64,000 nt of DNA, from contig CAVWPA010000003.1 in the NCBI GenBank assembly GCA_963756875.1, forward strand, positions 96,001 through 160,000. The letters run 5' to 3'. The notes beneath the pieces are model-generated. The model made no database searches, was not told the DNA's origin, and saw nothing but the letters and a program-made list of their open reading frames with translations. Both the position numbers and the translations under genes were made by a program. This document shows, piece after piece, positions 1 through 64,000 of this stretch. Position 1 is the stretch's first letter, and each line of letters begins with the position of its first letter. The DNA is from an uncultured Verrucomicrobiae bacterium. GTDB taxonomy: Bacteria; Verrucomicrobiota; Verrucomicrobiia; Chthoniobacterales; UBA10450.

Positions 1-2
1 GC

Positions 3-1055
3 TTTTACGGCGTGGACCCGGACGCGCACGCGTTCGCGGAATTCATCGTGGCGTATCTCAGCAAGTATGGACGCTGGAACTCGCCCAAGTACGTCTTCGG
101 TGAAAGCTACGGCACTCCTCGCGCCGCTGTGCTGGTGAACCTGCTCGAAAACGAATACAGCCTCGACTTGAACGGCGTCATCATGCTCTCGCAGATCCTA
201 AACTTCGACCTGAGCGTGGATGGACCGGAAAACAATCCCGGAATCGAGTTGCCTTACGTCGTGGCACTGCCGACTTACGCGGCCACCGCCTGGTACCATC
301 ACAAGTTGCCCGGCCCGAATTCTCCCGCCGCGCTCGAATCTTTCCTCAAGGAAGTGGAGGAGTTCGCCATGAAGGACTATGCGAACGCGTTGGCCCAAGG
401 AGCGACTCTGCCGAAAGCCGAGCGCCAGGCCATTGCCGAAAAACTACACGCTTACACCGGCCTTCCCGTCAGCTACATTCTCAAGGCCAATCTGCGCATC
501 GACGGCGGCGAGTTCGAGAAGAACCTCCAGGATGCTACCGACACCACCACCGGCCGGCTCGACACGCGTTTCTCGGGCCCCACCATGGACCCGCTGAGCA
601 AGGAGGCCCAATACGATCCGCAGTCCGCCGCCATCAGCTCCGCCTATGTGTCCGCCTTCAACGACTACGTGAGAAAGACTTTGCACTATGGGCAGGACAA
701 AAAGTTCCTGCCCGAAATTCCGTTGTGGAAGACCTGGAACTTCCAGCACCAGCCGCCGGGGAAAAACCGGCCGCTGCAACAGGCGACCAACACCATGCCG
801 GATTTGGCCAGCGCCATGAAATATAATCCGGACCTTAGAATCCTTCTGACTGGCGGTTATTTCGATCTGGCCACGCCGTTTTACGAAGGCTGGTACGAAA
901 TGCACCACCTGCCCATTCCGGCCCGGCTCCAGGACCACATCCAATATCGCTACTATCAGTCGGGCCACATGGTGTACGCCCATCAGGAATCGCTCAAAGC
1001 CCTCCACGATGACACGGCGGCGTTCGTCCATTCGACCAATCACCCGGGCAAATAA
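3..1055 (+). CDS. Serine carboxypeptidase (S10 family), 5'-truncated by the window edge
   Basis: GESYG nucleophile motif, FDLATP and SGHMVY motifs; frame is open to the window start. Confidence 0.85.
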   Translation, partial: FYGVDPDAHAFAEFIVAYLSKYGRWNSPKYVFGESYGTPRAAVLVNLLENEYSLDLNGVIMLSQILNFDLSVDGPENNPGIELPYVVALPTYAATAWYHHKLPGPNSPAALESFLKEVEEFAMKDYANALAQGATLPKAERQAIAEKLHAYTGLPVSYILKANLRIDGGEFEKNLQDATDTTTGRLDTRFSGPTMDPLSKEAQYDPQSAAISSAYVSAFNDYVRKTLHYGQDKKFLPEIPLWKTWNFQHQPPGKNRPLQQATNTMPDLASAMKYNPDLRILLTGGYFDLATPFYEGWYEMHHLPIPARLQDHIQYRYYQSGHMVYAHQESLKALHDDTAAFVHSTNHPGK

Positions 1056-1223
1056 TCTCCGGATTAAAGTCCCGAATCGGTGCGAGACACCTGGCATTTC
1101 GTCGGCTCCACAGAGTGTCGCCCCACCGGCAGGAGGAGGAATTTGGTTCGACAAATGGTGCGAAATTTCGCAATGAAGGTTCAGGGTTTTTGAGGGCTAA
1201 CAGAAGCTTGCAGCCTAAACCGT

Positions 1224-1646
1224 ATGAACTTGAAAAAATTCCTTATCGCATTCGTTGCCGCCTTCATTTTCATGTTTTTTTGGGGGTGGCTCTTCAACGA
1301 CGTCTTTATGAAAGACGTCTACGCGACCACGGCCAATCTTTGGCGGCCCCAAAACGAAGTGATGAACCGCCTCTACTGGATTGTCATCGGCCAGGCGATT
1401 CTGGCTTTTGCCGTTGTGCTGATCTTTGCCGCCGGCTTCGCTAATGGCGGTGTCGCGGCCGGAATCAAGCTGGGGATCATGCTGGAGATTATGGCATTCG
1501 GCGCGCGCTTAATGATTTACGCGGTGCAACCGTTTCCCGGAAAACTGATTGGGTACATGACGCTGGGCGGGTTCATCGAGATGATCATCACCGGCGCAAT
1601 CATCGGCGCGATTTACAAATCGAGCACCGCGACAACGGGAGCTTGA
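1224..1646 (+). CDS. Small 4-TM membrane protein (DUF1761-like)
   Basis: 140 aa, four hydrophobic segments, ATG start; family assignment tentative. Confidence 0.6.
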   Translation: MNLKKFLIAFVAAFIFMFFWGWLFNDVFMKDVYATTANLWRPQNEVMNRLYWIVIGQAILAFAVVLIFAAGFANGGVAAGIKLGIMLEIMAFGARLMIYAVQPFPGKLIGYMTLGGFIEMIITGAIIGAIYKSSTATTGA

Positions 1647-1720
1647 ATTTCCGCAGGGGAAGCAGCCTGCTTCCCGATGTTAGGTCAGTCGTCTATCGGA
1701 GGTTAAATAGCCTCTTCGAT

Positions 1721-1800
1721 GGCAGGCGATGCGCCTGCCCTACAACGGCTTTTCATCGCTCCAGGAACCATCGCGTTGTAGGGCAAGCGCACCGCTTGCC
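1721..1800. repeat. Inverted pair of GTAG-type REP palindromes
   Basis: ggcaggcgatgcgcctgccctacaac (1721-1746) and gttgtagggcaagcgcaccgcttgcc (1775-1800); a further hairpin gggaagcagcctgcttccc at 1657-1675. Confidence 0.7.
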
Positions 1801-1951
1801 GAACCAAGGGAAGCTGGCAATCTCGAATGCCCGTGGTTTCCACGCGGGAAATTGCTTCCACTTCTTCCGCGCGCGGCGGTATCATCAGATTGAGGAGCGG
1901 CCGCAATACGGTCGACGCGGCATTGAAAAACTCCTCGCACCCCACCCACCA

Positions 1952-2884
1952 ATGCGGATTTTTAATCGGGCTCACGTTCCCTGGTTCTTCTTCGTCGTCG
2001 TCGCAACGCTTATTTCCGTGTGGCTGTACGTCGGAAATTTCGTACCTGAAAAATTACCGGCGGGACTGAGACTGCCTCCGCAACTGGTTCAAAAAGCTTC
2101 CACTCATCGCAGCGTCGGCGGCACGCCGGTCGGTCTGATGTTCGGCGCGATCTCGCTGGCGATTTTTGTTTTCGCAGCGTTTCTCGGTCTTCGCAAGAAA
2201 GTCGTCCTTTGGCGCGTCGGCACCGTGCAACAATGGTTGCGCGCGCACATCTGGCTGAGCTTGCTCACCATTCCTTTGGTCATTCTGCACAGTGGTTTTC
2301 GCTTCGGCGGCCCAATGACCACGCTGCTCATGGTTCTTTACGCCATCGTCATGGTCAGCGGGATCTACGGGCTCGCCCTCCAACATCAGTTGCCGCGGAT
2401 CATGAAAGAGCGTTTGCCGACGGAAACCGTTTTCGAACAAATTCCGTATATCCGTGCTCAACTTCACGCTGCCGCGGCAAAGATGCGCGATTCAATTAAA
2501 GCGGCGACACTGGCGCAAACCGCAGTTGCGGTTGCCGACCGGGAATCGGCGCCAGCCGTCGACACTGCATCGGAAACGGCTTTCCTCGATTTTCTCGACC
2601 AGCAGGTCCTTCCCTATCTGGCTGCCCGGCGAGGCGACAAATTTCGTCTCAACGACACCCACTATTCGGAAGATTTGTTTCGGTTCGTTAAACTGCGCGT
2701 GGCGGACGAGTATCGCGACCGCGTCGAAGAAATTCAGGCGTGGTGCGATCAGCGACGAGTGCTCGACTTGCAGACCAGGCTGCAACACTGGCTGCATGGC
2801 TGGCTTTTTGTGCACGTGCCGATTTCGTTCCTGCTTATCATGCTGACCGCATGGCATGCTTACGCCACGCTTTTTTATTATTGA
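1952..2884 (+). CDS. Integral membrane protein, probable di-heme cytochrome b / ferric-reductase-like TM domain
   Basis: Start moved to ATG 1952 (MRIFNRAHVPW) because the upstream part of the ORF is REP sequence; two TM helices each carry H-x13-H (HIWLSLLTIPLVILH, HVPISFLLIMLTAWH). Confidence 0.7.
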   Translation: MRIFNRAHVPWFFFVVVATLISVWLYVGNFVPEKLPAGLRLPPQLVQKASTHRSVGGTPVGLMFGAISLAIFVFAAFLGLRKKVVLWRVGTVQQWLRAHIWLSLLTIPLVILHSGFRFGGPMTTLLMVLYAIVMVSGIYGLALQHQLPRIMKERLPTETVFEQIPYIRAQLHAAAAKMRDSIKAATLAQTAVAVADRESAPAVDTASETAFLDFLDQQVLPYLAARRGDKFRLNDTHYSEDLFRFVKLRVADEYRDRVEEIQAWCDQRRVLDLQTRLQHWLHGWLFVHVPISFLLIMLTAWHAYATLFYY

Positions 2885-2916
2885 TGCAAACGCGCCGCAT
2901 ACATTGAGCGCCTGCC

Positions 2917-4360
2917 ATGGCCGAGCCGCGTCGAACGCAGAAACAGATTTCCGAACGCTACCGGGGCAACCTCGGTTACTACAACAGACTGCGTTCCTGG
3001 GTGCGGGCGCGCTTCATTGTCAGCTTATTGGCCGTCCTCGCCGGCCTCTTCGCCATCTTTCTCTTCCAACGACACGGACACGAAACATTCTTCAACCCCG
3101 GAAAGATTTCCACGCCGCATGCAAAGTTCGCGGACAACTGCGCGAAGTGTCACGACCAATCGTTGATGACAGGGGGCCCGCTCACTCCTGCGAAATTCAA
3201 GCAAGTTGTAAGCGATCGGTTCCATTCAGGAATCGCCTTTGGTCCGATCGACAGGAAATGCGAAGCCTGTCATACGCACCACGTTTTGCACGAGCCGGAC
3301 GTGGTCCAAAACCGCTCCTGTTCCGCGTGCCATCAGGAACACCGGGGCCTGCAGTCATTGACGCGGGTCGCGAGCTCGAATTGCGCGTCCTGCCACAACA
3401 ACAGCGCGACAATGGAAGCCTCATCGCAAAAAGGGATGCAGTTGAACTGGGCGAATTTCCATCGGCACCCTCATTCAAAACGACAGGTGGTGTTCGATTT
3501 GCCGCGGCCGCCCCGGGGTTACACGCAAACGTTTCCCTCGTTCTGGAATGGTCATCCGGAGTTTCAACTGGACCGCGAGAAGGTGCGCGACCCGGACGTG
3601 CTTCGTTTCAATCATCAACGCCATTTCGCCAGCGACATTCCGCCCGTGAACGGAAAGAAACTCGACTGCGCGTATTGTCACCAGCCTGATCTGGACGGTC
3701 GCTATTATCAGCGGATTACTTTCGCGTCGAACTGCCAGACGTGTCATTCGCTTCAGTTCGATCCAAAAAATCCCGAGCTGACTTTACCGCACGGCAGCGC
3801 CGCAGCGGTCCGCGCGTTTCTGCGCACGCTTCCGACGCAATATGCCGAGCTTGCCGTGAAAAAGGGGATCACACGGCAAAGCGATATTCGCAGCTTCGTC
3901 GCCAAACAAATGACGCAGCTCCGGGACCGGGTGCGTACAGGGCGAAAACCTGGAGCACGAAGTATTCTTTACAACCGATCCTTACAAACTACCGGCGGCG
4001 AACGCGCCGCGGATGCGGGCCTCATTTTACGGCTGCGCTTTTTGTCACGAAGTGAAGCCGGTTGCGAACGCCGCGGCGATCATTACAAAACCGATTTTGG
4101 TCGATCGCTGGATGCCGCAGGCAAAATTCAATCACTCCAAACATCAGACCGATCCGAACACGCAAAAGCCGCTCGATTGCAACGTTTGCCATCACGCCGC
4201 GCAAAGCCGCGAAACGTCCGACGTACTGATGCCTGCGAAAGCAACTTGCGTCATCTGTCACAGCCCGCAGGGAAAAGTGGTGGCTGAATGCACCACCTGC
4301 CACACCTATCACGCCGCCGCCGCTGTAACGACACGCGAGATGTTGCTAGATCAAAGATAG
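2917..4360 (+). CDS. Membrane-anchored multiheme (10 CxxCH) cytochrome c, split by a 1-nt insertion at ~3941
   Basis: N-terminal TM helix; CAKCH, CEACH, CSACH, CASCH, CAYCH, CQTCH, then in the shifted frame (...RTGENLEHEVFFTTDPY...) CAFCH, CNVCH, CVICH, CTTCH; ~480 aa when repaired. Confidence 0.85.
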
Positions 4361-4369
4361 CGGCGGCGG

Positions 4370-4503
4370 AAAATCCCAAATTCCAAACCCCAGGCACCAG
4401 GAAAGCTCCAAATCTCAAGCTCCAATTCGTTCAGCGCATCGCCGCTATTTGGGATTTGATTATTGGAATTTCCCTGGAGCTTGGGGTTTGGTGCTTGGTG
4501 CTT
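4370..4503. repeat. Inverted repeat with 7-nt periodic arms (AAATCCC/AAATTCC/AAGCTCC type)
   Basis: aaatcccaaattccaaaccccaggcaccagg... versus ...ttgggatttg...ttggggtttggtgcttggtgctt; related arm at ~56237-56320. Confidence 0.7.
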
Positions 4504-4512
4504 CAATCGACC

Positions 4513-5571
4513 ATGCCTGCGAATAGAACTCCCGCTCAGTTCGGTTATCGCATGCCCGCCGAATGGGAGCCGCACGCAGCCACGTGGCTCTCCTGGCCCA
4601 GGCGCGAAGGCATCAGTTTTCCCGGATCGTTCGACCGGGTCATGCCAACTCTGCGCGAAATGGTGGCGGCGCTGATCGATAACCGCCAGTCCGGCTCGGA
4701 CCCGGTGTGCATCAACGTTTGCAATGGCGCGCACGAAGCGGAAGCGCGCGCCGTGCTCGACGGCTTGCCGCAGGAATGCATTACCTACTACGAAATCCCC
4801 ACTGACGAACCGTGGTGCCGCGATCACGGTCCAATTTTTTTAACACGGAATGCCGATCCCAAACTGGCGGTCGTCGATTGGGATTACAACGCGTGGGGAA
4901 ACAAATATCCGCCGTTTGCGCTCGATGAAGTTGTGCCGACGCGCGTCGCCGAGATTCTCCGCGTGCCCGTTTTTTACCCGCACATGATCCTGGAAGGCGG
5001 CTCCATCGAAGTGAACGGCGGGGGCGTGCTACTGACCAGCGAATCGTGTTTGCTCAACAAAAATCGAAACGCCAGGCTCTCGCAGGCTGAAATCGAACAG
5101 CGTCTTCGCGACTTCCTCGGTGTGCGTGAAATCCTCTGGCTGGGCGACGGCATTGCGGGCGACGATACCGACGGGCACATCGATGATCTTGCGCGGTTTG
5201 TTTCGGAACGAAAAGTCGTGACTGTCGTCGAAGAAAATCGCGACGACGAAAATTACGAGCCGCTTCAGGAAAATTTCGAGCGATTGAAGAAGATAAAGAT
5301 TCGCGATCGGCCGATCGAAATTCTTACCTTGCCAATGCCGAAGAAGATTGTGCGTGAAGGACTGCGCCTTCCGGCCTCCTACGCAAACTTTTACATCGCG
5401 AATTCGTGTGTGCTTGTGCCGACCTTCGGCGATCCGGCGGATGAGCCCGCGTTATCGACATTGCGCAAATGTTTTCCGGACCGGCGCATCGTCGGGATCG
5501 ATTGCCGGGAATTAATCTGGGGCCTGGGCACGTTTCACTGCCTGACGCAGCAGCAACCGGCGGTGAAGTAA
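4513..5571 (+). CDS. aguA: Agmatine deiminase (peptidyl-arginine deiminase family)
   Basis: MPAEWEPH, WCRDHGP, LEGGSI, DTDGHIDD, ASYANFY, GTFHCLTQQQP motifs; start at ATG 4513. Confidence 0.88.
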   Translation: MPANRTPAQFGYRMPAEWEPHAATWLSWPRREGISFPGSFDRVMPTLREMVAALIDNRQSGSDPVCINVCNGAHEAEARAVLDGLPQECITYYEIPTDEPWCRDHGPIFLTRNADPKLAVVDWDYNAWGNKYPPFALDEVVPTRVAEILRVPVFYPHMILEGGSIEVNGGGVLLTSESCLLNKNRNARLSQAEIEQRLRDFLGVREILWLGDGIAGDDTDGHIDDLARFVSERKVVTVVEENRDDENYEPLQENFERLKKIKIRDRPIEILTLPMPKKIVREGLRLPASYANFYIANSCVLVPTFGDPADEPALSTLRKCFPDRRIVGIDCRELIWGLGTFHCLTQQQPAVK

Positions 5572-5682
5572 GAAAACGCCCAACGCTGAACGTCCAACGC
5601 CCAATGTCGAATTCAGAAGCTCTGTTTTCGAGATTCGATGTTGGGCGCCTGCTCGCGAAGACTTTCGGAGTTCGGCGTTTTC
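5572..5682. repeat. Inverted repeat with 7-nt periodic arms (AACGTCC/AACGCCC type), carrying a nested 24-nt insert
   Basis: gaaaacgcccaacgctgaacgtccaacgcccaat ... gatgttgggcg[insert]ttcggcgttttc. Confidence 0.7.
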
Positions 5683-5687
5683 CGTCC

Positions 5688-5981
5688 TCAGTCGATCCTC
5701 GCCGCGGGTTTATAGCCGCTCTTCAGAATCGCGTCGTGCAGATCGGGCGCGTGCGTTTTGCGCGCATCGAATGTCACGACTACGCGCGCGTTTCCCGGAT
5801 CGACTTTTACGTCGCAGACGCCTTCAATTTTTAAAAGCGGCTTGCTCAATTTTCGTACGCATTCCTCGCAATCTTCGCCTTCGGTTGCGATCTCGATGGT
5901 TTCTAAAACAACGTGATCGGCCCGCCCGGGGTTGAACGGATCTGCTGGATCGGGCTCGTTTGGTCTGGCTGGGTCCATCAC
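5688..5981 (-). CDS. Heavy-metal-associated (HMA) domain protein
   Basis: DCEEC metal-binding motif followed by IEGV..VKVD...V.VTFD...L..AI..SGY HMA pattern. Confidence 0.75.
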   Translation of the reverse strand: MMDPARPNEPDPADPFNPGRADHVVLETIEIATEGEDCEECVRKLSKPLLKIEGVCDVKVDPGNARVVVTFDARKTHAPDLHDAILKSGYKPAARID

Positions 5982-6716
5982 TTATTTAACGTTTTTCGCC
6001 GGCTCGCTGGCCGTCTGGTGCACAATACGCCTCGTGGCACCGGCTTCCAGCCGATTCGTTGGCAGGATGCCAATGCCACTGTGGGACGTTGCGGTTGAGA
6101 CTTCTCGCGCGATTGGTTCAAGAACGCGCCAGACATTCTCCGCCAGAATCTTGTGCCCGGCGGCGTTCGGATGGATCCCATCAGGCAAATTCAACGACGG
6201 ATCGCCGGCCACGTCTGCGAGTAAATAAGGCACCAGCGCGGCCTGATCTTTCGCGGCAAGTTCGGAATAGATTTTTCCGAACTCAAAAACATAATCGTCG
6301 GCCCTGTAATCCGGCAGCTGCATCCCACAAAGGATGACGCGGACGTTCGGGTCCCGCGCTTTTACCTTGTCGATGATTGTCTGCAGATTGCTTCGAATTT
6401 GGGAAATTGGCACTCCGCGGAACGCGTCATTGACGCCCAGTTCGAGAATAAAGATGTCGATTTTATGTTTGAGATGTGCGGGCAACCGGCGCAAACCACC
6501 TTCGGTCGTGCCACCGCTCTGGCTGGCATTGATCACCTGAAAGCTCAATCCCGCTGCGCGCAATTTTTTCGTGAGAAGCGCGGGATAAGCCTGGCTCGAT
6601 TTTAGCCCAATGCCTTCTGATAAACTGTCGCCGAGGACAAGGATCCTTTTCATCGGCGAGGCCGCAAGGGTCTGCGCGAAGAACAACGCCAGGAGCAACG
6701 CGATAGCCCGCTTCAT
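5982..6716 (-). CDS. GDSL/SGNH arylesterase (TesA-like), secreted
   Basis: Signal peptide from ATG 6716; GDSL, ELGVND and DGIHPN motifs; C-terminal tail overlaps a REP at 6034-6079. Confidence 0.85.
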   Translation of the reverse strand: MKRAIALLLALFFAQTLAASPMKRILVLGDSLSEGIGLKSSQAYPALLTKKLRAAGLSFQVINASQSGGTTEGGLRRLPAHLKHKIDIFILELGVNDAFRGVPISQIRSNLQTIIDKVKARDPNVRVILCGMQLPDYRADDYVFEFGKIYSELAAKDQAALVPYLLADVAGDPSLNLPDGIHPNAAGHKILAENVWRVLEPIAREVSTATSHSGIGILPTNRLEAGATRRIVHQTASEPAKNVK

Positions 6717-6720
6717 CACA

Positions 6721-6812
6721 GAAAACGTCCAGCGCCCGACGCTCAACGTCCAACGTTCAATGGTTATGAATTGCAAGTTGAGCGTTGGGCGTTGAGCGTC
6801 GAAAGTTGAGGT
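6721..6812. repeat. Inverted repeat with 7-nt periodic arms (AACGTCC type)
   Basis: gaaaacgtccagcgcccgacgctcaacgtccaacgttcaat ... ttgagcgttgggcgttgagcgtcgaaagttg. Confidence 0.7.
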
Positions 6813-6848
6813 CCGCGGTTTCAACCTTCAACTCTTAGACCCTAACTT

Positions 6849-7850
6849 ATGGCAAACTACGCAATTAACGGCTTTGGGCGCATCGGACGCAATGTCCTGC
6901 GCGCCATGACGCAAAAACAAGTCGAGCGCGTGCGCGCGATCAACGATCTCACCGATACCCATACTCTGGCGCACCTCCTCAAATGGGACTCGATACATGG
7001 CAAATTCGACGGCGAGATCGCTTACGATGACGAAAACATCATCGTGCGCGGTCACAAAATTAAAATCTTCAAAGAGCGCGACCCGGCGGCCCTGCCCTGG
7101 AAACAATTGGGAGTCGATGTGGTACTGGAATCGACCGGTTTCTTCACCAGCCGCGACAAGGCGGAGTTGCACCTGAGCAAAGCCGGCGCAAAACGCGTGC
7201 TTATTTCCGCGCCGGCGAAAAATCCGGATGCCACGATTTGCATGGGGATCAACGACGACATTTACGATCCGGCGAAACACACGGTGGTTTCAAATGCGAG
7301 CTGCACGACTAATTGCCTCGCGCCGATGGCCAAAGTACTGAACGACAAATTCGGGATCGAGCGCGGATTCATGAGCACGATCCACAGCTACACAAACGAC
7401 CAGCGCATTCTCGATTTTCCGCACAGCGACTTGCGGCGCGCGCGGGCGGCGGCGATAAACATCATTCCATCGAGCACCGGCGCGGCGAAAGCCATCGGCG
7501 AAGTGATTCCGCAACTGAAAGGAAAGTTGAATGGCGGCGCGTTTCGCGTGCCGACGCCGGACGGATCGGTGACCGATTTCACCGTTGTGCTGGCGAAGGA
7601 TGCGAGCGTCGACGCGGTGAACGCAGCGTTCAAGGAAGCCGCGTCGGCCAAGAGCTACAAAGGCGTGCTCGAATACAGCGATGAGCCTCTCGTTTCCCAG
7701 GACATCGTAGGCAACCCGCATTCCTGCATTTTCGACAGCAAACTGACGATCACGCTCGGCGAGCGTTTCGTGAAGGTGGTCGGCTGGTACGACAACGAAT
7801 GGGGCTATAGCAATCGCTGTGTGGAGATGCTCGAGATGCTGGGGGGGTAG
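6849..7850 (+). CDS. gap: Glyceraldehyde-3-phosphate dehydrogenase
   Basis: INGFGRIGR, SNASCTTNCLAP, WYDNEWGYS. Confidence 0.97.
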   Translation: MANYAINGFGRIGRNVLRAMTQKQVERVRAINDLTDTHTLAHLLKWDSIHGKFDGEIAYDDENIIVRGHKIKIFKERDPAALPWKQLGVDVVLESTGFFTSRDKAELHLSKAGAKRVLISAPAKNPDATICMGINDDIYDPAKHTVVSNASCTTNCLAPMAKVLNDKFGIERGFMSTIHSYTNDQRILDFPHSDLRRARAAAINIIPSSTGAAKAIGEVIPQLKGKLNGGAFRVPTPDGSVTDFTVVLAKDASVDAVNAAFKEAASAKSYKGVLEYSDEPLVSQDIVGNPHSCIFDSKLTITLGERFVKVVGWYDNEWGYSNRCVEMLEMLGG

Positions 7851-7891
7851 GGAGTCTTGATCATGCTCATGCTCCTGATCATGATCGAGTA

Positions 7892-8323
7892 ATGAAAAGC
7901 TACTTCGATCACGAAAAACTGGATGTATATCAGCAATCGATCGCGTTCTGCGGATGGGTGGGCGATTTTATCAACGCAATTTCGAGCAAGGCTGCCGCGA
8001 AAGATCAACTCGACCGCGCGTCCACGAGCATCCCGCTGAACATCGCGGAGGCAAATGGCAAGTTCTCGGATGCCGATCGGGCGCGATTTCTCGAGATTGG
8101 TCGCGGCTCTGCTCTGGAATGCGCGGCCTGCCTGGATGTGCTAGTTGCAAGACAGCTCGCTGCCGCAGATCAAATTGTTCCCGCAAAACAACAGCTTGTC
8201 GGCATTGTAAACATGCTCATGGGCCTGCTGAAGCGGTTCTCCAGTCGCGCGGAGTTTTTGCGTGAGGATGATCCTGGATACCGGATCGATCAGGATCAGG
8301 ATCAGGATCAAGAGCATGAATAA
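7892..8323 (+). CDS. Four-helix-bundle protein (23S rRNA-IVS protein / Avd-like family)
   Basis: EKLDVYQ, DQL.RAS.SI.LNIAE..G, RFL.I.RGSA.E pattern; flanked by inverted hexamer arrays at 7855-7888 and 8286-8319. Confidence 0.85.
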   Translation: MKSYFDHEKLDVYQQSIAFCGWVGDFINAISSKAAAKDQLDRASTSIPLNIAEANGKFSDADRARFLEIGRGSALECAACLDVLVARQLAAADQIVPAKQQLVGIVNMLMGLLKRFSSRAEFLREDDPGYRIDQDQDQDQEHE

Positions 8324-8338
8324 CAGCCCTCGCCGAAA

Positions 8339-9550
8339 ATGAAACTTTCGATCCGTGACGTCGATGTTCGCGGCAAGCGCGTCCTTGTCCGCGTCGATTT
8401 CAATGTGCCGATCGCGGAGCGCGACGGAAAAATCACGATCACCGACGACACGCGGATTCGCGAAAGTTTGCCGACCATCAATTATCTGCGGGAACACCGC
8501 GCCAGGACGATTTTGATGTCGCATCTTGGGCGGCCAAAAGGAAAACGTGTCGACAAATATACGCTGCGGCCCATTGCCGACCATTTGCACGCGCTGATCG
8601 ATCAACCGGTGATTTTCAGTCACGACACGCTGGGCGAAGTGCCGCAACAAATTATCGAGCACATGCAGGAAGGCGATGTGGCCCTGCTTCAAAATTTGCG
8701 CTTCCAGCCCGGAGAAGAAGCCAACGATCCAAAGTTCGCCGAAGCACTTGCGAAATTCGGCGATATCTACGTGAACGACGCCTTCGGCGCGGCGCATCGC
8801 GCGCATGCATCGACTACGGGTGTCACGAAATTCATCAAAACATGCGCGATGGGTTTCCTAATGGAGAAGGAACTGAAATATCTCCACGAAGAACTTGATC
8901 GCCCTGCCAAACCGTTCCTCGTCATCATGGGCGGCGCGAAGGTATCGGACAAGATTGGCGTTCTTAAAGCGCTCATGGAAAAGGCAGACACAATTCTGAT
9001 CGGCGGCGCGATGGCGAACACGTTTTTCAAGGCGCAGGGGATTCCGATTGGAGCAAGTCGCGTTGAAGCGGATAAAACCGGTCTGGCAAACGAACTGATC
9101 GAGCTTGCCACAAAGCGCGGTGTGAAGTTGGTCCTGCCGGTCGATGTTTTGGAAGCGAAGGATATTCGCACTGGCGCGGAAACACGGAATACGCCGCGTT
9201 TGTCGCCGCAGAAAGGGATCGACGATGGCTGGCAGGCAGTCGATGCCGGCAGTGCGACCATTGCGCTCTTCCGGGAGGAAATCGCAAAAGCCAAAACGAT
9301 TTTATGGAACGGGCCGCTCGGGATTTTTGAAATCCCGGATTTCGGGCGTGGCACAACCGCGATTGCCGAAGCCATGGCAAAATCGAATGCGACTACGATC
9401 ATCGGCGGCGGCGACTCGGTGACCGCGGTAAAGCAGGCCGGGCTCGCAGACAAAATGACATTCATCTCGACCGGCGGCGGCGCGTCGCTGGAATTACTCG
9501 AAGGAAAAGAGTTGCCCGGCGTCGCGGCGCTAACGGACAAGAAATCATGA
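8339..9550 (+). CDS. pgk: Phosphoglycerate kinase
   Basis: RVDFNVP, SHLGRP, NDAFGAAHRAHAS, GGAKVSDK, STGGGASLE. Confidence 0.97.
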   Translation: MKLSIRDVDVRGKRVLVRVDFNVPIAERDGKITITDDTRIRESLPTINYLREHRARTILMSHLGRPKGKRVDKYTLRPIADHLHALIDQPVIFSHDTLGEVPQQIIEHMQEGDVALLQNLRFQPGEEANDPKFAEALAKFGDIYVNDAFGAAHRAHASTTGVTKFIKTCAMGFLMEKELKYLHEELDRPAKPFLVIMGGAKVSDKIGVLKALMEKADTILIGGAMANTFFKAQGIPIGASRVEADKTGLANELIELATKRGVKLVLPVDVLEAKDIRTGAETRNTPRLSPQKGIDDGWQAVDAGSATIALFREEIAKAKTILWNGPLGIFEIPDFGRGTTAIAEAMAKSNATTIIGGGDSVTAVKQAGLADKMTFISTGGGASLELLEGKELPGVAALTDKKS

Positions 9551-9565
9551 AAATAACAGGTGCGC

Positions 9566-9617
9566 TTGCAGGGCGTCTGTGTCAGACGCCTTGGCGTTTC
9601 ACAGAAACGCCCTACAA
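9566..9617. repeat. GTAG-type REP doublet
   Basis: ttgcagggcgtctgtgtcagacgcc ... ggcgtttcacagaaacgccctacaa. Confidence 0.6.
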
Positions 9618-9632
9618 TGAGGCGGACGTTTC

Positions 9633-10409
9633 GTGATGCGAAAGAAGATCGTTGCCGCCAACTGGAAGATGAATATGACGCAGGAAGAGTCTGCGCATTT
9701 TGTCGAATCGTTGCTTCTCGACCTGGGCGACATCTCCGATGTGGAAGTGGTGATCGTTCCGCCCTTCACGGCGATTGCCAGGGTTGCCCAGTCGCTCGGC
9801 AAGGCGCAAAACATTAAGGTCGGCGCGCAGAACATGTACTGGGAGCACAATGGCGCGTTTACCGGCGAGATCAGCGCGGCGTTGTTGCGCGACTTATATG
9901 TGCGTTACGTCGTGCTCGGTCATAGCGAACGCCGTTCCCTGTTCCGCGAGACGGACGAAATCGTGAACCGAAAAGTCCGGGCCGCGCATGAAGCGGCTCT
10001 TCGGCCGATCGTCTGTGTTGGAGAGACATTGGCCCAACGTGAAAAGGGTAACGTCGAAAAAATCCTGTCGATCCAACTGCGCGCCAGTCTCAAGGACCTG
10101 GGCGAAAAGGAACTGCAGGAAACGGTAATCGCCTACGAACCGGTCTGGGCCATCGGCACCGGCCGCGTGGCCACGCCGGACCAGGCGCAGAGCGCGCACG
10201 CCTTCATTCGACAAATACTTGTAAAAATCTCCGACGAGGCGACGGCCGACCGCATGCGCATCCAGTACGGCGGCTCCGTGAAACCGGAGAACGCACGCGA
10301 GCTGATGACTCAGCCGGACATCGACGGCGCCCTGGTCGGCGGCGCCAGCCTCGATCCGCGCAGCTTCGCCGAAATTGTCAAAGCGGCGCGCGACGAAGAA
10401 TCGTCGTAG
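9633..10409 (+). CDS. tpiA: Triosephosphate isomerase
   Basis: ANWKMN, GHSERR, AYEPVWAIGTG, YGGSV, LVGGAS. Confidence 0.97.
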   Translation: MMRKKIVAANWKMNMTQEESAHFVESLLLDLGDISDVEVVIVPPFTAIARVAQSLGKAQNIKVGAQNMYWEHNGAFTGEISAALLRDLYVRYVVLGHSERRSLFRETDEIVNRKVRAAHEAALRPIVCVGETLAQREKGNVEKILSIQLRASLKDLGEKELQETVIAYEPVWAIGTGRVATPDQAQSAHAFIRQILVKISDEATADRMRIQYGGSVKPENARELMTQPDIDGALVGGASLDPRSFAEIVKAARDEESS

Positions 10410-10456
10410 CCGCTTCGCTCGGGGGGACACGGCGACAGAGCGCCGTGGCTACAAAT

Positions 10457-11212
10457 TTATTTTTTAATTTCCAGATAAGTGCGAGATAGCACGTGGTTTG
10501 TGCCGGGCTTCAATTGTTCGATGCGCATTTGTTTCAGAAACCAGCGGTTGTCGATTTTCTGCGCCGAGACGACTTCGAATCGTTTCAACAGTTGCCCCTT
10601 CCAATCGTAACCTTCCATCCGCATGAGCGCGCCGCTCTGCTTGTCTACCCACAGAAACACGTTTGAGTATTGCGACTCGCGCGACGGCGCATGCAATTGC
10701 AATTTCCAGCAATTGCGCGTGCGCACGTTTTCCTCGCCCAAAACGCGCGCATTTGGCCAATAAAGAAATCTAAGCGCGAGATCGCCGTAGGTAACTCCGG
10801 TGCCGCGAATGTCCTCACTGAACTTCGAGGCTGTGAATTTTTCCTTGTCGCCGCCGGATACCAGATCGAGACGGGAGCCATGTTCGCCCAATCGCAATTG
10901 CAACACCTGGTCGGGGTTGGAAAACACGTAACGGATGATCGGGCCGTCCTGAATGAGCCGAAACGGGACCACGGTGTCGTTTTGACGAAGCTGCCCTTGC
11001 AAATCGAGATGCTGCTGCGACTCCAGCATGCGGACCGAATCGAGCACCTCTTTCGCGGAAGGAACCGCGCCGCCGTAAACCGGCAGCGAAACAAGAGCCA
11101 AAGCAATGACGAACGAAGCTCGAATGCTCAAATGATCACAAAATGATGGCCGCGCCTTTCGCCAGGTGGACTTCTTTGTTTCCTTCGTCATTAGACATTC
11201 GTCATTCGTCAT
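10457..11212 (-). CDS. Outer-membrane lipoprotein-sorting (LolA-like) protein; start uncertain
   Basis: Signal-like hydrophobic stretch, GTGVTYGDL and YSNVFLWVDK pattern; N-terminus overlaps an AATGACG repeat. Confidence 0.65.
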   Translation of the reverse strand: MTNDECLMTKETKKSTWRKARPSFCDHLSIRASFVIALALVSLPVYGGAVPSAKEVLDSVRMLESQQHLDLQGQLRQNDTVVPFRLIQDGPIIRYVFSNPDQVLQLRLGEHGSRLDLVSGGDKEKFTASKFSEDIRGTGVTYGDLALRFLYWPNARVLGEENVRTRNCWKLQLHAPSRESQYSNVFLWVDKQSGALMRMEGYDWKGQLLKRFEVVSAQKIDNRWFLKQMRIEQLKPGTNHVLSRTYLEIKK

Positions 11213-11273
11213 TGATCATTCTGACTTAAAACCGCGGACTTTAAAGTTAAGCTTCCTCCTCGCATTCAGACAC

Positions 11274-11927
11274 ATGGATCAAGCCCTGTTTCATCTTATC
11301 AACGAGCAATGGACGAATCCCGCGCTCGATTTGTTCATGGCTGCGATGAGCAATATTAATATCTGGCGGCCGGTGCTGATCGCGGCCGGAGTGGCCGTAC
11401 TTTTCCTTGGCGGATTCAAGGCGCGGGCCTGCCTTCTCTGTTTGATGGTGGCTCTGTTAATCTCGGTGCAAGTCACCCGCGTTCTGAAACTGGTGGTCGA
11501 CCGGCACCGTCCCAAACAGGTGGAACGCGTCCGCATGGTCCAGCTGCAGAAAGCGCAGCCGGAATTCATGACGCTGTTTAAAAAGCCGACGATCCGCTAT
11601 TCGGATGAAACCGATCGCAACCGCTCCGGCCCGTCGTTCCCGTCGGGACACATGACAAACAACACAGTGGCTGCGGTTTGCCTGACGCTCTTTTACCGGC
11701 GACGCGGCGCGCTTTACTGGATTATCACCGCCGCGGTTGGCTATTCGCGAATTTATCTGGGAGCGCACTGGCCGACTGACATCATCGGCACTCTTTTCCT
11801 TGCTGTCGGTGAAGCGCTTCTCATCGTTGCCGCGCTCGAATTCGTCTGGCGACGGGTCGCGCCAAAATGGGCACCGCAGATGTTTGCGAGTCATCCAAGT
11901 TTGTTTGCCGATTCAACGCGACGATGA
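11274..11927 (+). CDS. PAP2-family phosphatase
   Basis: K..V.R.RP, SFPSGH, SRIYLGAHWPTD; start ATG 11274. Confidence 0.88.
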   Translation: MDQALFHLINEQWTNPALDLFMAAMSNINIWRPVLIAAGVAVLFLGGFKARACLLCLMVALLISVQVTRVLKLVVDRHRPKQVERVRMVQLQKAQPEFMTLFKKPTIRYSDETDRNRSGPSFPSGHMTNNTVAAVCLTLFYRRRGALYWIITAAVGYSRIYLGAHWPTDIIGTLFLAVGEALLIVAALEFVWRRVAPKWAPQMFASHPSLFADSTRR

Positions 11928-13504
11928 ACACAAGACGTGCCGTCTGGCTCTTCATCATCATCCTGACCGTCATTCGATGGTCGATGCTGGCGACAACCGA
12001 CCTGGAATTCGACGAGGCCTATTATTGGATGTGGTCGAATCATCTGGCCCCCGCTTATTTCAGCAAGGGACCGGGCGTGGCGTTCGCCATTCGCGCCAGC
12101 ACAGCTGTCTTCGGCAATAACGAATTTGGCGTTCGCTTTTTCAGCCCGCTCCTCGCAGCGGGAACAAGTTTGCTTCTTTTTTATTTCGCGAGGCGGCTGT
12201 TCAACGAGACCGCCGGCTTGTGGGCCGTGATCGCCTTGAACGTAACGCCGATATTCAACATCGGCGCAATCCTGATGACGATCGATCCGTTATCGATCTT
12301 TTTCTGGACGGCCGCGATGTTTACCTTCTGGCTCGCGTGTGAACGGAGCCCCGAATTTTCGTGGTTTTGGCCGATAACCGGTCTGCTCATCGGTCTTGGA
12401 TTTTTATGCAAATACACGAACGCCCTTGAGATCGTTTCGGTTTTGCTCGTGCTCGCCCTGGCGCCGCGCCTGCGCCCGGAGTTCAAGCGACCGGGCCTCT
12501 ATTGGCTGCTGGGGCTCTTTTGTCTGTCTACGGTCCCGCCCATTGTGTGGAACGCGCGCCACGCGTGGATAACGCTGATCCACCTTCGCTCGCGCGGGAG
12601 TCTCGAACACGGTTTCGGCCTCCACCCACTGGAGGCGCTAAAATTTCTTGGCGAGCATTTCGTCGTTTACTCGCCGCTCCTTTTTCTTGCGCTCGCCTGG
12701 GGGGTGATCGGAATTTCGCGGCGGATTAATCAGCAATTCAAGGTGCTTTTTCTTTTTTGGTTTGGGGCGCCCGTTTTCTTCTTTTATCTGCTCCTCTCGC
12801 TAAACAAGGCGGCCGCGCCGAATTGGGACGCGCTGTCATTTCTCAGCTTTGGCTTGCTTGCGATCTATTTCTGGCGCGAACGCCTGGAGAAACGGACGGC
12901 TCTGAGACAATGGGCGGCCGTGGCGCTGCTTCTTGGCCTTTTTACGAGCATGCTTGCCATCGACACAGACGTGATCCGCACCGCTGGACTTCGATTCCGC
13001 CGAAAAGATCCAAGCGATCGGATGCGCGGCTGGAAATCGGCCACAGCAGAGGTCGAGCGTATCCGCAAGGACATGGAAACAAGACTTGGCGAAAAACTGT
13101 TCCTGATTGCCGACGAACGCGATCGCGCCTCGGAAATTTCCTTCTATCTGCGCGATAAAGAGCGGGAAGGACCCAAGCATCCGCCAGTTTACATTGTGGA
13201 GTCGCAGGATTTGGTGAACGAGTTTTCCTTCTGGCCCCGCTATGATGAATTTGTGGCGGCTCCGGTCAAGGCGCCCGAAGCGCCCGGTTTGGACACCTAC
13301 ACGGAGGAGAAAGGAGTCAATCTGTTCACAGGGCGCAGTGCGCTGTTTATCCGCGGCCACGAGGGCCGATACTTGCCGCACAACATCCGCGCCGCATTTC
13401 AATCGACCGAACCGGTCGGCACCATCAGGGTGCTAAGATTCGGAAAGGTCCTGCGAATTTGGCAGATTTTCCTATGCAGGAACTATCACACGCTTCCGTT
13501 ATGA
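11924..13504 (+). CDS. ArnT/PMT-like (GT39/GT83) membrane glycosyltransferase
   Basis: DEAYYW.WS..L...YFSKGP, multiple TM helices, GLGFLCKYT; ATGA overlap with the PAP2 gene. Confidence 0.85.
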   Translation: MNTRRAVWLFIIILTVIRWSMLATTDLEFDEAYYWMWSNHLAPAYFSKGPGVAFAIRASTAVFGNNEFGVRFFSPLLAAGTSLLLFYFARRLFNETAGLWAVIALNVTPIFNIGAILMTIDPLSIFFWTAAMFTFWLACERSPEFSWFWPITGLLIGLGFLCKYTNALEIVSVLLVLALAPRLRPEFKRPGLYWLLGLFCLSTVPPIVWNARHAWITLIHLRSRGSLEHGFGLHPLEALKFLGEHFVVYSPLLFLALAWGVIGISRRINQQFKVLFLFWFGAPVFFFYLLLSLNKAAAPNWDALSFLSFGLLAIYFWRERLEKRTALRQWAAVALLLGLFTSMLAIDTDVIRTAGLRFRRKDPSDRMRGWKSATAEVERIRKDMETRLGEKLFLIADERDRASEISFYLRDKEREGPKHPPVYIVESQDLVNEFSFWPRYDEFVAAPVKAPEAPGLDTYTEEKGVNLFTGRSALFIRGHEGRYLPHNIRAAFQSTEPVGTIRVLRFGKVLRIWQIFLCRNYHTLPL

Positions 13505-14217
13505 GCGACGCGGCGAATTCACCGGCGATTTCCGTCGTTGTCCCGGTCTTCAACGAGGAAGAAAATATCTCGATCCTGCAATCGGAGTTGCGAGCGGCGC
13601 TTTCCGGGCGCGATTACGAAATCATTTTTGTCGACGACGGCTCGACCGATCGCACGGCTGAGCGCATCGAAGATGCGCCCCAGGTTCGAATATTGCGTTT
13701 CGAGAAAAATGCGGGGCAGAGTGCCGCCCTGTATGCCGGATCAAAGGCGGCCCGCGGCAAAACGGTTGTCCTGATTGACGGCGATCTGCAAAACGACCCG
13801 GCCGATATCCCGCGGCTACTGGCCGAAATCGATCGCGGAGCCGATCTTGTTTGCGGCTTTCGTGCAAAGCGCAAAGATACAACGGTAAAACGCCTAACGA
13901 GCAGGGTAGCGAATTTCGTGCGCAGCCGATACACAAAGGACGGGGTGCGGGACACCGGCTGCACGTTGAAAGCGATGCGGCGCGAGTGCGTCGAGGCGCT
14001 CGTTCCATTCAAGGGAATGCACCGATTCATTCCGGCTCTGGTTAAAGGCGCGGGCTATCGAATTGTCGAGACCCCGGTAAACCATCGGCCGCGCCGTTTC
14101 GGGCGAAGCAAGTATGGATTGGGAAATCGTGCGTTGCGCGCCACAGCCGACATGTTCGGCGTGCGATGGCTTCTGTCGCGGAGATTGAATTACAAACTTC
14201 GTCAGCGCGAACGGTGA
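13501..14217 (+). CDS. GT2 polyprenol-phosphate glycosyltransferase (ArnC/DPM1-like)
   Basis: VVPVFNE, VDDGSTD, DGDLQNDP, DTGC.LKA, HRFIPAL. Confidence 0.88.
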   Translation: MSDAANSPAISVVVPVFNEEENISILQSELRAALSGRDYEIIFVDDGSTDRTAERIEDAPQVRILRFEKNAGQSAALYAGSKAARGKTVVLIDGDLQNDPADIPRLLAEIDRGADLVCGFRAKRKDTTVKRLTSRVANFVRSRYTKDGVRDTGCTLKAMRRECVEALVPFKGMHRFIPALVKGAGYRIVETPVNHRPRRFGRSKYGLGNRALRATADMFGVRWLLSRRLNYKLRQRER

Positions 14218-14268
14218 AGAGCTTCTTCTCGCAACAGGGCCAGTGTCTGGGAAATTGGCGTGAGCGCA

Positions 14269-14323
14269 CCCTCACCGGGCGCTTCGCGTCCTCCTCTCCC
14301 TGAGGAGAGGAACGAGGTGAGGG
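14269..14323. repeat. Palindromic element CCCTCACC...CCTCTCC...GGAGAGG...GGTGAGGG
   Basis: 8-bp terminal inverted repeat plus an internal hairpin. Confidence 0.6.
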
Positions 14324-14444
14324 CCCGCTTTCCAGATGGCAGCCCATAAATGGCCAGCATTACGCGCAGCGGTTCGAAATATCCAAAATGCCTTGTCAAG
14401 CTGGATGCTCCCGGTAAACTTTCGCTCCCACTGGGGATCTCCGT

Positions 14445-14912
14445 ATGTCGTTGGGCAATTTACTATCTTCCGAACAAATTATTCCCGAGATGAAGGCGAC
14501 CGAACGCTGGCCGGCCATCGTCGAGTTGATCGATTTGCTCGTTAGCCTGGGCAAAATCAAGGCGGACGCGCGCGACAGCATTCTCGCGTCGCTCAAGCAA
14601 CGCGAAGAGACCATGAGCACCGGGATTGGTTTTGGCATCGCCATCCCGCACTGTTCGTCCGACCGGCTCGACGAAGTCGTGGCCGCATTTGGAAGATCGA
14701 GCACCGGGATCGAGTTCGACGCGCTCGACAACGCGCCGGTCAAATTTGTCGTTCTTTTCATTGTGCCGAAGAACCAGTTCCAAACGCACCTGCGCACGCT
14801 CGCCTCGATCGCGAAGTTTCTGAACGATCGCGCCACGCGTGAGCGCCTCGCGAAGGCGACATCGACCGACGAGATTTTGTCGATCTTTCGCGATTCCGGT
14901 AAAACTGAATAA
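14445..14912 (+). CDS. PTS EIIA component (fructose/Ntr type)
   Basis: RE..MSTGIG.GIAIPH, GIEFDALD..PV. Confidence 0.88.
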   Translation: MSLGNLLSSEQIIPEMKATERWPAIVELIDLLVSLGKIKADARDSILASLKQREETMSTGIGFGIAIPHCSSDRLDEVVAAFGRSSTGIEFDALDNAPVKFVVLFIVPKNQFQTHLRTLASIAKFLNDRATRERLAKATSTDEILSIFRDSGKTE

Positions 14913-14913
14913 C

Positions 14914-14995
14914 CTGTAGCCGCCGATCTTCGGCCGGCGCGATGCGCGGGTGTTAGCAATGTCAGCGTTTCGCTCGCCGCGGTGAGCGGCTACAG
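14914..14995. repeat. GTAG-type REP doublet
   Basis: ctgtagccgc...gcggctacag terminal inverted repeat with internal hairpins. Confidence 0.6.
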
Positions 14996-15008
14996 TTGCC
15001 TCGAATTC

Positions 15009-16769
15009 ATGGAAACGTTCCAATCAATTCTCGCCAGACGGCTGAGCGATTCGCTCGCGAAGGCAGGGTTGCCCGGCCCCGGCGAATTGACGCAGGCAGC
15101 GGATCCGCGCTTTGGCGACTATCAGACAAATGCCGCGCTCGTACTCGCGAAGCAACGCGGTGAAAATCCACGAGACGTCGCCGCGAAGATTCTCGCGCAA
15201 CTGGATGTCGGCGATATTTGCCAGCCGCCAACCGTAGCAGGAGCCGGGTTTATCAATTTTACTCTGCGCCCGGAAGCCGCGGCGGAGAAGACTGCCGCGC
15301 TCCTTAAAGACGAAAGGCTTGGCGTTGCCGGAGCGGCATCGCCCAGACGAATCGTGGTCGATTTTGGGTCGCCCAACGTGGCGAAACCGATGCATGTCGG
15401 TCACATCCGCAGCACAGTGCTCGGCGACACGCTCGCTCGCATCGCGACGTTTCTCGGCCACGAAGTCATTCGCGACAACCACATCGGCGATTGGGGCACG
15501 CAATTTGGAATGGTAATTTGGGGCTGGAAAAATCTGCTGGACCGGCGAGCACTGGAACGCGATCCCGTGGCGGAAATTGTTCGGATCTACAAGGAGACCA
15601 ACGAACGATCGACGGCCGATCCCGCAATCCGCGAAGCGTGCCGCCAGGAATTGGTGAAGCTGCAGGCCGGCGACAAGGAAAACATCGACATCTGGAACGA
15701 ATGCGTGGCGCTCTCGATGCAGGGTTTTGAGCACGTTTACGAATTGCTCGACATTCATTACGACATCCAGTGCGGCGAAAGTTTTTATAACGACCGCCTG
15801 CCGGGCGTGGTCGAACGGCTGCTCAAATCCGGCATCGCCGAAGTGAGCGAGGGCGCGGTCTGTGTTTTCTTTCGCGATGTCCCGGAGCTGGCGGACAAAC
15901 CGTGCATCATTCGCAAACGCGACGGCGGATTCAATTATGCCACTAGCGATCTGGCGACGGTCGATTACCGCGTTAACGATTTAAAGGCAAATACCGTTTG
16001 GTACGTCGTCGGCGCACCGCAGGTCTTGCATTTCAAACAGATTTTCACGATTGCCCGGCGCGAAGGGTACACCGCGGATTTTCGCCACATTCCCTTTGGA
16101 AACATTCTGGGCGAAGACCGTAAGCTGATGAAAACGCGCTCGGGCGAGAACGTCCCCTTGCGGGATGTTCTGGAGGAAGCCCTCAAGCGTGCACGAAAGA
16201 TCATCGACGAAAAAAATCCTGACTTGAGCGAAGAGGAAAAAGCCGACGTCGCACAAAAAATCGGCATCGGCGCGGTTAAATATGCCGATCTCTCGCAATA
16301 TCGAATGACCGATTATGTTTTCTCCTGGGACAAAATGTTGTCGTTACAGGGGAACACTGCCCCGTACTTGCAAAACGCGTACGTGCGCATTCAATCGATT
16401 TTTCGAAAAGCAGGCGAAACCGCTGTAGCCACGCCCTTGCAGGGCGTTGAGAAAGAGACGGGCCACAGGCCCGTGGCTACAGTAACCGGCGCACTGACGC
16501 TGGTTGAATCTGCGGAGATCAATCTGGCAAAACGGTTATGCCAGTTCGCGGAAACGGTTCCGCAAGTGCTGAACGATTTTCGGCCGAATATTCTCGCCAA
16601 TTACCTGTTCGAACTGGCGAACAGCTTTCACACGTTTTACGAAGCCTGTCCGGTGTTGAAGTCGGCGGAACCGGCGCGCAGCTCGCGCCTGGCCCTTTGC
16701 GAGCTAAGCGCACGAGTCTTGCAATGCGGCCTCGGTTTGTTAGGCATTAAAGTGCCGGAGAAAATGTAG
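15009..16769 (+). CDS. argS: Arginine--tRNA ligase
   Basis: SPNVAKPMHVGHIRST, GDWGTQFG, MKTRSG, GNTAPYLQ, terminal LLGI.VPEKM. Confidence 0.95.
   Translation: METFQSILARRLSDSLAKAGLPGPGELTQAADPRFGDYQTNAALVLAKQRGENPRDVAAKILAQLDVGDICQPPTVAGAGFINFTLRPEAAAEKTAALLKDERLGVAGAASPRRIVVDFGSPNVAKPMHVGHIRSTVLGDTLARIATFLGHEVIRDNHIGDWGTQFGMVIWGWKNLLDRRALERDPVAEIVRIYKETNERSTADPAIREACRQELVKLQAGDKENIDIWNECVALSMQGFEHVYELLDIHYDIQCGESFYNDRLPGVVERLLKSGIAEVSEGAVCVFFRDVPELADKPCIIRKRDGGFNYATSDLATVDYRVNDLKANTVWYVVGAPQVLHFKQIFTIARREGYTADFRHIPFGNILGEDRKLMKTRSGENVPLRDVLEEALKRARKIIDEKNPDLSEEEKADVAQKIGIGAVKYADLSQYRMTDYVFSWDKMLSLQGNTAPYLQNAYVRIQSIFRKAGETAVATPLQGVEKETGHRPVATVTGALTLVESAEINLAKRLCQFAETVPQVLNDFRPNILANYLFELANSFHTFYEACPVLKSAEPARSSRLALCELSARVLQCGLGLLGIKVPEKM
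16423..16482. repeat. 60-bp REP doublet embedded in frame in argS
   Basis: ctgtagccacg / cgtggctacag perfect 11-bp inverted repeat with two 7-bp internal hairpins. Confidence 0.75.
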
Positions 16770-16885
16770 AGAAAACGCCGGGCGCCCAACATCGAGCCCA
16801 AAGCCCGAACTGTTGCGCGACGTGCGATCGCAAGATTCTTTCATTGGGCGTTGGACGTTGGGCGTTGGGCGTTGGACGTTTTCTT
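16770..16885. repeat. Inverted repeat with 7-nt periodic arms (TTGGGCG/TTGGACG)
   Basis: ttgggcgttggacgttgggcgttgggcgttggacgttttc right arm, degenerate left arm. Confidence 0.75.
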
Positions 16886-16892
16886 CCTGAAC

Positions 16893-19760
16893 ATGGAGAA
16901 TGTGAAAAACCAGCATCCGCGCATCCCAGTTTGCACCTACCGGTTGCAATTCAACCGGGATTTCACATTTACCCAGGCGCGCGAGGTTGTTTCCTACCTG
17001 CATGAGCTCGGCGCGAGCGACGCCTACGCCTCCCCCTATTTTCAGGCGCGCGCAAACAGTCTTCACGGTTACGACATCACCGATCACAATAAATTGAACG
17101 AGGCGATCGGTTCGCGCGCGGATTACGACGCGTGGGTATCGGAGTTGCACGCGCGCGGCATGGGACAGGTGCTCGATTTCGTGCCGAACCATATGGGAAT
17201 CGGCGAGCCGCAGAACCTTTGGTGGCAGGACGTCCTCGAGAACGGCCCCAGCTCGACTTACGCGTCCTATTTCGACATCGACTGGCAGCCGCCCAAATCC
17301 GACCTGCACGACAAAGTGTTGCTGCCGATCCTCGGGGACCAATATGGGCGCGTGCTCGAACGCGGTGAACTAAAAGTGGGCTTCGAGGCCGGCACGTTCA
17401 CACTGTATTACTACGATCACATTTTGCCGATCGCGCCGGGGACGTACCGCTACATCCTCGATATCGCGCTCGAAAATCTGGCCGAATACAAAGAGGAAAC
17501 GTTCTACGCCGAGTTGCAGAGTATTTTGACAGCCCTCGAATACCTGCCACGACGCACGGAGACCGACCCGGAAAAGATCGCGGAACGCACCCGTGAAAAG
17601 GAAATCATCAAGCGGCGACTGGAGCGCAGGTCGCAAGAGGCGCCACAGGTTCAAGACGCAATCGACAAGGCGCTGGCACAAATCAACGGCAGGCCGGGCG
17701 AACCCCGCAGCTTCGACAGGCTCAATGAATTGTTGAACGCGCAAGCCTACCGCCTCGCCTTTTGGCGCGTGGCGGCTGAAGAAATCAACTATCGCCGCTT
17801 CTTCGATGTAAACGATCTGGCCGCCATTCGCATGGAAGTGCCGGAAGTCTTCGAAGCGACTCACCGGCTTCTTTTCGAGCTTGTCCGGGTTGGCGCGGTG
17901 ACCGGACTGCGAATCGACCATCCCGACGGCTTGTACTTGCCCAGGGACTATTTCGAGAAAATCCAGCGGCGCTGCGCGGAAGCGCTCGGAATTCCGCTGC
18001 CGGCAGACGGCCGCGCAATTTACATGGTCGTCGAAAAAATCCTGAGCGGCGCCGAACAATTACCCCGCAACTGGCCTGTGCATGGCACAACCGGCTACGA
18101 TTTTACAAACGATGTAACGCAATTGCTTGTCGATTCCGCCGCCGAGGAGGCCATCACCAAGGCCTACCGGCGTTTTATCGGGCATTCGATGCATTTCGGG
18201 CATCTGATGTACGCAAAGAAACGGCAGGTCACGCGACTGGCGCTTGCCAATGACGTGAACGTGCTCGGTGGCATGCTGGACCGGCTCTCCGAGCATAATC
18301 GCTGGTACCGCGATTTTACCCTTCAATCGCTGTCACTGGCTGTCCGTGAGACGATCGCCTGCTTCCCGGTTTACCGCACTTATCTCGAGCCCGGCGAACC
18401 CGTCAGCGATGCCGACCGGCAGGTCATCGAGCGCGCCATCGCCGCGGCCAAGCGGCGCAATCCGGGCGTCGAAGAATCGGTCTTCAATTTTTTGCGCGAC
18501 ATTTTGCTTTTCCGATTTCCGAAAAATCTCGACGAAGAATCGCGGGCGGAACACACGCAGTTCGTTCTCAAGTTTCAGCAATACACGGGGCCCATCACGG
18601 CAAAAGGGCTCGAGGACACGGTGTTCTATATTTTCAATCGTCTGGCTGCCCTGAACGAAGTAGGCGGGGAACCGCAGCAATTCGGGATCGGTATCGATAA
18701 ATTTCATCAGCGCAATCGGGACCGGCAACGCGACTGGCCGTCGACGTTACTGGCGACCTCGACGCACGACACGAAGAGAAGCGAAGATGTGCGCGCGCGA
18801 ATGGTCGCCATTTCGGAGATGCCCCATCTTTGGCGACAGTCGCTGCAGCGGTGGCGCACGGCGAATCACCGCTGGAAAAAGCGCATCGAAGAAGCGGAAG
18901 CGCCGGACGCGAACGAAGAGTATCTCCTCTATCAGACTCTTCTGGGAATGTGGCCGGTGAACACGCGCGGTCAGGCCGAAAAGACGATTGGGACGGAATT
19001 GATAGAACGAATCCAGGCGTACATGGCGAAAGCCCTTAATGAAGCCAAGATCAACACCAGCTGGATCCAACCTAACGAAGCGTGGCTGTCCGCGACGCGT
19101 GATTTTGTTACCGCCATTCTCGAACCGTCGGCCAAGAACAGATTTCTTGCGGGCTTTCTTCCCATCGTCGAGGAGATCGCGCGCCTGGGCGCGATTAACT
19201 CGCTCGCCCAAACCCTGTTAAAGTTCACTTCGCCGGGTTTGCCCGACATCTATCAAGGCAGCGAGATCTGGAATTTTTCTCTGGTGGATCCTGACAATCG
19301 GCAGCCGGTCGATTACAAATGCCGGCGCAAAATGCTTCAATCGATCGCGAAGACAAATCCGGACGAGCTCTTTCAAAACTGGCCGGACGGCCGAATCAAA
19401 ATGTTTTTGACTCACCGGCTGCTCCGGTTCCGGAACGAACATGTCGACCTTTTCCGGCACGGCGATTATTTGCCGCTCAACACCGGCGGAACGTTTGCCG
19501 AGTGTGCCGTCAGTTTCGCGAGAAAACTGGATGATCACTGGATCGTGATCGTCGCGCCGCGGCTTTCTTCGCGTATTGGTTTTCCACCGCTTGGTTCGTG
19601 GTGGAAAGAGACCGTTGTCGATCTGCCGGATTCGCTCTCGTTCGCGCACGCGCACGCGCACGATCTTTTTACATGTCGTGAAGTAGGTTTGGAAAATCGC
19701 CGGCTGAAACTCGCGGACGCGTTATCGATCCTGCCGTTCGCGGCGATTACGAATCTGTAG
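16893..19760 (+). CDS. treY: Malto-oligosyltrehalose synthase
   Basis: [54 protein letters not shown]. Confidence 0.93.
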
Positions 19761-19952
19761 CTGTAGCGGCGGTCTATGACCGTCGCACTTTTCCTCGGCA
19801 GGCGTCGCGCGCGGCGTCGAAAGGAGTCTCGGATGGGGTTCAAATCTTCGGGGGTGTTCGGGCACTTGTGGATGTGCGTTAAAGATTTATGCGACCCCGA
19901 AAGCATTCGGGGCCGCTACAAGCGGACCATCGGATAAATTTGGGAGTCTGAG

Positions 19953-20777
19953 CTAGAACTGCGCGCCCTGGTTGAAGCGATGAGCCAGGCCGACCACCCA
20001 CTGCGCGAAGTTGCCGATGTTGTCCATGAGATCCGCTCCGAAGCTGGCGAACGTGATTCGCGGCGAAGCAAGAATGAGCATCACGCAAAGCAGTATCAGA
20101 TTCATCAGATAAATCACGACCAGCGAGAAAAAGGTCCCGTGGTCGCTCAAATCCGTCTGGTTTTTCGGAATCATCCAACAGGTGAACGTGAAATGAAATG
20201 CCCAGGTGACGCCAATTAGGGCGTAAAGCAATCGACCGTAAGGCTGCATGTTATAAAACAGGCTGAGCCCACCGTAGATGAGAATAACGAGAACGCTGTA
20301 AAGCGGGAAAACGTAGGGGGCCAGCGCGATCCAGAAATTTGTGCGGTTGGTTACGATATGGCCGCCTTCGCGGCTTACACGAAACCGGCTGACCCTGCCG
20401 CCCATCAGCCAGACCCAGAGCGCGTGCGTCAGTTCATGGCCGAAAACGTAAATAACGACCGGCCGCGGCAGGCCGAAAAATGAGATCAGCCACAAGAGTG
20501 CGCCTAACGAGAAGAACCAGAATTCCTCTCCAGTCCAGAGCCCTTGCGCGACTGTGGCGCGAGTAAAGGCAGTAAAAAAAGTCTGGCTCAGGATGCCGCA
20601 GATCGGCAGCAGGAAAATCGCCGCTACGAATTTTACCCAGCGCGCCGGAACGGTGAGCGGGTCGAGGGAACGTTGCGCGCCCGGCATCGGGACGACGAAG
20701 GGAGCCACTTTTACGCGGCGGGTGCCCGTGCGCGCGTTGCGGCGATTTGCTGCCGATCTTCGATTGGTTGCTGCCAA
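19953..20777 (-). CDS. Membrane protein with HExxH (M50B-like metallopeptidase)
   Basis: HELTH followed by GG.V..F; IALAPY; several TM helices. Confidence 0.6.
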   Translation of the reverse strand: MAATNRRSAANRRNARTGTRRVKVAPFVVPMPGAQRSLDPLTVPARWVKFVAAIFLLPICGILSQTFFTAFTRATVAQGLWTGEEFWFFSLGALLWLISFFGLPRPVVIYVFGHELTHALWVWLMGGRVSRFRVSREGGHIVTNRTNFWIALAPYVFPLYSVLVILIYGGLSLFYNMQPYGRLLYALIGVTWAFHFTFTCWMIPKNQTDLSDHGTFFSLVVIYLMNLILLCVMLILASPRITFASFGADLMDNIGNFAQWVVGLAHRFNQGAQF

Positions 20778-20837
20778 GGCTGCCCGCAGATTACGCAGAT
20801 TGTCGCGGACTTTGAAAAGATAAATTACAGCCCAACG

Positions 20838-21395
20838 CTACGCGCGTCCCATGTAGTCCCCGCTGCGGGTGTCGATCTTGACGGTTTCGCCTTCTTTAAT
20901 GAATAGCGGAACGTTGATGGTTTTACCGCTCTCCAGCTTTGCGGGTTTGGTCACGTTGCTGGCTGTGTCGCCGCGCAAACCTTCCGCTGACTCGACGACT
21001 TTAAGGTTCACCGACGCGGGAAGCTCGATCTGGACCGGTTTCCCCTCGGCGTACAACACCTGCACAGCGAGATTCTCGACGAGATAATCTTTTGCGTCGC
21101 CGATCAAATTCTCCTGGAACGTAACCGTGTCATAGGTCTCCGGATCCATGAAATGGTAGCCGTTGCGATCCTTGTAACTGAACTCGAGCTGCTTTCGCTC
21201 GATCTCGACCAATTCGACCTTGTCGGTTGAACCAAACCGAACGTCAGCGCTTTTGCCGGTGTTGATGTAACGAATGATCGCCTGGACAAAGGCGCGCAGA
21301 TTGCCCGGTGTGCGATGATGCACTTCAAGCACAATGGCGGTGTTGCCATTGTATTTAACGGCCATTCCTTTGCGGAGATCGTTGGCGGCGGGCAT
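20838..21395 (-). CDS. efp: Elongation factor P
   Basis: HRTPGNLRAF, FMDPETY, GLRGDTA, KPA.LESG, VPLFI, DTRSG.Y. Confidence 0.95.
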   Translation of the reverse strand: MPAANDLRKGMAVKYNGNTAIVLEVHHRTPGNLRAFVQAIIRYINTGKSADVRFGSTDKVELVEIERKQLEFSYKDRNGYHFMDPETYDTVTFQENLIGDAKDYLVENLAVQVLYAEGKPVQIELPASVNLKVVESAEGLRGDTASNVTKPAKLESGKTINVPLFIKEGETVKIDTRSGDYMGRA

Positions 21396-21476
21396 GTTGG
21401 GAAGACGGTAATTTGTTAAAAGGGGTTACAACGTTAAATGGGAGCGCGACGTTACGCGCGAGCAGCGTCGATGCAA

Positions 21477-21638
21477 GTGGCCTGGGTAGCGCACGCGTCC
21501 CGCGTGCTGGCGACGGTGTCTCGCCGTCGCGAACTTTCCTTAGGCTTTCCATTCGTTCATCGCAAAACATCATGAGGAAAGTTCGTTTTGGCGAGACCCC
21601 AAAACCAGCACGCGGGACGCATGCGCTACCCAGGCCAC
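21477..21638. repeat. 162-bp compound palindrome (REPIN-like)
   Basis: 34-bp terminal inverted repeat (33/34 match), inner cgaactttcct/aggaaagttcg pair. Confidence 0.8.
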
Positions 21639-21646
21639 GCGGCGGT

Positions 21647-22618
21647 TTATAAAAGCTTTAGTCTTGTCAAATCCTGTGAATCGACAATCCCAACCGGCTT
21701 TCGCGCGTCATCGACTACGACGAGGTCGTCAATACGGTGGCGTTCGAGCAGGCTGAGGACCTCCACCGCGAGTTTGTCCTGATGGATAGTGACCGGGTTG
21801 AGCGTCATCAAGTCGGATACCACTCGCTCGCCGACTTTTGAGTCCGATTGAAAATTTCTTACGAAATCGCCGTGCGTGAAAATTCCGACCAGCTGCCCAT
21901 CGCCATCAGTCACCACCGCGGCGCCCGCGCGCACTCTTGTCATTGCCTTCAATACATCGCGAACCGTCGCGTCAGAAGAAACCAGCGCCATCGCTTCGCG
22001 CGGGCGCATGATTTGATGGACGCGTATCAGCAGGCTGCGCCCGATCTTGCCGCCGGGATGAAATTTCGCGAAATCCTCCTTGTTGAACCCGCGCGCCTCC
22101 AGCAGCACCATGGCCAGCGCGTCGCCGAGCGCCAGCATCACCGTCGTGCTTGACGTCGGCGCCAGATTCAGCGGACAGGCCTCCTGCTGAACGCTGGCAT
22201 CCAGAAAAAGGTGGGCATTTTTCGCGAGCGTCGAGTTCGCATCTCCGCAAATAGCGATGATCTTGACCTGAAACCGCGCGATCGCAGGCAAGACACGCGT
22301 TAATTCTTCGGTCTCCCCGCTGGAGCTTAAGGCCAGAACAACGTCGCCGTCCGCCACCATTCCAAGATCGCCATGCAACGCGTTGAGCGAATCGAGTACC
22401 ACGGCTGGCGAACCGGTGCTGGTGAGCGTCGAGGCAATCTTGCTGCCGATATGGCCGGATTTGCCGACGCCCACGACGACCACCTTGCCGCGGGCATCAA
22501 CGGCTTCTTTGATCAACTCCACTGCGCGCGTGAAGCTCTCCCCCAGGCGCTCCCGCAACCGCTGGAGCTCGACGATTTCGATATCGAGAACGCGCTTAGC
22601 TTTTTCCTGATAATCCAT
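21647..22618 (-). CDS. kdsD: KpsF/GutQ arabinose-5-phosphate isomerase (SIS plus 2 CBS)
   Basis: GVGKSGHIG.K, HGDLG, EACPLNLAPTSSTT, HPGG.IG, CBS pair. Confidence 0.9.
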   Translation of the reverse strand: MDYQEKAKRVLDIEIVELQRLRERLGESFTRAVELIKEAVDARGKVVVVGVGKSGHIGSKIASTLTSTGSPAVVLDSLNALHGDLGMVADGDVVLALSSSGETEELTRVLPAIARFQVKIIAICGDANSTLAKNAHLFLDASVQQEACPLNLAPTSSTTVMLALGDALAMVLLEARGFNKEDFAKFHPGGKIGRSLLIRVHQIMRPREAMALVSSDATVRDVLKAMTRVRAGAAVVTDGDGQLVGIFTHGDFVRNFQSDSKVGERVVSDLMTLNPVTIHQDKLAVEVLSLLERHRIDDLVVVDDARKPVGIVDSQDLTRLKLL

Positions 22619-22692
22619 TTATATTGACAATTGTGAGCCGGAGCGCTGTAACCGGCAAGGGCTAGTGCGTCCCGGGTGAAAGGAAATCGACC

Positions 22693-22982
22693 ATGAAAAC
22701 ACTAACCATAGCGATCTTATTCGCGCTCGTTGCTATTGCCGGCGCACAAACTCTGCGAGCGCCAATTAAAAAGAAAGCGGTGAAAACGCGGCCACCAGCG
22801 CCGATTCGCCGGGAGAACGTCGACGGGAGTGCTTCCCAGCTGCTTTCCAGCCCGGCGGGAATCCGCTGCAAATGTTGAATCCGAAGGCGCCGGCGAAATA
22901 TGGAACGGCCGAACAACACGTGGACATCGATCCAAGGACCGGAAAATGGAAGGGCATCAGGCTCTTCACAATCAACTTCTGA
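22693..22982 (+). CDS. Small secreted protein, apparently split by two 1-nt insertions near 22825-22838
   Basis: Signal peptide MKTLTIAILFALVAIAGA; removing one G and one C gives ...VDGVLPAAFQPGGNPLQMLNPKAPAKYG...WKGIRLFTINF*. Confidence 0.5.
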
Positions 22983-23104
22983 GTGGGTGACCCGGCCCGG
23001 TCCCAGGAAAAGCGCCTCGCTTGCCGCCTTACCGCTGTATGCCTCGCCAGGCGAATGCGCTGCGATTTCGAATTGAACGCCCGGCCTTGAGCGCGGAGCG
23101 TTAG

Positions 23105-24298
23105 ATGTTGAATTCCGCTTCCGATTCGTCGCCAACTGTTGCGTTTTATTGCGCGACGTTCCTTAAGCCGGAGATGTTGCATATCTACCGGCAGATCACC
23201 GCGCTCGAGCGCGTTCGCGCCGTTGTCATCGCGCAGAAACGGGAAAACGCCGGCGTTTTTCCGTTTGATCCAATTTACCAGGTCCCAAAGCCTGCGACGC
23301 ATTTTCTTCGCCGGTTCTGGTACCGGCAAATTTGCGATGTTCCCTGGCAGTTCTCCGACAGGGAAGTTGCCGCTCTGCTGCGCATTCTGGAGACCAGTCA
23401 GGCCGAGCTGCTTCAAATCTTTTTCGGCCACATCGCCGTGCATCTTCTTCCCCTGATTCGTGCGTGGCCAAAACCGGCGATCGTTTCATTTCATGGCGCC
23501 GACGTCCTTGTCGATATGGACAAACCGGCATATCGCCGGGCGACAAGGGAAATGCTCGCTGCAGTGCAACGCGTTTTCGTCCGCTCGGAATCTCTCCGCC
23601 GCGCGATTGTCGATCTTGGCTGCGACGAAAAGAAGATCGATGTGGTGCGCACCGGCATTCCGCTCGGGCAATTTCCGTTTCGCGAGCGGAGCTTCCCGGA
23701 GAACGGCGAATGGCGATTTGTGCAGGCCTGCCGCTTAATCGAGAAGAAAGGCCTGGCGACAACCCTCCATGCATTTACAAATTTCCTCGCACAATATCCA
23801 AAGGCGAAGCTCACAATCGCCGGCGAAGGCCCATTACTCGAAGATCTGCGCGATTTGATGGCCAGACTAAAGATCGAGAATCGCGTGGCATTGCCCGGTT
23901 TTGTTTCGCAGGAGGAATTGCGCGAAATCTTTTATGCATCGCACATCTTTTTGCATCCCAGCGAGACCGGGCGGGACGGAAACCAGGAAGGGGTTCCAAA
24001 TTCGATGCTCGAGGCAATGGCCAGCGGATTGCCTGTTTTTGCGACCACCCACGGCGGAATTCCGGAGGCTGTTGAAAACGGAATAAGCGGAGTTCTCATT
24101 CCGGAACGAGATTATCAGGCGCTCGGACGAGCCTTGGTCGACGCGGCGCAAGATCCATCCCGGCTTTCGCGGATGGCGCGTGCAGGCGCGGAAGCGGTCG
24201 CGCAAAAATTCGATCAGCAACGACAAACACGCGCGCTGGAAGATTTGTATTTAAAAATGATCGCCACGGCGCGGCAAACCCAGTCGGTCAAGCCTTGA
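23105..24298 (+). CDS. GT4 glycosyltransferase (WcaL-like)
   Basis: SFHGAD, RLIEKKG, EGVPNSMLEAMASGLPV, HGGIPE. Confidence 0.88.
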   Translation: MLNSASDSSPTVAFYCATFLKPEMLHIYRQITALERVRAVVIAQKRENAGVFPFDPIYQVPKPATHFLRRFWYRQICDVPWQFSDREVAALLRILETSQAELLQIFFGHIAVHLLPLIRAWPKPAIVSFHGADVLVDMDKPAYRRATREMLAAVQRVFVRSESLRRAIVDLGCDEKKIDVVRTGIPLGQFPFRERSFPENGEWRFVQACRLIEKKGLATTLHAFTNFLAQYPKAKLTIAGEGPLLEDLRDLMARLKIENRVALPGFVSQEELREIFYASHIFLHPSETGRDGNQEGVPNSMLEAMASGLPVFATTHGGIPEAVENGISGVLIPERDYQALGRALVDAAQDPSRLSRMARAGAEAVAQKFDQQRQTRALEDLYLKMIATARQTQSVKP

Positions 24299-24322
24299 CG
24301 CTGTCGGCGGGCAGAATGTCGC

Positions 24323-25373
24323 CTAACGGGCGGTGATGCCCTCGAAAAACTTCGCCAACTGCACGCGCACCGCTTGAAAGGAAAGGCGCTCGGCAGCACG
24401 CCACTGCGATTCCACGATTGCCGTGGCGCGCGCATTGGTGTTGGTCAGCAATCCCAGCGCAATGGAACCTACCTGGTCGGTCGTGCGCCCTTCCCCGCAG
24501 AACTTTTCGAACGCGATTCGCTCAATCGCGCCGTCCCCGCCAATGCAAACCGTTCGCGTGAGCAACGCATCGCCGGCAACCTGGCCGGGAACGCGGCTCC
24601 GATCCATTTGCAGTACCGATTTTGTGCTTCGCGACCTCCCGCAAGTATTCCGGATAGGCTTGGCGCTTCGTCAGAACACGCAGTTTGCCGGCCGGAAAGT
24701 TCAGTTCGGCAAGAGCTCTCGTGCCTTTTCGTCCGTCGAGATTAAAAACAGTCACCGCATCGCCCGTGGCGTCGCAAAGTTTGCGCGCCAGCAGTAAGGC
24801 CGCCAGATGGTTGCGCGACGGGACGTTCCATTCTCGCGTGCCAATGAAAATGCCGGCTTGCTCGTTAGGCGGTACCGCAAAATTCCACTGTTTATCTTCA
24901 ATTGGATATGGCGTCGGAATGAAGGCGACCGAGGCAGAATGCTTGTCGGCTCGCGCCAGCCGATAAATCTCCGCCGCCTCAGGTGTCGTGGCCAAACAGC
25001 CATCGGCCTTGGCCACGATTCGCAAGAATCGGGAAAGTTTCGCGGGGTTTCGCAATTGATCCGCGATCTGATGAAGACCGGTTTCTTTCAGCGAAACGGC
25101 TACAGTGCGACCGTGATTTTTGAGATCGGTCAGCGCGCGCTCGGTCGCCCTGAAATTGCCACGCAGCAGAAGCAGCACCGGCGCTTTCTCGCCAATCGCA
25201 TTTTTTGTGTCGCGCAAAAACGATCCCTGGGTGCATCCAGCGAAAGCATGAAAATTAATCGGCGGATGCGTCGTGACCGGGGCGCTTCCCTGATCGAAAT
25301 ACTGCTCCGGGTCGCGTCCACCGGGATTGAGAACGCTCAGCCGAAAATCTGTCATTCCACTGGTCGGCATCAC
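24323..25373 (-). CDS. Hypothetical (possibly GT-B-like) protein, split by a 1-nt insertion at ~24617
   Basis: ORF 24522-25373 joins ORF 24323-24607 as ...KHKIVLQMDRSRVPGQVAGDALL... when one G is removed. Confidence 0.55.
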
Positions 25374-27967
25374 TCGCCAGGCGAAGGCAGCGGAGGCGGA
25401 GTGACCGACTCCAAGAGCGTGCCCTCTGTTTGTTCATCCAATGGACCGACCGGCTCGGCACGGCGAATCTCGACCGGCTCTTCCTGCTTTGGCTGCACGG
25501 GAATCGCCTTTAAAATCGGTTTGCCATCCTTGGTGATTCCTGTCTCGGCAGCTGGTGTGGTTGCCGGTTGCACCGGTTGCACCGGTTGCACCGGTTGAGC
25601 CGTTTGAACCGGTTGAGCAGGCGGCGCCGGCTCTTGTGGTACGGGCTGTGGCTCCGGAGTGGGCTCCGGTTTTATCGTCGCCTTTGCAGAATGATAAGGA
25701 TCTTTGTCAGCCAGCAGGGTAGGACCCTTTGCAATCACCGGCTTAACCTCATTGAGGTCGACCGCAAGCTCGGCGCGCGGCCATTCCGCCGCGGGAAGAT
25801 CGCGCACTAAACGAGTGCGCGCTTCCCCGTGCACATTGCATGGCTCAGTCGGCAGTTGGGCAGGTGTCGCGATTTCCATGTAGGTCGTGCGTTTCTGAAC
25901 AGGAGCGCCGGTCGGGCCCTTTACCGTGTCGTAGCACTTGTCCGTGGCGAGCAGACCCGAGCGCGAGCAGATCTCCACCTCTTTCAAATCGGACGGCCTT
26001 TTAATTTTGTGAGGAGGATAAGGTCCAATGGCCGCATTCATGATATCAACCCAGACCGGCAGGGCCAGATCGTGTCCGAACGCGCCCCGGTAAATCTCCT
26101 GTGGCTTGTCGAAGCCGGCCCAGACTCCGCAAGTGAAGTTGCTGTCGTATCCGACAAAAAGCGCGTCGGTAAAATCGTAAGCCGTGCCGGTCTTGCCCGC
26201 GACGTCCGGAATGGGTTTGAGACCAAGCTCCGTGCGCGCGGTTTTTCCCGTTCCTTTTTCCAATGCATCGACCAGGCACGAGTGAACTTCGTAGGCTGTC
26301 TCCGGTTTGATCACTTTTCGTTTGGTTTCGTCGTGCCGCGAGTCCCAAACAACTGTCCCGTCTTTTTCTTCAATGCGTTCCAAAATATGCGGGGCAGTCG
26401 GCCGCCATCCGCCGTTTGGAAAAATCGTGTAGGCCAGCGCAAGCTCGGCCAGAGTGACTTCGCTGCTGCCGAGAAAAGTTGCCGGATACGGCCGGAGTTC
26501 CGAATGAATTCCGGCGGCGTGACAAAGACGCAGCACATTGTCGAGACCCGCGGCCATGCCAATTCGCACGGTCGCGCCATCCTTCGATTTCGCCAATGCC
26601 TGGCGCGCGGTCATCGCACCTTCGTAGCGGTTGTCCGCGCTTTCCGGTCCCCACTCGCCCAGAATTCCCGTGGTGCCGCCGATCATGACCGCGCGGTTGT
26701 CGAGCGGCGAATCTTCCACTACCGAACCCGGATACATTCCATTTTCAAACGCTGCGGCGTAAACGAAAGGCAACATCGCGGTTCCAGCCGGGCGCTTCGC
26801 CTGCAGAGCGCGATCGTACTGATTATGCTCGAAATCGCGGCCGCCAACGAGCACGAGAATGCCACCGGTCTCGTTATTAATTCCGATCACAGCGCCTTGC
26901 AGATACTCGGGCGCGGGCTGTTTCCCGTTAGATTTCCCCTTGTGAAAACTCGCCGCGTATTCCGCATACGTCTGGTGATTGTAACCGGGATGCTGCTCCG
27001 CCTTCTCCAGGCTCTTGCGCAACGACTCCTCCGCCACCTTTTGCAGGTCGGCATCGATAGTCGTGTGAATCCGGAAACCTTCGTTCATGGCGCGGTCCCA
27101 GCCCACTGCCGCGATGACCTGCTGGCGAATGTAATCCACCGCGTACGTCTTTCCCTGTGCGTTCTGCCGGCTGCTGACCTCTATCTTTTCCGCCTGCGCC
27201 TTCGCGCATTCGGCCTTGGTGATGAATCCGAGATCGCGCATCCGGCTCAGCGCATAATTGCGCGCCTCCCGCGATGCAGCCGGATCGGCCCAGGGCGATA
27301 AATTGTTCGGACTCTTGATCAAACCGGCCAGCGTCGCGCATTCTGCCAGCGACATCTCGCCGGCCGTCTTACCGAAATACCCGCGCGCCGCCGCCTCCGC
27401 GCCATACAGGCCGCCGCCGAAATAAATCCGGTTCAGATAAAGCTCCATGATCTTCTGCTTGCCGAAGCGATCTTCGATGCGGCGGGCGAGAAAGATCTCC
27501 AGCAGTTTGCGGCGGTACGTCCTTTCCTTGAGCGAGAAACTGTTGCGCGCCAGTTGCTGAGTGACCGTGCTGGCCCCCTGGCGAACATGACCGGCCAGAA
27601 GATTTTTCAACGCCGCACGCATGATCCCCATGAGATCGTAGCCGTGGTGTTGATAAAATTTGGAGTCCTCCACCGCTACGACGGCGTCGATAAGGTAGCG
27701 CGGCAACTGGTCGTACGGAACGGTTTCCCGATTTTCCACATAGATCTGGCCGAAAATCTTGCCGTTCCGGTCCAGGATCACGCTGGCGGATTCCATCTGT
27801 TCCAGTTTGCTCAGATCGAAAGTGGCGGCCCGGCTTTTGAGATCGGACGCCACGGTCGACAGATAAATCGCGCACGCACTGAAAAGGACCGCTGCGATGG
27901 CCAACGGCACATAAAACACCGGGCGCTTGTACCACGGCGGCCGAAACCTGTAGCCAGGCGGCGGCAT
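25370..27967 (-). CDS. Class A penicillin-binding protein (transglycosylase plus degenerate transpeptidase)
   Basis: EDSKFYQHHG, GASTVTQQLARN, RKLLE, YLNRIYFG; KTGT present but SxxK replaced by TAML; Pro/Gln-rich tail. Confidence 0.88.
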   Translation of the reverse strand: MPPPGYRFRPPWYKRPVFYVPLAIAAVLFSACAIYLSTVASDLKSRAATFDLSKLEQMESASVILDRNGKIFGQIYVENRETVPYDQLPRYLIDAVVAVEDSKFYQHHGYDLMGIMRAALKNLLAGHVRQGASTVTQQLARNSFSLKERTYRRKLLEIFLARRIEDRFGKQKIMELYLNRIYFGGGLYGAEAAARGYFGKTAGEMSLAECATLAGLIKSPNNLSPWADPAASREARNYALSRMRDLGFITKAECAKAQAEKIEVSSRQNAQGKTYAVDYIRQQVIAAVGWDRAMNEGFRIHTTIDADLQKVAEESLRKSLEKAEQHPGYNHQTYAEYAASFHKGKSNGKQPAPEYLQGAVIGINNETGGILVLVGGRDFEHNQYDRALQAKRPAGTAMLPFVYAAAFENGMYPGSVVEDSPLDNRAVMIGGTTGILGEWGPESADNRYEGAMTARQALAKSKDGATVRIGMAAGLDNVLRLCHAAGIHSELRPYPATFLGSSEVTLAELALAYTIFPNGGWRPTAPHILERIEEKDGTVVWDSRHDETKRKVIKPETAYEVHSCLVDALEKGTGKTARTELGLKPIPDVAGKTGTAYDFTDALFVGYDSNFTCGVWAGFDKPQEIYRGAFGHDLALPVWVDIMNAAIGPYPPHKIKRPSDLKEVEICSRSGLLATDKCYDTVKGPTGAPVQKRTTYMEIATPAQLPTEPCNVHGEARTRLVRDLPAAEWPRAELAVDLNEVKPVIAKGPTLLADKDPYHSAKATIKPEPTPEPQPVPQEPAPPAQPVQTAQPVQPVQPVQPATTPAAETGITKDGKPILKAIPVQPKQEEPVEIRRAEPVGPLDEQTEGTLLESVTPPPLPSPGE

Positions 27968-28032
27968 AAGATGAGTATCTGTCCCGAACGTTCTCAAACC
28001 AGAAGCGAAAAATTAGTCGCGCAATGTAGGGA

Positions 28033-28206
28033 CAAACGCTCAACCCTCAACGCCGAACATTCAATGCGCAATTCGAGGACTGTTCCGAGTTGAACGTTAG
28101 GTGTTGCGCGCTTGTTCAGCCTGCCCGCCGTGGCGGGCGAAAGCCTTCGGCGTCGAGCGCTTGCCACGCCGAAGCTTTTGGCTTAGGCGGGTTGAACGTT
28201 GAACGC
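28033..28206. repeat. 7-nt periodic inverted repeat with nested mini-inserts
   Basis: aacgctcaaccctcaacgccgaacattcaat ... ttgaacgttaggtgttg...[inserts]...ttgaacgttgaacg. Confidence 0.65.
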
Positions 28207-29386
28207 GCAAACGAGCAATCGCGCCCTGGCTGAGCTGATGCGTTCAGAAATCTCAACCCGCGGTCCGCAATCTTTCGCCTGGTTCATGCAGCAGGCCCTT
28301 TATCATCCGCAGCACGGATATTATTCCAGCGACCGGGCAGCGATCGGACGGCAGGGCGATTTTTTCACAAATGTCAGTGTCGGCCCGTTATTCGGACAAC
28401 TCCTCGCCGCACAATTCACCGAAATATGGGAGCGCCTCACCAGCCGCGACAGCCCACGCCAGCAGAAGTCCGGTAAATTCATCATTGTCGAGCAGGGCGC
28501 GCATCACGGCCATTTCGCGCGCGATGTGCTGGAAACAGTGCGCCGCAGTTCACCTGAATTTTTTGCCGACCTGCGCTACCGAATCGTCGAGGCGTCTCCC
28601 GTTTTGCAAGGTCGCCAATTCCACACGTTGGGCGAGTTTGCGGACCGCGTGGAGTGGCGAGGGTCGCTCGACGAACTGGAGCCATTCGTTGGCATTCATT
28701 TTTCGAATGAGCTGCTCGATTCCATGCCGGCACATTTGCTCGTTTCCAGAATTCAGGGAGACGGTTCGCCGCGCTGGCTCGAAAAATTTGTCGCCCTCCA
28801 CGGCGATCAGTTTGAATTCGTCGACGGGCCTGTTGCAGATTCAACTCTGCAATCACTTGCAGAAAAACTGCCGGCTCATGCCGAAGGGTACGAAACGGAG
28901 ATCAATGCCGCAGCGCTCGATTGGATCGATAAACTGTCGGCGAAGTTGGTTCGCGGTTACGTTATGACGATCGATTACGGATTTCCGTTCGCCGAATTTT
29001 ATGCGCCGTATCGATCTTCGGGGACGTTGCAGGTGCGCGCACAACATCGATCTCTCGCATCGCCGTTCGAGCGGGTCGGCTGCGCCGATATCACCGCGCA
29101 CGTCGATTGGACGAGCCTGGTGAACAGAGCAGAAGCGCGCGGACTTCGTGTTCACGGTTTTACGGATCAGCACCACTTCATCACCGGGATCGTTTCGGAA
29201 CTGCTGCGGGATGAATTCGAGCAGGGAGCGAATGCAAAGACGAAGCGCGCTCTGAAAACATTGATCCATCCGGAAATGCTCGGCCGCGCCTTTCAAGTCC
29301 TGGCTCTCGAAAAGGAGGTCGACAGTGCCGGACCGCTTGCCGGTTACAAATTCGCCGGCTCTTCACGTGCCGCGCTCGGCATTTGA
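28199..29386 (+). CDS. SAM-dependent methyltransferase, MidA/NDUFAF7 family
   Basis: FM..ALYHP..GYY, GDFFT, EQGA..G, NELLDSMP, IDYG, DITAHVD. Confidence 0.85.
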   Translation: MNAQTSNRALAELMRSEISTRGPQSFAWFMQQALYHPQHGYYSSDRAAIGRQGDFFTNVSVGPLFGQLLAAQFTEIWERLTSRDSPRQQKSGKFIIVEQGAHHGHFARDVLETVRRSSPEFFADLRYRIVEASPVLQGRQFHTLGEFADRVEWRGSLDELEPFVGIHFSNELLDSMPAHLLVSRIQGDGSPRWLEKFVALHGDQFEFVDGPVADSTLQSLAEKLPAHAEGYETEINAAALDWIDKLSAKLVRGYVMTIDYGFPFAEFYAPYRSSGTLQVRAQHRSLASPFERVGCADITAHVDWTSLVNRAEARGLRVHGFTDQHHFITGIVSELLRDEFEQGANAKTKRALKTLIHPEMLGRAFQVLALEKEVDSAGPLAGYKFAGSSRAALGI

Positions 29387-29400
29387 TTGAATCTGTACGT

Positions 29401-29522
29401 TGGAGGGACACGCGCCGTCCGCCGCGCCGTAGCCCTGGCGGAGGTGGGTCGTGTCCCAAATAGACAATGCGACGGTCATCCGCCTTCGCAGCTACGGCGC
29501 GACAAGTAGACCGCCGCTACAG
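29401..29522. repeat. Two REP palindromes, each interrupted by a ~28-31 nt mini-element
   Basis: Removing 29480-29507 regenerates the exact reverse complement of the REP at 19761-19785. Confidence 0.75.
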
Positions 29523-29591
29523 AGATCGGTTCGAAACAGTTTGCCCGATCGCGGGGCTTTCTGGCACTGTACTCTTCGTCATCAACCAAAA

Positions 29592-31640
29592 ATGACTGCA
29601 GAACGGATGACTTCTTACTCTCCGGTGCTGGTGCCGGCATTGCACCGCATCCAGAAGCAATTTGGCTATTTGAAGCCGGAAGCTCTTGAAGCGTTTTCGA
29701 AAGAAACAGGCGTTCCGCAATATCGGCTTCAGGCGGTGGCCAGTTTCTTTCCCCACTTTCTCCTCACGCCTCCGAAGAAGGTCGTGTTGCGGATCTGTCG
29801 CGATTTGTCCTGTCATCTCGCCGGTTCCGGGAAAATGCTGCGGGAATTGAATTCGCTTACAAGCGACCAAGTCGGTGTCGAGGGAGTCTCGTGTCTCGGC
29901 CGATGCGACCGGGCGCCAGCGGCCTGCATCTCGATGCAGGGTTCCGAGCACGAAAATTATTACCTTGGACGCTCGGTTGACGAGCTAAAGGCCCTTGTCG
30001 CGGAAACTCTTAAAGGCACGCCACCGCCGCCGGATCGGGATGCCGATCAGCCGTTTGTTGGCGATGACGCCATTATCGATCCCTACAAGGGGGAGTCGCC
30101 CGATTATCGGGCGGTGCGCGCAGCAGTGGCGGCGCGCGACGCTTCCCTGAACGCGGCCATCGAATTTCTAAAAGCAAAGCCGGGGTGGACTCCGGGAATG
30201 CTGGAAAACTTTCGTGCCGGAGCTATCCGCCAACTGCGTGTCGATTTGGAAATGGACGAGGCCACTCGCGAGGCGGTGCGTTGCTGGCAGACGGAAGGCG
30301 ATTGGGCCAAGGGCCCGAAGTTGGGTGGATGGTCGGACACCCTGCTGGATGAGATCAAAGAGGCCGATCTCCGCGGACTGGGCGGCGCGGGAATTCCGGC
30401 GGTCCAAAAGTGGCGGGATGTGCGCGATGCGGTGCGAAACGCCCGGCAGCGCGACGAAGACGATCGAGCGTTTATCGTCGTGAACGGGGACGAGAGCGAA
30501 CCCGGCACGTTCAAGGATCGCGAACTTCTGCTTCGCAACGCGCACTTGATCGTCGAAGCGGTGATTCTTGCGGGATTGATTACCGAGGCGACCCAGGGTT
30601 TCATTTACATTCGTCACGAATACGCGGAACAGATCGAGGCATGCCGCGCGGAAATTCGGCGCGCGGAGCAGCTGGGGTTTTGCGGCGAAAATGCGATGTT
30701 AATCGGGCGATCTTTCCCCATCTCGGTATTCATCAGCCCCGGGGGTTACATTTGCGGCGAACAAAGCGCGCTCATCGAAGCCATGTCGGACCGCCGCGGA
30801 GAACCGCGGAACCTGCCGCCGAAACTGGAAACGAACGGGTTGGAAAACCTGCCGACACTTGTCAGTAACGTTGAAACATTTGCCTGGGTTCCGTTCATCT
30901 GCATTCACGGCGGAAAAACGTATGCGAAACAAGGAGTGAACAGCTGGAAAGGCAGGCGATATTTCTCGGTTTCAGGCGACGTGAAGCGCCCCGGTGTTTA
31001 CGAGGTGCCGATGGGAATGACATTGCGGGAGTTGATTTACGGCGATCCATACTGCCAGGGCATCGCGGGCGGCAAAAAGCTCAAAGGGTTTGCGCCCTCC
31101 GGGCCTTCCGGAGGATTCCTGCCCGCAAAACTTACGGCGAGCAAGGGTCTTCCTCGCGATCATACTAATAATGAGAGCTGGCGGGCGCTGGCGACCCGGC
31201 GGGGCTTCGATCCCTCCTCCTCCGAACTCGATATTCTGGATCTCGAACTGGAATTAAATCTCTTTCGAGCGTTGAGCCCCACACAGGCACTGGGTGCCGG
31301 CCTGGTGGTTTATGCGGAAGACCGGGATATGGCTGAGCAGGCGGTCAACTCCGTGGAATTTTTTCGCAACGAATCCTGCGGCAAATGCGTTCCCTGCCGG
31401 TTGGGATCGCAGAAACTGGCTTCACTGGGGGCCCATTTGCTCAAGGGACAAATCGATGCAGCGCGCTGGAAGGACGAAATTTTTCCGATGGTCAAAGAAA
31501 TGGGGCGGGCGATCGAGCTCGCCTCGATCTGCGGGCTGGGCCGGTCGGTGCCGGTTCCTCTCACAACAGTCGCCGCCTTCTTCGACGAAGACGTGACAAA
31601 GCATTTGTCGGGAGGAGCAAGCCAGAACGCCGAGCGTTAA
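29592..31640 (+). CDS. Fused NuoE-like (2Fe-2S) / NuoF-like (FMN, NAD(P)H, 4Fe-4S) diaphorase
   Basis: CRDLSC...CLGRC; GLGGAGIP; NGDESEPGTFKDR; GGYICGEQSAL; ESCGKCVPCRLG...SICGLG; start ATG 29592. Confidence 0.88.
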   Translation: MTAERMTSYSPVLVPALHRIQKQFGYLKPEALEAFSKETGVPQYRLQAVASFFPHFLLTPPKKVVLRICRDLSCHLAGSGKMLRELNSLTSDQVGVEGVSCLGRCDRAPAACISMQGSEHENYYLGRSVDELKALVAETLKGTPPPPDRDADQPFVGDDAIIDPYKGESPDYRAVRAAVAARDASLNAAIEFLKAKPGWTPGMLENFRAGAIRQLRVDLEMDEATREAVRCWQTEGDWAKGPKLGGWSDTLLDEIKEADLRGLGGAGIPAVQKWRDVRDAVRNARQRDEDDRAFIVVNGDESEPGTFKDRELLLRNAHLIVEAVILAGLITEATQGFIYIRHEYAEQIEACRAEIRRAEQLGFCGENAMLIGRSFPISVFISPGGYICGEQSALIEAMSDRRGEPRNLPPKLETNGLENLPTLVSNVETFAWVPFICIHGGKTYAKQGVNSWKGRRYFSVSGDVKRPGVYEVPMGMTLRELIYGDPYCQGIAGGKKLKGFAPSGPSGGFLPAKLTASKGLPRDHTNNESWRALATRRGFDPSSSELDILDLELELNLFRALSPTQALGAGLVVYAEDRDMAEQAVNSVEFFRNESCGKCVPCRLGSQKLASLGAHLLKGQIDAARWKDEIFPMVKEMGRAIELASICGLGRSVPVPLTTVAAFFDEDVTKHLSGGASQNAER

Positions 31641-31655
31641 CCTGAATCATAGCCA

Positions 31656-34188
31656 ATGCCTGTACAATCCGATTTCGTTGCCGGTCTGTTCGTCCGTGAC
31701 GACGACGAAGGGTTATTCAGCCGGGACATCAACGGCCAACTCGTTAGGCTCGATGCGCCGACAGAATCCGACTACGAAAAAAACGTAACGCTTCAGATCG
31801 ACGGTGTGCCGGTCACCGTGCCGCTGGCCGAGCCTTTGACCGATGCCAATGGCAATATCGTGGTCGATCTGGAGGGGCGCACCACGCCGCGTTACACCAC
31901 AATCTACGACGCGGCGCGAAAGCTCTACGTGGAGCAGGTAGGCGACGAAAAGAAAATTCCGATCCCGGTTCTCTGCCATCAACCTCACATGCATCCGGTT
32001 GCGGTCTGCCGGCTTTGCGTCGTGCAAATCTACGGGCAAAAGCGGGGCCGCCGCGCCGCGGAGCGTAAACTGTTGCCGGCGTGCCAGCACCAGGTCAGAG
32101 ACGGGATGGAAGTTTTCACCATGAACGCTCCCGGCCCCGATGGCGACCGAGTTCGGCAGACGGTGAAAGTCGTGACAGAACTTTTGGCGGCGGATCATCT
32201 CAAGCCGGCCCATCCTCCGGAGCTGGAGCAGGAACTCGCGCATTTCAATGAGCTCGGCCAGATGTCGGAACGATGCGGCGCCGATCCGTCGCGCTTCAAG
32301 CTGGAGATGCTCTCGAATCCGCCGCCGCCCGCGCGGCCGCGCGCCGGCCGGCGCGAATACGATACTTCTTCTCCCGTCTTCCTGGTCGATCATAGCGCCT
32401 GCATTCTGTGCGACCGATGTGTGCGGGCGTGTGACGATGTCAGGGAAAACCACGTCATTGGACGGACCGGAAAAGGAGCAACCGCCGGAATTGGCTTCGA
32501 TCTGAATGTTCCGATGGGTCAATCGACCTGCGTGCAATGCGGCGAATGCCTGGTCTCCTGTCCCACCAGCGCCATCACATTCAAGTCCGTCGCTCAGATT
32601 GATATCCGCACCAAGGATCGATCCGCCGAAGTGCTGAGGGCAAGAGAGTTGATTTCCGATCCCATTTTCGCGGGAATTTCACCCAAGTTTTTGCTCTGGC
32701 AGCGGGGTTTGGTCATCCGCCGGCGGGTCAAAGCCGGCCAGGTCCTGTGCCGGCCAGGGAGATCCCGGCAACACCGCGTTCATCATTCGGCGAGGCAGGT
32801 TCAAAGTCACCGTCTATCCGAGGGCGCCGGGATCGGGTCAGGCCATTCCGTGGTTTCATCGCCAAAAGCCGGTCTTCGAACGGCAACTGACTCCCGCAGA
32901 CATGATCGTCGGCGAGATGGCCTGTTTGAGCGGATCGCCGCGCGCCGCGAACGTGACAGCGCTGGAAGAAGGCGAAGTCTGGGAGATCCGCCGCAACGTG
33001 CTCGATCGGTTGATGCGACTCCCGAGCCAACGCCGGCGATTCGAAACCGAATACCGGGAACGCTCCCTGGACCTCGCTTTGCAGGACACAGACTTGTTCA
33101 AGGGAATCGAACAGGAGGAGTACGGGCGCATCGTGGACTACCTTCGGCATCGCCTTGCCTTCGTTCGTGTTCATGCAGGCCAAACCCTTTTCGAGCACGG
33201 CGACGTCGCGACCCACTTGTATTTCGTTAGGCTCGGCCATGTCCGCATCAGCGTTTCTCAATACGGCAGGGAAGCCAAGGTGATCTCGTCGGGGCCCGGC
33301 ACAGTCCTGGGCGAGATTGGGCTTCTGGCATTTACTCCCGGGGATAACCAAAAATCCGTAGACGAAATCGATCGGGCCCTGAAAGTGGCGCTCGATCGAG
33401 CAGGCGGCGATTTTAGCCATGCTTTTCCGCCCGGCACGCGAACGGCCACCTGCTCCGCCTTGAACCATCTGGAGTTAGCGCAGCTCAGTCGTACCGATTT
33501 TCTCGAGATGTTATCGAAGTTCGGGGTCCTTCGCCGCAGAATCGTGGAGCAATCTCTCGCTCGTTTGCACAGCTCGAACGTCGGGCATCGGCTCCTTGAT
33601 ACCTACGTCGCGCAAGGCCTCTACGAGGGCCAGAGCGTTCTCGTGCTCGATCTGGATAATTGCACGCGATGCGACGCATGCACCCGGGGCTGCGTCGAGC
33701 AGCATGGGACAGCGACCCACGGCATTCCCATCCCACGCCTGCTCCGCGACGGACGGCGCCTGGATCGTTTCATGATCGCGACCTCCTGCCGGTCCTGCAC
33801 CGATCCACATTGCATGGTCGGATGCCCGGTCGATTCCATTCATCGAGGCAAACATCTTCAGATCGTAATCGAGGACCATTGTATAGGGTGCGGCTTATGC
33901 GCTGAAAACTGCCCTTATGGCAGTATCTTTATGATACCTAACGAGCGAAACCGCGTTGCCATGCCTGACCTCGGGCACGCCGGGCAAACCCACATCGTCG
34001 GCCAGCTTAAGGCCGCCAATTGCGATCTATGCGATGCGAGGGGTGAGCTATCCTCGCCGCGGCCAGCGTGTGTCGCCGCGTGTCCGCACGATGCTGCCTT
34101 CCGTTTGACCGGGCCGGAACTGCTCGAGCGCGTGATGAAAGCGCACGCGCAGGAAACTCAATGGGGAATTCCTCCTGGCGCCGTTTAG
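31656..34188 (+). CDS. 2Fe-2S / 2x4Fe-4S / 2x cNMP-binding / 4x4Fe-4S multidomain protein, split by a 1-nt insertion at ~32754
   Basis: LCH...VCRLC...PAC; CILCDRCVRAC; CVQCGECLVSCP; repaired LCRQGDPGNTAFII; GEMACLSGSPRAANV; second cNMP domain GEIGLL...RTATC; CTRCDACTRGC, CRSCTDPHCMVGCP, CIGCGLCAENCP, CDLC...ACVAACP. Confidence 0.85.
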
Positions 34189-34230
34189 AAAAAATCGACT
34201 GCAGGTCTCTCTTTCCGAGCGTCGAGCAAA

Positions 34231-34815
34231 TCAGGTCGTCGAAGCGGGTGGTGCAATCGGTTTTGCCGCAGCCGCAGCTTTCTTTGCCGCAGCAGCGGCC
34301 GCCGCTTCGGCAAGTTTCGCATCGACATCCGCCGCCTCAACCGGATGAATCCTGTGATAGTATTCGTTCGATTTCGACAGGTCGCCCTTGAGCATCAGCA
34401 ACGCGTCGAACCGCTCCCGCGTGCTAAGCTCGAATTCCTTGTCCATTTTGATCGCCTCAAACGGACAGACCTCGACACAAATCTGGCAGCTCATGCAGAC
34501 GGAGACGTCAATGTCGAAGACCGCCGGATAAAATTGCGGTTTGCCGATGTAATCGGGCTTTTTGTCCGTGCTCTTGGTGATGTAGATGCACTGCGGCGGA
34601 CATTCTTTCTCGCAAATCTTGCACGCCACGCAGCGCAGTCCCGCGTCGGGATCGTCCCCGTCGTAAATCAGAAACGGAAAATTGCGGTAGTTCTCCGGCA
34701 GCGGGTCGCGCTCCTCCGGATATTGCACCGTGATCAGCCGGTCCTTTTCGAAATAACTTCCGACGAAGTTCCGGGCCGTAACGGCCATCCCTTTAAGTAT
34801 GCCTGTGCCGATCAT
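34231..34815 (-). CDS. nuoI: NADH-quinone oxidoreductase subunit I
   Basis: TVQYPEE, CVACKICEKECP, CMSCQICVEVCP.EAI. Confidence 0.9.
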   Translation of the reverse strand: MIGTGILKGMAVTARNFVGSYFEKDRLITVQYPEERDPLPENYRNFPFLIYDGDDPDAGLRCVACKICEKECPPQCIYITKSTDKKPDYIGKPQFYPAVFDIDVSVCMSCQICVEVCPFEAIKMDKEFELSTRERFDALLMLKGDLSKSNEYYHRIHPVEAADVDAKLAEAAAAAAAKKAAAAAKPIAPPASTT

Positions 34816-34822
34816 GACAGAT

Positions 34823-34915
34823 GAAAGATACTAGATTCTGGATGCTTGATACTGGATAACCGCGTCCTCGCCGGCCTGCGACGTCCAGCATCTAGAATTG
34901 AGGATCCAGCATCGT
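34823..34915. repeat. 7-nt periodic inverted repeat (GATGCTG/CAGCATC type)
   Basis: gatactagattctggatgcttgatactggat ... tccagcatctagaattgaggatccagcatc. Confidence 0.65.
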
Positions 34916-34921
34916 TTTTCA

Positions 34922-36082
34922 TCAGCGGTCCACTTCTCCCATCACAATATCGACACTGCCAAGAATTACCATCACGTCGGGCACGGTGTGGCCAAGGCAC
35001 ATGTCTTCCAGAATCGTCAGGTTGATGAAACTGGGCGGGCGCACACGATATCGGTACGGACCCGGTCCACCGTCGCTGATCAAATAGAAACCGAGCTCGC
35101 CTTTGGGTGCCTCGATGCGGCCGTACGCCTCGCCGACCGGCGGCTTGAAAGCGCGGAGCTTCACCTTCGGATTCACGATCGGGCCGGCCGGAATTTGCTC
35201 CAAAGCCTGCTTTAAAATCCCGACGCTCTCGCGCATTTCCAGGCTGCGCATCATCAACCGGTCGTATGTGTCGCCATGCTCGCCCAGGGGAATACGAAAC
35301 TTAAAGCGCGGGTAAAATCCGTAGCCGTCTACTTTGCGCACGTCGTAATTCACGCCGCTTGCGCGCAGCATGGGGCCGGTGATTCCGGCGCTGATGGCCA
35401 GATCGGCGGGAATCTTTCCCACGTTTTGTGTGCGGGCGATGACGATTTCGTTCCCGATGACCAAATCGTCCAGCTCGTCGATAAAGCGGGGAAAGCGATC
35501 GGCAATTTCCTTCGCGCGAGCGAGCCATTCCGGCGTCGTATCCACGCGGCAGCCGCCGAACCGCATGTAGTCGCACATCATGCGCGAACCGGAGAGCGAT
35601 TCGAATAAATCGAGAATCTTTTCGCGCTCCCGAAACGCGTACATCAACGGTGTGCCCCACGCGCCCATGTCGCTGAGTAGAAATCCAAGCAGCGAAGCGT
35701 GGTTCTGGAGTCGAGTCAGTTCCGCGAGAATAATTCTCAGATATTCCGCGCGTTCGGGCACTTCGATCCCGGCAAGCTTCTCCACGCTCAACGCGTAGGC
35801 CCAGTTGTTCGTCATCGAGCAAAAATAATCGAGGCGATCGGTGTACGGCATCGAACCGAGATAGCTCGTGTTCTCGCCGATCTTCTCGTGATTGCGATGC
35901 AGATACCCGAAAACCGGCTTGAGCTTGCGCACGATCTCGCCATCGAGCGCAACGTTCATGCGAAAGACACCGTGAGTCGACGGGTGCTGCGGCCCCATCG
36001 ATACTTCGAGCAGTTCGCCATCCAGCCGGGAGCTCATCCCCGCTGGCGCTTGCTCAAGTTCTTGAAAACCTGTCGCGCTCAT
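34922..36082 (-). CDS. nuoD: NADH-quinone oxidoreductase subunit D
   Basis: [29 protein letters not shown], terminal GEVDR; no CxxC Ni ligands. Confidence 0.93.
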
Positions 36083-36245
36083 TTTATTCAAGGAATTCAA
36101 ACCAGCCACAGATGAACACAGATTGACACAGATTTGGATTCTTGTTCCTTCTTCATCTGTGTTTGAAACTCGCTCGTCTCCCCGACTCGCTCGCCGCTAC
36201 CCTGCGCGGCTTTACCTTCTATGTCGCTTATGCCATTCGCTCCAT

Positions 36246-36920
36246 TCATCTGTGTGAATCTGTGGCCGTGATATTTTCCGCGCCGTCCAATTGCGGCCGC
36301 GGCGGATAATGCTGTTTCGCTCTCTCCAGCACGTGATCGTGCGGCGTCGGTTCGTATTCGTAATCGTCCGGCTCGCGATAATCTTTCCGCATCGGATAAT
36401 CGACAAACTCGTCCCACATTAAAATGCGGCGCAGGTCAGGATGGCCGTCGAAGCGGATACCGTAGAGATCGAAAATTTCGCGTTCCTGAAATTCGGCGCT
36501 CCGCCAAATTGGCGTGAGCGAAGGCAACCGCGCGCCATCTGCGCGATCCCGCGTCCGCATTCGGATCACGACTGGCCCATGTTTGCGCTCCATCGAATAA
36601 AGGTGATAGACCGCTTCGAGATACCCGGGGATTTTTTCCTCGGTCGTTTGATCGATCTCTTTCTCCACGCCATCGACGGTCTGTTTCACTTTCACCGTTT
36701 TCTTTACCGTGCGATCGAGCCAATCGACACCGGTCGCATTCGAACAGAAATCGAATCGCAATGTTGGATCGTCGCGCAGAAACCGCGCGACTGCCTCCGC
36801 ATGTTCGTGGTCGATCAGGAGCGACGGTTGATTCGCCGGGCCCGGATTCGGCACGGTGTCGATCTTCGCCCCGGGCACAGCGCCTTGCGCGCGTGTCTTA
36901 ATTTGCTCGAGAGTTTCCAT
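36246..36920 (-). CDS. nuoC: NADH-quinone oxidoreductase subunit C
   Basis: EREIFDLYGI.F.GHPDLRRILM...YPMRKDY. Confidence 0.9.
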   Translation of the reverse strand: METLEQIKTRAQGAVPGAKIDTVPNPGPANQPSLLIDHEHAEAVARFLRDDPTLRFDFCSNATGVDWLDRTVKKTVKVKQTVDGVEKEIDQTTEEKIPGYLEAVYHLYSMERKHGPVVIRMRTRDRADGARLPSLTPIWRSAEFQEREIFDLYGIRFDGHPDLRRILMWDEFVDYPMRKDYREPDDYEYEPTPHDHVLERAKQHYPPRPQLDGAENITATDSHR

Positions 36921-36942
36921 TCCTTAAAGGCAAATTCCTTCT

Positions 36943-37047
36943 CAGCCACAGACGGACACAGATTTACACGGATTTTTCTGCCGAGTCCTGCATCCTGAGC
37001 ACCATGTTCTTTTATCTGTGTTTAATCGGTGTTAATCGGTGGCTAAA
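36943..37047. repeat. 9-nt periodic inverted repeat (ACACAGATT type); sister copy at 36103-36270
   Basis: agccacagacggacacagatttacacggat ... atctgtgtttaatcggtgttaatcggtggct. Confidence 0.7.
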
Positions 37048-37680
37048 TTAGCTTTTCGCATCTCGCTCCACTTTCGCTGGGTGAAAAACGTCCGGGTTCG
37101 TTGATGGTTCCAGATCGTGCTCACCAAAACGCGGCACCGGAAATTCGCTCGGCTGGTTGGGATCGAGAAAATCGGCCTTGTCGGGGCCGGTCAGCTTCTG
37201 ATCGTCGATCTTGTGCTGCAGTTCCATGAACGCGTGCAGCAAAGCTTCCGGGCGGGGCGGGCAACCAGGGATATAAACATCGACCGGAATATAACGGTCG
37301 ATGCCTTTCAAAACGTTGTAGCCCTGTTTGAAGGGACCGCCTGAGATCGCGCACGCGCCCATGGCAATGACATATTTCGGATCGGGCATCTGGTTATAAA
37401 GCCGCACAATCTGCGGCGCCATTTTTTTGGTCACCGTGCCGGCCACGATCATCAGATCGGCCTGGCGCGGCGAGGGCCGGAAAACTTCGCCACCGAACCG
37501 CGCGAGATCGTAACGCGACGCAGCAGCAGCAATCATTTCGATGGCACAACAGGCCAGGCCAAACTGGAGCGGCCAGATGGAATTCCTGCGTCCCCAGTTG
37601 TACAAGTCTTGCATCGAAGTCGCCCAGACGCCCTGCCGTTGCAGCTCGGTACGCAGCTTCTCGTCGATTTCTTCTTTCAT
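37048..37680 (-). CDS. nuoB: NADH-quinone oxidoreductase subunit B
   Basis: [39 protein letters not shown]. Confidence 0.95.
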
Positions 37681-37696
37681 GTTTCTCTTGAAGGCT

Positions 37697-38086
37697 TCAA
37701 TCGCTCAACGGTTCACCCTGCCAATGTAGACAACCTTTTCCCCACGCCCAAACCAGACCCTCGATTAACAGGAACAGGAAAACCAGGATCGCAACGAACG
37801 CGCCCACCGATAAACCAGTGAAAGCGACCGCAAACGGGACCAGAAAAATCGCCTCTACGTCGAAGACCAGGAAGATGATGGCGTAAAGATAATACTGCGA
37901 CTGGAACTGGATCTGTGCCTCGCCTAACGACTCGACGCCGCATTCGTAGGTCGCGTTTTTTTCCGGACCCGGCCTGGGCGGCTGGAAAAATCTTCTCCAC
38001 AGCCATGCCAGCGCGAGAGGGATCAGCGGGAACACCAGGGCAACACCAATAAAAACGACGATGAAAAAATACGGATTCGGATTCAC
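37697..38086 (-). CDS. nuoA: NADH-quinone oxidoreductase subunit A
   Basis: [22 protein letters not shown] start at 38086. Confidence 0.9.
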
Positions 38087-38172
38087 GAAATTCGACCTGT
38101 TCCAATTTACAGCAAAGGGCGGCGCGGCACAGGTTTTTTTAGGCGTAGCGATGAATCTCCAGCCGCCGGCCT

Positions 38173-39351
38173 CTAGCGGTCCTCTCTCGACTGCCGGCTC
38201 GCGACAAGAACGACAGGCAGCGCTGCGAGCTGGCTGATGACGGAAAACAGGACGACGGCCGTGATCGATCGGTCGTAGAGAAAACCCATTAAAGCGCTTC
38301 CGAGGAACCACGCGACGCCAAAGCCGGTGTCAAAAAGCCCGAACCCGGTGCTTCGTTTGCGCGCCGGAATAATTCTCGTCAACGCCGCCTTCAACAATGA
38401 ATCCTGGCCGCCCATGCCGATTCCCCAAAGCACCATCCCAGCCAGCGCAAGGCCGGGTCCTCCGAAAAAAACAAAGGGCGCGAACAAAGCGCCCAGAAAA
38501 AAGACCAGCACCATGATTGGCGCCCCCGCTCTGTCATACGCGCGTCCGAAGATCAGCGAACTAAGCGCTCCCATTGCCATCGCCACGGAGTAAAAGACCG
38601 GGACAGCGCTTTTCGACAGAACGTTCGCCTTTTCGAAATGAAATGCGATCAGGGAAAAATCTGCGAAACCGGCGGCAATGAGCGCGCCCGCCCCCAGATA
38701 AATCCAGTATGCAGTTGGAAACGCTTTTTCTTGAACCTCGGAATCCGACCTGGTCTCCAGTTCATGCGGCCGCGGATGAAAAATCCGCGCCACAACGAGC
38801 GTGGCGAGACAAAGCAGCGCAGACCCCAAAAGAACGGCGAACGCATGCTGGTAGGTGCCGTGCAAAAAGAGAACAAGCGCAACCACGAGCGGACCAATCG
38901 TCGCACCCGCCTGATCGAGCGCTTCGTTCAAGCCGAAGACCCAGCCTGCGCCAATCGATTCGCCCGCATGCGAAAGCATGGAATCGACAGCCGGCTTCCG
39001 GATGGCCCGCCCGGTCCGTTCGGCGACGATCAACACGGCGGCGGCGGGCCAGTTGCCTGCAAGAGCGAGGGCGGGAACGGCCAGCATGTTCACCGCGTAT
39101 CCAATAAAAGTCAGCAGCCAGTATCTGGCCGTGCGATCCGCGAAATAGCCGGACACCGATCGCAAACCGAAGCCGATCAACTCGCCAAACCCGGCGATAA
39201 AGCCGACCGCTGTCGCACTTGCGCCCAGTGCCTCGAGGAATTCACCGGTAATTCCGCGCCCGCCTTCATAGGTGAGATCGGCAAACAGGTTTACGATGCC
39301 GACCAGGAGGACGAATTGAAGCGCCGCTTTTGCTCTGCCGCTTTTCGCCAT
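38173..39351 (-). CDS. MFS transporter
   Basis: About 12 TM helices, SGYFADRT motif A-like. Confidence 0.85.
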   Translation of the reverse strand: MAKSGRAKAALQFVLLVGIVNLFADLTYEGGRGITGEFLEALGASATAVGFIAGFGELIGFGLRSVSGYFADRTARYWLLTFIGYAVNMLAVPALALAGNWPAAAVLIVAERTGRAIRKPAVDSMLSHAGESIGAGWVFGLNEALDQAGATIGPLVVALVLFLHGTYQHAFAVLLGSALLCLATLVVARIFHPRPHELETRSDSEVQEKAFPTAYWIYLGAGALIAAGFADFSLIAFHFEKANVLSKSAVPVFYSVAMAMGALSSLIFGRAYDRAGAPIMVLVFFLGALFAPFVFFGGPGLALAGMVLWGIGMGGQDSLLKAALTRIIPARKRSTGFGLFDTGFGVAWFLGSALMGFLYDRSITAVVLFSVISQLAALPVVLVASRQSREDR

Positions 39352-39367
39352 GAAACAGGCGGACCGG

Positions 39368-39850
39368 CTAAGAAGGTGCAGATTTCCGGCTCGCCCGCAA
39401 GATCACCGCGTCGAGCGACAAAGCGCCCGCGCCGACGAGGAGGAGAAAAAGGGAACCGAACCACATTGCAAAATCGGCGCGCCCCTGGTGAATCATGCTC
39501 AGGAACCCGTAACGCGGCAGTTTCTCCAGCGAAAATCCCCAGAACCCGTAGCCAAGGAGGATGGGAATTTTTGTGGAGAGAATCGCCACGCTAATCTCAA
39601 TCCAGAGAACAATCGACGCCAGTCGCGTAAGCAAACCGAAAATAAGAAATACGCCGCAGATTATTTCTACGCCGGCGACGAACGGTCCCATCGCTTCCGG
39701 CCTGGGAATGCCGATCCTGGCAAATCGTCCGGCGCCGAGATCGGCCGGATAGAAGAACTTCAGAATGCCTTCCGCCAGGAACACGCCGCCCACCACGATG
39801 CGAATGAGGAAGGTGGCTGCAGAGGCCTTTGTGGCGAATAACCAGCGCAT
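39368..39850 (-). CDS. DoxX family membrane protein
   Basis: RI.VG.VF..EG..K, EI.CG..L..GLLTR, GAG.LSLD. Confidence 0.85.
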   Translation of the reverse strand: MRWLFATKASAATFLIRIVVGGVFLAEGILKFFYPADLGAGRFARIGIPRPEAMGPFVAGVEIICGVFLIFGLLTRLASIVLWIEISVAILSTKIPILLGYGFWGFSLEKLPRYGFLSMIHQGRADFAMWFGSLFLLLVGAGALSLDAVILRASRKSAPS

Positions 39851-39987
39851 TGTCAGACTGTAGGAGTAAACTGCGCCAGATTGTAAATGCCCAGCTTTTT
39901 TTCAATGCCGGCAACTTTGTCCACCAGCCGGGACAACCCGCCGCACCTTGACGGAACGGCGCGCAGGTTCAGGTTGGTTCTGTCGCA

Positions 39988-41820
39988 ATGAGAACGGTTT
40001 GGCGTGTTTTTGCTTATCTGAAGCGTTATCCATGGCTGGCCATGGGCACGCTGGCCTGCGCCATCACGGGCACGCTCATGGTGATCGTCTTTCCCGCGGT
40101 CACCAAGCGAATCATCGACGACGTCTTGCGCGGGCATCATCCGGAGAAACTGCTGCCACTCATCTTGCTGGCAGCCGCCGCTTTTCTCATCCAGCACGCG
40201 TTCGATGCACTCCGGCTCATCTTGAACAACACGTTTGAACAAAAAGTGATTTTCGACCTGCGAAGCGATCTCTATTCGCACATTCAATTGCTTCCGTTGC
40301 GCTGGTTCGACAATCGCGCCACCGGCGACCTGATGACGCGCGTGATCGAGGATGTGAACTCGGTCGAGCGCGTCCTGATCGACGGCATCGAACAAGGCGC
40401 AGTCGCGGTGTTGCAGATCGTCATCGTCATCTGTGTGATGTTTTATTTCAACGCGAAGCTGGCGCTGCTTGCGCTGGTTCCATTTCCATTTTTGATCGGT
40501 GGCGCGTTGAGTTACACGCTGACAGCCCATCGGCGATATCGATTGCAACGCCGGGCCGCGTCGGACATGAACGCGCTGTTGCACGATAATCTTTCCGGCG
40601 TCCGCCAGATCAAAAGTTTCGTGCGCGAAAAGGAGGAACACACGCGATTCAATCGCGTCAGCGACCGGCTTCGCCGCGCCACACTCGTGGTGATGCGGGT
40701 CTGGGCCATTTACAAACCTTCGATGTCGATGTTCGAAGCAGCCGGCGCTGTGATTGTGCTCGGATTCGGCAGTCACGCGGTGCTGACAGGCACAATGCAG
40801 CTTGGCAATCTGGTCGCCTTCCTGATGCTGACTGCGTTCCTTTACGATCCGGTCAGCCGGTTGCATCAGCTCAATCAACTTGTTCAGGCGGGACGGGCGG
40901 CAGGCGAACGCGTTTTTGAAATTCTCGACGAACCGATCGAGCCCGGTTGGGACGCGGACGCCGGCCAGATGCGCGTCGTTGGGGACATTCGCTACGAGGA
41001 CGTCAGTTTCAGTTACGCGGAAGGGCTTCCTGCCCTGCGGCATATCTCGCTGCACGCCCGGCCAGGCCAAACCATCGCGCTCGTCGGCGCAACCGGCGCA
41101 GGCAAGACCACCCTGGTCAATTTGCTTGCGCGCTTTTACGAATTCACCGAGGGCGAAATTTATGTCGATGAAAAAACGATCCGCCAATTCGGCGTGCGGG
41201 CTCTGCGTGAAAACATCGGTCTCGTGACGCAGGAAAGTTTCCTTTTCAACGGCTCGATCCGGGAAAACCTGTTAATGGGAAAGCCGGGCGCAACCGAGCC
41301 CGAAATATGGCGCGCGGTGGAAGCCGCCAATGCGCGGGAATTCATCGAGAGGTTGCCGGATCGCCTGGAAAGCGTGGTGGGCGAGCGGGGCGTAAAATTA
41401 AGCGTCGGCGAGAAGCAACGGCTCTCGATTGCGCGCGCGCTTTTGAAGGATCCACCAATCTTGATTCTCGACGAAGCGACCGCCAGCGTGGACACCGCAA
41501 CGGAGCGATTGATCCAGGAAGCACTCGATCATCTCATGGCCAATCGGACATCGATCGTGATCGCGCACCGGCTTTCCACAATTGTGCGCGCAGACCAGAT
41601 TCTCGTGCTCGATCGCGGACGCATCGTCGAGCGCGGACGACACGAAGAATTGATCGCGCGCGGCGGAAGATATGCCCGACTGTGCGAACAGAGTCTGCTG
41701 GAGGTCCCAGGCGCGCGCGACCTCGGAACGGCTGAGCGAAGTTCCATAGAGCCGGCCGTCGTTTCCAGCGAGGCCAAAAACGTTTCGGAGGAAGACGACG
41801 AGATTACTCTTCCGACGTAG
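39988..41820 (+). CDS. ABC exporter, fused permease/ATPase (MsbA-like)
   Basis: TM domain; GATGAGKT, LSVGEKQR, ILDEATA, IAHRLST. Confidence 0.9.
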   Translation: MRTVWRVFAYLKRYPWLAMGTLACAITGTLMVIVFPAVTKRIIDDVLRGHHPEKLLPLILLAAAAFLIQHAFDALRLILNNTFEQKVIFDLRSDLYSHIQLLPLRWFDNRATGDLMTRVIEDVNSVERVLIDGIEQGAVAVLQIVIVICVMFYFNAKLALLALVPFPFLIGGALSYTLTAHRRYRLQRRAASDMNALLHDNLSGVRQIKSFVREKEEHTRFNRVSDRLRRATLVVMRVWAIYKPSMSMFEAAGAVIVLGFGSHAVLTGTMQLGNLVAFLMLTAFLYDPVSRLHQLNQLVQAGRAAGERVFEILDEPIEPGWDADAGQMRVVGDIRYEDVSFSYAEGLPALRHISLHARPGQTIALVGATGAGKTTLVNLLARFYEFTEGEIYVDEKTIRQFGVRALRENIGLVTQESFLFNGSIRENLLMGKPGATEPEIWRAVEAANAREFIERLPDRLESVVGERGVKLSVGEKQRLSIARALLKDPPILILDEATASVDTATERLIQEALDHLMANRTSIVIAHRLSTIVRADQILVLDRGRIVERGRHEELIARGGRYARLCEQSLLEVPGARDLGTAERSSIEPAVVSSEAKNVSEEDDEITLPT

Positions 41821-41858
41821 CTGCCGGCCGGAATCCGGCGACCGCCGAGACGGTGCCG

Positions 41859-42428
41859 CTACGTGATCTGCTGGTGCTCCTGGAAAAGCTCCTGGTATTT
41901 GCGTTCCAGCTCCGCGTAACGGCGCTCGACTTCCTCCAGCGCGCGACGTTCTTCACGCAAACTTTGCTCCAGGTCGCGAATGCGTTCCGGCATGTCGATT
42001 GAAATGCCGCTTGCTGCGGGCTCGTTGGAAATGTTGGGCTCCGTCTCCTCACTCGAGGCGAAGGGAGTTTGGTCGCCGAGTTGCAGCATGGCCGACATTT
42101 CCAGGACCTGCCGCCGCGTTCCGTCGCAGGAATTGATTACGAATGTTTCTTCATTGATTTCGCCAAGGCGAATAAACTCCTGGATCGCACCAAGCGTGGT
42201 CGGCCCGTAGTAGCGTTCACTGGTAATTTCCACCAGCCAATCCATACCCAGTTCCGGGACCATCGGCGCTTTGATCCAGCTTCTCTGATCGCCCGAAACC
42301 ATGTCGTGCGGGGCTACCTGGGCGGCCGATGCCCACCGCGCAAGCTGTTCAAACGAAAGTGGCCCGAAAATGGTGCCGTCTTCGTGCTTGCGCAGGAACC
42401 AGCTTTGAGTCGTGGCCGATTCTTCCAT
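41859..42428 (-). CDS. Hypothetical protein with two GYF-like repeats and a C-terminal coiled coil
   Basis: W...FGPLS and W...YGPTTL repeats; heptad-rich C-terminus. Confidence 0.55.
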   Translation of the reverse strand: MEESATTQSWFLRKHEDGTIFGPLSFEQLARWASAAQVAPHDMVSGDQRSWIKAPMVPELGMDWLVEITSERYYGPTTLGAIQEFIRLGEINEETFVINSCDGTRRQVLEMSAMLQLGDQTPFASSEETEPNISNEPAASGISIDMPERIRDLEQSLREERRALEEVERRYAELERKYQELFQEHQQIT

Positions 42429-42440
42429 TAATCATTCGCC

Positions 42441-42923
42441 TTAAGGGGACGCGGCGGGCGCAGGCGTGGGTGAAGGTGGAATTAAAATGGTTTGGCCGGC
42501 CTGCAACCTCAGCGGGTTGTCGATGTGATTGTATTGCTGCAGCTCGCCCACGCTCACGTTGTGCGCCCTGGCGATGGAAGTCAGTGTCTCGCCGCGCCCG
42601 ACAATGTACGAGTTTTCAGCTCCCGCTTTCGCCGGCTCGACGATCGCGACTGAAGCCCTCTTCGCCGGCGTTGGCGTGGCTTCTCCGATCATCACGCCGG
42701 GACGCATCTTCGCAATCTGCCGCTCGAGCTGGAGGATATGTTGCGAGAGCGCGTCGATCTTTGCATTTTGTTCGTCGATTTTTTTGGCCAGCGCCCGGAG
42801 CTCGCTGGTCTGCGTCGGCTTGGCCGTTGGTTCGACCGGCCTCGGAGCAAAAGTTTGGGCCAAAGCCGCCCGACCGGGAAATGCCACCAGAACCAGCGCG
42901 ACCAGGGCAGCGGCGGATTTCAT
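42441..42923 (-). CDS. Secreted coiled-coil plus LysM protein
   Basis: Signal peptide from ATG 42923; YIV.RGETLTSIAR...N.I.NP..L.AGQ.I.IP. Confidence 0.85.
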   Translation of the reverse strand: MKSAAALVALVLVAFPGRAALAQTFAPRPVEPTAKPTQTSELRALAKKIDEQNAKIDALSQHILQLERQIAKMRPGVMIGEATPTPAKRASVAIVEPAKAGAENSYIVGRGETLTSIARAHNVSVGELQQYNHIDNPLRLQAGQTILIPPSPTPAPAASP

Positions 42924-42983
42924 TCCCCTGATTTTGGCATCACCGGCTTTTTCTGGCAAGCCGGTCGCGCTCTTATATGCGGC

Positions 42984-43264
42984 TAGGAGGCTGTTGAAAT
43001 GCTGGAATGGGTCGCGCGTAGAGGCAGAAGGGGCGGATGGCAAGAAGCGAGTGAGGCGCATCCCCTTTAGCGGGCTGCAACGAGCGAGTGACGCGGCCAG
43101 CCGCCCCTTCTGCCTCGCGCCCGGTGGGTTGCGTCGTTTTTGGCGTTGGCCAACGTTGCTCGCTTGGCCGAGATCGCTGCGGATATCGGCGCTGCGCTCG
43201 CGCCTTGGCCAACGCCAAAAATCAACAGCAACTCGGCCCACTCCAGTATTTCAACAGTCTCCTA
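42984..43264. mobile_element. MITE-like element, 281 bp
   Basis: 28-bp terminal inverted repeats (25/28), TA at both ends, two long internal hairpins, no credible ORF. Confidence 0.7.
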
Positions 43265-43300
43265 TCTTGCCTTTGGTCCATTTCGCCTTAGTTTTTTAAC

Positions 43301-43477
43301 ATGCCGGAGCGCACTCAAAAACCAATCGATCCTGCTCCGTGGGGCCCGAAAGAAGGCGAGGGCGGCGGCCCGCGGTCGCCGGATATTTCCAGGCCCGACA
43401 CAAAGGATCTCCTAAAAAAGATGCGCAAGGTCGATCCCAATCAATCCAAGCGCTATCGTCAGCGCACGGGTCAATAA
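43301..43477 (+). CDS. ubact: Ubiquitin-like protein UBact (Pup analogue), 58 aa, not in the ORF track
   Basis: MPERTQKPIDPAPWGPKEGEGGGPRSPDISRPDTKDLLKKMRKVDPNQSKRYRQRTGQ*; C-terminal YRQRTGQ; immediately upstream of proteasome beta. Confidence 0.9.
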   Translation: MPERTQKPIDPAPWGPKEGEGGGPRSPDISRPDTKDLLKKMRKVDPNQSKRYRQRTGQ

Positions 43478-43491
43478 ATGGAGTCTCTTCG

Positions 43492-44292
43492 GTGACGTTT
43501 GACCAGAATTTCTCTGGCGCGACGGAGGATTTTCCCGCGCTTCTGCGCCGGAAAGGCCTGCTGCAACAGGTGCCCCAACTGAATCAGACTGCCGTCGACC
43601 CGGCATTTGTGCAGACGGAATCCACTACGATTCTGGCCTTCAAATTCGCAGGCGGCGTTTTAGTGGCCGGCGACCGGCGCGCCACCTCTGGCAACACCGT
43701 GGTTTACGATCGGGCGGACAAAGTGCTCGAAATCGACCGGCACTCCATCATGGCGATCGCCGGTGTGCCGGCCACCGCATGGGAAATGGCGCGCGTGCTC
43801 GAGCACTCGTTTCAATATTTTCGCCGCACCCAGTTGCAGGAGATGAGCGTGGATGGAAAAGTCCGCGCCCTTTCCAAACTGCTGCGCGATAACTTCGGGC
43901 TCGTAATGAGAGGTGTCGGCGTAGTAGTGCCTATTTTTGCGACGTACGATTCGAATTCCTCGTCCGGAGCACGGCTTTACTTTTACGATGCGATGGGTGC
44001 GCAATTCGAAGTGACAGACTACGCTGCGACCGGCTCTGGGTCGCCGGCCGTGCGCGGTATCCTGTATTACGAAAATCACTGGGGCGGCAAGCCGTTACAG
44101 GAACTGAACGAAGAGGACGCTATCACGCTGGCCTTGCGCGCGCTGGACACCGCTGCGGAAGCAGACACCTCTACCGGCGGCGTCGATCGCGGTGGCAGGA
44201 TTTTTCCGATCATCAAGATCGTGTCGCGTGAAGGAATTACCACGCTCGCGGACGAAAAAATCGCCGCCGTTTTTCAGAAAACTGTCGCATGA
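43492..44292 (+). CDS. prcB: 20S proteasome beta subunit
   Basis: GTG start after GGAG; propeptide then TTILAFK...GDRRAT; ATGSGS; TGG. Confidence 0.9.
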   Translation: MTFDQNFSGATEDFPALLRRKGLLQQVPQLNQTAVDPAFVQTESTTILAFKFAGGVLVAGDRRATSGNTVVYDRADKVLEIDRHSIMAIAGVPATAWEMARVLEHSFQYFRRTQLQEMSVDGKVRALSKLLRDNFGLVMRGVGVVVPIFATYDSNSSSGARLYFYDAMGAQFEVTDYAATGSGSPAVRGILYYENHWGGKPLQELNEEDAITLALRALDTAAEADTSTGGVDRGGRIFPIIKIVSREGITTLADEKIAAVFQKTVA

Positions 44293-45068
44293 TCGAGGAA
44301 CCTTATCGGTGGGTCGAGGCGATCGCCAACCGGCGCGAGTACATCGAAACTCAACTGGCAACGGGGCGGCCAATCGCGGCGATCGGCTACCGCGACGGCA
44401 TTTTGTTCTTAACGCTCGGTCGAACGCGGCAAAAGATTTTCGAGATTTACGATCGCGTCGCGATGGGGGCAATCGGGCATCCGGGCGATATCGAGCGGCT
44501 GCGCATGGCGGCGATCGAACTGGCAAGCACGGAAGGGTTCACCCGCTCGGCGGCAGACGTTTCGTTGCGGCGTCTGGCGTACTACTCGCTTAGTCCCTTG
44601 ATGAAAAGCGCGTTCGAGCAGGTTTACGGAGCGCCATATCTGGCCCGGCTCCTTTTTGCCGAGGTTGGTTCGAAACCGGAGGAAGATTTATTTTTGCGGG
44701 TCGATTACGACGGTGCCATTGCCACGAACGGTGCCTCTGTTTCACAACGACAGCGTGATTTTGGTGTTCTGGGCGCAAACCGTCGGTCGGCGGAGCTGAT
44801 GGAATCGTTTTTGCAAAAGGAAAACGCCGCGGGCGCGAGTCTGGAAGAGGCGATCCAAGTAGCGATGAACGCGTGGACTGTAGGCCAGATGGCGACCGGC
44901 GAAGATGCGATAAAGGAATTGCCGAAGTCCGACGCAATTGCCACGTATCGACAAAATCAACTCGGCGAAGCCGGCGTGGAAGCTGCCATTTTGGAACGTG
45001 ACAACAAAACGGCGATTCGTTATCGCATCTTGTCCGACGAAGAAGTTCACTCTTTAATCAAGGCCTAG
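44289..45068 (+). CDS. prcA: 20S proteasome alpha subunit
   Basis: KIFEIYDRVAMGAIG...DIE.LR; ATGA overlap with the beta gene; bacterial alpha-type N-terminus. Confidence 0.85.
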   Translation: MIEEPYRWVEAIANRREYIETQLATGRPIAAIGYRDGILFLTLGRTRQKIFEIYDRVAMGAIGHPGDIERLRMAAIELASTEGFTRSAADVSLRRLAYYSLSPLMKSAFEQVYGAPYLARLLFAEVGSKPEEDLFLRVDYDGAIATNGASVSQRQRDFGVLGANRRSAELMESFLQKENAAGASLEEAIQVAMNAWTVGQMATGEDAIKELPKSDAIATYRQNQLGEAGVEAAILERDNKTAIRYRILSDEEVHSLIKA

Positions 45069-45073
45069 ACGCT

Positions 45074-45868
45074 ATGTCTCGACTGCGACTACCGGTTCCG
45101 GCGGGTACGCAAGATTTTGTCGCCTGGTTTGGCTTGCTGCTCATGGTCGTATCGTTTGCCTGGTTGCAGTGGGTTACGCGGCCGCCATCCTCTTCGGCGC
45201 GCTCAACGGCCTCGCCCGGCCCATTCTCGCTTGTGGTAATCGATCCCGGGCATGGAGGGCAGGATTCCGGTGCGATGTGTGGCGGAGTGCTTGAGAAGGA
45301 TCTGACGCTCGATGTCGCACAGCGGATCGACCGGCTGTTGCAGGCACAAGGGATCGCCACGCTCATGACGCGGACCGGCGACAGCTATCTTTCGCTGGCC
45401 GATCGCGCCGCGATCACCAATCGGGCGCGCGACTGCATTTTCGTGAGTATTCACTTCAACGAAGGGAGCAAACCGGTTTCCAGCGGGGTGGAAACATATT
45501 ACGCCGAGCACCAGATGCCCGCCAAGGAGCCGCTCGTTTCCTGGCTCCCCTTTCTGCAGCGCACAGCTTTGGAGACACCGAATTTCCAGAGCCAAAGCCT
45601 CGCCGGTTTCATTCAGCAAGCGCTGGTGACCGGCACCCAGGAGACAGACCGTGGAACAAAGGCCAGCCAGTTTTTTGTGATCGCGAACGTGCGACACCCC
45701 GCGGTTCTGGTGGAGGGAGGCTTCCTGAGCAACAAGGAAGAAATCGGCAAGTTGCAGAACCCGGATTACCGCGAGCAAATGGCCGCTGCCATCACGCAAG
45801 GAATCGCCCGCTATCGCGACGTATTGAAGCAACGCCAGGGAATACTGGCCGCCACCGGCGGCCGCTGA
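45074..45868 (+). CDS. N-acetylmuramoyl-L-alanine amidase (Amidase_3)
   Basis: IDPGHGG.D.GA, EK..TL, VSIHFN, LVEGGF.SN. Confidence 0.9.
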   Translation: MSRLRLPVPAGTQDFVAWFGLLLMVVSFAWLQWVTRPPSSSARSTASPGPFSLVVIDPGHGGQDSGAMCGGVLEKDLTLDVAQRIDRLLQAQGIATLMTRTGDSYLSLADRAAITNRARDCIFVSIHFNEGSKPVSSGVETYYAEHQMPAKEPLVSWLPFLQRTALETPNFQSQSLAGFIQQALVTGTQETDRGTKASQFFVIANVRHPAVLVEGGFLSNKEEIGKLQNPDYREQMAAAITQGIARYRDVLKQRQGILAATGGR

Positions 45869-45905
45869 ATAGCCGGGGAATAGCCGCGTCAAAGCAACCA
45901 TCGAC

Positions 45906-46634
45906 ATGAAAACCATCATTCCGGCCCTCATTCTTCTGGCCTCGGTCTCGCTTCTCCGCGCCGACCAAACCATCCAGAACGTGCAACAGGCGCTCAAGGA
46001 TCAGGGCTTCTATTACGGCACACTTACGGGCGAAAAAAATGCGGACACGATTGCGGCAATCCGGCGTTATCAAATTCGCAACGGCTTGCAGGTGACCGGC
46101 GAACTCGACGACGAGACACTCCGCGCACTTGGAGTTGGAAAATCCTCGCACTCCGTCGCAAAGACAAGGCCTTCAGCCACGCCGGAAACCGCCGACTCCC
46201 GAACCACGTCGCGCGAAGAAGCTATTCCCGCCAGCCCGACGCCGGCGGAGCTCGCCTCGACACGGCCGCCGGATCGAGAAGTCGTGTATCCTAGCAGGGC
46301 CACAGCCGCGACACTGGAAGGGGGCGATCTTTTCGCCAGAACGCCATATGAGACGGCGTCTCCCGAGGTCCAGCGCAACGTGGTTCTTTCCGCTCAACGC
46401 AGCCTCGCACAACGCGGTCTTTACCGCGACGAACTCGATGGCATTTATGGCCCGAGCATGGCGTTTTCCTTGCGCGCTTATCAGGCGCGCGCCAAACTGC
46501 CTGTCACGGGGCGGCTCGACCTGGAAACGTTGGCCGCGCTTCGACTTTTGCCGGGCGCAAACACGCCGGTTTACGTTCCCCACCGGCGATTCCTTCGGGA
46601 GCGACCGGTCCGCGGCGAATGGATTCGGGAATAA
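45906..46634 (+). CDS. Secreted protein with two PG_binding_1 domains
   Basis: Signal peptide; VQQAL...GFY.G...AIRRYQ...GL.VTGELD repeated twice. Confidence 0.85.
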   Translation: MKTIIPALILLASVSLLRADQTIQNVQQALKDQGFYYGTLTGEKNADTIAAIRRYQIRNGLQVTGELDDETLRALGVGKSSHSVAKTRPSATPETADSRTTSREEAIPASPTPAELASTRPPDREVVYPSRATAATLEGGDLFARTPYETASPEVQRNVVLSAQRSLAQRGLYRDELDGIYGPSMAFSLRAYQARAKLPVTGRLDLETLAALRLLPGANTPVYVPHRRFLRERPVRGEWIRE

Positions 46635-46662
46635 ATTCCGGTCGGCGCCCTGAGCGCTGTAC

Positions 46663-47535
46663 CTAATGTGCCGACGCGGCAGCCGGGTTGTGTTGCGATC
46701 TCTCGGGCTCGAGCCGGGCAGACTGCAACTCGCCGAAGACGGTGCCGATAAAAATCTGCGCCTCGGCGCGAAGCGGCAGCCGATTTGCGTCGTCGGAAAT
46801 CCAAATGGTGGCGCGGCGGAATTTGCGATGCGGCTCCAATTCGAAATGCTTGCCAATCTTGTGAAGCCGTAAATCGAGTTTGATCGCATTGTATGTCCCT
46901 GGGCGGACGGAAATCTTTTCCCGCCCGGTCACCGTCAACGTTGCCAGGTAGGCGGAAGTCGCGGGATAAATAACGACCCGATAAACGCTGCCGTTAGTGA
47001 GAGGCTGACTCCGCAGATAGAGAAGCGCCGAATGCATATCGAACAAATTCGTGAAATCGAAGTTGCGTGTCTTGCTTTTGGAAGCATTAGGCCATTCGAC
47101 ACGTTTGCTTTCGACGCCGCCGTTATTGAAAAAAAGGCCGGTGAAAAGCTTTTTCGACCGGTAGCTTTCCGTTTGGTTCGATTCGATGGGGCGCAACGTG
47201 TCTGCATTGACGATCGAGCGGTAATTCACATCGAACTTCCACAGCAGGCGCGCCAATCCGACCGTGCGACCTGTTCCTTCGAGTTGAAAGCGGTCGCTGG
47301 GAGTCTTCGAAAAATGCACTTCAGCCGTGGCAGCAGTCAGCCCGGCCCAACCAAACCGATAAGTGGCACGAACCGACCGGGGCGTGGGAAAATTGCCCGG
47401 AGGCTCTTTACTGACTGTGGATTGCCAGCCGGTAGCATCGCAAATCCCGGGAATAAGACAGGCAACAGTCGCAATGGAAAGAACAGAACACGAAGGCCGC
47501 GGAAGAATGCAGGGCAAAAAGCTTGAAAAGTTCAC
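46663..47535 (-). CDS. DUF3108-like exported protein; start uncertain
   Basis: Y.FGW.G..A, D..SAL..LR, V.G.YNA.K, IWISDD..RLP. Confidence 0.6.
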   Translation of the reverse strand: MNFSSFLPCILPRPSCSVLSIATVACLIPGICDATGWQSTVSKEPPGNFPTPRSVRATYRFGWAGLTAATAEVHFSKTPSDRFQLEGTGRTVGLARLLWKFDVNYRSIVNADTLRPIESNQTESYRSKKLFTGLFFNNGGVESKRVEWPNASKSKTRNFDFTNLFDMHSALLYLRSQPLTNGSVYRVVIYPATSAYLATLTVTGREKISVRPGTYNAIKLDLRLHKIGKHFELEPHRKFRRATIWISDDANRLPLRAEAQIFIGTVFGELQSARLEPERSQHNPAAASAH

Positions 47536-47551
47536 TTCTCCACGGGGTACG

Positions 47552-47589
47552 AAAAAAACACACGCGAGTTTCTGCCCGCGTGTGTTTTT
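47552..47589 (-). terminator. Rho-independent terminator after skp
   Basis: aaaaacacacgcg...cgcgtgtgttttt stem followed by a U-tract on the minus strand. Confidence 0.7.
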
Positions 47590-47609
47590 CCGATTAGCGA
47601 AAGTAAATG

Positions 47610-48218
47610 CTACGGTTTTTTGGCGGGCGGACTCTTGGTGGCTGGTGCGGCCCGGCCCGGCTTGTTCAGGACGGCGATCACGTCATTGGTAAAATCGACG
47701 TCGTTCCTGGAGTACATCAGCAACGGGACGCCGTTGAGGCTCATACCGGATTTATCAAAAACAAAGTCGAGGTTATTGGCTTTGACCTTCTCCATCACGA
47801 CATCGGTAATTTCCTTAACGATGCCTTCCCGCATGCGCAGGGCCTGCTCCTGAAGCTGGCGCTCGCGGGTCTGGCGAAATTCAGTGATCTCCCGCTCCAT
47901 GTTTTTGATATTGGCGATTTTGTCGTCGCGCTCTTTTGCCGTTTGCGCCTTTTTATCCGCGCTTAATGCGGGCGAATCGAGTTGCTTGTTCAGGCCGTTG
48001 ACCTCGTCGAGCACCTTCTTATATGCGTTGGCACGGTCGTCGTATTCTTTTTTGGCCTGATTTTTGGCTTCGTTAATTTTCGCCTCCGCGTCCTTGGTTT
48101 TGTTGAATTCCTTGAAGGCGCGATTCATATCAACGGTGCCGATTTTGATGCTTTGCCCACGCGCTGCGATGGGCAACACAAGCGCCGAGACAAGAGTGAG
48201 AAGGAGGAGTTTTTTCAT
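47610..48218 (-). CDS. skp: OmpH/Skp periplasmic chaperone
   Basis: Signal peptide, KIGTVDM, coiled coil, D.T..VI..LN; directly downstream of bamA. Confidence 0.88.
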   Translation of the reverse strand: MKKLLLLTLVSALVLPIAARGQSIKIGTVDMNRAFKEFNKTKDAEAKINEAKNQAKKEYDDRANAYKKVLDEVNGLNKQLDSPALSADKKAQTAKERDDKIANIKNMEREITEFRQTRERQLQEQALRMREGIVKEITDVVMEKVKANNLDFVFDKSGMSLNGVPLLMYSRNDVDFTNDVIAVLNKPGRAAPATKSPPAKKP

Positions 48219-48274
48219 AGACAGGGATAAACAGTTCGTCGGAAATCGGTTAGACTGCAAGCATCAATATTCGT

Positions 48275-50743
48275 TCAAAATTGGTAGCCAACACTGAAGT
48301 TGATGTTTCCCTTTTTGCTGTTTCCAGCGCTCTGGGCAGGGATGCCGTAGTCGATCCGGAGCGGGCCGATGGGCAGATCCAGCCGGATCCCAATGCCAAA
48401 GTCGGACGCGAGGTCATAATAAGTTGAGCGAGGTCCCGTGGCGCCAGCTAGAATTCTCCTGGGATTACGCGGGATTGTCTGATCCTTCGGGGAGAAATCC
48501 CAGGCATCGGTGTTAACAAATCCGACGTCGTAAAAGAGTGCGCCCCGTGTTTTTATCACCAGCGGAAACGTCAACTCCACGGTGGCCCGAGCCAGCGACT
48601 GGCCGCCGATTGGCTGGTTATTGTTGTCCCTCGGGCTGACATCGCGAAATTGAAACCCGCGCAGATTTCCGGAGCCGCCAAGATAAAGACGGTCGTAAAT
48701 CGGAACGTTGGGGATCACTTCTGGAACCGTGTTGATGCCGGGGGGGGCGACAGCGCCGATCGAATTCACATAAATCGTTTTACTCTCCGGCTGGTTCCAA
48801 ACATCCACTGTCGCTGCTTCGCCATTGATCAACAGGATCAGGTCCCCGGGGAAATGGAAGTATTGTGACGCCTCCAGGTCCCAGCCATAGATCTGTTCGT
48901 TCCCGCCGAGGAAACCGCCCGACACATACGGAGCGAGAGAAATACGCTGCCCGTGCCGCGTCAAAAAGGGACTGTCGCGCCGATCGAAAACGAGACTGGT
49001 GCTGACCTGGCTCTTTACCTGCGAGCCCGCCTCGTTCTGGATCTCCGCAGAGACACCTGTCGCCACGTTGTAGATCTCGATATCCTGTAACCCGTAGCCC
49101 AAGGTACCGTACGTGTAGGGAAAGAGCGGTTTGCGCAACTCAACCGAGAAGCCGTAGTTGCGCTGGTCATATACCGAGCTCAGATAATTCGCTTCACTGT
49201 AGAAGGCTTGCCCACCCAGCGAAAGACGCTGATCCAGAAACCAGGGCTCCGTCAATGCCAGGAGAAAATCTTTCCGCTGCGTGCCAACCTGCGCGCGCGC
49301 CCGAAACTTCTCGCCGCCTCCGGTAAACGCCGGCCAGTTCGTCAAATCGAAGTTGCCCTGTGTTAGCTCAACAAACCCAACCAGACTGTCGACCGTGCTA
49401 AACCCGGCACCGAAGTTAAGCGACCCGGTCCGCTTCTCTTCCACTTGAATTACCAGGTCCTTGCGAGCCTCAACCCCGGTATCTTCAGGATAGGTGTCGA
49501 CCTTCGAAAAATAACCAAGGTTCTCGAGGCGCTTCTTACTGATATCCACCCGCACTGTGTTGAACACTTCGCCCGGGGCGATGAGAACTTCGCGCCGAAT
49601 CACCTTATCCTTGGTCCGCGAGTTGCCGACGATGCTTATCCGTTGAACAAACGAGCGCTGGCCCTCTTCGATCTTGTAATGAATGTCGATCCTGCCGGGG
49701 CCGGCCGGAGACCCTTCCGGTTGAATCACCGTATCGACGTAGCCACCCGTGCCGTAAGCGTCCGCGATGGCCTTGGCGTCGTCGTGCAATTGTTTCGGCG
49801 AATAAACCGCGCCCGCCTTCATCTTAATCACGCCCTCAAGTTTCTTCAGATCGGCCGCCTTGTAACCGGAGAATGAAATCTTGTTGGCGTGATATTTAAT
49901 CCCTTCGTTGAGCGCGATTGTGATCACCATTTTCCTGCGTACACGCTCTTTGCGCACGTCTTTTACCTCGACGTCGATGTAACCGTGGTTCTGATAGAAC
50001 TCCTTAACCTTCTCCAGGTCCTCCTGCAGCTGCGCTTCATCCAGACGGCCCGACTTGTCGAAAAATGCAAAGAGTGTCTTGCCCTTTGTCTTCATTTGAT
50101 GGCGCAGCACCTTGTCGCTGAAGTGCTCGTTACCTTCGAATTCGACCCGCGCGACCGCCCCTTTTACTCCCTCGGTCACCGTGTAAACCACACGCGCCGT
50201 CCCCCGCTTTTCGTCGATCGGCTCCACTCGATACTGCACGGCGACGTCGGTAAACCCATGGATCTGATACGTCTCGATAATCTTCTGGCGTCCTTTTTCG
50301 AGTTCCTCCTCCCTTACCGGCGCATTCAGTCTCAAGCCAGAGTCTTTCCGGATTTTCTTCGCCTTAATTCGCTTGGCCCCTTCGATGACGATCTCGCGCA
50401 CGATGGCGCGCGGCTGCACCGCGACGACCACTTTTACTCCGTCACTCCGGGGCTTGGCGTAGATTCGCACGTTCTGGACCGAGCCGGTCTTGTACAGGCT
50501 GCGAATGTCGTCCTCCACCACCTGATCAGAATAGGGCTGGCCGACCGCGGTCCTCATGTGCGCCAGAATGCGTTCCTGAGAAATCGTCGCGGGTCCCATG
50601 TATTGCACCTCAATCGACCGGACAATCGGCGCTCCCTGGCCAGCTCCCTGCCCGTCCGCCGGGCCCGCGCCGAGCAACACCAAAAGCAGTGTCATCGAAC
50701 CCAGAGACGCGCGGGCCCAAATTAAAACGCGAGATTGTCTCAT
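48275..50743 (-). CDS. bamA: Outer membrane protein assembly factor BamA
   Basis: POTRA repeats, GN.RTKD.VIRRE, LRGF, GPLRIDYG, terminal GYQF. Confidence 0.93.
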   Translation of the reverse strand: MRQSRVLIWARASLGSMTLLLVLLGAGPADGQGAGQGAPIVRSIEVQYMGPATISQERILAHMRTAVGQPYSDQVVEDDIRSLYKTGSVQNVRIYAKPRSDGVKVVVAVQPRAIVREIVIEGAKRIKAKKIRKDSGLRLNAPVREEELEKGRQKIIETYQIHGFTDVAVQYRVEPIDEKRGTARVVYTVTEGVKGAVARVEFEGNEHFSDKVLRHQMKTKGKTLFAFFDKSGRLDEAQLQEDLEKVKEFYQNHGYIDVEVKDVRKERVRRKMVITIALNEGIKYHANKISFSGYKAADLKKLEGVIKMKAGAVYSPKQLHDDAKAIADAYGTGGYVDTVIQPEGSPAGPGRIDIHYKIEEGQRSFVQRISIVGNSRTKDKVIRREVLIAPGEVFNTVRVDISKKRLENLGYFSKVDTYPEDTGVEARKDLVIQVEEKRTGSLNFGAGFSTVDSLVGFVELTQGNFDLTNWPAFTGGGEKFRARAQVGTQRKDFLLALTEPWFLDQRLSLGGQAFYSEANYLSSVYDQRNYGFSVELRKPLFPYTYGTLGYGLQDIEIYNVATGVSAEIQNEAGSQVKSQVSTSLVFDRRDSPFLTRHGQRISLAPYVSGGFLGGNEQIYGWDLEASQYFHFPGDLILLINGEAATVDVWNQPESKTIYVNSIGAVAPPGINTVPEVIPNVPIYDRLYLGGSGNLRGFQFRDVSPRDNNNQPIGGQSLARATVELTFPLVIKTRGALFYDVGFVNTDAWDFSPKDQTIPRNPRRILAGATGPRSTYYDLASDFGIGIRLDLPIGPLRIDYGIPAQSAGNSKKGNINFSVGYQF

Positions 50744-50888
50744 AACTTAAAGCTTAAAGATGCCGAGTCCCGCGACAAAACCCTGACGCGGGACAGAGCG
50801 GCTATTAGAGGAAGAAGGAGGGTCTGGTCAAGGCATCATTTTCGAGGAGGGGGGCGGCGTTGGCCCATTAGACAACGCCGCCTGCTTT

Positions 50889-51980
<1,092 letters not shown>

Positions 51981-51996
51981 TTCAGACGCATTTTAT

Positions 51997-54333
51997 ATGA
52001 CTCGCCGGCCCAATGCACGCAGATCGTTTGAGCTAAATTCCCGGGTGGAAAATCGCCGTTCAGCCCTCATTTCGCTGGCCGCCCTGATTGTACTGACGCT
52101 GGCGATGTTTGGCGACGTCCTGTTCGCCGGCGGCACGCGCGTGCTCGGACATCAGGGCGCCGATTTGTTTCTGCAATACTATTCCTGGCGCGACTTCGGA
52201 TTCCACCAGCTGGCAAAAGGAAATCTCGCGCTTTGGAATCCGCACATCTTCAGCGGCGCCCCATATTTCGGCGAAATGCAGGCGGCCTTGCTTTATCCGC
52301 CGAACTGGCTGTTCCTGCTCCTGCCGCTGCCCGCCGCAATCAACTGGACGATCGCGCTCAACATCTTCGCGATTGGCGCGTTCATGTTCTTCTGGATGCG
52401 GACTCGCGGCCTGCACCCGGCGGCCGCTTTTTTTGCCGGCGCGGTGATTATGTTCTCCGGCCCGCATTTTCTGCACGTCTTTGCAGGGCATCTGCCTCAA
52501 CTCGCCGCGATGACCTGGGCGCCCCTTATTTTTTGCGCCATCGACGGTCTCTTTAGGACCCCGCAGAAGATAAGCTGGTGCCTGCTCGGAATTTTTGCAG
52601 TCGCCATGCAGATTCTGGCAGGCTTCCCGCAGTACGTTTTTTACACCGGAATTGTCGCCGGGCTTTATTCCTCGTTGCGCTTGATTGGCCAATGGAATTG
52701 GCCGCTGGCGGCGAAACTGTTGAGTATCTACCTGGGCGCCGCTGTGCTGACCGCCGTGCAGTTGCTGCCGGCGGTCGATGCAACCCGCGAGACGGCGCGC
52801 GGCGTTGCGTTGCCATTTAATTTCGCATCGATGTTCTCCCTCCCGCCGGAGAATTTCCTCACCCTGCTCGCGCCGACTTTCTTTGGCGATATCGCCAGCT
52901 ATTGGGGACGTTGTTACTTATGGGAGACGTCGCTCTTCCTGAGCGTCACCGGCTTTGCGCTGGCGGTGTATGCGGCGATCTACGTCGAGCGCAAAACAAA
53001 ATGGGTTCTGCTGACCGTCATCTTCGCAGCGCTGCTTTTGGCGCTCGGCGTCCACACGCCCCTGTTCCAATTGCTTTACGATTGGACTCCCGGGTTCGAC
53101 CGGTTCCGAAGCACGGCGAAGTTTATTTTCCCAGCCTGCTTATTTCTGCTTCTCCTCGCCGCGACGGGGCTTGATCGCCTGCTCAGGCAAAAAAGGATCG
53201 AGTCGAAATTCGTCATCGGTATGTTCGCCGCAGCTACGGCCTTGGGAATCGCCGGCTTATGGGCGGCAGAGACGAACTCCTGGCAATCGATTATGAACAA
53301 AATGCAGGCGGCCGGGGAGACCTACCTGTTGCCGCAACTCTACGCGACCGCATCGTTTGTCAGTCAGTCGCAGCACACCGGCGCGATGTCGCTGTTTTTA
53401 TCGGCGGCGATCTGCACCCTCTTTGGAATTCTGTTGGCGCTGGGAAACCGTGATGGGCGCATGCTTTATGGTCTGGTCGCGCTCGGCATTCTGGAGGCGT
53501 TCTGGTTCGCCCACGCGGCGCGCCCTACTTTTGACAGCAGTAGCATTGTAAACTCGGAAGAAAAATCCATCCTGGACGAGCACCCGGGCGATTACCGCAT
53601 CATCAATCTGTTCAACCCCAACAGCGCAATGTCGATCGGCGCTTTTGATATTTGGGGTTACGATCCGGACGTCGTTCGACGTTACGCCGAATTTATCACG
53701 TGGACACAGGGCGGCGATCCAAACGATGCGACGTTGTACGTCAAGTTCACGCGGTTCGATCCGCTCTACGCGATGCTGCGCCTGCGTTACGTGTTTGCCT
53801 GGCACGCAAATAAACTGGAGAAGGCCGAAGCGCCTATTCCGCCAATGCCGCATTTGCAGCTCATTTCCAACTATCAGGTGTTGCAGGATCGAGACGCAAT
53901 TTTCAGCGCGTTGCATTCGGAGAGTTTCGATCCAACGCGCGAAGTGATCCTGGAACGCGAGCCGGAACCGAAGCCATCTCCTGACGGAAACGCGGGCACT
54001 GCGCGAATCGTAAAGAGTTCAACCGACGCGCTTACGATTGAAGCCAATGTCAATCGGCCTGCGATTTTGTTGATCACTGATCTCTACACGCCGAATTGGC
54101 GTGTTGTTTCGCTTCCCGGAAGTGCCCAATCGAAATATCAGCTGCTCCCTGCGAATTATATTTTGCGCGCCGTGCCGCTCGCAGCCGGTTACCACCGTTT
54201 GCGCATCGAGTATGCGCCGCTCGGGTTTGCCATTGGCAAATGGGTCTCGCTCGTGGCCGCCATTCTTTTCCTCGGCGCATGCACGCGTGTGTTGAAGGAG
54301 GCAAAATCGCCGTGCAAACAAGATAAATTGTAG
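51997..54333 (+). CDS. YfhO-like multi-TM membrane protein (GT-C type)
   Basis: WNP..FSG.P, many TM helices, C-terminal Y.P.W...AN..LRAVPL.AG.H. Confidence 0.7.
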   Translation: MTRRPNARRSFELNSRVENRRSALISLAALIVLTLAMFGDVLFAGGTRVLGHQGADLFLQYYSWRDFGFHQLAKGNLALWNPHIFSGAPYFGEMQAALLYPPNWLFLLLPLPAAINWTIALNIFAIGAFMFFWMRTRGLHPAAAFFAGAVIMFSGPHFLHVFAGHLPQLAAMTWAPLIFCAIDGLFRTPQKISWCLLGIFAVAMQILAGFPQYVFYTGIVAGLYSSLRLIGQWNWPLAAKLLSIYLGAAVLTAVQLLPAVDATRETARGVALPFNFASMFSLPPENFLTLLAPTFFGDIASYWGRCYLWETSLFLSVTGFALAVYAAIYVERKTKWVLLTVIFAALLLALGVHTPLFQLLYDWTPGFDRFRSTAKFIFPACLFLLLLAATGLDRLLRQKRIESKFVIGMFAAATALGIAGLWAAETNSWQSIMNKMQAAGETYLLPQLYATASFVSQSQHTGAMSLFLSAAICTLFGILLALGNRDGRMLYGLVALGILEAFWFAHAARPTFDSSSIVNSEEKSILDEHPGDYRIINLFNPNSAMSIGAFDIWGYDPDVVRRYAEFITWTQGGDPNDATLYVKFTRFDPLYAMLRLRYVFAWHANKLEKAEAPIPPMPHLQLISNYQVLQDRDAIFSALHSESFDPTREVILEREPEPKPSPDGNAGTARIVKSSTDALTIEANVNRPAILLITDLYTPNWRVVSLPGSAQSKYQLLPANYILRAVPLAAGYHRLRIEYAPLGFAIGKWVSLVAAILFLGACTRVLKEAKSPCKQDKL

Positions 54334-54388
54334 GGCAACCGCGCCGGTTGCCGTTTTTTAACTGGCAGGCGGAGCGCCTGCCCTGCAA
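54328..54388. repeat. GTAG-type REP doublet
   Basis: ttgtagggcaaccgcgccggttgcc ... ggcaggcggagcgcctgccctgcaa; same family as 1721-1800. Confidence 0.7.
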
Positions 54389-54396
54389 CTTTTGCC

Positions 54397-55368
54397 ATGC
54401 CGCATTCCGTCGCAATCGTCGGCGCGGGCGTCTCGGGGCTGACCTGTGCCGTTCGTTTCGCCGAGGATGGATTTCACACCGAAATCTTTGCGGACGAGAT
54501 CGGTCAGCGCACCACTTCCGCAGCGGCAGCGGCCATCTGGTTTCCATACGATGCAAAACCGGTCGACAAGGTAATCCACTGGGCGCTCGAAACCTACAAA
54601 GTACTCGCCGGTCTCGCCCACGATTCGGCCACCGGCGTGTCGATGATTGAACTTCGCCAATTCTCTCGCACCGGCAAAATCCAGATTCCAGACTGGGCAC
54701 ATTCGTTAGGTGCGTCTCTCATTTCGGCCCCCTCTCGCGTCGTGTCGACGGAAGCGGAGAGATCTCTTTCTGTTTTTCGGTCCGGCTACAGCATCAATGT
54801 CCCGCTCACGGACACCACAATCTACCTCGATTATCTTGCACAGCGATTCATCAAAGCCGGCGGCCAAATCAACGCAAATGTCCGACTGAAGAAGCTTGAA
54901 GAGATCGATCCGAAATTCAGCCTCATAATCAATTGCGCCGGATTCGGCGCGCATACGCTCGCGCCCGATGCCGACCTTGAGCCGCATCGCGGTCAGGTCG
55001 TGATCGTGCCCCTGATCGACAATCTAAAGTACGCCGTTGTTTGCGACGATGCTCCTCTGACATACGCCATACCGCGCAGAAACGATTGCGTCTTCGGCGG
55101 CACGAACGAAATCAGTGATCGCCGCAACCCCGATTCAGAAACCAGCTCGCGCATTCTCGCCGAATGCGGCCGTATTCTAAATGTAAGTGCGCCGAAAATC
55201 CTCGCCGAACGCGTCGGTCTTCGCCCCTTTCGAAAATCGGGCGTCCGACTTGAACGCGACCGGCTACACGACGCTCGGGCCGTCGTTCACAACTACGGCC
55301 ACGGCGGCTCGGGGTTCACTCTTTCATGGGGCTGCGCTCGACAGGTCCTCGACCTGGCCGGCCGGTGA
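54397..55368 (+). CDS. D-amino acid oxidase family FAD oxidoreductase
   Basis: GAGVSG, TTSAAAAAIW, NCAGFG, RGQV, VGLRP.R, HNYGHGGSG.TLSWG. Confidence 0.88.
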   Translation: MPHSVAIVGAGVSGLTCAVRFAEDGFHTEIFADEIGQRTTSAAAAAIWFPYDAKPVDKVIHWALETYKVLAGLAHDSATGVSMIELRQFSRTGKIQIPDWAHSLGASLISAPSRVVSTEAERSLSVFRSGYSINVPLTDTTIYLDYLAQRFIKAGGQINANVRLKKLEEIDPKFSLIINCAGFGAHTLAPDADLEPHRGQVVIVPLIDNLKYAVVCDDAPLTYAIPRRNDCVFGGTNEISDRRNPDSETSSRILAECGRILNVSAPKILAERVGLRPFRKSGVRLERDRLHDARAVVHNYGHGGSGFTLSWGCARQVLDLAGR

Positions 55369-55600
55369 TCTCCGTTCTCTCTCCTCTGTCACCGAATGTT
55401 GGGCATTGAAGAAAGTCCCCATAATGCTTGTCGGCGCAGACAGGGCATACACCGTGGCTGAACTGCGCCCGGGAATGTTCGCGGACATAAGCCTCCATCT
55501 GTCGCCAGTTACCGCTCTCATCGCGAATCGCCTTGCAGAAGCCGCAGATGGGAAGAATTCCTTCGAGTTGCTGCCCGCGGTGACGAAGTTGGGCGGAAGC
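55316..55600 (-). pseudogene. Orphan C-terminal Cys-rich domain of a sensor/regulator (LPICxxCK...SHGxCPxC)
   Basis: QLEGILPICGFCKAIRDESGNWRQMEAYVREHSRAQFSHGVCPVC; in-frame stop just upstream and no start before the first CxxC. Confidence 0.55.
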
Positions 55601-55755
55601 TTAGCTATTCCGTATGCTTTCGCGAGAAGGCGTTTTGGACGGGGGGCTGGAAGTCGGGAGTCCGTGGCCAGAAGACCCCCATGCGAGGCATCTACGAAAA
55701 TTCGAGGCCAGATTAGACCGCCTGCCAGTCGGGCGGACCGCCTAAGCAACAAGGA

Positions 55756-56154
55756 TCAGGTGATGGCGACAGCCTGAAAGGAGCTGACGACGTCGTCCGG
55801 GCCTTTCGCGGTGAAGAAGCTTTCGTAATAGCCGGGGCCGAGGTCCCAGTGCGGGCCCTTGTAATATTCGTCGCGATAAAAGCGCCAGACGCCACTTACC
55901 ACAATGAGGCAACTGATCCGATCGTCCCAAAAATCGCCGACGTAAAGAAAACTCAGATTCGTACGAGCGTAGGCGCCTTTGAAACCGGTGTGATCGTAAA
56001 CCACCAGCTCTGGCAGGCGAATAATCTCCTTGGACGGCTCCACAGCAACCTTGCCGACGCCGCTGGCGTGATAACTGAGCGGGCCAAGCTTCCATTTCGT
56101 GTCGATGATACAGCCGTTGTCCGGCGACAATTCAGTTTTCGGTATTTGTCTCAT
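55756..56154 (-). CDS. Beta/gamma-crystallin domain protein
   Basis: Y.H..FKG, WDDRISC, VSG.W.FY....YKG, GPG.Y, DDVVSS; ATG 56154. Confidence 0.75.
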   Translation of the reverse strand: MRQIPKTELSPDNGCIIDTKWKLGPLSYHASGVGKVAVEPSKEIIRLPELVVYDHTGFKGAYARTNLSFLYVGDFWDDRISCLIVVSGVWRFYRDEYYKGPHWDLGPGYYESFFTAKGPDDVVSSFQAVAIT

Positions 56155-56331
56155 AAGCGGCGAATGTTTGTTCCCGATTTTGGACGACCCAAAGGCCGAT
56201 GTCGAGCCGATTAGTGGAGGCAAAATGGTGTGGACACAAGATCCCAAATCCCAAGCACCAACTCCGAAAGCTTTCGCGAGCGGGCCTCCAGGGAGGCTCC
56301 AATCGCCAAATCTCAAACTCGTACCAGATTT

Positions 56332-56424
56332 CAACCGCGAATTACGCGGATTCAAACGAATGCCGAGCAGAACGTTCTCTTTTCTCTGCTCTGAAATCCG
56401 CGGCATCCGCGTAATCCGCGGTTA
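56332..56424. repeat. 9-nt periodic inverted repeat (ACGCGGATT type); sister copy at 61430-61514
   Basis: aaccgcgaattacgcggatt ... aatccgcggcatccgcgtaatccgcggtt. Confidence 0.7.
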
Positions 56425-56432
56425 ATGATAAT

Positions 56433-57521
56433 TTATATCAAATGCTCGCGATTGTCCGAGCGGAGCCGGATGGTTTTGTTCTGCAAATTGTGCATGGCGC
56501 GGATAAACCGCACGGTCTTGCTTTTCGCGCGCATCAAAATGGAATGGGTGATCGCTATCGTGCCCAGTGATTTCACGCCGCGCAGCAGGGCGCTGTCGCT
56601 GATCCCGGTGGCGCAAAAAATAATGTTTTTCCCGCGAGCGAGATCGTCGGCCGAATAGACGCGGCCGAGGTCCTTCTCGTATCCGGCGTCGATCAATTTT
56701 TTCCGCTCTTTGTCGTCGCGCGGCCACATTTTGCATTGCATGCGGCCGCCAAGACATTTGATCCCGGCTGCGGCGAGCACCGCTTCAGGCGAACCGCCAA
56801 TGCCCATGTAAAGATCGATGTCGGTCTCAGGCAGAGAGGGCGCCATGGCCGCCGCGATGTCGCCGTCGCCGATCATGCGCAGCGACGCGCCGGCGGCGCG
56901 AATTTGTTCGACGATTTCCTTGTGCCGCGACCGGTCGAGCATCATCACCACCACGTCCTGGACCCGCTTGTCCAAGGCGCGCGCGACAATGGCCAGCGTC
57001 TCGGCGATTGGCGCGTCGATATCGAGCGTATCACCACGTTTCTGCATGTACTGGATCACGCGCGGCCCATAAGCCAGCTTCGACATGTAAAACGAGGGCA
57101 CATCGAGGAGCGCGACTTTCACCCCTTCTTCGGGACTGGCCGCAGCGATACAACTGATCGAATTCGGCGCGCCCTTGGAAATATTGGTCGTTCCATCAAT
57201 CGGATCGATCGCGATATCGAACGGCGGCGAACCGGGAATCCAGGTGCCGAGTTGTTCGCCTTTGAAAATGCCGGGCGCTTCATCCTTGATTCCTTCGCCG
57301 ATGACGACCTCGCCGCAGATATTCGTGAGATCGAACATGCCGCGCATCGCGTCGCAGGCCGCGGCGTCGGCGGCTTCCTTGTCGCCGCGCCCAAGCCAGC
57401 GAAGAGAATTCAGGGCAGCCGCTTCGGTGGCACGCACGAAATCGAACTCGATGATCCGTTCGATGTCGGGATAATTTTGCTTGGGTAAACGGTGCGCCAC
57501 GGAACGATAAGATTCACGCAC
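56433..57521 (-). CDS. glpX: Fructose-1,6-bisphosphatase class II
   Basis: RATEAAA, GRGDK..AD, VVIGEG.KDEAP, DP.DGT, GIGG.PE. Confidence 0.92.
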   Translation of the reverse strand: MRESYRSVAHRLPKQNYPDIERIIEFDFVRATEAAALNSLRWLGRGDKEAADAAACDAMRGMFDLTNICGEVVIGEGIKDEAPGIFKGEQLGTWIPGSPPFDIAIDPIDGTTNISKGAPNSISCIAAASPEEGVKVALLDVPSFYMSKLAYGPRVIQYMQKRGDTLDIDAPIAETLAIVARALDKRVQDVVVMMLDRSRHKEIVEQIRAAGASLRMIGDGDIAAAMAPSLPETDIDLYMGIGGSPEAVLAAAGIKCLGGRMQCKMWPRDDKERKKLIDAGYEKDLGRVYSADDLARGKNIIFCATGISDSALLRGVKSLGTIAITHSILMRAKSKTVRFIRAMHNLQNKTIRLRSDNREHLI

Positions 57522-57924
57522 TTCCCACGGAATGACAACCGCCTACCGCGCAAAAGGTCCGAGGCACGCGGCTGGAGGAAAACGCCGAACGTCCAACGCC
57601 CAACATCCAACCTCGAAGTCAGAGAGGATTTCAGAGAAGGTAACCAAGGGAACAAAGGGGGCGGGACGCTAGCCAAGAGCGAAGAGGCTACAGGATCCAT
57701 TCGATTTCCCGTCAATTCGCGTGTTTCGCGGGAGTTTTTCAACTCTGAATCGGCAAAGTTCGTGACCCGCGAGAGCCTTCGGGGTCACCAGCACGCGAGG
57801 GCGGCCGCACGGGGCGGGCAGGCAGTGCGCTCCCCGGAATCGCGGACGCCGCAGCGCGGCGTCCCTGCCAGTTACAGCGTTCCTGACCTTGCTTTGTTAA
57901 GCCAGAAGTTTTAAAAAATAAGGG

Positions 57925-59448
57925 ATGCGGGCTGTACGAGGGAAAATCTGGATCGCCGTTTTGTCGTTGCTCTTCTGCTTTTCGATTCCGGCACAATTGC
58001 GCGCGCAAGCGGTGCCGGGGCTGGCCGCCGTCCGCGTGGCAACAGGTTTGAGCTCGCCGCTTTTCGTGACCACGCCGCCCGGCGATTTCAATCGCCTTTT
58101 CATTGTCCAGCAGACCGGGCAGATCCGGATTCTAAATCTGGCGACCGGCACACTGAACGCGACGGCGTTTCTCGACATTCATACGTCGCTGGTCAGCGGA
58201 GGCGAACGAGGGTTGCTCGGTCTGGCGTTCGATCCGGACTACGCGACCAACGGCAAGTTCTATGTCGACTTTACCGCGTCCGGCGGCGTATACGGCCAGG
58301 GCGTGACGCACATTGCGCAGTTCACCGTCTCCGCCAATCCCAGTGTCGCCGATCCAACCAGCGTGATAACGCTGCTGACGTTCGATCAACCGCAGGCGAA
58401 CCACAATGGCGGCTGGATCGGATTCAGCCCGCGCCCCGGTGACGATCACAATCTTTACATCGCAACCGGCGACGGCGGCAACGGGAACGACCAGGACGGC
58501 GGCGTGGGGCACCACGAACCGGGCGGCAACGCACAATGGAATGAGACGCTACTCGGCAAAATGCTGCGTATTCATGTCGATCCAACCACCGGAACATTCA
58601 CGATCCCGGGCGACAATCCGTTCGCGGGCTCCGCGCCGCCCGTAAAAAGAGAGATCTGGCTGGTCGGATTGCGCAATCCGTTTCGCGACAGCTTCGATCG
58701 ACTGAACGGACGCATGTTCATCGGCGACGTTGGACAGGACTCCCGCGAGGAAGTTGATGTGCAGCAGCCGGACAACCCCGGCGGCGGCGAAAATTACGAA
58801 TGGAGGCTCCGCGAGGGATTCATCGCGACGCCGACCGGCAATCCCGTCGTCGGCGGCAACCGGCCGGCCGGCGGCATCGACCCGATTTTTGATTACCCGC
58901 ATCCTGCTCCTCCCAGCGGTCTGGCAGGGCAAACGGTGATCGGCGGTTACGTCTACCGGGGCAAACAAATTCCCGCGTTGATCGGCACTTATGTTTTTGC
59001 GGATTATCTCGGACCGGAAGGCGCTGGAAACATCGGGAAAATTTACAGCCTGAATTTCGACGGGACGACTGCGTCGAATCCGCAGAACATCACCACGGAA
59101 TTATTTCCGACGAGCACGGGCAATTTTAGTTTGGAGAATCCCACTTCGTTAGGCGAAGACGCCAATGGAGAACTTTACATTTGCGATATCAGCGCCGGCA
59201 GCGTTTACGAAATCGTGCCGGTGACGCCGAACGTGACGATCGACAGCATCGAAAGAGATTCGCAGAGCGGGCATATTGTTTTAACCGGCACCGGCGTGCC
59301 GTTCAAAATGCACACCGTCAAGGCGACGGCTGATCTCACGCAAACATTTATGACCATCGGCACCACCACCGCGAACGGTGACGGCACATTTCAATACGAC
59401 GATGCCACAAACCTGACCACGCGTTTTTATCAGGTTGCTTATCCCTAG
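57925..59448 (+). CDS. Secreted PQQ-dependent glucose/sorbosone dehydrogenase-family protein with extra C-terminal domain
   Basis: Signal peptide; GERGLLGLAF.P, NHNGG, GDGG, GKMLRI, GLRNP.R, DVGQ..REE. Confidence 0.85.
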   Translation: MRAVRGKIWIAVLSLLFCFSIPAQLRAQAVPGLAAVRVATGLSSPLFVTTPPGDFNRLFIVQQTGQIRILNLATGTLNATAFLDIHTSLVSGGERGLLGLAFDPDYATNGKFYVDFTASGGVYGQGVTHIAQFTVSANPSVADPTSVITLLTFDQPQANHNGGWIGFSPRPGDDHNLYIATGDGGNGNDQDGGVGHHEPGGNAQWNETLLGKMLRIHVDPTTGTFTIPGDNPFAGSAPPVKREIWLVGLRNPFRDSFDRLNGRMFIGDVGQDSREEVDVQQPDNPGGGENYEWRLREGFIATPTGNPVVGGNRPAGGIDPIFDYPHPAPPSGLAGQTVIGGYVYRGKQIPALIGTYVFADYLGPEGAGNIGKIYSLNFDGTTASNPQNITTELFPTSTGNFSLENPTSLGEDANGELYICDISAGSVYEIVPVTPNVTIDSIERDSQSGHIVLTGTGVPFKMHTVKATADLTQTFMTIGTTTANGDGTFQYDDATNLTTRFYQVAYP

Positions 59449-59503
59449 GGCGCGGTCGAACGGAATCAGAATGGCAGGGACAGCGCGTCGCGGGGCGCGG
59501 CGT

Positions 59504-60820
59504 CTAACCCTCGGGCGGTTCGGGCGCAGTGAAGCCGGAGGAGGGAATATCTTCTGTCGAAGCGAACTCAGGAACCTCAGGAACTTCGGGCCCTCCGGGC
59601 GACGCAGCGGTCGCGGCCATTTCCGGCTGCTTGATGCGGGTGGACATCACCATGGCAATAAAGAGCATGAGCCCGGCGAGATAGTAAGGCGCTCCCGGAA
59701 TATGAACCGGATGTTTCGGGTCGATGAACCAGCTGAAGACCCGTGAGAACAAAATGGGACCGATAATAAAGGTAATGGAACGCAAACTGCCGAGCGCGCC
59801 CTGCAGCTCGCCCTGTTCGCGTTCGCTGACCCGGTGGGTCATCATTCCCTGAGCTGCCGGCATGGAAACATTCCACAGTGAAATGATCGGAATCGACCCA
59901 AGCAAAACGGCGCCGCTCCGGGCCAGGCCGGCAACGAACATCCCGACTGCGCCAAAAAACTGGCCGATATAAAGGGTACGTCGTTCGCCGAACCGCCGGA
60001 CCATTCGTCCGGTTAACCCGCCGGAAACGATGGCGGTACACACGCCGACGACCATCAGCGAGACGCCGATCTTCAGCTGACTCCATGTGTAACGATAGAT
60101 GGCGTAGAGCGCCCAAACGGTGAACACGTTGTGCGCCACCCAGGCGAGAAACTGAATTGTTGCCAGCTTCCAAAGTTCGGAGTGCGAGCGCAGTAACACC
60201 AGGGAGCCGACAGGATTGGCGCGGCGCAATTTAAACGCCTTACGATGCTCGCGACTGAGCGATTCGGGAACAAAGAAGTAGCCCCAGAGCCAGTTGGTCA
60301 GACTCAATCCGGCGGCGACCCAGAATGCCAGACGGGGATTGGAGTTACTGAGCAAACCGCCGAGGGCCGGTCCCAGGGTAAAACCAATTCCAAAGGCGAC
60401 ACCGATCATTCCAAATGCACCGGAACGCTTTTCCTTTGGAACAACGTCCGCGATGTAAGCCATCGCCGTGGGGATGCTGGAGGTAGTGATCCCGGAAATG
60501 ATTCGGCCAAGAAAAAGCCAGCCGATCGTGGGCGCGAGCGCCATGACCACGTAGTCGAGACCAAGCCCGAGGTTGGAAAGCAAAATCACCGGGCGGCGGC
60601 CGAACCGGTCCGACAACACGCCGAGCACGGGGGAAAAGACGAATTGCATCAACGCGAAGACCAGCGCGAACCAGCCGTTCCAGTCGGCCGCGTCGGTCAT
60701 CTTGCCTCCGAGAAAGTCGAGAATGAGTTTCGGCAATACCGGGATGATTAGTCCCATCGCCAAAATATCGAGCGTGACCGTAACCAGAATGAAAAGGACG
60801 GCTGCTTTACGATTTTTCAT
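59504..60820 (-). CDS. TCR/Tet-family MFS efflux transporter
   Basis: G.LSDRFGRRPV, GRIISG, GF.LGP.LGG, PESL, QGELQG. Confidence 0.88.
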   Translation of the reverse strand: MKNRKAAVLFILVTVTLDILAMGLIIPVLPKLILDFLGGKMTDAADWNGWFALVFALMQFVFSPVLGVLSDRFGRRPVILLSNLGLGLDYVVMALAPTIGWLFLGRIISGITTSSIPTAMAYIADVVPKEKRSGAFGMIGVAFGIGFTLGPALGGLLSNSNPRLAFWVAAGLSLTNWLWGYFFVPESLSREHRKAFKLRRANPVGSLVLLRSHSELWKLATIQFLAWVAHNVFTVWALYAIYRYTWSQLKIGVSLMVVGVCTAIVSGGLTGRMVRRFGERRTLYIGQFFGAVGMFVAGLARSGAVLLGSIPIISLWNVSMPAAQGMMTHRVSEREQGELQGALGSLRSITFIIGPILFSRVFSWFIDPKHPVHIPGAPYYLAGLMLFIAMVMSTRIKQPEMAATAASPGGPEVPEVPEFASTEDIPSSGFTAPEPPEG

Positions 60821-60914
60821 TGCAAGACCGACCACTTTAGAGGCGAGCGTGCCGACCGCAAAATCGAAATAATGCAGACCACGCGCCTGCCCTTGCGGTA
60901 ATCTGTGGGCAAAT

Positions 60915-61427
60915 ATGCTTCCCCTCTCCTACCGTTCGCCAAAGACCGAAGTGCGCGAGAGCAAAATCCACGGGCGCGGATTGTTCGCCACGGCCGATAT
61001 CGCCAAAGACGAAATCGTGGCGGTAAAAGGCGGCCACATCATCGATCGCGAAACGCTTCAGGGCGACGTGGCGCGGAAGCTCGGCCCGGTTGAAATTCAA
61101 ATCGACGACGATTTGTTCGTCGCGCCGGTCACGGCCGGGGAACGCGAGCTCTCGATGCTCTATTCGAACCATTCGTGCGATGCGAACATCGGCATGCGCG
61201 GCGAGATCACGTTTGTCGCAATGCGCGACATTCGCGAGGGCGAAGAACTCACTCACGATTGGTGCACGACCGATGACGACAATTACTCAATGGAGTGCAA
61301 GTGCGGCTCGGCCAGCTGCCGGAAAATCCTTACCGGCAAAGATTGGCAGCGGTCTGAGTTGCAGAAGCGCTACGCGGGATATTTCTCAGCGTATCTGGCG
61401 CGAAAAATCGCCCAGCTTCGGAATTAA
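60915..61427 (+). CDS. SET-domain protein with post-SET Cys motif
   Basis: G.GLFA, NHSCDAN, GEELTHDW, CKCGSASC. Confidence 0.85.
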   Translation: MLPLSYRSPKTEVRESKIHGRGLFATADIAKDEIVAVKGGHIIDRETLQGDVARKLGPVEIQIDDDLFVAPVTAGERELSMLYSNHSCDANIGMRGEITFVAMRDIREGEELTHDWCTTDDDNYSMECKCGSASCRKILTGKDWQRSELQKRYAGYFSAYLARKIAQLRN

Positions 61428-61511
61428 ATTCAACCGCGGATTACGCGGATTTAGACGGATCGGCAAAGCGGAATCGAATTTGTCCTGTGTTCCATCCGCG
61501 CAATCCGCGGT

Positions 61512-61850
61512 TCAAAGCGCGTCCAGTAATCCGATGTTCTCTTTGGGTGGCGAGCCCGGAACGATGCGCCAGAACCCGCTCTCGTCCTGGATCACGTGAC
61601 TTCCTCCGGAACCGCCATTTGGATACCGGCTCGCACGCTGCGCTGTTAGTGCCCGTTCGGCTGCCGCCCGGTCCGAATAAATTTTCTGCAAGATCCTGTC
61701 GACCCTCTGATCGACTGGAGTTTCCAGGAGGCCTCTTTGCTCCGCAGTCAAAGCGATCTCGTCCCGATGGGATCCGCTCTTTTGGACCGACTCTGGCGGG
61801 ACCGCCGAGCCCAGCTTCGCAGCCTTACGACGCTTGCGGAACAAGTTCAT
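61512..61850 (-). CDS. Hypothetical protein
   Basis: 112-aa ATG ORF filling the gap between SET and AKR genes; no recognisable motif. Confidence 0.4.
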   Translation of the reverse strand: MNLFRKRRKAAKLGSAVPPESVQKSGSHRDEIALTAEQRGLLETPVDQRVDRILQKIYSDRAAAERALTAQRASRYPNGGSGGSHVIQDESGFWRIVPGSPPKENIGLLDAL

Positions 61851-61982
61851 GATTAAGGAGATAAATGATTGAAAGCTTGGCTCGTGCCAGAGACCCATGG
61901 CGCCGGCAGGCGCCTGGCTCACCGTGCGCGAATTGAATTTTGACTCATCGGCGCAATCGGCGCACGATAACCGGATCACACA

Positions 61983-63023
61983 ATGAAATTTCGCACTTAC
62001 AAAAACACGGATCTGAAGGTGAGCGAGGTGGGGTTCGGCCTTTGGACAATTTCGACGGGCTGGTGGGGAAAGTTCACCGAAGGCGAAGCCATTGCGCTCA
62101 TGCACAAGGCATTCGATCTCGGCATCACGTTGTTCGATGCGGCCGACACTTACGGAAATGGCTTGAGCGAAGAGCTGCTCGCAAAGGCCTTTCCCGAACG
62201 GCGCGACGAAATCACCATCGCCACGAAAGTCGGCTACGATTTTGTGCACCACGGGGAAGCACGCGGGCGGGGACAACGCGAAATTCCGCAGGATTTTTCG
62301 CCGGAAGCAATCGAACGCGCAACCGACGCGGCGTTGAAGCGACTAAAAACCGATCGGATCGACCTGCTGCAACTGCACAACATCCGGATGGAACAGATCG
62401 AGGACGACGCGCTTTGGAAGACGCTCGAGAAATTGAAGTCCACCGGCAAAGTCCGTTACTACGGCATTGCGCTCGGTCCGGCGATCGGCTGGTTGTACGA
62501 GGGTGTTCAGTGTGTTCGCGAGCGCGAGGTTACCAGCGTGCAGCATATCTATAACATGCTCGAACAGTATCCGGGCAATGCCATCCAGGCTGCGGCGACC
62601 GATGCTGGCAAGGACACCATGTTTCTGATTCGCGTAACGCATTCGTCCGGGATGCTGGAGGGCAGATACACTCCCGAGACGGTTTTTCCGCCCACTGATC
62701 ATCGCAGCCATCGGCCGCGCAGCTGGCTGCTCAACGGAGTCAAAAAGGTCGAGCAACTGCGTTTTCTGGAGAATTCCGAGCGCACCCTCGGGCAAGCGGC
62801 GTTGCAATGGCTCCTGGCTGACGATCGCGTAGCTTCCACGTTGCCGAATATCTACAACGAGGAACAAGTAATCGAATTTGCGAAAGCGCCCGAATGTCCG
62901 CCGCTCACTCCTGAAGACCTCGGCAGGGCCAACGATCTCTACGCCGACAATTTTGGTCTCGAACGAGAAGAGCCGAAGTTCAAAGGCACGATGGAGCTGC
63001 CGAAAGAAACCGCAGCGGCGTAA
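61983..63023 (+). CDS. Aldo/keto reductase
   Basis: VSEVGFG, FDAAD.YG.G.SE, IATK.G, L.TDRIDLLQLH. Confidence 0.9.
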   Translation: MKFRTYKNTDLKVSEVGFGLWTISTGWWGKFTEGEAIALMHKAFDLGITLFDAADTYGNGLSEELLAKAFPERRDEITIATKVGYDFVHHGEARGRGQREIPQDFSPEAIERATDAALKRLKTDRIDLLQLHNIRMEQIEDDALWKTLEKLKSTGKVRYYGIALGPAIGWLYEGVQCVREREVTSVQHIYNMLEQYPGNAIQAAATDAGKDTMFLIRVTHSSGMLEGRYTPETVFPPTDHRSHRPRSWLLNGVKKVEQLRFLENSERTLGQAALQWLLADDRVASTLPNIYNEEQVIEFAKAPECPPLTPEDLGRANDLYADNFGLEREEPKFKGTMELPKETAAA

Positions 63024-63024
63024 T

Positions 63025-63999
63025 TCAGTCTGACTGATCGTCCTGCACCGGCTCAGCGCGGCGCACTTGCGGCCCAGGCTGCCGGCCGCGCTGGCCGTTG
63101 GTCAGTTGACCCTTGTAAATGTCCTTGAAGATATCGGCGATCATCGGCGCGGCCGCGGTTCCACCGTGGACTTTGCTGCCGACATCGCCCTCATAAAGCG
63201 CGGCAAACGCATATTGCGGATGGTCGGCCGGCAGAAATCCGGCAAACCATGCGGCGGTTCGCTCTTTGTTTTTCGGGCCCCACTGTGCGGTGCCGGTTTT
63301 GCCGGCAACTTCGACATTGTCGAGACTGGCCTGGTGGCCGGTGCCGTTTGCGCCATTCACGGCGTCGATCATTCCGGTATGTATCCGGTCGATCGTTTCC
63401 GGCGAAATATCGACGGTCCGTTTTGCGCGCACCCGGTAGGCACTGACCACCTGGTTGTCGACGGTCTGGACTTGTTGCACCAGTCGCGTTTGAAAAAACG
63501 TCCCTCCATTCGCGACGATCGCCATGGCTTGCGCCATCTGCAGCGGCGTGACCTCCGTGTCGCCCTGGCCGATTGACAGATTCGCGATATCACCGTTGAG
63601 CAGTTTGCGCCCGTGCGTCGCTTTCATGTACTGATCGTCCGGCACCCGTCCGTCCGATTCGCCGCGCAAAGGAATGCCGCACTTCGCCCCAAATCCCAGC
63701 TGCAACGCCCAGTCGATGATCGGCTGTGCGCCGGTCTTGATTCCAACCTGATAAAACCAGGTGTCGCACGATTGGGTCAGCGCCTGCACAAAATTCAGGG
63801 GACCCTGGTCGCCCTTTTTCCAATTGTGAAAGGTGAGATTGCCGATGTCTATTGCCGGCACGCATTCGTACTCGTCTTCCGGCGTTACCGCACCACTCTC
63901 CATGGCCGCGATGCCGACCACGATTTTGAATGTCGATCCGGGCGGATAAGAAGATCGGAACGCGCGCGGCAGAAGCGGAATATTCGGATCGTTCTGCAA
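63025..63999 (-). CDS. mrdA: Class B PBP (PBP2/MrdA-like) transpeptidase domain, 5'-truncated by the window edge
   Basis: YPPGSTFK, SCD.WFY, SIGQG...VTPLQM, AGKTGTAQ. Confidence 0.82.
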   Translation of the reverse strand: MQNDPNIPLLPRAFRSSYPPGSTFKIVVGIAAMESGAVTPEDEYECVPAIDIGNLTFHNWKKGDQGPLNFVQALTQSCDTWFYQVGIKTGAQPIIDWALQLGFGAKCGIPLRGESDGRVPDDQYMKATHGRKLLNGDIANLSIGQGDTEVTPLQMAQAMAIVANGGTFFQTRLVQQVQTVDNQVVSAYRVRAKRTVDISPETIDRIHTGMIDAVNGANGTGHQASLDNVEVAGKTGTAQWGPKNKERTAAWFAGFLPADHPQYAFAALYEGDVGSKVHGGTAAAPMIADIFKDIYKGQLTNGQRGRQPGPQVRRAEPVQDDQSD

Positions 64000-64000
64000 A

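Follow-up and report, generated by a model that had tools for sequence, protein, structure and literature searches.

The described system closest to the locus analysed here is ptdABCDEFG, in which PtdE, PtdF and PtdG were named on bioinformatic grounds only; the accessible text of the preprint calls PtdF 'ferric reductase-like' and the function of Ptd 'completely unknown' (bioRxiv 10.1101/2023.11.21.568154). The canonical seven-part set of a same-family relative of the source organism, genome G006, agrees with that text as far as its description goes, and comprises a 5-heme protein, a 669-aa protein of no family, an FAD/NAD/2Fe-2S reductase, a 4-heme protein, a cNMP-ferredoxin, a TM protein and a 10-heme protein.

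Other known systems resemble single parts of the locus. HoxEFU/NuoEFG and the HydA and FdsA N-termini (of HydABC and FdsABG) have the same order and ligands of NuoE, NuoF and the [2Fe-2S]+[4Fe-4S] N-terminal domains. In hydrogenases and formate dehydrogenases (HoxEFU, FdsABG), modules of the NuoEF type can run in either direction. NADPH oxidases, ferric reductases and MsrQ-type exporters lead electrons from cytoplasmic NAD(P)H through a flavin and two stacked bis-His hemes (putative in our case) to an outside acceptor. Porin-cytochrome conduits of the Mtr/Pcc type have, as here, a multiheme cytochrome gene beside an outer-membrane barrel gene; Mtr-type systems take their input from quinol. We know of no enzyme of the NuoEF plus cNMP-ferredoxin kind that has been characterised.

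In the window, the whole 64,000-nucleotide stretch of DNA that was analysed, a NuoE-NuoF fusion (gene A) is followed by a cNMP-ferredoxin protein (gene B), and genes for a membrane protein and a decaheme cytochrome lie further upstream (Table 1). Judged by sequence, and against the accessible part of the preprint, the cNMP-ferredoxin, membrane protein and decaheme correspond to PtdE, PtdF and PtdG: the C-terminal 480 residues of gene B have the PtdE architecture of tandem cNMP domains plus polyferredoxin, and PtdF, PtdG and PtdD have their counterparts in the His-rich TM protein, the decaheme and the tetraheme. The PtdE of G006 is ~30% identical to the C-terminal half of B and its PtdF ~28% to the TM protein. 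An earlier note on this DNA had stated that no characterised enzyme has this architecture, which holds as to characterisation, but the core had already been named PtdE/PtdF/PtdG, going by the preprint's accessible text (bioRxiv 10.1101/2023.11.21.568154). Compared with that text, what seems new is the input module: PtdC, an FNR-type FAD/NAD(P)/2Fe-2S reductase, is replaced by the NuoE-NuoF fusion, and a HoxU-like [2Fe-2S]+2x[4Fe-4S] domain is fused to PtdE. The text also gives PtdE two clusters whereas the Cys count here is four, and its system is marine whereas ours belongs to soil and freshwater Verrucomicrobiota. PtdA, PtdB and PtdC of the G006 type were found neither in the source genome nor in any of 79 related loci; relative to the set as the preprint text gives it, their place is taken by an LVIVD decaheme and a barrel of another kind. 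On balance we lean towards a Ptd-type system that exports electrons across the envelope, with genes A and B as its input on the cytoplasmic side, a complex-I-type NADH dehydrogenase module in the place of the FNR-type PtdC, and a cNMP switch.

Table 1. Features of the window, numbered from its first nucleotide
Feature	Positions	Strand	Remarks
PtdF-like 5-TM membrane protein	1952..2884	+	two H-x13-H pairs, H99/H113 and H288/H302; putative trans-membrane di-heme b conduit
PtdG-like membrane-anchored periplasmic decaheme cytochrome c	2917..4360	+	6+4 CXXCH across frameshift near 3925-3945
Gene A, NuoE-NuoF fusion	29592..31640	+	electron-input flavoprotein; Pfam PF01257, PF01512, PF10531, PF10589
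Gene B, HoxU/HydA-N-terminal-like Fe-S domain fused to PtdE-like protein	31656..34188	+	843 codons, broken by 1 extra base at 32752-32753
Gene B [2Fe-2S] domain (Fer2_4)	31779..32123	+	four invariant Cys: C127, C138, C141, C163 (G008 numbering)
Gene B 2x[4Fe-4S] ferredoxin domain	32385..32579	+	invariant C269/272/275/279 and C312/315/318/322
Gene B cNMP domain 1	32646..33015	+	Pfam PF00027; frameshift inside; cassette GEMACLSGSPRAANV at 32911-32955
Gene B cNMP domain 2	33073..33519	+	cassette 33310-33453; G183, E184, R226 invariant
Gene B 4x[4Fe-4S] polyferredoxin module	33604..34119	+	16 Cys in four groups; predicted docking face for membrane protein

Architecture of genes A and B

The ORF of gene A spans 29451-31640 with its first ATG at 29592, and gene B begins 15 bp past its stop, just as the earlier note had read this fusion and the ~843-aa protein behind it. 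Pfam places 2Fe-2S_thioredx (NuoE) ahead of Complex1_51K, SLBB and NADH_4Fe-4S (NuoF); the layout is a [2Fe-2S] thioredoxin-like domain, a ~130-residue linker, an FMN/NADH site and a [4Fe-4S] N3-type cluster. Pfam and alignments on the repaired gene B product bear out the domain order proposed for it, a NuoG/HoxU-like N-terminus ([2Fe-2S], then 2x[4Fe-4S]) followed by two cNMP domains and 4x[4Fe-4S]. The N-terminal 2x[4Fe-4S] region has two CxxCxxCxxxC(P) motifs in the alignment of relatives, and in PDB profile comparison it matches the N-termini of HydA and FdsA (E 5e-25 to 1e-18). In that alignment the stretch from the 2Fe-2S domain to the first 4Fe-4S motif holds no conserved Cys, so that a His-ligated cluster is missing, again as the earlier note had it. 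Unlike HoxEFU/NuoEFG, HydABC and FdsABG, the pair has no catalytic hydrogenase, molybdopterin or quinone module and no His-ligated cluster, and its E and F parts are fused; the curated models of the HoxEFU/NuoEFG group all score below their cut-offs (HoxU 107 vs 333, NuoG 54.5 vs 470, and NCBIfam nuoF_fam on gene A 281 bits vs 559).

The C-terminal module, whose PDB matches are HycB3/HycB4 of HDCR (E 3.5e-16) and FHL HycB, has the four Cys groups for 4x[4Fe-4S] that are found in HycB/HydN-type (HDCR HycB3/HycB4, formate hydrogenlyase HycB) and DmsB-type proteins. The label 'DmsB-like' given to it earlier is right in the number of clusters, but the nearest proteins by sequence are cytoplasmic HycB/HydN/AegA-type polyferredoxins and not DmsB proper. 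It differs from both types in being fused behind cNMP domains and in its predicted partner, a 5-TM putative heme protein instead of a hydrogenase, a formate dehydrogenase or an NrfD/DmsC-type anchor.

Distribution and gene neighbourhood

At the species level, 570 or more genomes have an intact gene B orthologue, most of them from soil Chthoniobacterales and others from Planctomycetota, Terriglobia and Riflebacteria: a relative is encoded in 570 of the 596 matched stretches of species-representative genomes, and 2116 of 8000 candidate proteins scored are relatives at E<=1e-10. The 120 matches listed are 63-92% identical and have generic names only; in G008, G029 and G031 the orthologue is intact at 827-858 aa. 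In every locus with at least 2.3 kb upstream (69/69), NuoEF is the immediate 5' neighbour of gene B, in the same orientation. The earlier note had remarked that no hydrogenase, molybdopterin or glutamate-synthase partner is adjacent; none adjoins genes A and B in the window, and none is among the 30 gene clusters, few of them Pfam-checked, that are common to most of the 79 loci. These observations support a conserved stand-alone NAD(P)H-input and Fe-S module that has no conventional catalytic partner.

We surveyed the 79 loci with a distance limit of 10 kb, 36 of them being fully flanked (both flanks at least 9 kb). Within that limit the fully flanked loci have a PtdF-like protein in 25 cases, a decaheme in 24, a tetraheme in 25 and an LVIVD multiheme in 17, while 11 of the 36 have neither PtdF nor decaheme. 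Among 41 related genomes, 15 have both a PtdE-like match (E<=1e-25) and a PtdF match and the other 26 have neither; the 15 are kin rather than independent cases, and one (G002) is unpublished. Shorter PtdE proteins that do not have the HoxU-like part adjoin a PtdF homologue in 7/7 loci. The source genome keeps all parts of the system, dispersed over 1.1 Mb on contig C3. There the neighbour of the LVIVD decaheme is a 689-aa protein modelled as a barrel of ~18 strands, matching AlgE and porins (E 6e-14) at a mean pLDDT of only 52; a sequence relation to Mtr/Pcc-type conduits was not found, and the route proposed here is, unlike theirs, a direct NADH-linked one across the membrane. A CysJ-like FAD/NAD protein, present in 7/79 loci and adjoining the LVIVD gene in the source genome, may be the true donor or an additional one.

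The nuoA-B-C-D and NuoI-like genes at 34231-38105 are real, and the earlier note had offered this EFG-less nuoABCD-I set as an alternative output; we rejected it, a nuo gene lying within 10 kb in 0/79 loci. It is also very improbable that NuoEF and B are the missing NADH-input (N) module of this convergent set. The clusters do adjoin in the window (B ends at 34188, with the NuoI-like gene at 34231) and the N-terminus of B is NuoG/HoxU-like, but nuoA, B, C, D and I homologues are missing within 10 kb across the 79 loci, the genes are convergent and not co-transcribed, B has neither an N5-type cluster nor the NuoG C-terminal domain, contig C1 holds a separate nuo region with its own NuoE/F-like genes, and the modelled docking described below puts the ferredoxin end on PtdF.

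The membrane protein and a modelled docking

A di-heme b protein and a decaheme cytochrome had been proposed as the output, and both genes are present. In G008 the gene immediately 5' of NuoEF encodes a protein 58% identical to the membrane protein, and the neighbour there is 50% identical to the decaheme. The AF2 model of the membrane protein (pLDDT 89) has five helices and a 115-residue cytoplasmic helical insert, and its His residues are invariant in 25 sequences. The H-x13-H pairs on two helices have the NOX spacing, and heme binding may be suspected from these motifs; unlike NADPH oxidases, ferric reductases and MsrQ, the protein would be served by an Fe-S donor and not by a fused FAD domain. 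Neither Pfam (nothing at E<=1) nor NCBIfam nor the PDB yielded a relative by sequence or fold, Foldseek returning only weak matches to STEAP1 (E 1.1) and SpNOX (E 2.2).

Beside the observed domain content, conservation, gene linkage and co-occurrence stands a modelled docking of B on PtdF. The C-terminal half of B with PtdF gave ipSAE of 0.58, 0.61 and 0.61, against 0.00 for the best of three controls, with at least 98% contact agreement between runs and partner pLDDT of at least 79; the pass mark is attained by 116/157 solved complexes and 2/215 mismatched pairs. Since no solved structure is related to PtdF in sequence or in fold, the model probably did not pass by reproducing a known complex. 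On the ferredoxin side the predicted interface is formed by residues 297-305 and 433-444 (numbering of the C-terminal half), in Cys groups I and IV, and on the PtdF side by residues 1-7, 82-96, 144-162 and 278-282, near H99, H282 and H288. Synteny, co-occurrence in the 41 genomes and a docking model whose controls are clean back the proposed output, and the gene A/B pair most likely feeds the two-heme membrane protein and multiheme cytochromes.

Frameshifts in two core genes

The coding sequence of gene B falls into two frames, 31656-33230 and 32902-34188. At the break the sequence of intact relatives is VLCRQGDPGNTAFI; comparing TGCCGGCCAGGG of the window with TG[CT]CG[ACT]CAGGG in six relatives places one extra base at 32752-32753. 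Its removal gives a read-through of 843 codons, in accordance with the one-base repair that the earlier note had made, and intact homologues are numerous, contrary to the case that it had named as refuting, a real frameshift with none. The decaheme gene has a second frameshift, so that two of the four core genes in the source genome are affected, and a decaying module, non-functional here and working in relatives, has to be considered. Two frameshifts fall within ~7 kb of module genes, where ~0.1-0.3 would be expected from the background of a codon-bias scan (50 strong candidates in 2.69 Mb, or 1.86 per 100 kb), and the closest relative, G021, likewise has a split B gene and a split PtdF match. 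That scan is crude, however, missing known cases and giving 1.28 per 100 kb in other loci, and the enrichment test was done post hoc. In one set of few-contig MAGs, 9/19 loci have B or NuoEF with a changed frame (six loci per gene, three with both, at non-conserved positions), as against 0/60 other loci, and the source genome is itself a 3-contig assembly. Both halves of gene B, moreover, keep every cofactor ligand and full-length similarity. We regard decay as a lesser possibility, and the gene B frameshift as probably a long-read assembly artefact.

Proposed electron path and nucleotide switch

In the export scheme that we favour, the FMN of the NuoE-NuoF fusion would take electrons from NADH, and these would pass through the NuoF [4Fe-4S] to the HoxU-like N-terminus of B ([2Fe-2S], then 2x[4Fe-4S]) and on to its C-terminal 4x[4Fe-4S] polyferredoxin, which would dock on the cytoplasmic face of the PtdF-like protein. 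Two bis-His hemes of PtdF would then carry them across the inner membrane to the anchored decaheme, from which a tetraheme cytochrome and, in the outer membrane, a barrel with the LVIVD decaheme, encoded elsewhere on the contig, would receive them. Flow from NADH to an acceptor outside is what we infer, although NuoEF-type modules are reversible elsewhere. Inward flow, in which donors in the periplasm or outside the cell would reduce NAD+ by way of the cytochromes, PtdF, B and NuoEF, nevertheless seems improbable: electrons crossing a two-heme conduit from the positive side towards the negative one have the membrane potential against them, multiheme cytochrome potentials are usually well above that of NAD+/NADH, and no energy-coupling subunit is linked to the loci.

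The two PKA-like cNMP domains lie between the two Fe-S modules of the gene B polypeptide. As the earlier note had described, the cassette of domain 1 is intact and domain 2 has a long insertion between GE and RTA (20-40 residues, between GEIGLL and RTATC, and shorter in Planctomycetota relatives). Tandem cNMP domains and an aligned cassette (G-E-...-P-R-A-A) are shared with PKA/PKG regulatory subunits, which differ in having neither flanking Fe-S modules nor the insertion in the second cassette. Many CRP/FNR-fold domains are unresponsive to nucleotides, and electron export might proceed as proposed through a nucleotide-insensitive protein in which these domains are a structural spacer or a protein-docking module. 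The split cassette suggests that domain 2 may not bind nucleotide, and among the 36 fully flanked loci just 10 have a CHASE2 adenylate/guanylate cyclase no further than 10 kb away and 2 a candidate phosphodiesterase-like protein. Yet an alignment of 27 sequences that covers four phyla shows the G, E and R of both domains to be invariant, domain 1 can be aligned position by position with the PKA R-subunit cassettes GELALLYNAPRAATV and GELALMYNTPRAATI, and the short PtdE paralogues keep two cassettes, both uninterrupted, so that we find an insensitive wire rather doubtful. Conserved cassettes in this position, together with the cyclase near those 10 loci, instead suggest nucleotide gating of electron flow through gene B: binding of cAMP or cGMP would set whether the two Fe-S modules come within electron-tunnelling distance, on the assumption that a gap between them needs gating. 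Such a cNMP switch would turn on or off a route that bypasses quinone, without energy conservation.

Genes A and B and their predicted cofactors

Gene A (NuoEF) encodes, in order, a thioredoxin-like [2Fe-2S] domain (NuoE) and the FMN-binding, SLBB and [4Fe-4S] domains of NuoF, and all four exceed the Pfam gathering score. Against every NCBIfam NuoF or NuoE equivalog it scores under the cut-off (e.g. 281 vs 559), and by this cut-off its predicted product is a homologue and not a complex I subunit. The first frame of gene B carries a Fer2_4 [2Fe-2S] domain and a 2x[4Fe-4S] domain, and the second carries two cNMP_binding (cyclic-nucleotide-binding, cNMP) domains and further 4Fe-4S dicluster domains (Pfam). 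Read through the break between its frames, B is 843 codons long, the length that the earlier note had given after repairing one base. Neither product passes any of the curated NCBIfam models.

The N-terminal part of B resembles HoxU and the N-terminal domain of NuoG in having four conserved Cys for a [2Fe-2S] cluster and two CxxCxxCxxxC(P) motifs, as seen in an alignment of 13 full-length B proteins; because no conserved Cys lies between the [2Fe-2S] site and the first of these motifs in that alignment, B is predicted to lack the His-ligated [4Fe-4S] cluster of NuoG, HoxU and HydA. It scores 107 vs 333 bits against the HoxU NCBIfam model, and its nearest solved proteins, from a PDB search by sequence, are the N-termini of HydA and FdsA (E 5e-25 to 1e-18). 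The cNMP domain of B scores 88 bits against PF00027 (cut-off 27.5); the cassette of domain 1 can be aligned to those with which PKA regulatory subunits bind cAMP, and domain 2 keeps G-E and R-T-A with 20-40 residues inserted between them. The domains thus carry the conserved Gly-Glu and Arg cassette of the PKA/CRP type and may bind nucleotide. The C-terminal module has four groups of four Cys (16), conserved in a separate alignment of 27 proteins from four phyla and matching those of the four-cluster polyferredoxins (HycB/HydN/DmsB), consistent with 4x[4Fe-4S]. Its nearest solved proteins are HycB3/HycB4 of hydrogen-dependent CO2 reductase (E 3.5e-16) and HycB of formate hydrogenlyase, and it passes no curated polyferredoxin equivalog in NCBIfam.

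Table. Positions of the features discussed, in the window or on contigs C1 and C3 of the source genome G000
Feature	Position	Strand	Basis or remark
Gene A, NuoE-NuoF fusion	window ORF 29451-31640, first ATG 29592	+	Pfam domains
Gene B	window, start 31656, 15 bases past the gene A stop; frames 31656-33230 and 32902-34188	+	ORFs
NuoEF and B together	C3:125565-130152		
cNMP domain 1 cassette of B, GEMACLSGSPRAANV	window 32911-32955	+	G, E, R invariant in alignment
Cys groups of the C-terminal half of B	C300/303/306/310, C342/345/350/354, C373/376/379/383, C420/423/436/440		conserved in alignment
PtdF- and PtdG-like genes	C3:97952-100354		
Break in decaheme cytochrome gene	window 3925-3945; frames 2917-4287 and ~3863-4360		second window frameshift
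C554-type tetraheme	C3:485131-486177		
CysJ C-terminal-like protein	C3:1060361-1061335		326 residues
LVIVD decaheme, 10 CXXCH	C3:1061594-1065646		beside 689-residue protein and HbpS-like protein
HbpS-like-domain protein	C3:1068165-1069610		
CHASE2 cyclase	C3:1200943-1202715		
nuoA-nuoB-nuoC-nuoD and NuoI-like cluster	window 34231-38105	-	
Second NuoH	C3:649654-650592		
Separate nuo region	C1, ~482-489.5 kb		with NuoE/F-like genes
Proteasome-subunit-domain protein	window 43339-44292	+	317 residues
Beta/gamma-crystallin-domain protein	window 55756-56406	-	
SET-domain protein	window 60915-61427	+	

The three genes at the foot of the table are unconnected observations: the first lies amid peptidoglycan genes (LysM, amidase, PG_binding_1), and beta/gamma-crystallin-domain and SET-domain proteins are uncommon in bacteria.

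Family size and gene neighbourhood

With an intact orthologue as query, 2116 proteins among 8000 candidates scored were relatives of B at E<=1e-10. Among them, 120 listed proteins show 63-92% identity and for the most part span 815-857 residues; their names go no further than 'cyclic nucleotide-binding domain-containing protein' or 'Fe-S-cluster-containing hydrogenase component 2 / CRP-like'. The B family is therefore real and large, and databases give it no name of its own. When one genome per species was scanned, at least 596 stretches matched, at least 570 of which encode a B relative. The 79 loci kept come mainly from Chthoniobacterales and other Verrucomicrobiota, with others from Terriglobia (L073, L080), a Riflebacteria MAG (L079), Phycisphaerales (L087) and, at 41-48% identity, Planctomycetaceae/Pirellulales. 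Our literature search found no characterised enzyme with the architecture of A plus B, and the accessible text of a preprint on verrucomicrobial porin-cytochrome clusters in peat (10.64898/2026.05.27.727921, 2026) leaves cyclic nucleotides, NuoF and NADH unmentioned.

Neighbours were scored by tblastn of reference proteins against all 79 loci, 36 of which are fully flanked (at least 9 kb on each side). NuoEF lies directly upstream of B on the same strand in 69 of the 69 loci with at least 2.3 kb of upstream sequence. Within 10 kb in the 36 fully flanked loci, homologues of the window's membrane protein (1952-2884) and multiheme cytochrome (2917-4360) occur in 25 and 24, respectively, both being missing in 11; a Cytochrome_C554-type tetraheme occurs in 25, an LVIVD-repeat multiheme protein of ~1370 residues in 17, a CHASE2 adenylate/guanylate cyclase in 10, a Lactamase_B-receiver-GAF protein in 2, and a nuoA, B, C, D or I homologue in none. 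The membrane protein and decaheme genes stand 25 kb from A/B in the window; in the related genome G008 the genes run cyclase, membrane protein, decaheme, NuoEF, B, and the membrane protein and decaheme are 58% and 50% identical to those of the window.

These counts bear on the two outputs that the earlier note had offered for A/B: they support the di-heme membrane protein with the decaheme cytochrome and do not support the adjacent nuoABCD-I genes, which are also convergent with B. On the same survey, which gave no nuo linkage, we rejected a complex I N-module role for A/B. The window's nuo cluster itself has no nuoE/F/G and no membrane subunits beside it; because C3 encodes another NuoH and C1 has its own nuo region, G000 may carry a split, EFG-less second complex I. 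In a few loci (L017:10887-12713, from related genome G031; L044; L040) a gene directly downstream of B encodes a Lactamase_B_2-receiver-GAF protein, which may be a module-linked phosphodiesterase or sensor for cyclic nucleotides.

Relation to the Ptd system

The accessible text of a preprint (bioRxiv 10.1101/2023.11.21.568154) names a putative ptdABCDEFG operon, whose function it states to be completely unknown. There PtdA is a pentaheme protein with a beta-sandwich, PtdB a porin, PtdC an FAD/NAD(P)-binding oxidoreductase, PtdD a tetraheme protein, PtdE a cyclic nucleotide-binding protein with 4Fe-4S clusters, PtdF a trans-membrane ferric-reductase-like protein and PtdG a decaheme protein; among the literature texts accessible, the name 'ptdABCDEFG' was found in this preprint alone. 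Exactly this set, counted by CXXCH motifs and Pfam, is carried by a same-family relative (G006): a protein with 5 CXXCH, a 669-residue protein without a family match, a FAD_binding_6/NAD_binding_1/Fer2 reductase, a C554-type protein with 4 CXXCH, a cNMP-cNMP-ferredoxin protein of 592 residues, a TM protein and a protein with 10 CXXCH.

The C-terminal part of B is ~30-37% identical to the stand-alone PtdE-type proteins of relatives, and with its two cNMP domains and 16 Cys in four groups it matches PtdE as these proteins and the accessible preprint description present it. In 7 of 7 relatives' loci that encode shorter cNMP-cNMP-ferredoxin proteins lacking the HoxU-like part, a PtdF homologue comes next (one locus is from the unpublished genome G002). 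Across 41 related genomes the same 15 have both a PtdE-like match (E<=1e-25) and a PtdF match and the other 26 have neither, which, these genomes being kin, is a pattern and not a statistic. From the G006 set, the seven loci and this co-occurrence we infer that B is a HoxU-like domain fused to PtdE.

Homologues of PtdF and PtdG are present in the window (1952-4360) and near B in most fully flanked loci, as is, near B in most of these loci, a C554-type tetraheme corresponding to PtdD, whose G000 copy has 3 CXXCH and 1 CX4CH. Homologues of the G006-type PtdC, of its 5-heme PtdA and of the 669-residue protein in the PtdB position were found neither in G000 nor in the 79 loci. The B-type variant has NuoEF and the HoxU-like domain in place of PtdC, and its loci have, instead of PtdA and PtdB, a linked LVIVD decaheme and a different ~18-strand barrel; judged by gene content, NuoEF takes the place that PtdC has in the canonical cluster. 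Set side by side, the two arrangements show a putatively interchangeable input module with at least two forms, FNR-type PtdC and the NuoEF/HoxU type, which argues for PtdE, PtdF and PtdG as the conserved core. A and B together are a new, widespread input variant of the named but uncharacterised Ptd system. The earlier note, which inferred for A and B a second-messenger-gated electron conduit, agrees with these results in its main line and first output, fails in its complex I output, and was unaware that the core had been named.

The CysJ-like protein (FAD_binding_1/NAD_binding_1) encoded beside the LVIVD decaheme gene at the G000 locus (L098) is 65% identical to the product of the gene beside PtdE in related genome G023, and 7 of the 79 B-type loci have it. 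Such a protein may serve as a third donor form of the Ptd input, or as a second, NADPH-linked donor.

The PtdF-like membrane protein and its docking model

The PtdF-like protein has 310 residues. Six His are invariant in 25 such sequences (H8, H99, H113, H282, H288, H302), of which four make two H-x13-H pairs (H99/H113, H288/H302) on the third and last helices, a pattern suggesting that the protein binds two stacked bis-His hemes. Its AlphaFold model, a confident one (pLDDT 89, pTM 0.77), has five long helices of membrane length, with an inserted helical stretch at ~155-270. In Pfam, neither the window's copy nor a planctomycete copy had a match at E<=1, and the G008 copy had DUF6041 alone (E 0.23); no NCBIfam model matched, and a PDB profile search returned 0 matches at E<=10. 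Foldseek with the model against the PDB gave no match at E<=0.001 (STEAP1 E 1.1, SpNOX E 2.2), and a wide VIA-align search gave helical-bundle matches only (top Z 10.1, to helical sensor domains), within noise for helical proteins. The invariant His pairs could hold hemes as in the ferric reductase superfamily (NOX/STEAP/MsrQ); matches to PF01794 or to the fold are absent or weak, and any likeness would be functional.

The window's ferredoxin module (residues 255-474 of the C-terminal half of B, 27-row alignment) and the PtdF-like protein (25-row alignment) were docked with their own alignments, giving ipSAE values of 0.58, 0.61 and 0.61 (best of three controls, 0.00) and passing a mark that 116 of 157 solved complexes attain, as do 2 of 215 mismatched pairs. 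At least 98% of contacts are common to the runs, with partner pLDDT of at least 79, and the PtdF-like protein has no solved relative from which the pass could be remembered. On the ferredoxin side the interface comprises Cys groups I and IV (residues 297-305, 433-444), and on the other side one face of the PtdF-like protein (residues 1-7, 82-96, 144-162, 278-282), beside H99, H282 and H288; H113 and H302 are at the opposite helix end. The model, a prediction and not a measurement, thus has the ferredoxin module of B dock on the PtdF-like protein.

Remaining parts of the proposed pathway in the source genome

All parts of the pathway are on contig C3 of G000, dispersed. The 689-residue protein encoded beside the LVIVD decaheme gene has a signal peptide and the C-terminus ...TVTLTY. 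Its low-confidence model (mean pLDDT 52, strands 70-83) contains ~18 long strands, and its matches are AlgE, an 18-strand barrel, and porins (E 6e-14, TM-score 0.63 on target). Because the barrel, LVIVD-type cytochrome, PtdG, PtdF and PtdE genes all lie within ~13 kb in G023, we tie this outer-membrane pair to the Ptd core. Beside the barrel and LVIVD genes at L098, and in 16 of the 79 loci, is a gene whose product, 576-737 residues long, ends in an HbpS-like (heme-degrading/GlcG) domain.

G021 is the closest relative that has a B-type gene. Its B gene has a break near codon 63 (L018:8700-9200), and an HbpS-like-domain protein gene lies directly downstream of it. The PtdF match there is split into two open frames (G021:C1:1392322-1393279) ~870 kb from B, so the module is dispersed in G021 too.

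Frame breaks in the window

Intact orthologues of B read ...VLCRQGDPGNTAFI... uninterrupted across the break, and six relatives have TG[CT]CG[ACT]CAGGG where the window has TGCCGGCCAGGG; because the window differs from them there, we place one extra base at 32752-32753. The frameshift is probably, though by no means certainly, an assembly artefact. Both halves of B keep full similarity and every ligand, G000 is a 3-contig assembly, and 9 of the 19 loci of one few-contig MAG set have a frame change in B or NuoEF (6 loci per gene, 3 with both), as against 0 of the 60 other loci, with positions that differ among the affected loci. Real decay would instead account for the decaheme gene being broken too, for two breaks in 7 kb, which is more than expected from 50 strong candidates genome-wide in a rough scan, and for the split B and PtdF genes of G021. 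We prefer the artefact.

The scan, based on codon bias, returned 126 loose and 50 strong candidate frame switches in the 2.69 Mb of G000, clustering in single long genes (e.g. C1:291-296 kb and C3:1320 kb), which suggests that the assembly retains residual indel errors. It is crude and gives a rough rate only, finding both window breaks and missing known breaks in three loci (L035, L039, L087); in short-read loci it gives a background of 1.28 per 100 kb. Contigs from three soil-metagenome runs of one study, compared with 31656-34188, left 32751-32840 uncovered. A CCWGG motif adjoins both window breaks. We rejected programmed frameshifting, because break positions vary between genomes.

Proposed electron route and its meaning

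In the route we propose, electrons would pass from NADH through FMN to the N3-type cluster of NuoEF, then to the [2Fe-2S] and 2x[4Fe-4S] clusters of the B N-terminus and, across the cNMP tandem, to the 4x[4Fe-4S] module; from there they would reach the inner and then the outer heme b of the PtdF-like protein, the decaheme, the tetraheme and, by way of the barrel with its LVIVD decaheme, an outside acceptor. On general bioenergetics we prefer outward flow, because inward movement through a two-heme conduit would have to overcome the membrane potential, the potentials of multiheme cytochromes are usually far higher than that of the NAD couple, and the neighbour survey found no coupling subunit linked to A/B. 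Such a route would bypass quinone and conserve no energy, so a built-in switch would be sensible; in B the two Fe-S modules directly flank the cNMP tandem, which keeps its cassette residues, and a cyclase gene often lies close by (10 of 36 loci).

It is conceivable, if on balance doubtful, that cAMP or cGMP on the tandem cNMP domains shifts the HoxU-like and polyferredoxin halves in or out of tunnelling distance, opening a quinone-independent, non-energy-conserving NADH-to-outside 'redox valve' via a previously unclassified di-heme membrane protein, by which abundant soil Verrucomicrobiota, Planctomycetota and Acidobacteriota would shed reducing power on extracellular acceptors when oxygen fails. 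We know of no characterised precedent for respiratory control by a cyclic-nucleotide sensor within the wire. If the proposed route is right, it would tie complex-I-type NADH oxidation directly to trans-envelope multiheme cytochromes without quinone and would put a cyclic-nucleotide sensor inside the electron wire itself. Chthoniobacterales are a dominant soil group with few physiological handles; the B-type variant, which is common (at least 570 species-level genomes) and concentrated in this order, gives the Ptd system a definite electron donor and a testable second-messenger hypothesis.

Follow-up and report, generated by a model that had tools for sequence, protein, structure and literature searches.

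A 58-codon UBact gene precedes prcB and prcA in an uncultured verrucomicrobium, as part of a UBact-proteasome system dispersed over separate loci

Introduction

UBact is a small protein modifier that resembles Pup and occurs in Gram-negative phyla. It ends in R-[TS]-G-[EQ], and in its canonical layout the modifier gene belongs to one six-gene cluster, mpa-dop-ubact-prcB-prcA-pafA; the name reportedly goes back to Lehmann, Udasin, Livneh and Ciechanover in 2017. The enzyme families, and presumably the chemistry as well, are those of the actinobacterial Pup-proteasome system (Pup, Dop, PafA, Mpa/ARC, PrcBA), where, likewise, lineages differ in whether the tag has Gln or Glu as its last residue. 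For the phylum considered here, tags resembling Pup and ending in G[EQ] have already been listed in a verrucomicrobia-chlamydia clade (Iyer et al., 2008, PMC2588565), and sporadic Dop/PafA homologues have been described in Verrucomicrobia (Hecht et al., 2020, PMC7947786). Candidatus Udaeobacter copiosus, which shares its lineage with the genome analyzed in this study (Chthoniobacterales/Ca. Udaeobacter-type soil Verrucomicrobiota), encodes all bacterial proteasome components, the proteasome passages of the corresponding preprint naming neither UBact nor the arrangement of the genes (Brewer et al., 2016, bioRxiv 10.1101/053942). Full-text literature searches found no bench work on any UBact system.

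Here we analyze a stretch of 64,000 nucleotides from an uncultured Verrucomicrobiae bacterium (positions 96001–160000 of contig C3, hereafter the window) together with the rest of the assembly, which comprises 2.69 Mb on three contigs and is 87.6% complete. According to an original prediction, made from the letters of the window alone, an unlisted gene for a 58-residue UBact protein heads a 20S proteasome operon at this site.

Results

A genuine UBact gene lies directly ahead of prcB

The ATG at 43301 opens a frame that runs to a TAA at 43475–43477 and encodes a 58-residue product, MPERTQ...RYRQRTGQ (Table 1). Both curated models of the family match this product over their cut-offs, Pfam PF20513 (UBact) with 82.1 bits (cut-off 27.8, E 2.4e-23) and the NCBIfam equivalog model NF033388 (ubiq_like_UBact) with 82.7 bits (cut-off 35). 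Profile searches of the genome returned no UBact match besides this one. The Pup model PF05639 matched neither the tag (at E<=0.1) nor anything else in the genome, a point in which UBact differs from the actinobacterial modifier. The comparison drew on UBact loci from 25 relatives and left out the unpublished genomes G002 and G007, both UBact-positive. The protein is 66–97% identical to its counterparts (n = 25), the segment R51-Y-R-Q-R-T-G57 is invariant in all 26 aligned sequences, and the last residue is Q in 20 of the relatives and E in the remaining five. In the 15 of 25 relatives that align without gaps, nucleotide differences at codon positions 1, 2 and 3 number 93, 68 and 434, respectively, and the differing codons comprise 355 synonymous and 136 non-synonymous cases. 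This excess of third-position and synonymous changes indicates that the gene is under purifying selection on its own frame. The 58-codon ORF is a genuine gene of the known family UBact and not a chance frame, as the original prediction had claimed, including the R[ST]G[EQ] ending, here RTGQ.

Table 1. Features of the ubact locus (positions in the window) and of the distant dop locus (positions on contig C3, marked C3).
Feature	Position	Strand	Basis
LysM-domain secreted protein, divergent neighbour	42441–42923	-	PF01476, 52.8 bits
Nested palindromic repeat element (MITE/REP-like), 281 nt	42984–43264		Inverted repeats, RNA fold, other copies
ubact, 58-aa ubiquitin-like modifier UBact ending RYRQRTGQ	43301–43477	+	PF20513, NF033388, third-position bias
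GGAG, Shine-Dalgarno-like motif, 8 nt ahead of prcB start	43480–43483	+	Read from sequence
prcB, 20S proteasome beta subunit, 44-residue propeptide, predicted nucleophile Thr45	43492–44292	+	PF00227, solved PrcB matches
prcA, 20S proteasome alpha subunit	44289–45068	+	PF00227, TIGR03691, conserved position
N-acetylmuramoyl-L-alanine amidase (Amidase_3), cell-wall	45074–45868	+	PF01520, 172.9 bits
Mpa-like AAA ATPase, directly upstream of Dop	C3:1382144–1383829		TIGR03689, solved Mpa
Dop homologue (deamidase/depupylase)	C3:1383951–1385474		PF03136, TIGR03688, solved Dop

The genes downstream of ubact are tightly packed. As had been predicted, a gap of 14 nt separates the ubact stop codon from the GTG that opens prcB, and the prcB TGA (44290–44292) overlaps the prcA ATG (44289) in a shared ATGA. 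PrcB scores 105.9 bits against PF00227 and 167.6 bits against TIGR03690, the latter under the cut-off of 191.9, and its best solved matches are the PrcB proteins of Rhodococcus and M. tuberculosis. Thr45 pairs with the first residue of mature 1q5q_H in the alignment, and both the Asp of the GDRR motif and the Lys of the DKV motif are conserved. In the alignment to solved bacterial beta subunits, the catalytic center is thus intact, with the Thr1, Asp17, Lys33 triad and the propeptide of the Ntn-hydrolase fold all being kept. For PrcA, the profile matches are weaker: PF00227 is only just over its cut-off (24.6 bits, cut-off 22.4), and TIGR03691, with an alignment that spans residues 11–257 of 259, stays under it (89.9 bits, cut-off 139.05). 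Position and conservation at all 25 relatives' loci support the assignment as putative alpha subunit. The order UBact-prcB-prcA is kept in 25 of 25 relatives' loci, in keeping with the predicted place of ubact at the head of a 20S proteasome operon. Only 5 nt past prcA there follows an Amidase_3 gene, which is also found 3' of prcA in 21 of the 25 loci and is probably co-transcribed with the three genes ahead of it.

On the other side of ubact, the gene for a LysM protein is read in the opposite direction. The listed ORF of 266 residues starts at GTG 43241; the true start is probably its Met107 at 42923. The relatives' proteins, present at 21 of 25 loci, align only from residues 91–146 onward, the signal-peptide-like stretch MKSAAALVALVLVAF comes right after Met107, and a promoter-like site (42959–42931, minus strand) is located just upstream of this start. 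In addition, a palindromic element of 281 nt is inserted 37 nt 5' of ubact. It has inverted-repeat arms of 31, 21 and 17 nt and a predicted RNA fold of -179.7 kcal/mol (z -10.6). Further copies are found at C3:1751050–1751329 (88.6%) and C3:1778264–1778541 (72%), with a partial one at C1:524599–524803, and the element is absent at the UBact loci of the 25 relatives. An Rfam search assigned it to no family, returning hairpin noise far under the gathering scores.

Dop and an Mpa-like ATPase are encoded 1.24 Mb away

The original prediction had noted that the window contains no PafA/Dop or ARC/Mpa gene and had concluded that the system is split. Indeed, profile searches of the window gave no match of the Pup_ligase family or of the Mpa type, and genome-wide such matches occur only at C3:1.382–1.385 Mb, aside from a generic AAA match at C3:60222. 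The two genes at this site, dop and the gene of an Mpa-like ATPase, are on the same contig as ubact at a distance of 1.24 Mb, and the system is therefore split, but in a way that turns out to be the norm for the family (see below).

The Dop protein scores 494 bits against TIGR03688, barely over the cut-off of 492.3, and 389.1 bits against the PafA model TIGR03686, which has a cut-off of 551.3. Its alignment with the solved Dop structures 4b0r and 5lrt spans residues 1–466, taking in the DHAHPEYSTPE motif and the loop region, whereas that with solved PafA begins only at residue 78. When searched for signs of neofunctionalisation, it revealed just three private substitutions at near-invariant columns, all of them conservative. 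The ATPase has solved Mpa as its best structural match (7ljf, 7px9; E 7e-105, residues 52–545) and reaches 463.1 bits against TIGR03689, under the cut-off of 504.75. Like PrcB and PrcA, it thus stays under the NCBIfam cut-off set for actinobacterial equivalogs, distinguishing these three proteins from their actinobacterial counterparts. A further difference concerns the C-terminus. The docking tail of Mpa is GQYL, whereas the ATPase encoded here ends in ...SGVI, and tails of the form ...[ST]G[VI]I are the rule among its relatives: in the sample of 12 of 20 relatives with the ATPase beside dop, one copy looks broken, and all 11 relatives with an ATPase readable to its end keep the V/I-I tail, in most cases as S-G-V-I. 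The gene next after dop, on the opposite strand, encodes a REP-associated tyrosine transposase.

The terminal Gln of the tag had been taken to imply a Dop-type deamidase. An enzyme of this type is present, but the Gln is not what predicts it, because the five of 25 relatives with a Glu-ended tag keep a Dop-type gene as well. Dop is therefore not tied to the Gln ending. Its presence beside Glu-ended tags is consistent with the second role of Dop in the Pup system, the removal of the tag.

The components are co-inherited across the order although they are dispersed

To describe the distribution of the system, we surveyed 41 genomes from 16 families of the order, including the source genome and the unpublished genomes G002, G007 and G014. 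UBact, PrcB and the Mpa-like ATPase each gave matches in 28 of the 41 genomes, and the Pup_ligase family did so in 30. Matches to all four components are confined to families f1, f5, f6, f7, f8 and f15, and the other 10 families of the order have none of them. Most positive genomes contain two classes of PF03136 scores at separate places, an upper class of about 540–560 bits, like the Dop of the source genome, and a lower class of about 390–430 bits. For three members of the lower class, PafA is the best model, matched end to end and without the Dop-loop region, while the remaining PF03136 members were assigned to the Dop or PafA class by score only. On large contigs, the genes of these two classes and ubact are widely separated; on contig C6 of genome G012, for instance, dop (1.48 Mb) falls between the PafA-type gene (0.32 Mb) and ubact (1.95 Mb). 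The gene of the Mpa-like ATPase adjoins dop in 12 of the 20 relatives examined and is found at other places in the rest.

Scattering over three or four loci is thus the norm for the family and no peculiarity of the source genome. Given that the components co-occur in the same six families and nevertheless occupy separate loci, they are co-inherited though dispersed. The layout represents a lineage-wide variant in gene order, not a new system. The nearest relatives of prcB, among the best 80 of 432 matches, come from Chthoniobacterales, Ca. Udaeobacter, Spartobacteria and Verrucomicrobiota MAGs.

A PafA-type gene was not found in the assembly

The genome-wide search for ligase and ATPase genes, which had been suggested along with the original prediction, was successful for Dop and the Mpa-like ATPase and came back empty for PafA. 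Against the 87.6%-complete assembly, PF03136 and TIGR03686 detected the Dop gene as their sole match and no PafA-type gene. Searching the whole assembly by tblastn with the PafA-like proteins of eight relatives (E<=10) yielded Dop, at 35–41% identity, and one spurious match. This latter candidate, a possible PafA remnant at C1:136106–136438 (E 1e-4 to 6e-3), was rejected because it contains an in-frame stop codon and is antisense to a GspE/PilB-like ATPase gene. Both the Dop and the PafA class are present in 22 of 24 family relatives, a count in which two genes that are split and one fragment at a contig edge were included by score. As for the two exceptions, G001 has the Dop class only and G013 the PafA class only. 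G001 is also devoid of the block-A gene, the neighbour of PafA in most relatives, so that for this genome a hole in the assembly is likelier than a second independent loss.

Discussion

Two alternatives to our reading of the locus have to be considered, one concerning the tag gene and the other the ligase. In the first, the 58-codon ORF is spurious and prcB truly begins at GTG 43339, its product carrying a long N-terminal extension. The ORF from 43339 does stay open and is in the prcB frame, at an offset of 2 from the UBact frame. Still, we hold this reading to be virtually excluded. Two curated HMMs would have to match a meaningless peptide at E values of about 1e-23, and substitutions would have to concentrate on the third positions of a frame that is not translated. 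Moreover, in G017, the relative with the most similar UBact and PrcB proteins, the UBact stop codon sits in the prcB frame six codons ahead of the conserved V-T-F-D-Q start, which makes the longer form of PrcB impossible there, and in seven of the 25 relatives the PrcB alignment begins at residue 1 of the protein that starts at GTG 43492. The start at 43339 is spurious, as originally suspected, and the frame preceding prcB is that of UBact.

The second alternative holds that PafA has been deleted from the genome, leaving UBact as an unconjugated, decaying remnant or as a protein that works without a dedicated ligase. We consider such a loss unlikely, though a good deal less so than a chance frame. 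It would account for the finding that the assembly contains neither a PafA-like gene nor a remnant of one, and the gene neighbourhoods lend it some weight. In nine of the 17 relatives' PafA loci examined, PafA is located 3–7.5 kb beyond the orthologue of C1:622119–623288, and three of those nine have the orthologue of C3:1293439–1294632 as the far flank; in the source genome both flanks lie mid-contig and abut unrelated housekeeping genes (MqnA-like and MqnC-like). The sites of two other arrangements, beside C1:636498 and C1:588563, are likewise contiguous and PafA is absent from them, and the DUF5069 gene and the gene of about 390 residues that adjoin PafA elsewhere have paralogue-level matches only (47–53% and 27–30%, respectively). 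On the other hand, the position of PafA varies, being elsewhere in eight of the 17 relatives, and in G017 the gene resides in a 200-kb stretch that is almost without counterpart in the source genome: just nine of its 240 ORFs of at least 150 residues find a match there (at least 40% identity over at least 60% of the length). The comparison with G017 is thus uninformative as to gap or deletion. The assembly itself is just 87.6% complete. If (1 - completeness) is added up across the 25 family genomes, about 2.4 misses per gene are to be expected; the misses observed are two for the PafA type, one for the Dop type and two each for UBact, PrcB and the Mpa-like ATPase. Since these numbers are what incompleteness alone predicts, we do not claim a real loss of PafA. 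Likewise, the other components are all intact and conserved, and the three conservative private substitutions of Dop are unlike what would be expected after a long-standing loss of the ligase. The original prediction had named a genome-wide absence of ligase genes as an argument against active conjugation; at this level of completeness, however, the PafA miss is indistinguishable from a hole in the assembly. A more far-reaching version would be that the genus has lost PafA and yet keeps the Gln-ended UBact, Dop, the Mpa-like ATPase and the 20S core under selection, with a ligase-free UBact acting via Dop-type ligation or as a non-covalent adaptor. In the laboratory, few substitutions are sufficient to turn Dop into a ligase (Hecht et al., 2020, PMC7947786). 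We nonetheless regard this scenario as highly improbable.

Our preferred reading is that the gene at 43301 encodes UBact. We are confident that it constitutes the first cistron of an operon comprising ubact, prcB, prcA and probably the amidase gene; judging by homology, its product would take part in a mechanism like that of the Pup-proteasome system. In such a pathway, the Dop homologue would deamidate the C-terminal Gln58 of the tag to Glu and, at a later stage, remove the tag again. A PafA-type ligase, the component for which the assembly yielded no gene, would join the side-chain carboxylate of this Glu to lysines of substrate proteins. The Mpa-like AAA ATPase would then recognise and unfold the tagged proteins, and the PrcA/PrcB 20S particle would degrade them. 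From the analogy with Pup, we infer that deamidation, conjugation to lysines, recognition and degradation may all be carried out by the UBact system in this manner.

Compared with the UBact-proteasome system of Gram-negative phyla, the source genome has the same modifier family with the same R-T-G-[QE] end, placed directly before prcB-prcA, and it encodes both Dop and an Mpa-like ATPase. It departs from the canonical cluster in two respects. The genes are distributed over three or four separate loci, here and family-wide, and the place that pafA takes after prcA is occupied by the gene of a cell-wall amidase, with PafA not found in the assembly. That the genes do not form a single cluster is a matter of layout, not of protein family.

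In practical terms, the analysis corrects the gene call at this locus: the 58-codon gene is added, prcB is shortened to its true start, and the LysM gene should probably be shortened too. UBact is an already known family with curated models, and the copy of the source genome is an ordinary one. Any member of the family is a candidate for bench work, and this copy offers nothing beyond the others; the PafA miss would become significant only on confirmation in a closed genome. In the lineage of Ca. Udaeobacter and its kin, which is abundant in soil, the data reveal a UBact-proteasome system that is inherited as a unit while being scattered over three or four loci. As a consequence of this scattering, annotation that relies on gene neighbourhood under-calls the UBact-proteasome system in these genomes.

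A palindromic element upstream of ubact

Immediately upstream of ubact, the modifier gene heading prcB-prcA, we identified a nested palindromic element: its outer inverted-repeat arms, each 31 nt long, enclose two smaller hairpins measuring 21 nt and 17 nt. As RNA, the element is predicted to fold with an energy of -179.7 kcal/mol (z -10.6). Further copies are found in the same genome, on contig C3 at 1751050-1751329 (88.6%) and 1778264-1778541 (72%), and partially on contig C1 at 524599-524803. The element was absent from the UBact loci of relatives (25 loci compared), and an Rfam search returned no family match. It looks like a low-copy MITE/REP-like insertion, which may have displaced the promoter of the ubact operon. 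A REP-associated tyrosine transposase gene directly follows the deamidase gene dop in this genome.

Features at the proteasome operon and at the ATPase and ligase loci
Feature	Location	Strand	Remarks
GYF_2-domain protein	window 41859-42428	minus	PF14237, 41.4 bits
LysM ORF as listed, 266 aa	window 42441-43241	minus	
LysM protein gene, probable shortened form	window 42441-42923		divergent from proteasome operon
Nested palindromic element, 281 nt	window 42984-43264		37 nt upstream of ubact
Amidase_3 gene	window 45074-45868		5 nt after prcA
Mpa-like ATPase	L004 (studied genome, G000) 8145-9830		C-terminal ...SGVI
REP-associated tyrosine transposase	G000:C3:1385537-1386013 (L004 11538-12014)	minus	NF047646, 90.1 bits (cut-off 80)
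DUF5069 gene beside PafA	L007 5883-6305; L012 7593-8012; other relatives' PafA loci		PF16798, 134-141 bits

ATPase, ligase and proteasome genes compared with relatives

In actinobacteria, the Mpa tail that docks to the proteasome reads GQYL. In contrast, the Mpa-like ATPase of the studied genome terminates in SGVI, and the relatives' enzymes end in V/I-I, mostly S-G-V-I, in all 11 cases among the ATPases readable to their end within the retrieved sequence (loci L128-L146). In most relatives examined, the PafA-like ligase gene is adjoined by a DUF5069 gene and an unassigned gene of about 390 aa, for both of which the studied genome offers paralogue-level matches only. In two of the 25 relatives, G020 (L031 4646-5426) and G015 (L015 4662-5416), prcB is frameshifted into two reading frames. 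Genes of the Pup_ligase family PF03136 are split in G005, G023 and G028; all these broken genes could reflect sequencing errors or pseudogenes.

Cell-wall genes on both sides of the proteasome operon

The LysM ORF as listed is probably 106 codons too long at its start. LysM proteins of relatives can be aligned to it only from about residue 91-146 onward, and Met107 is followed by a signal-peptide-like segment and has a promoter-like site just upstream. Adjoining the LysM gene is that of a GYF_2-domain protein with a coiled-coil-like C-terminal region. The proteasome operon is bordered on both sides by cell-wall genes, Amidase_3 after prcA and the divergent LysM gene opposite, each of which is present in 21 of the 25 relatives' loci. 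This arrangement may signify a functional link, or it may be mere conserved synteny.
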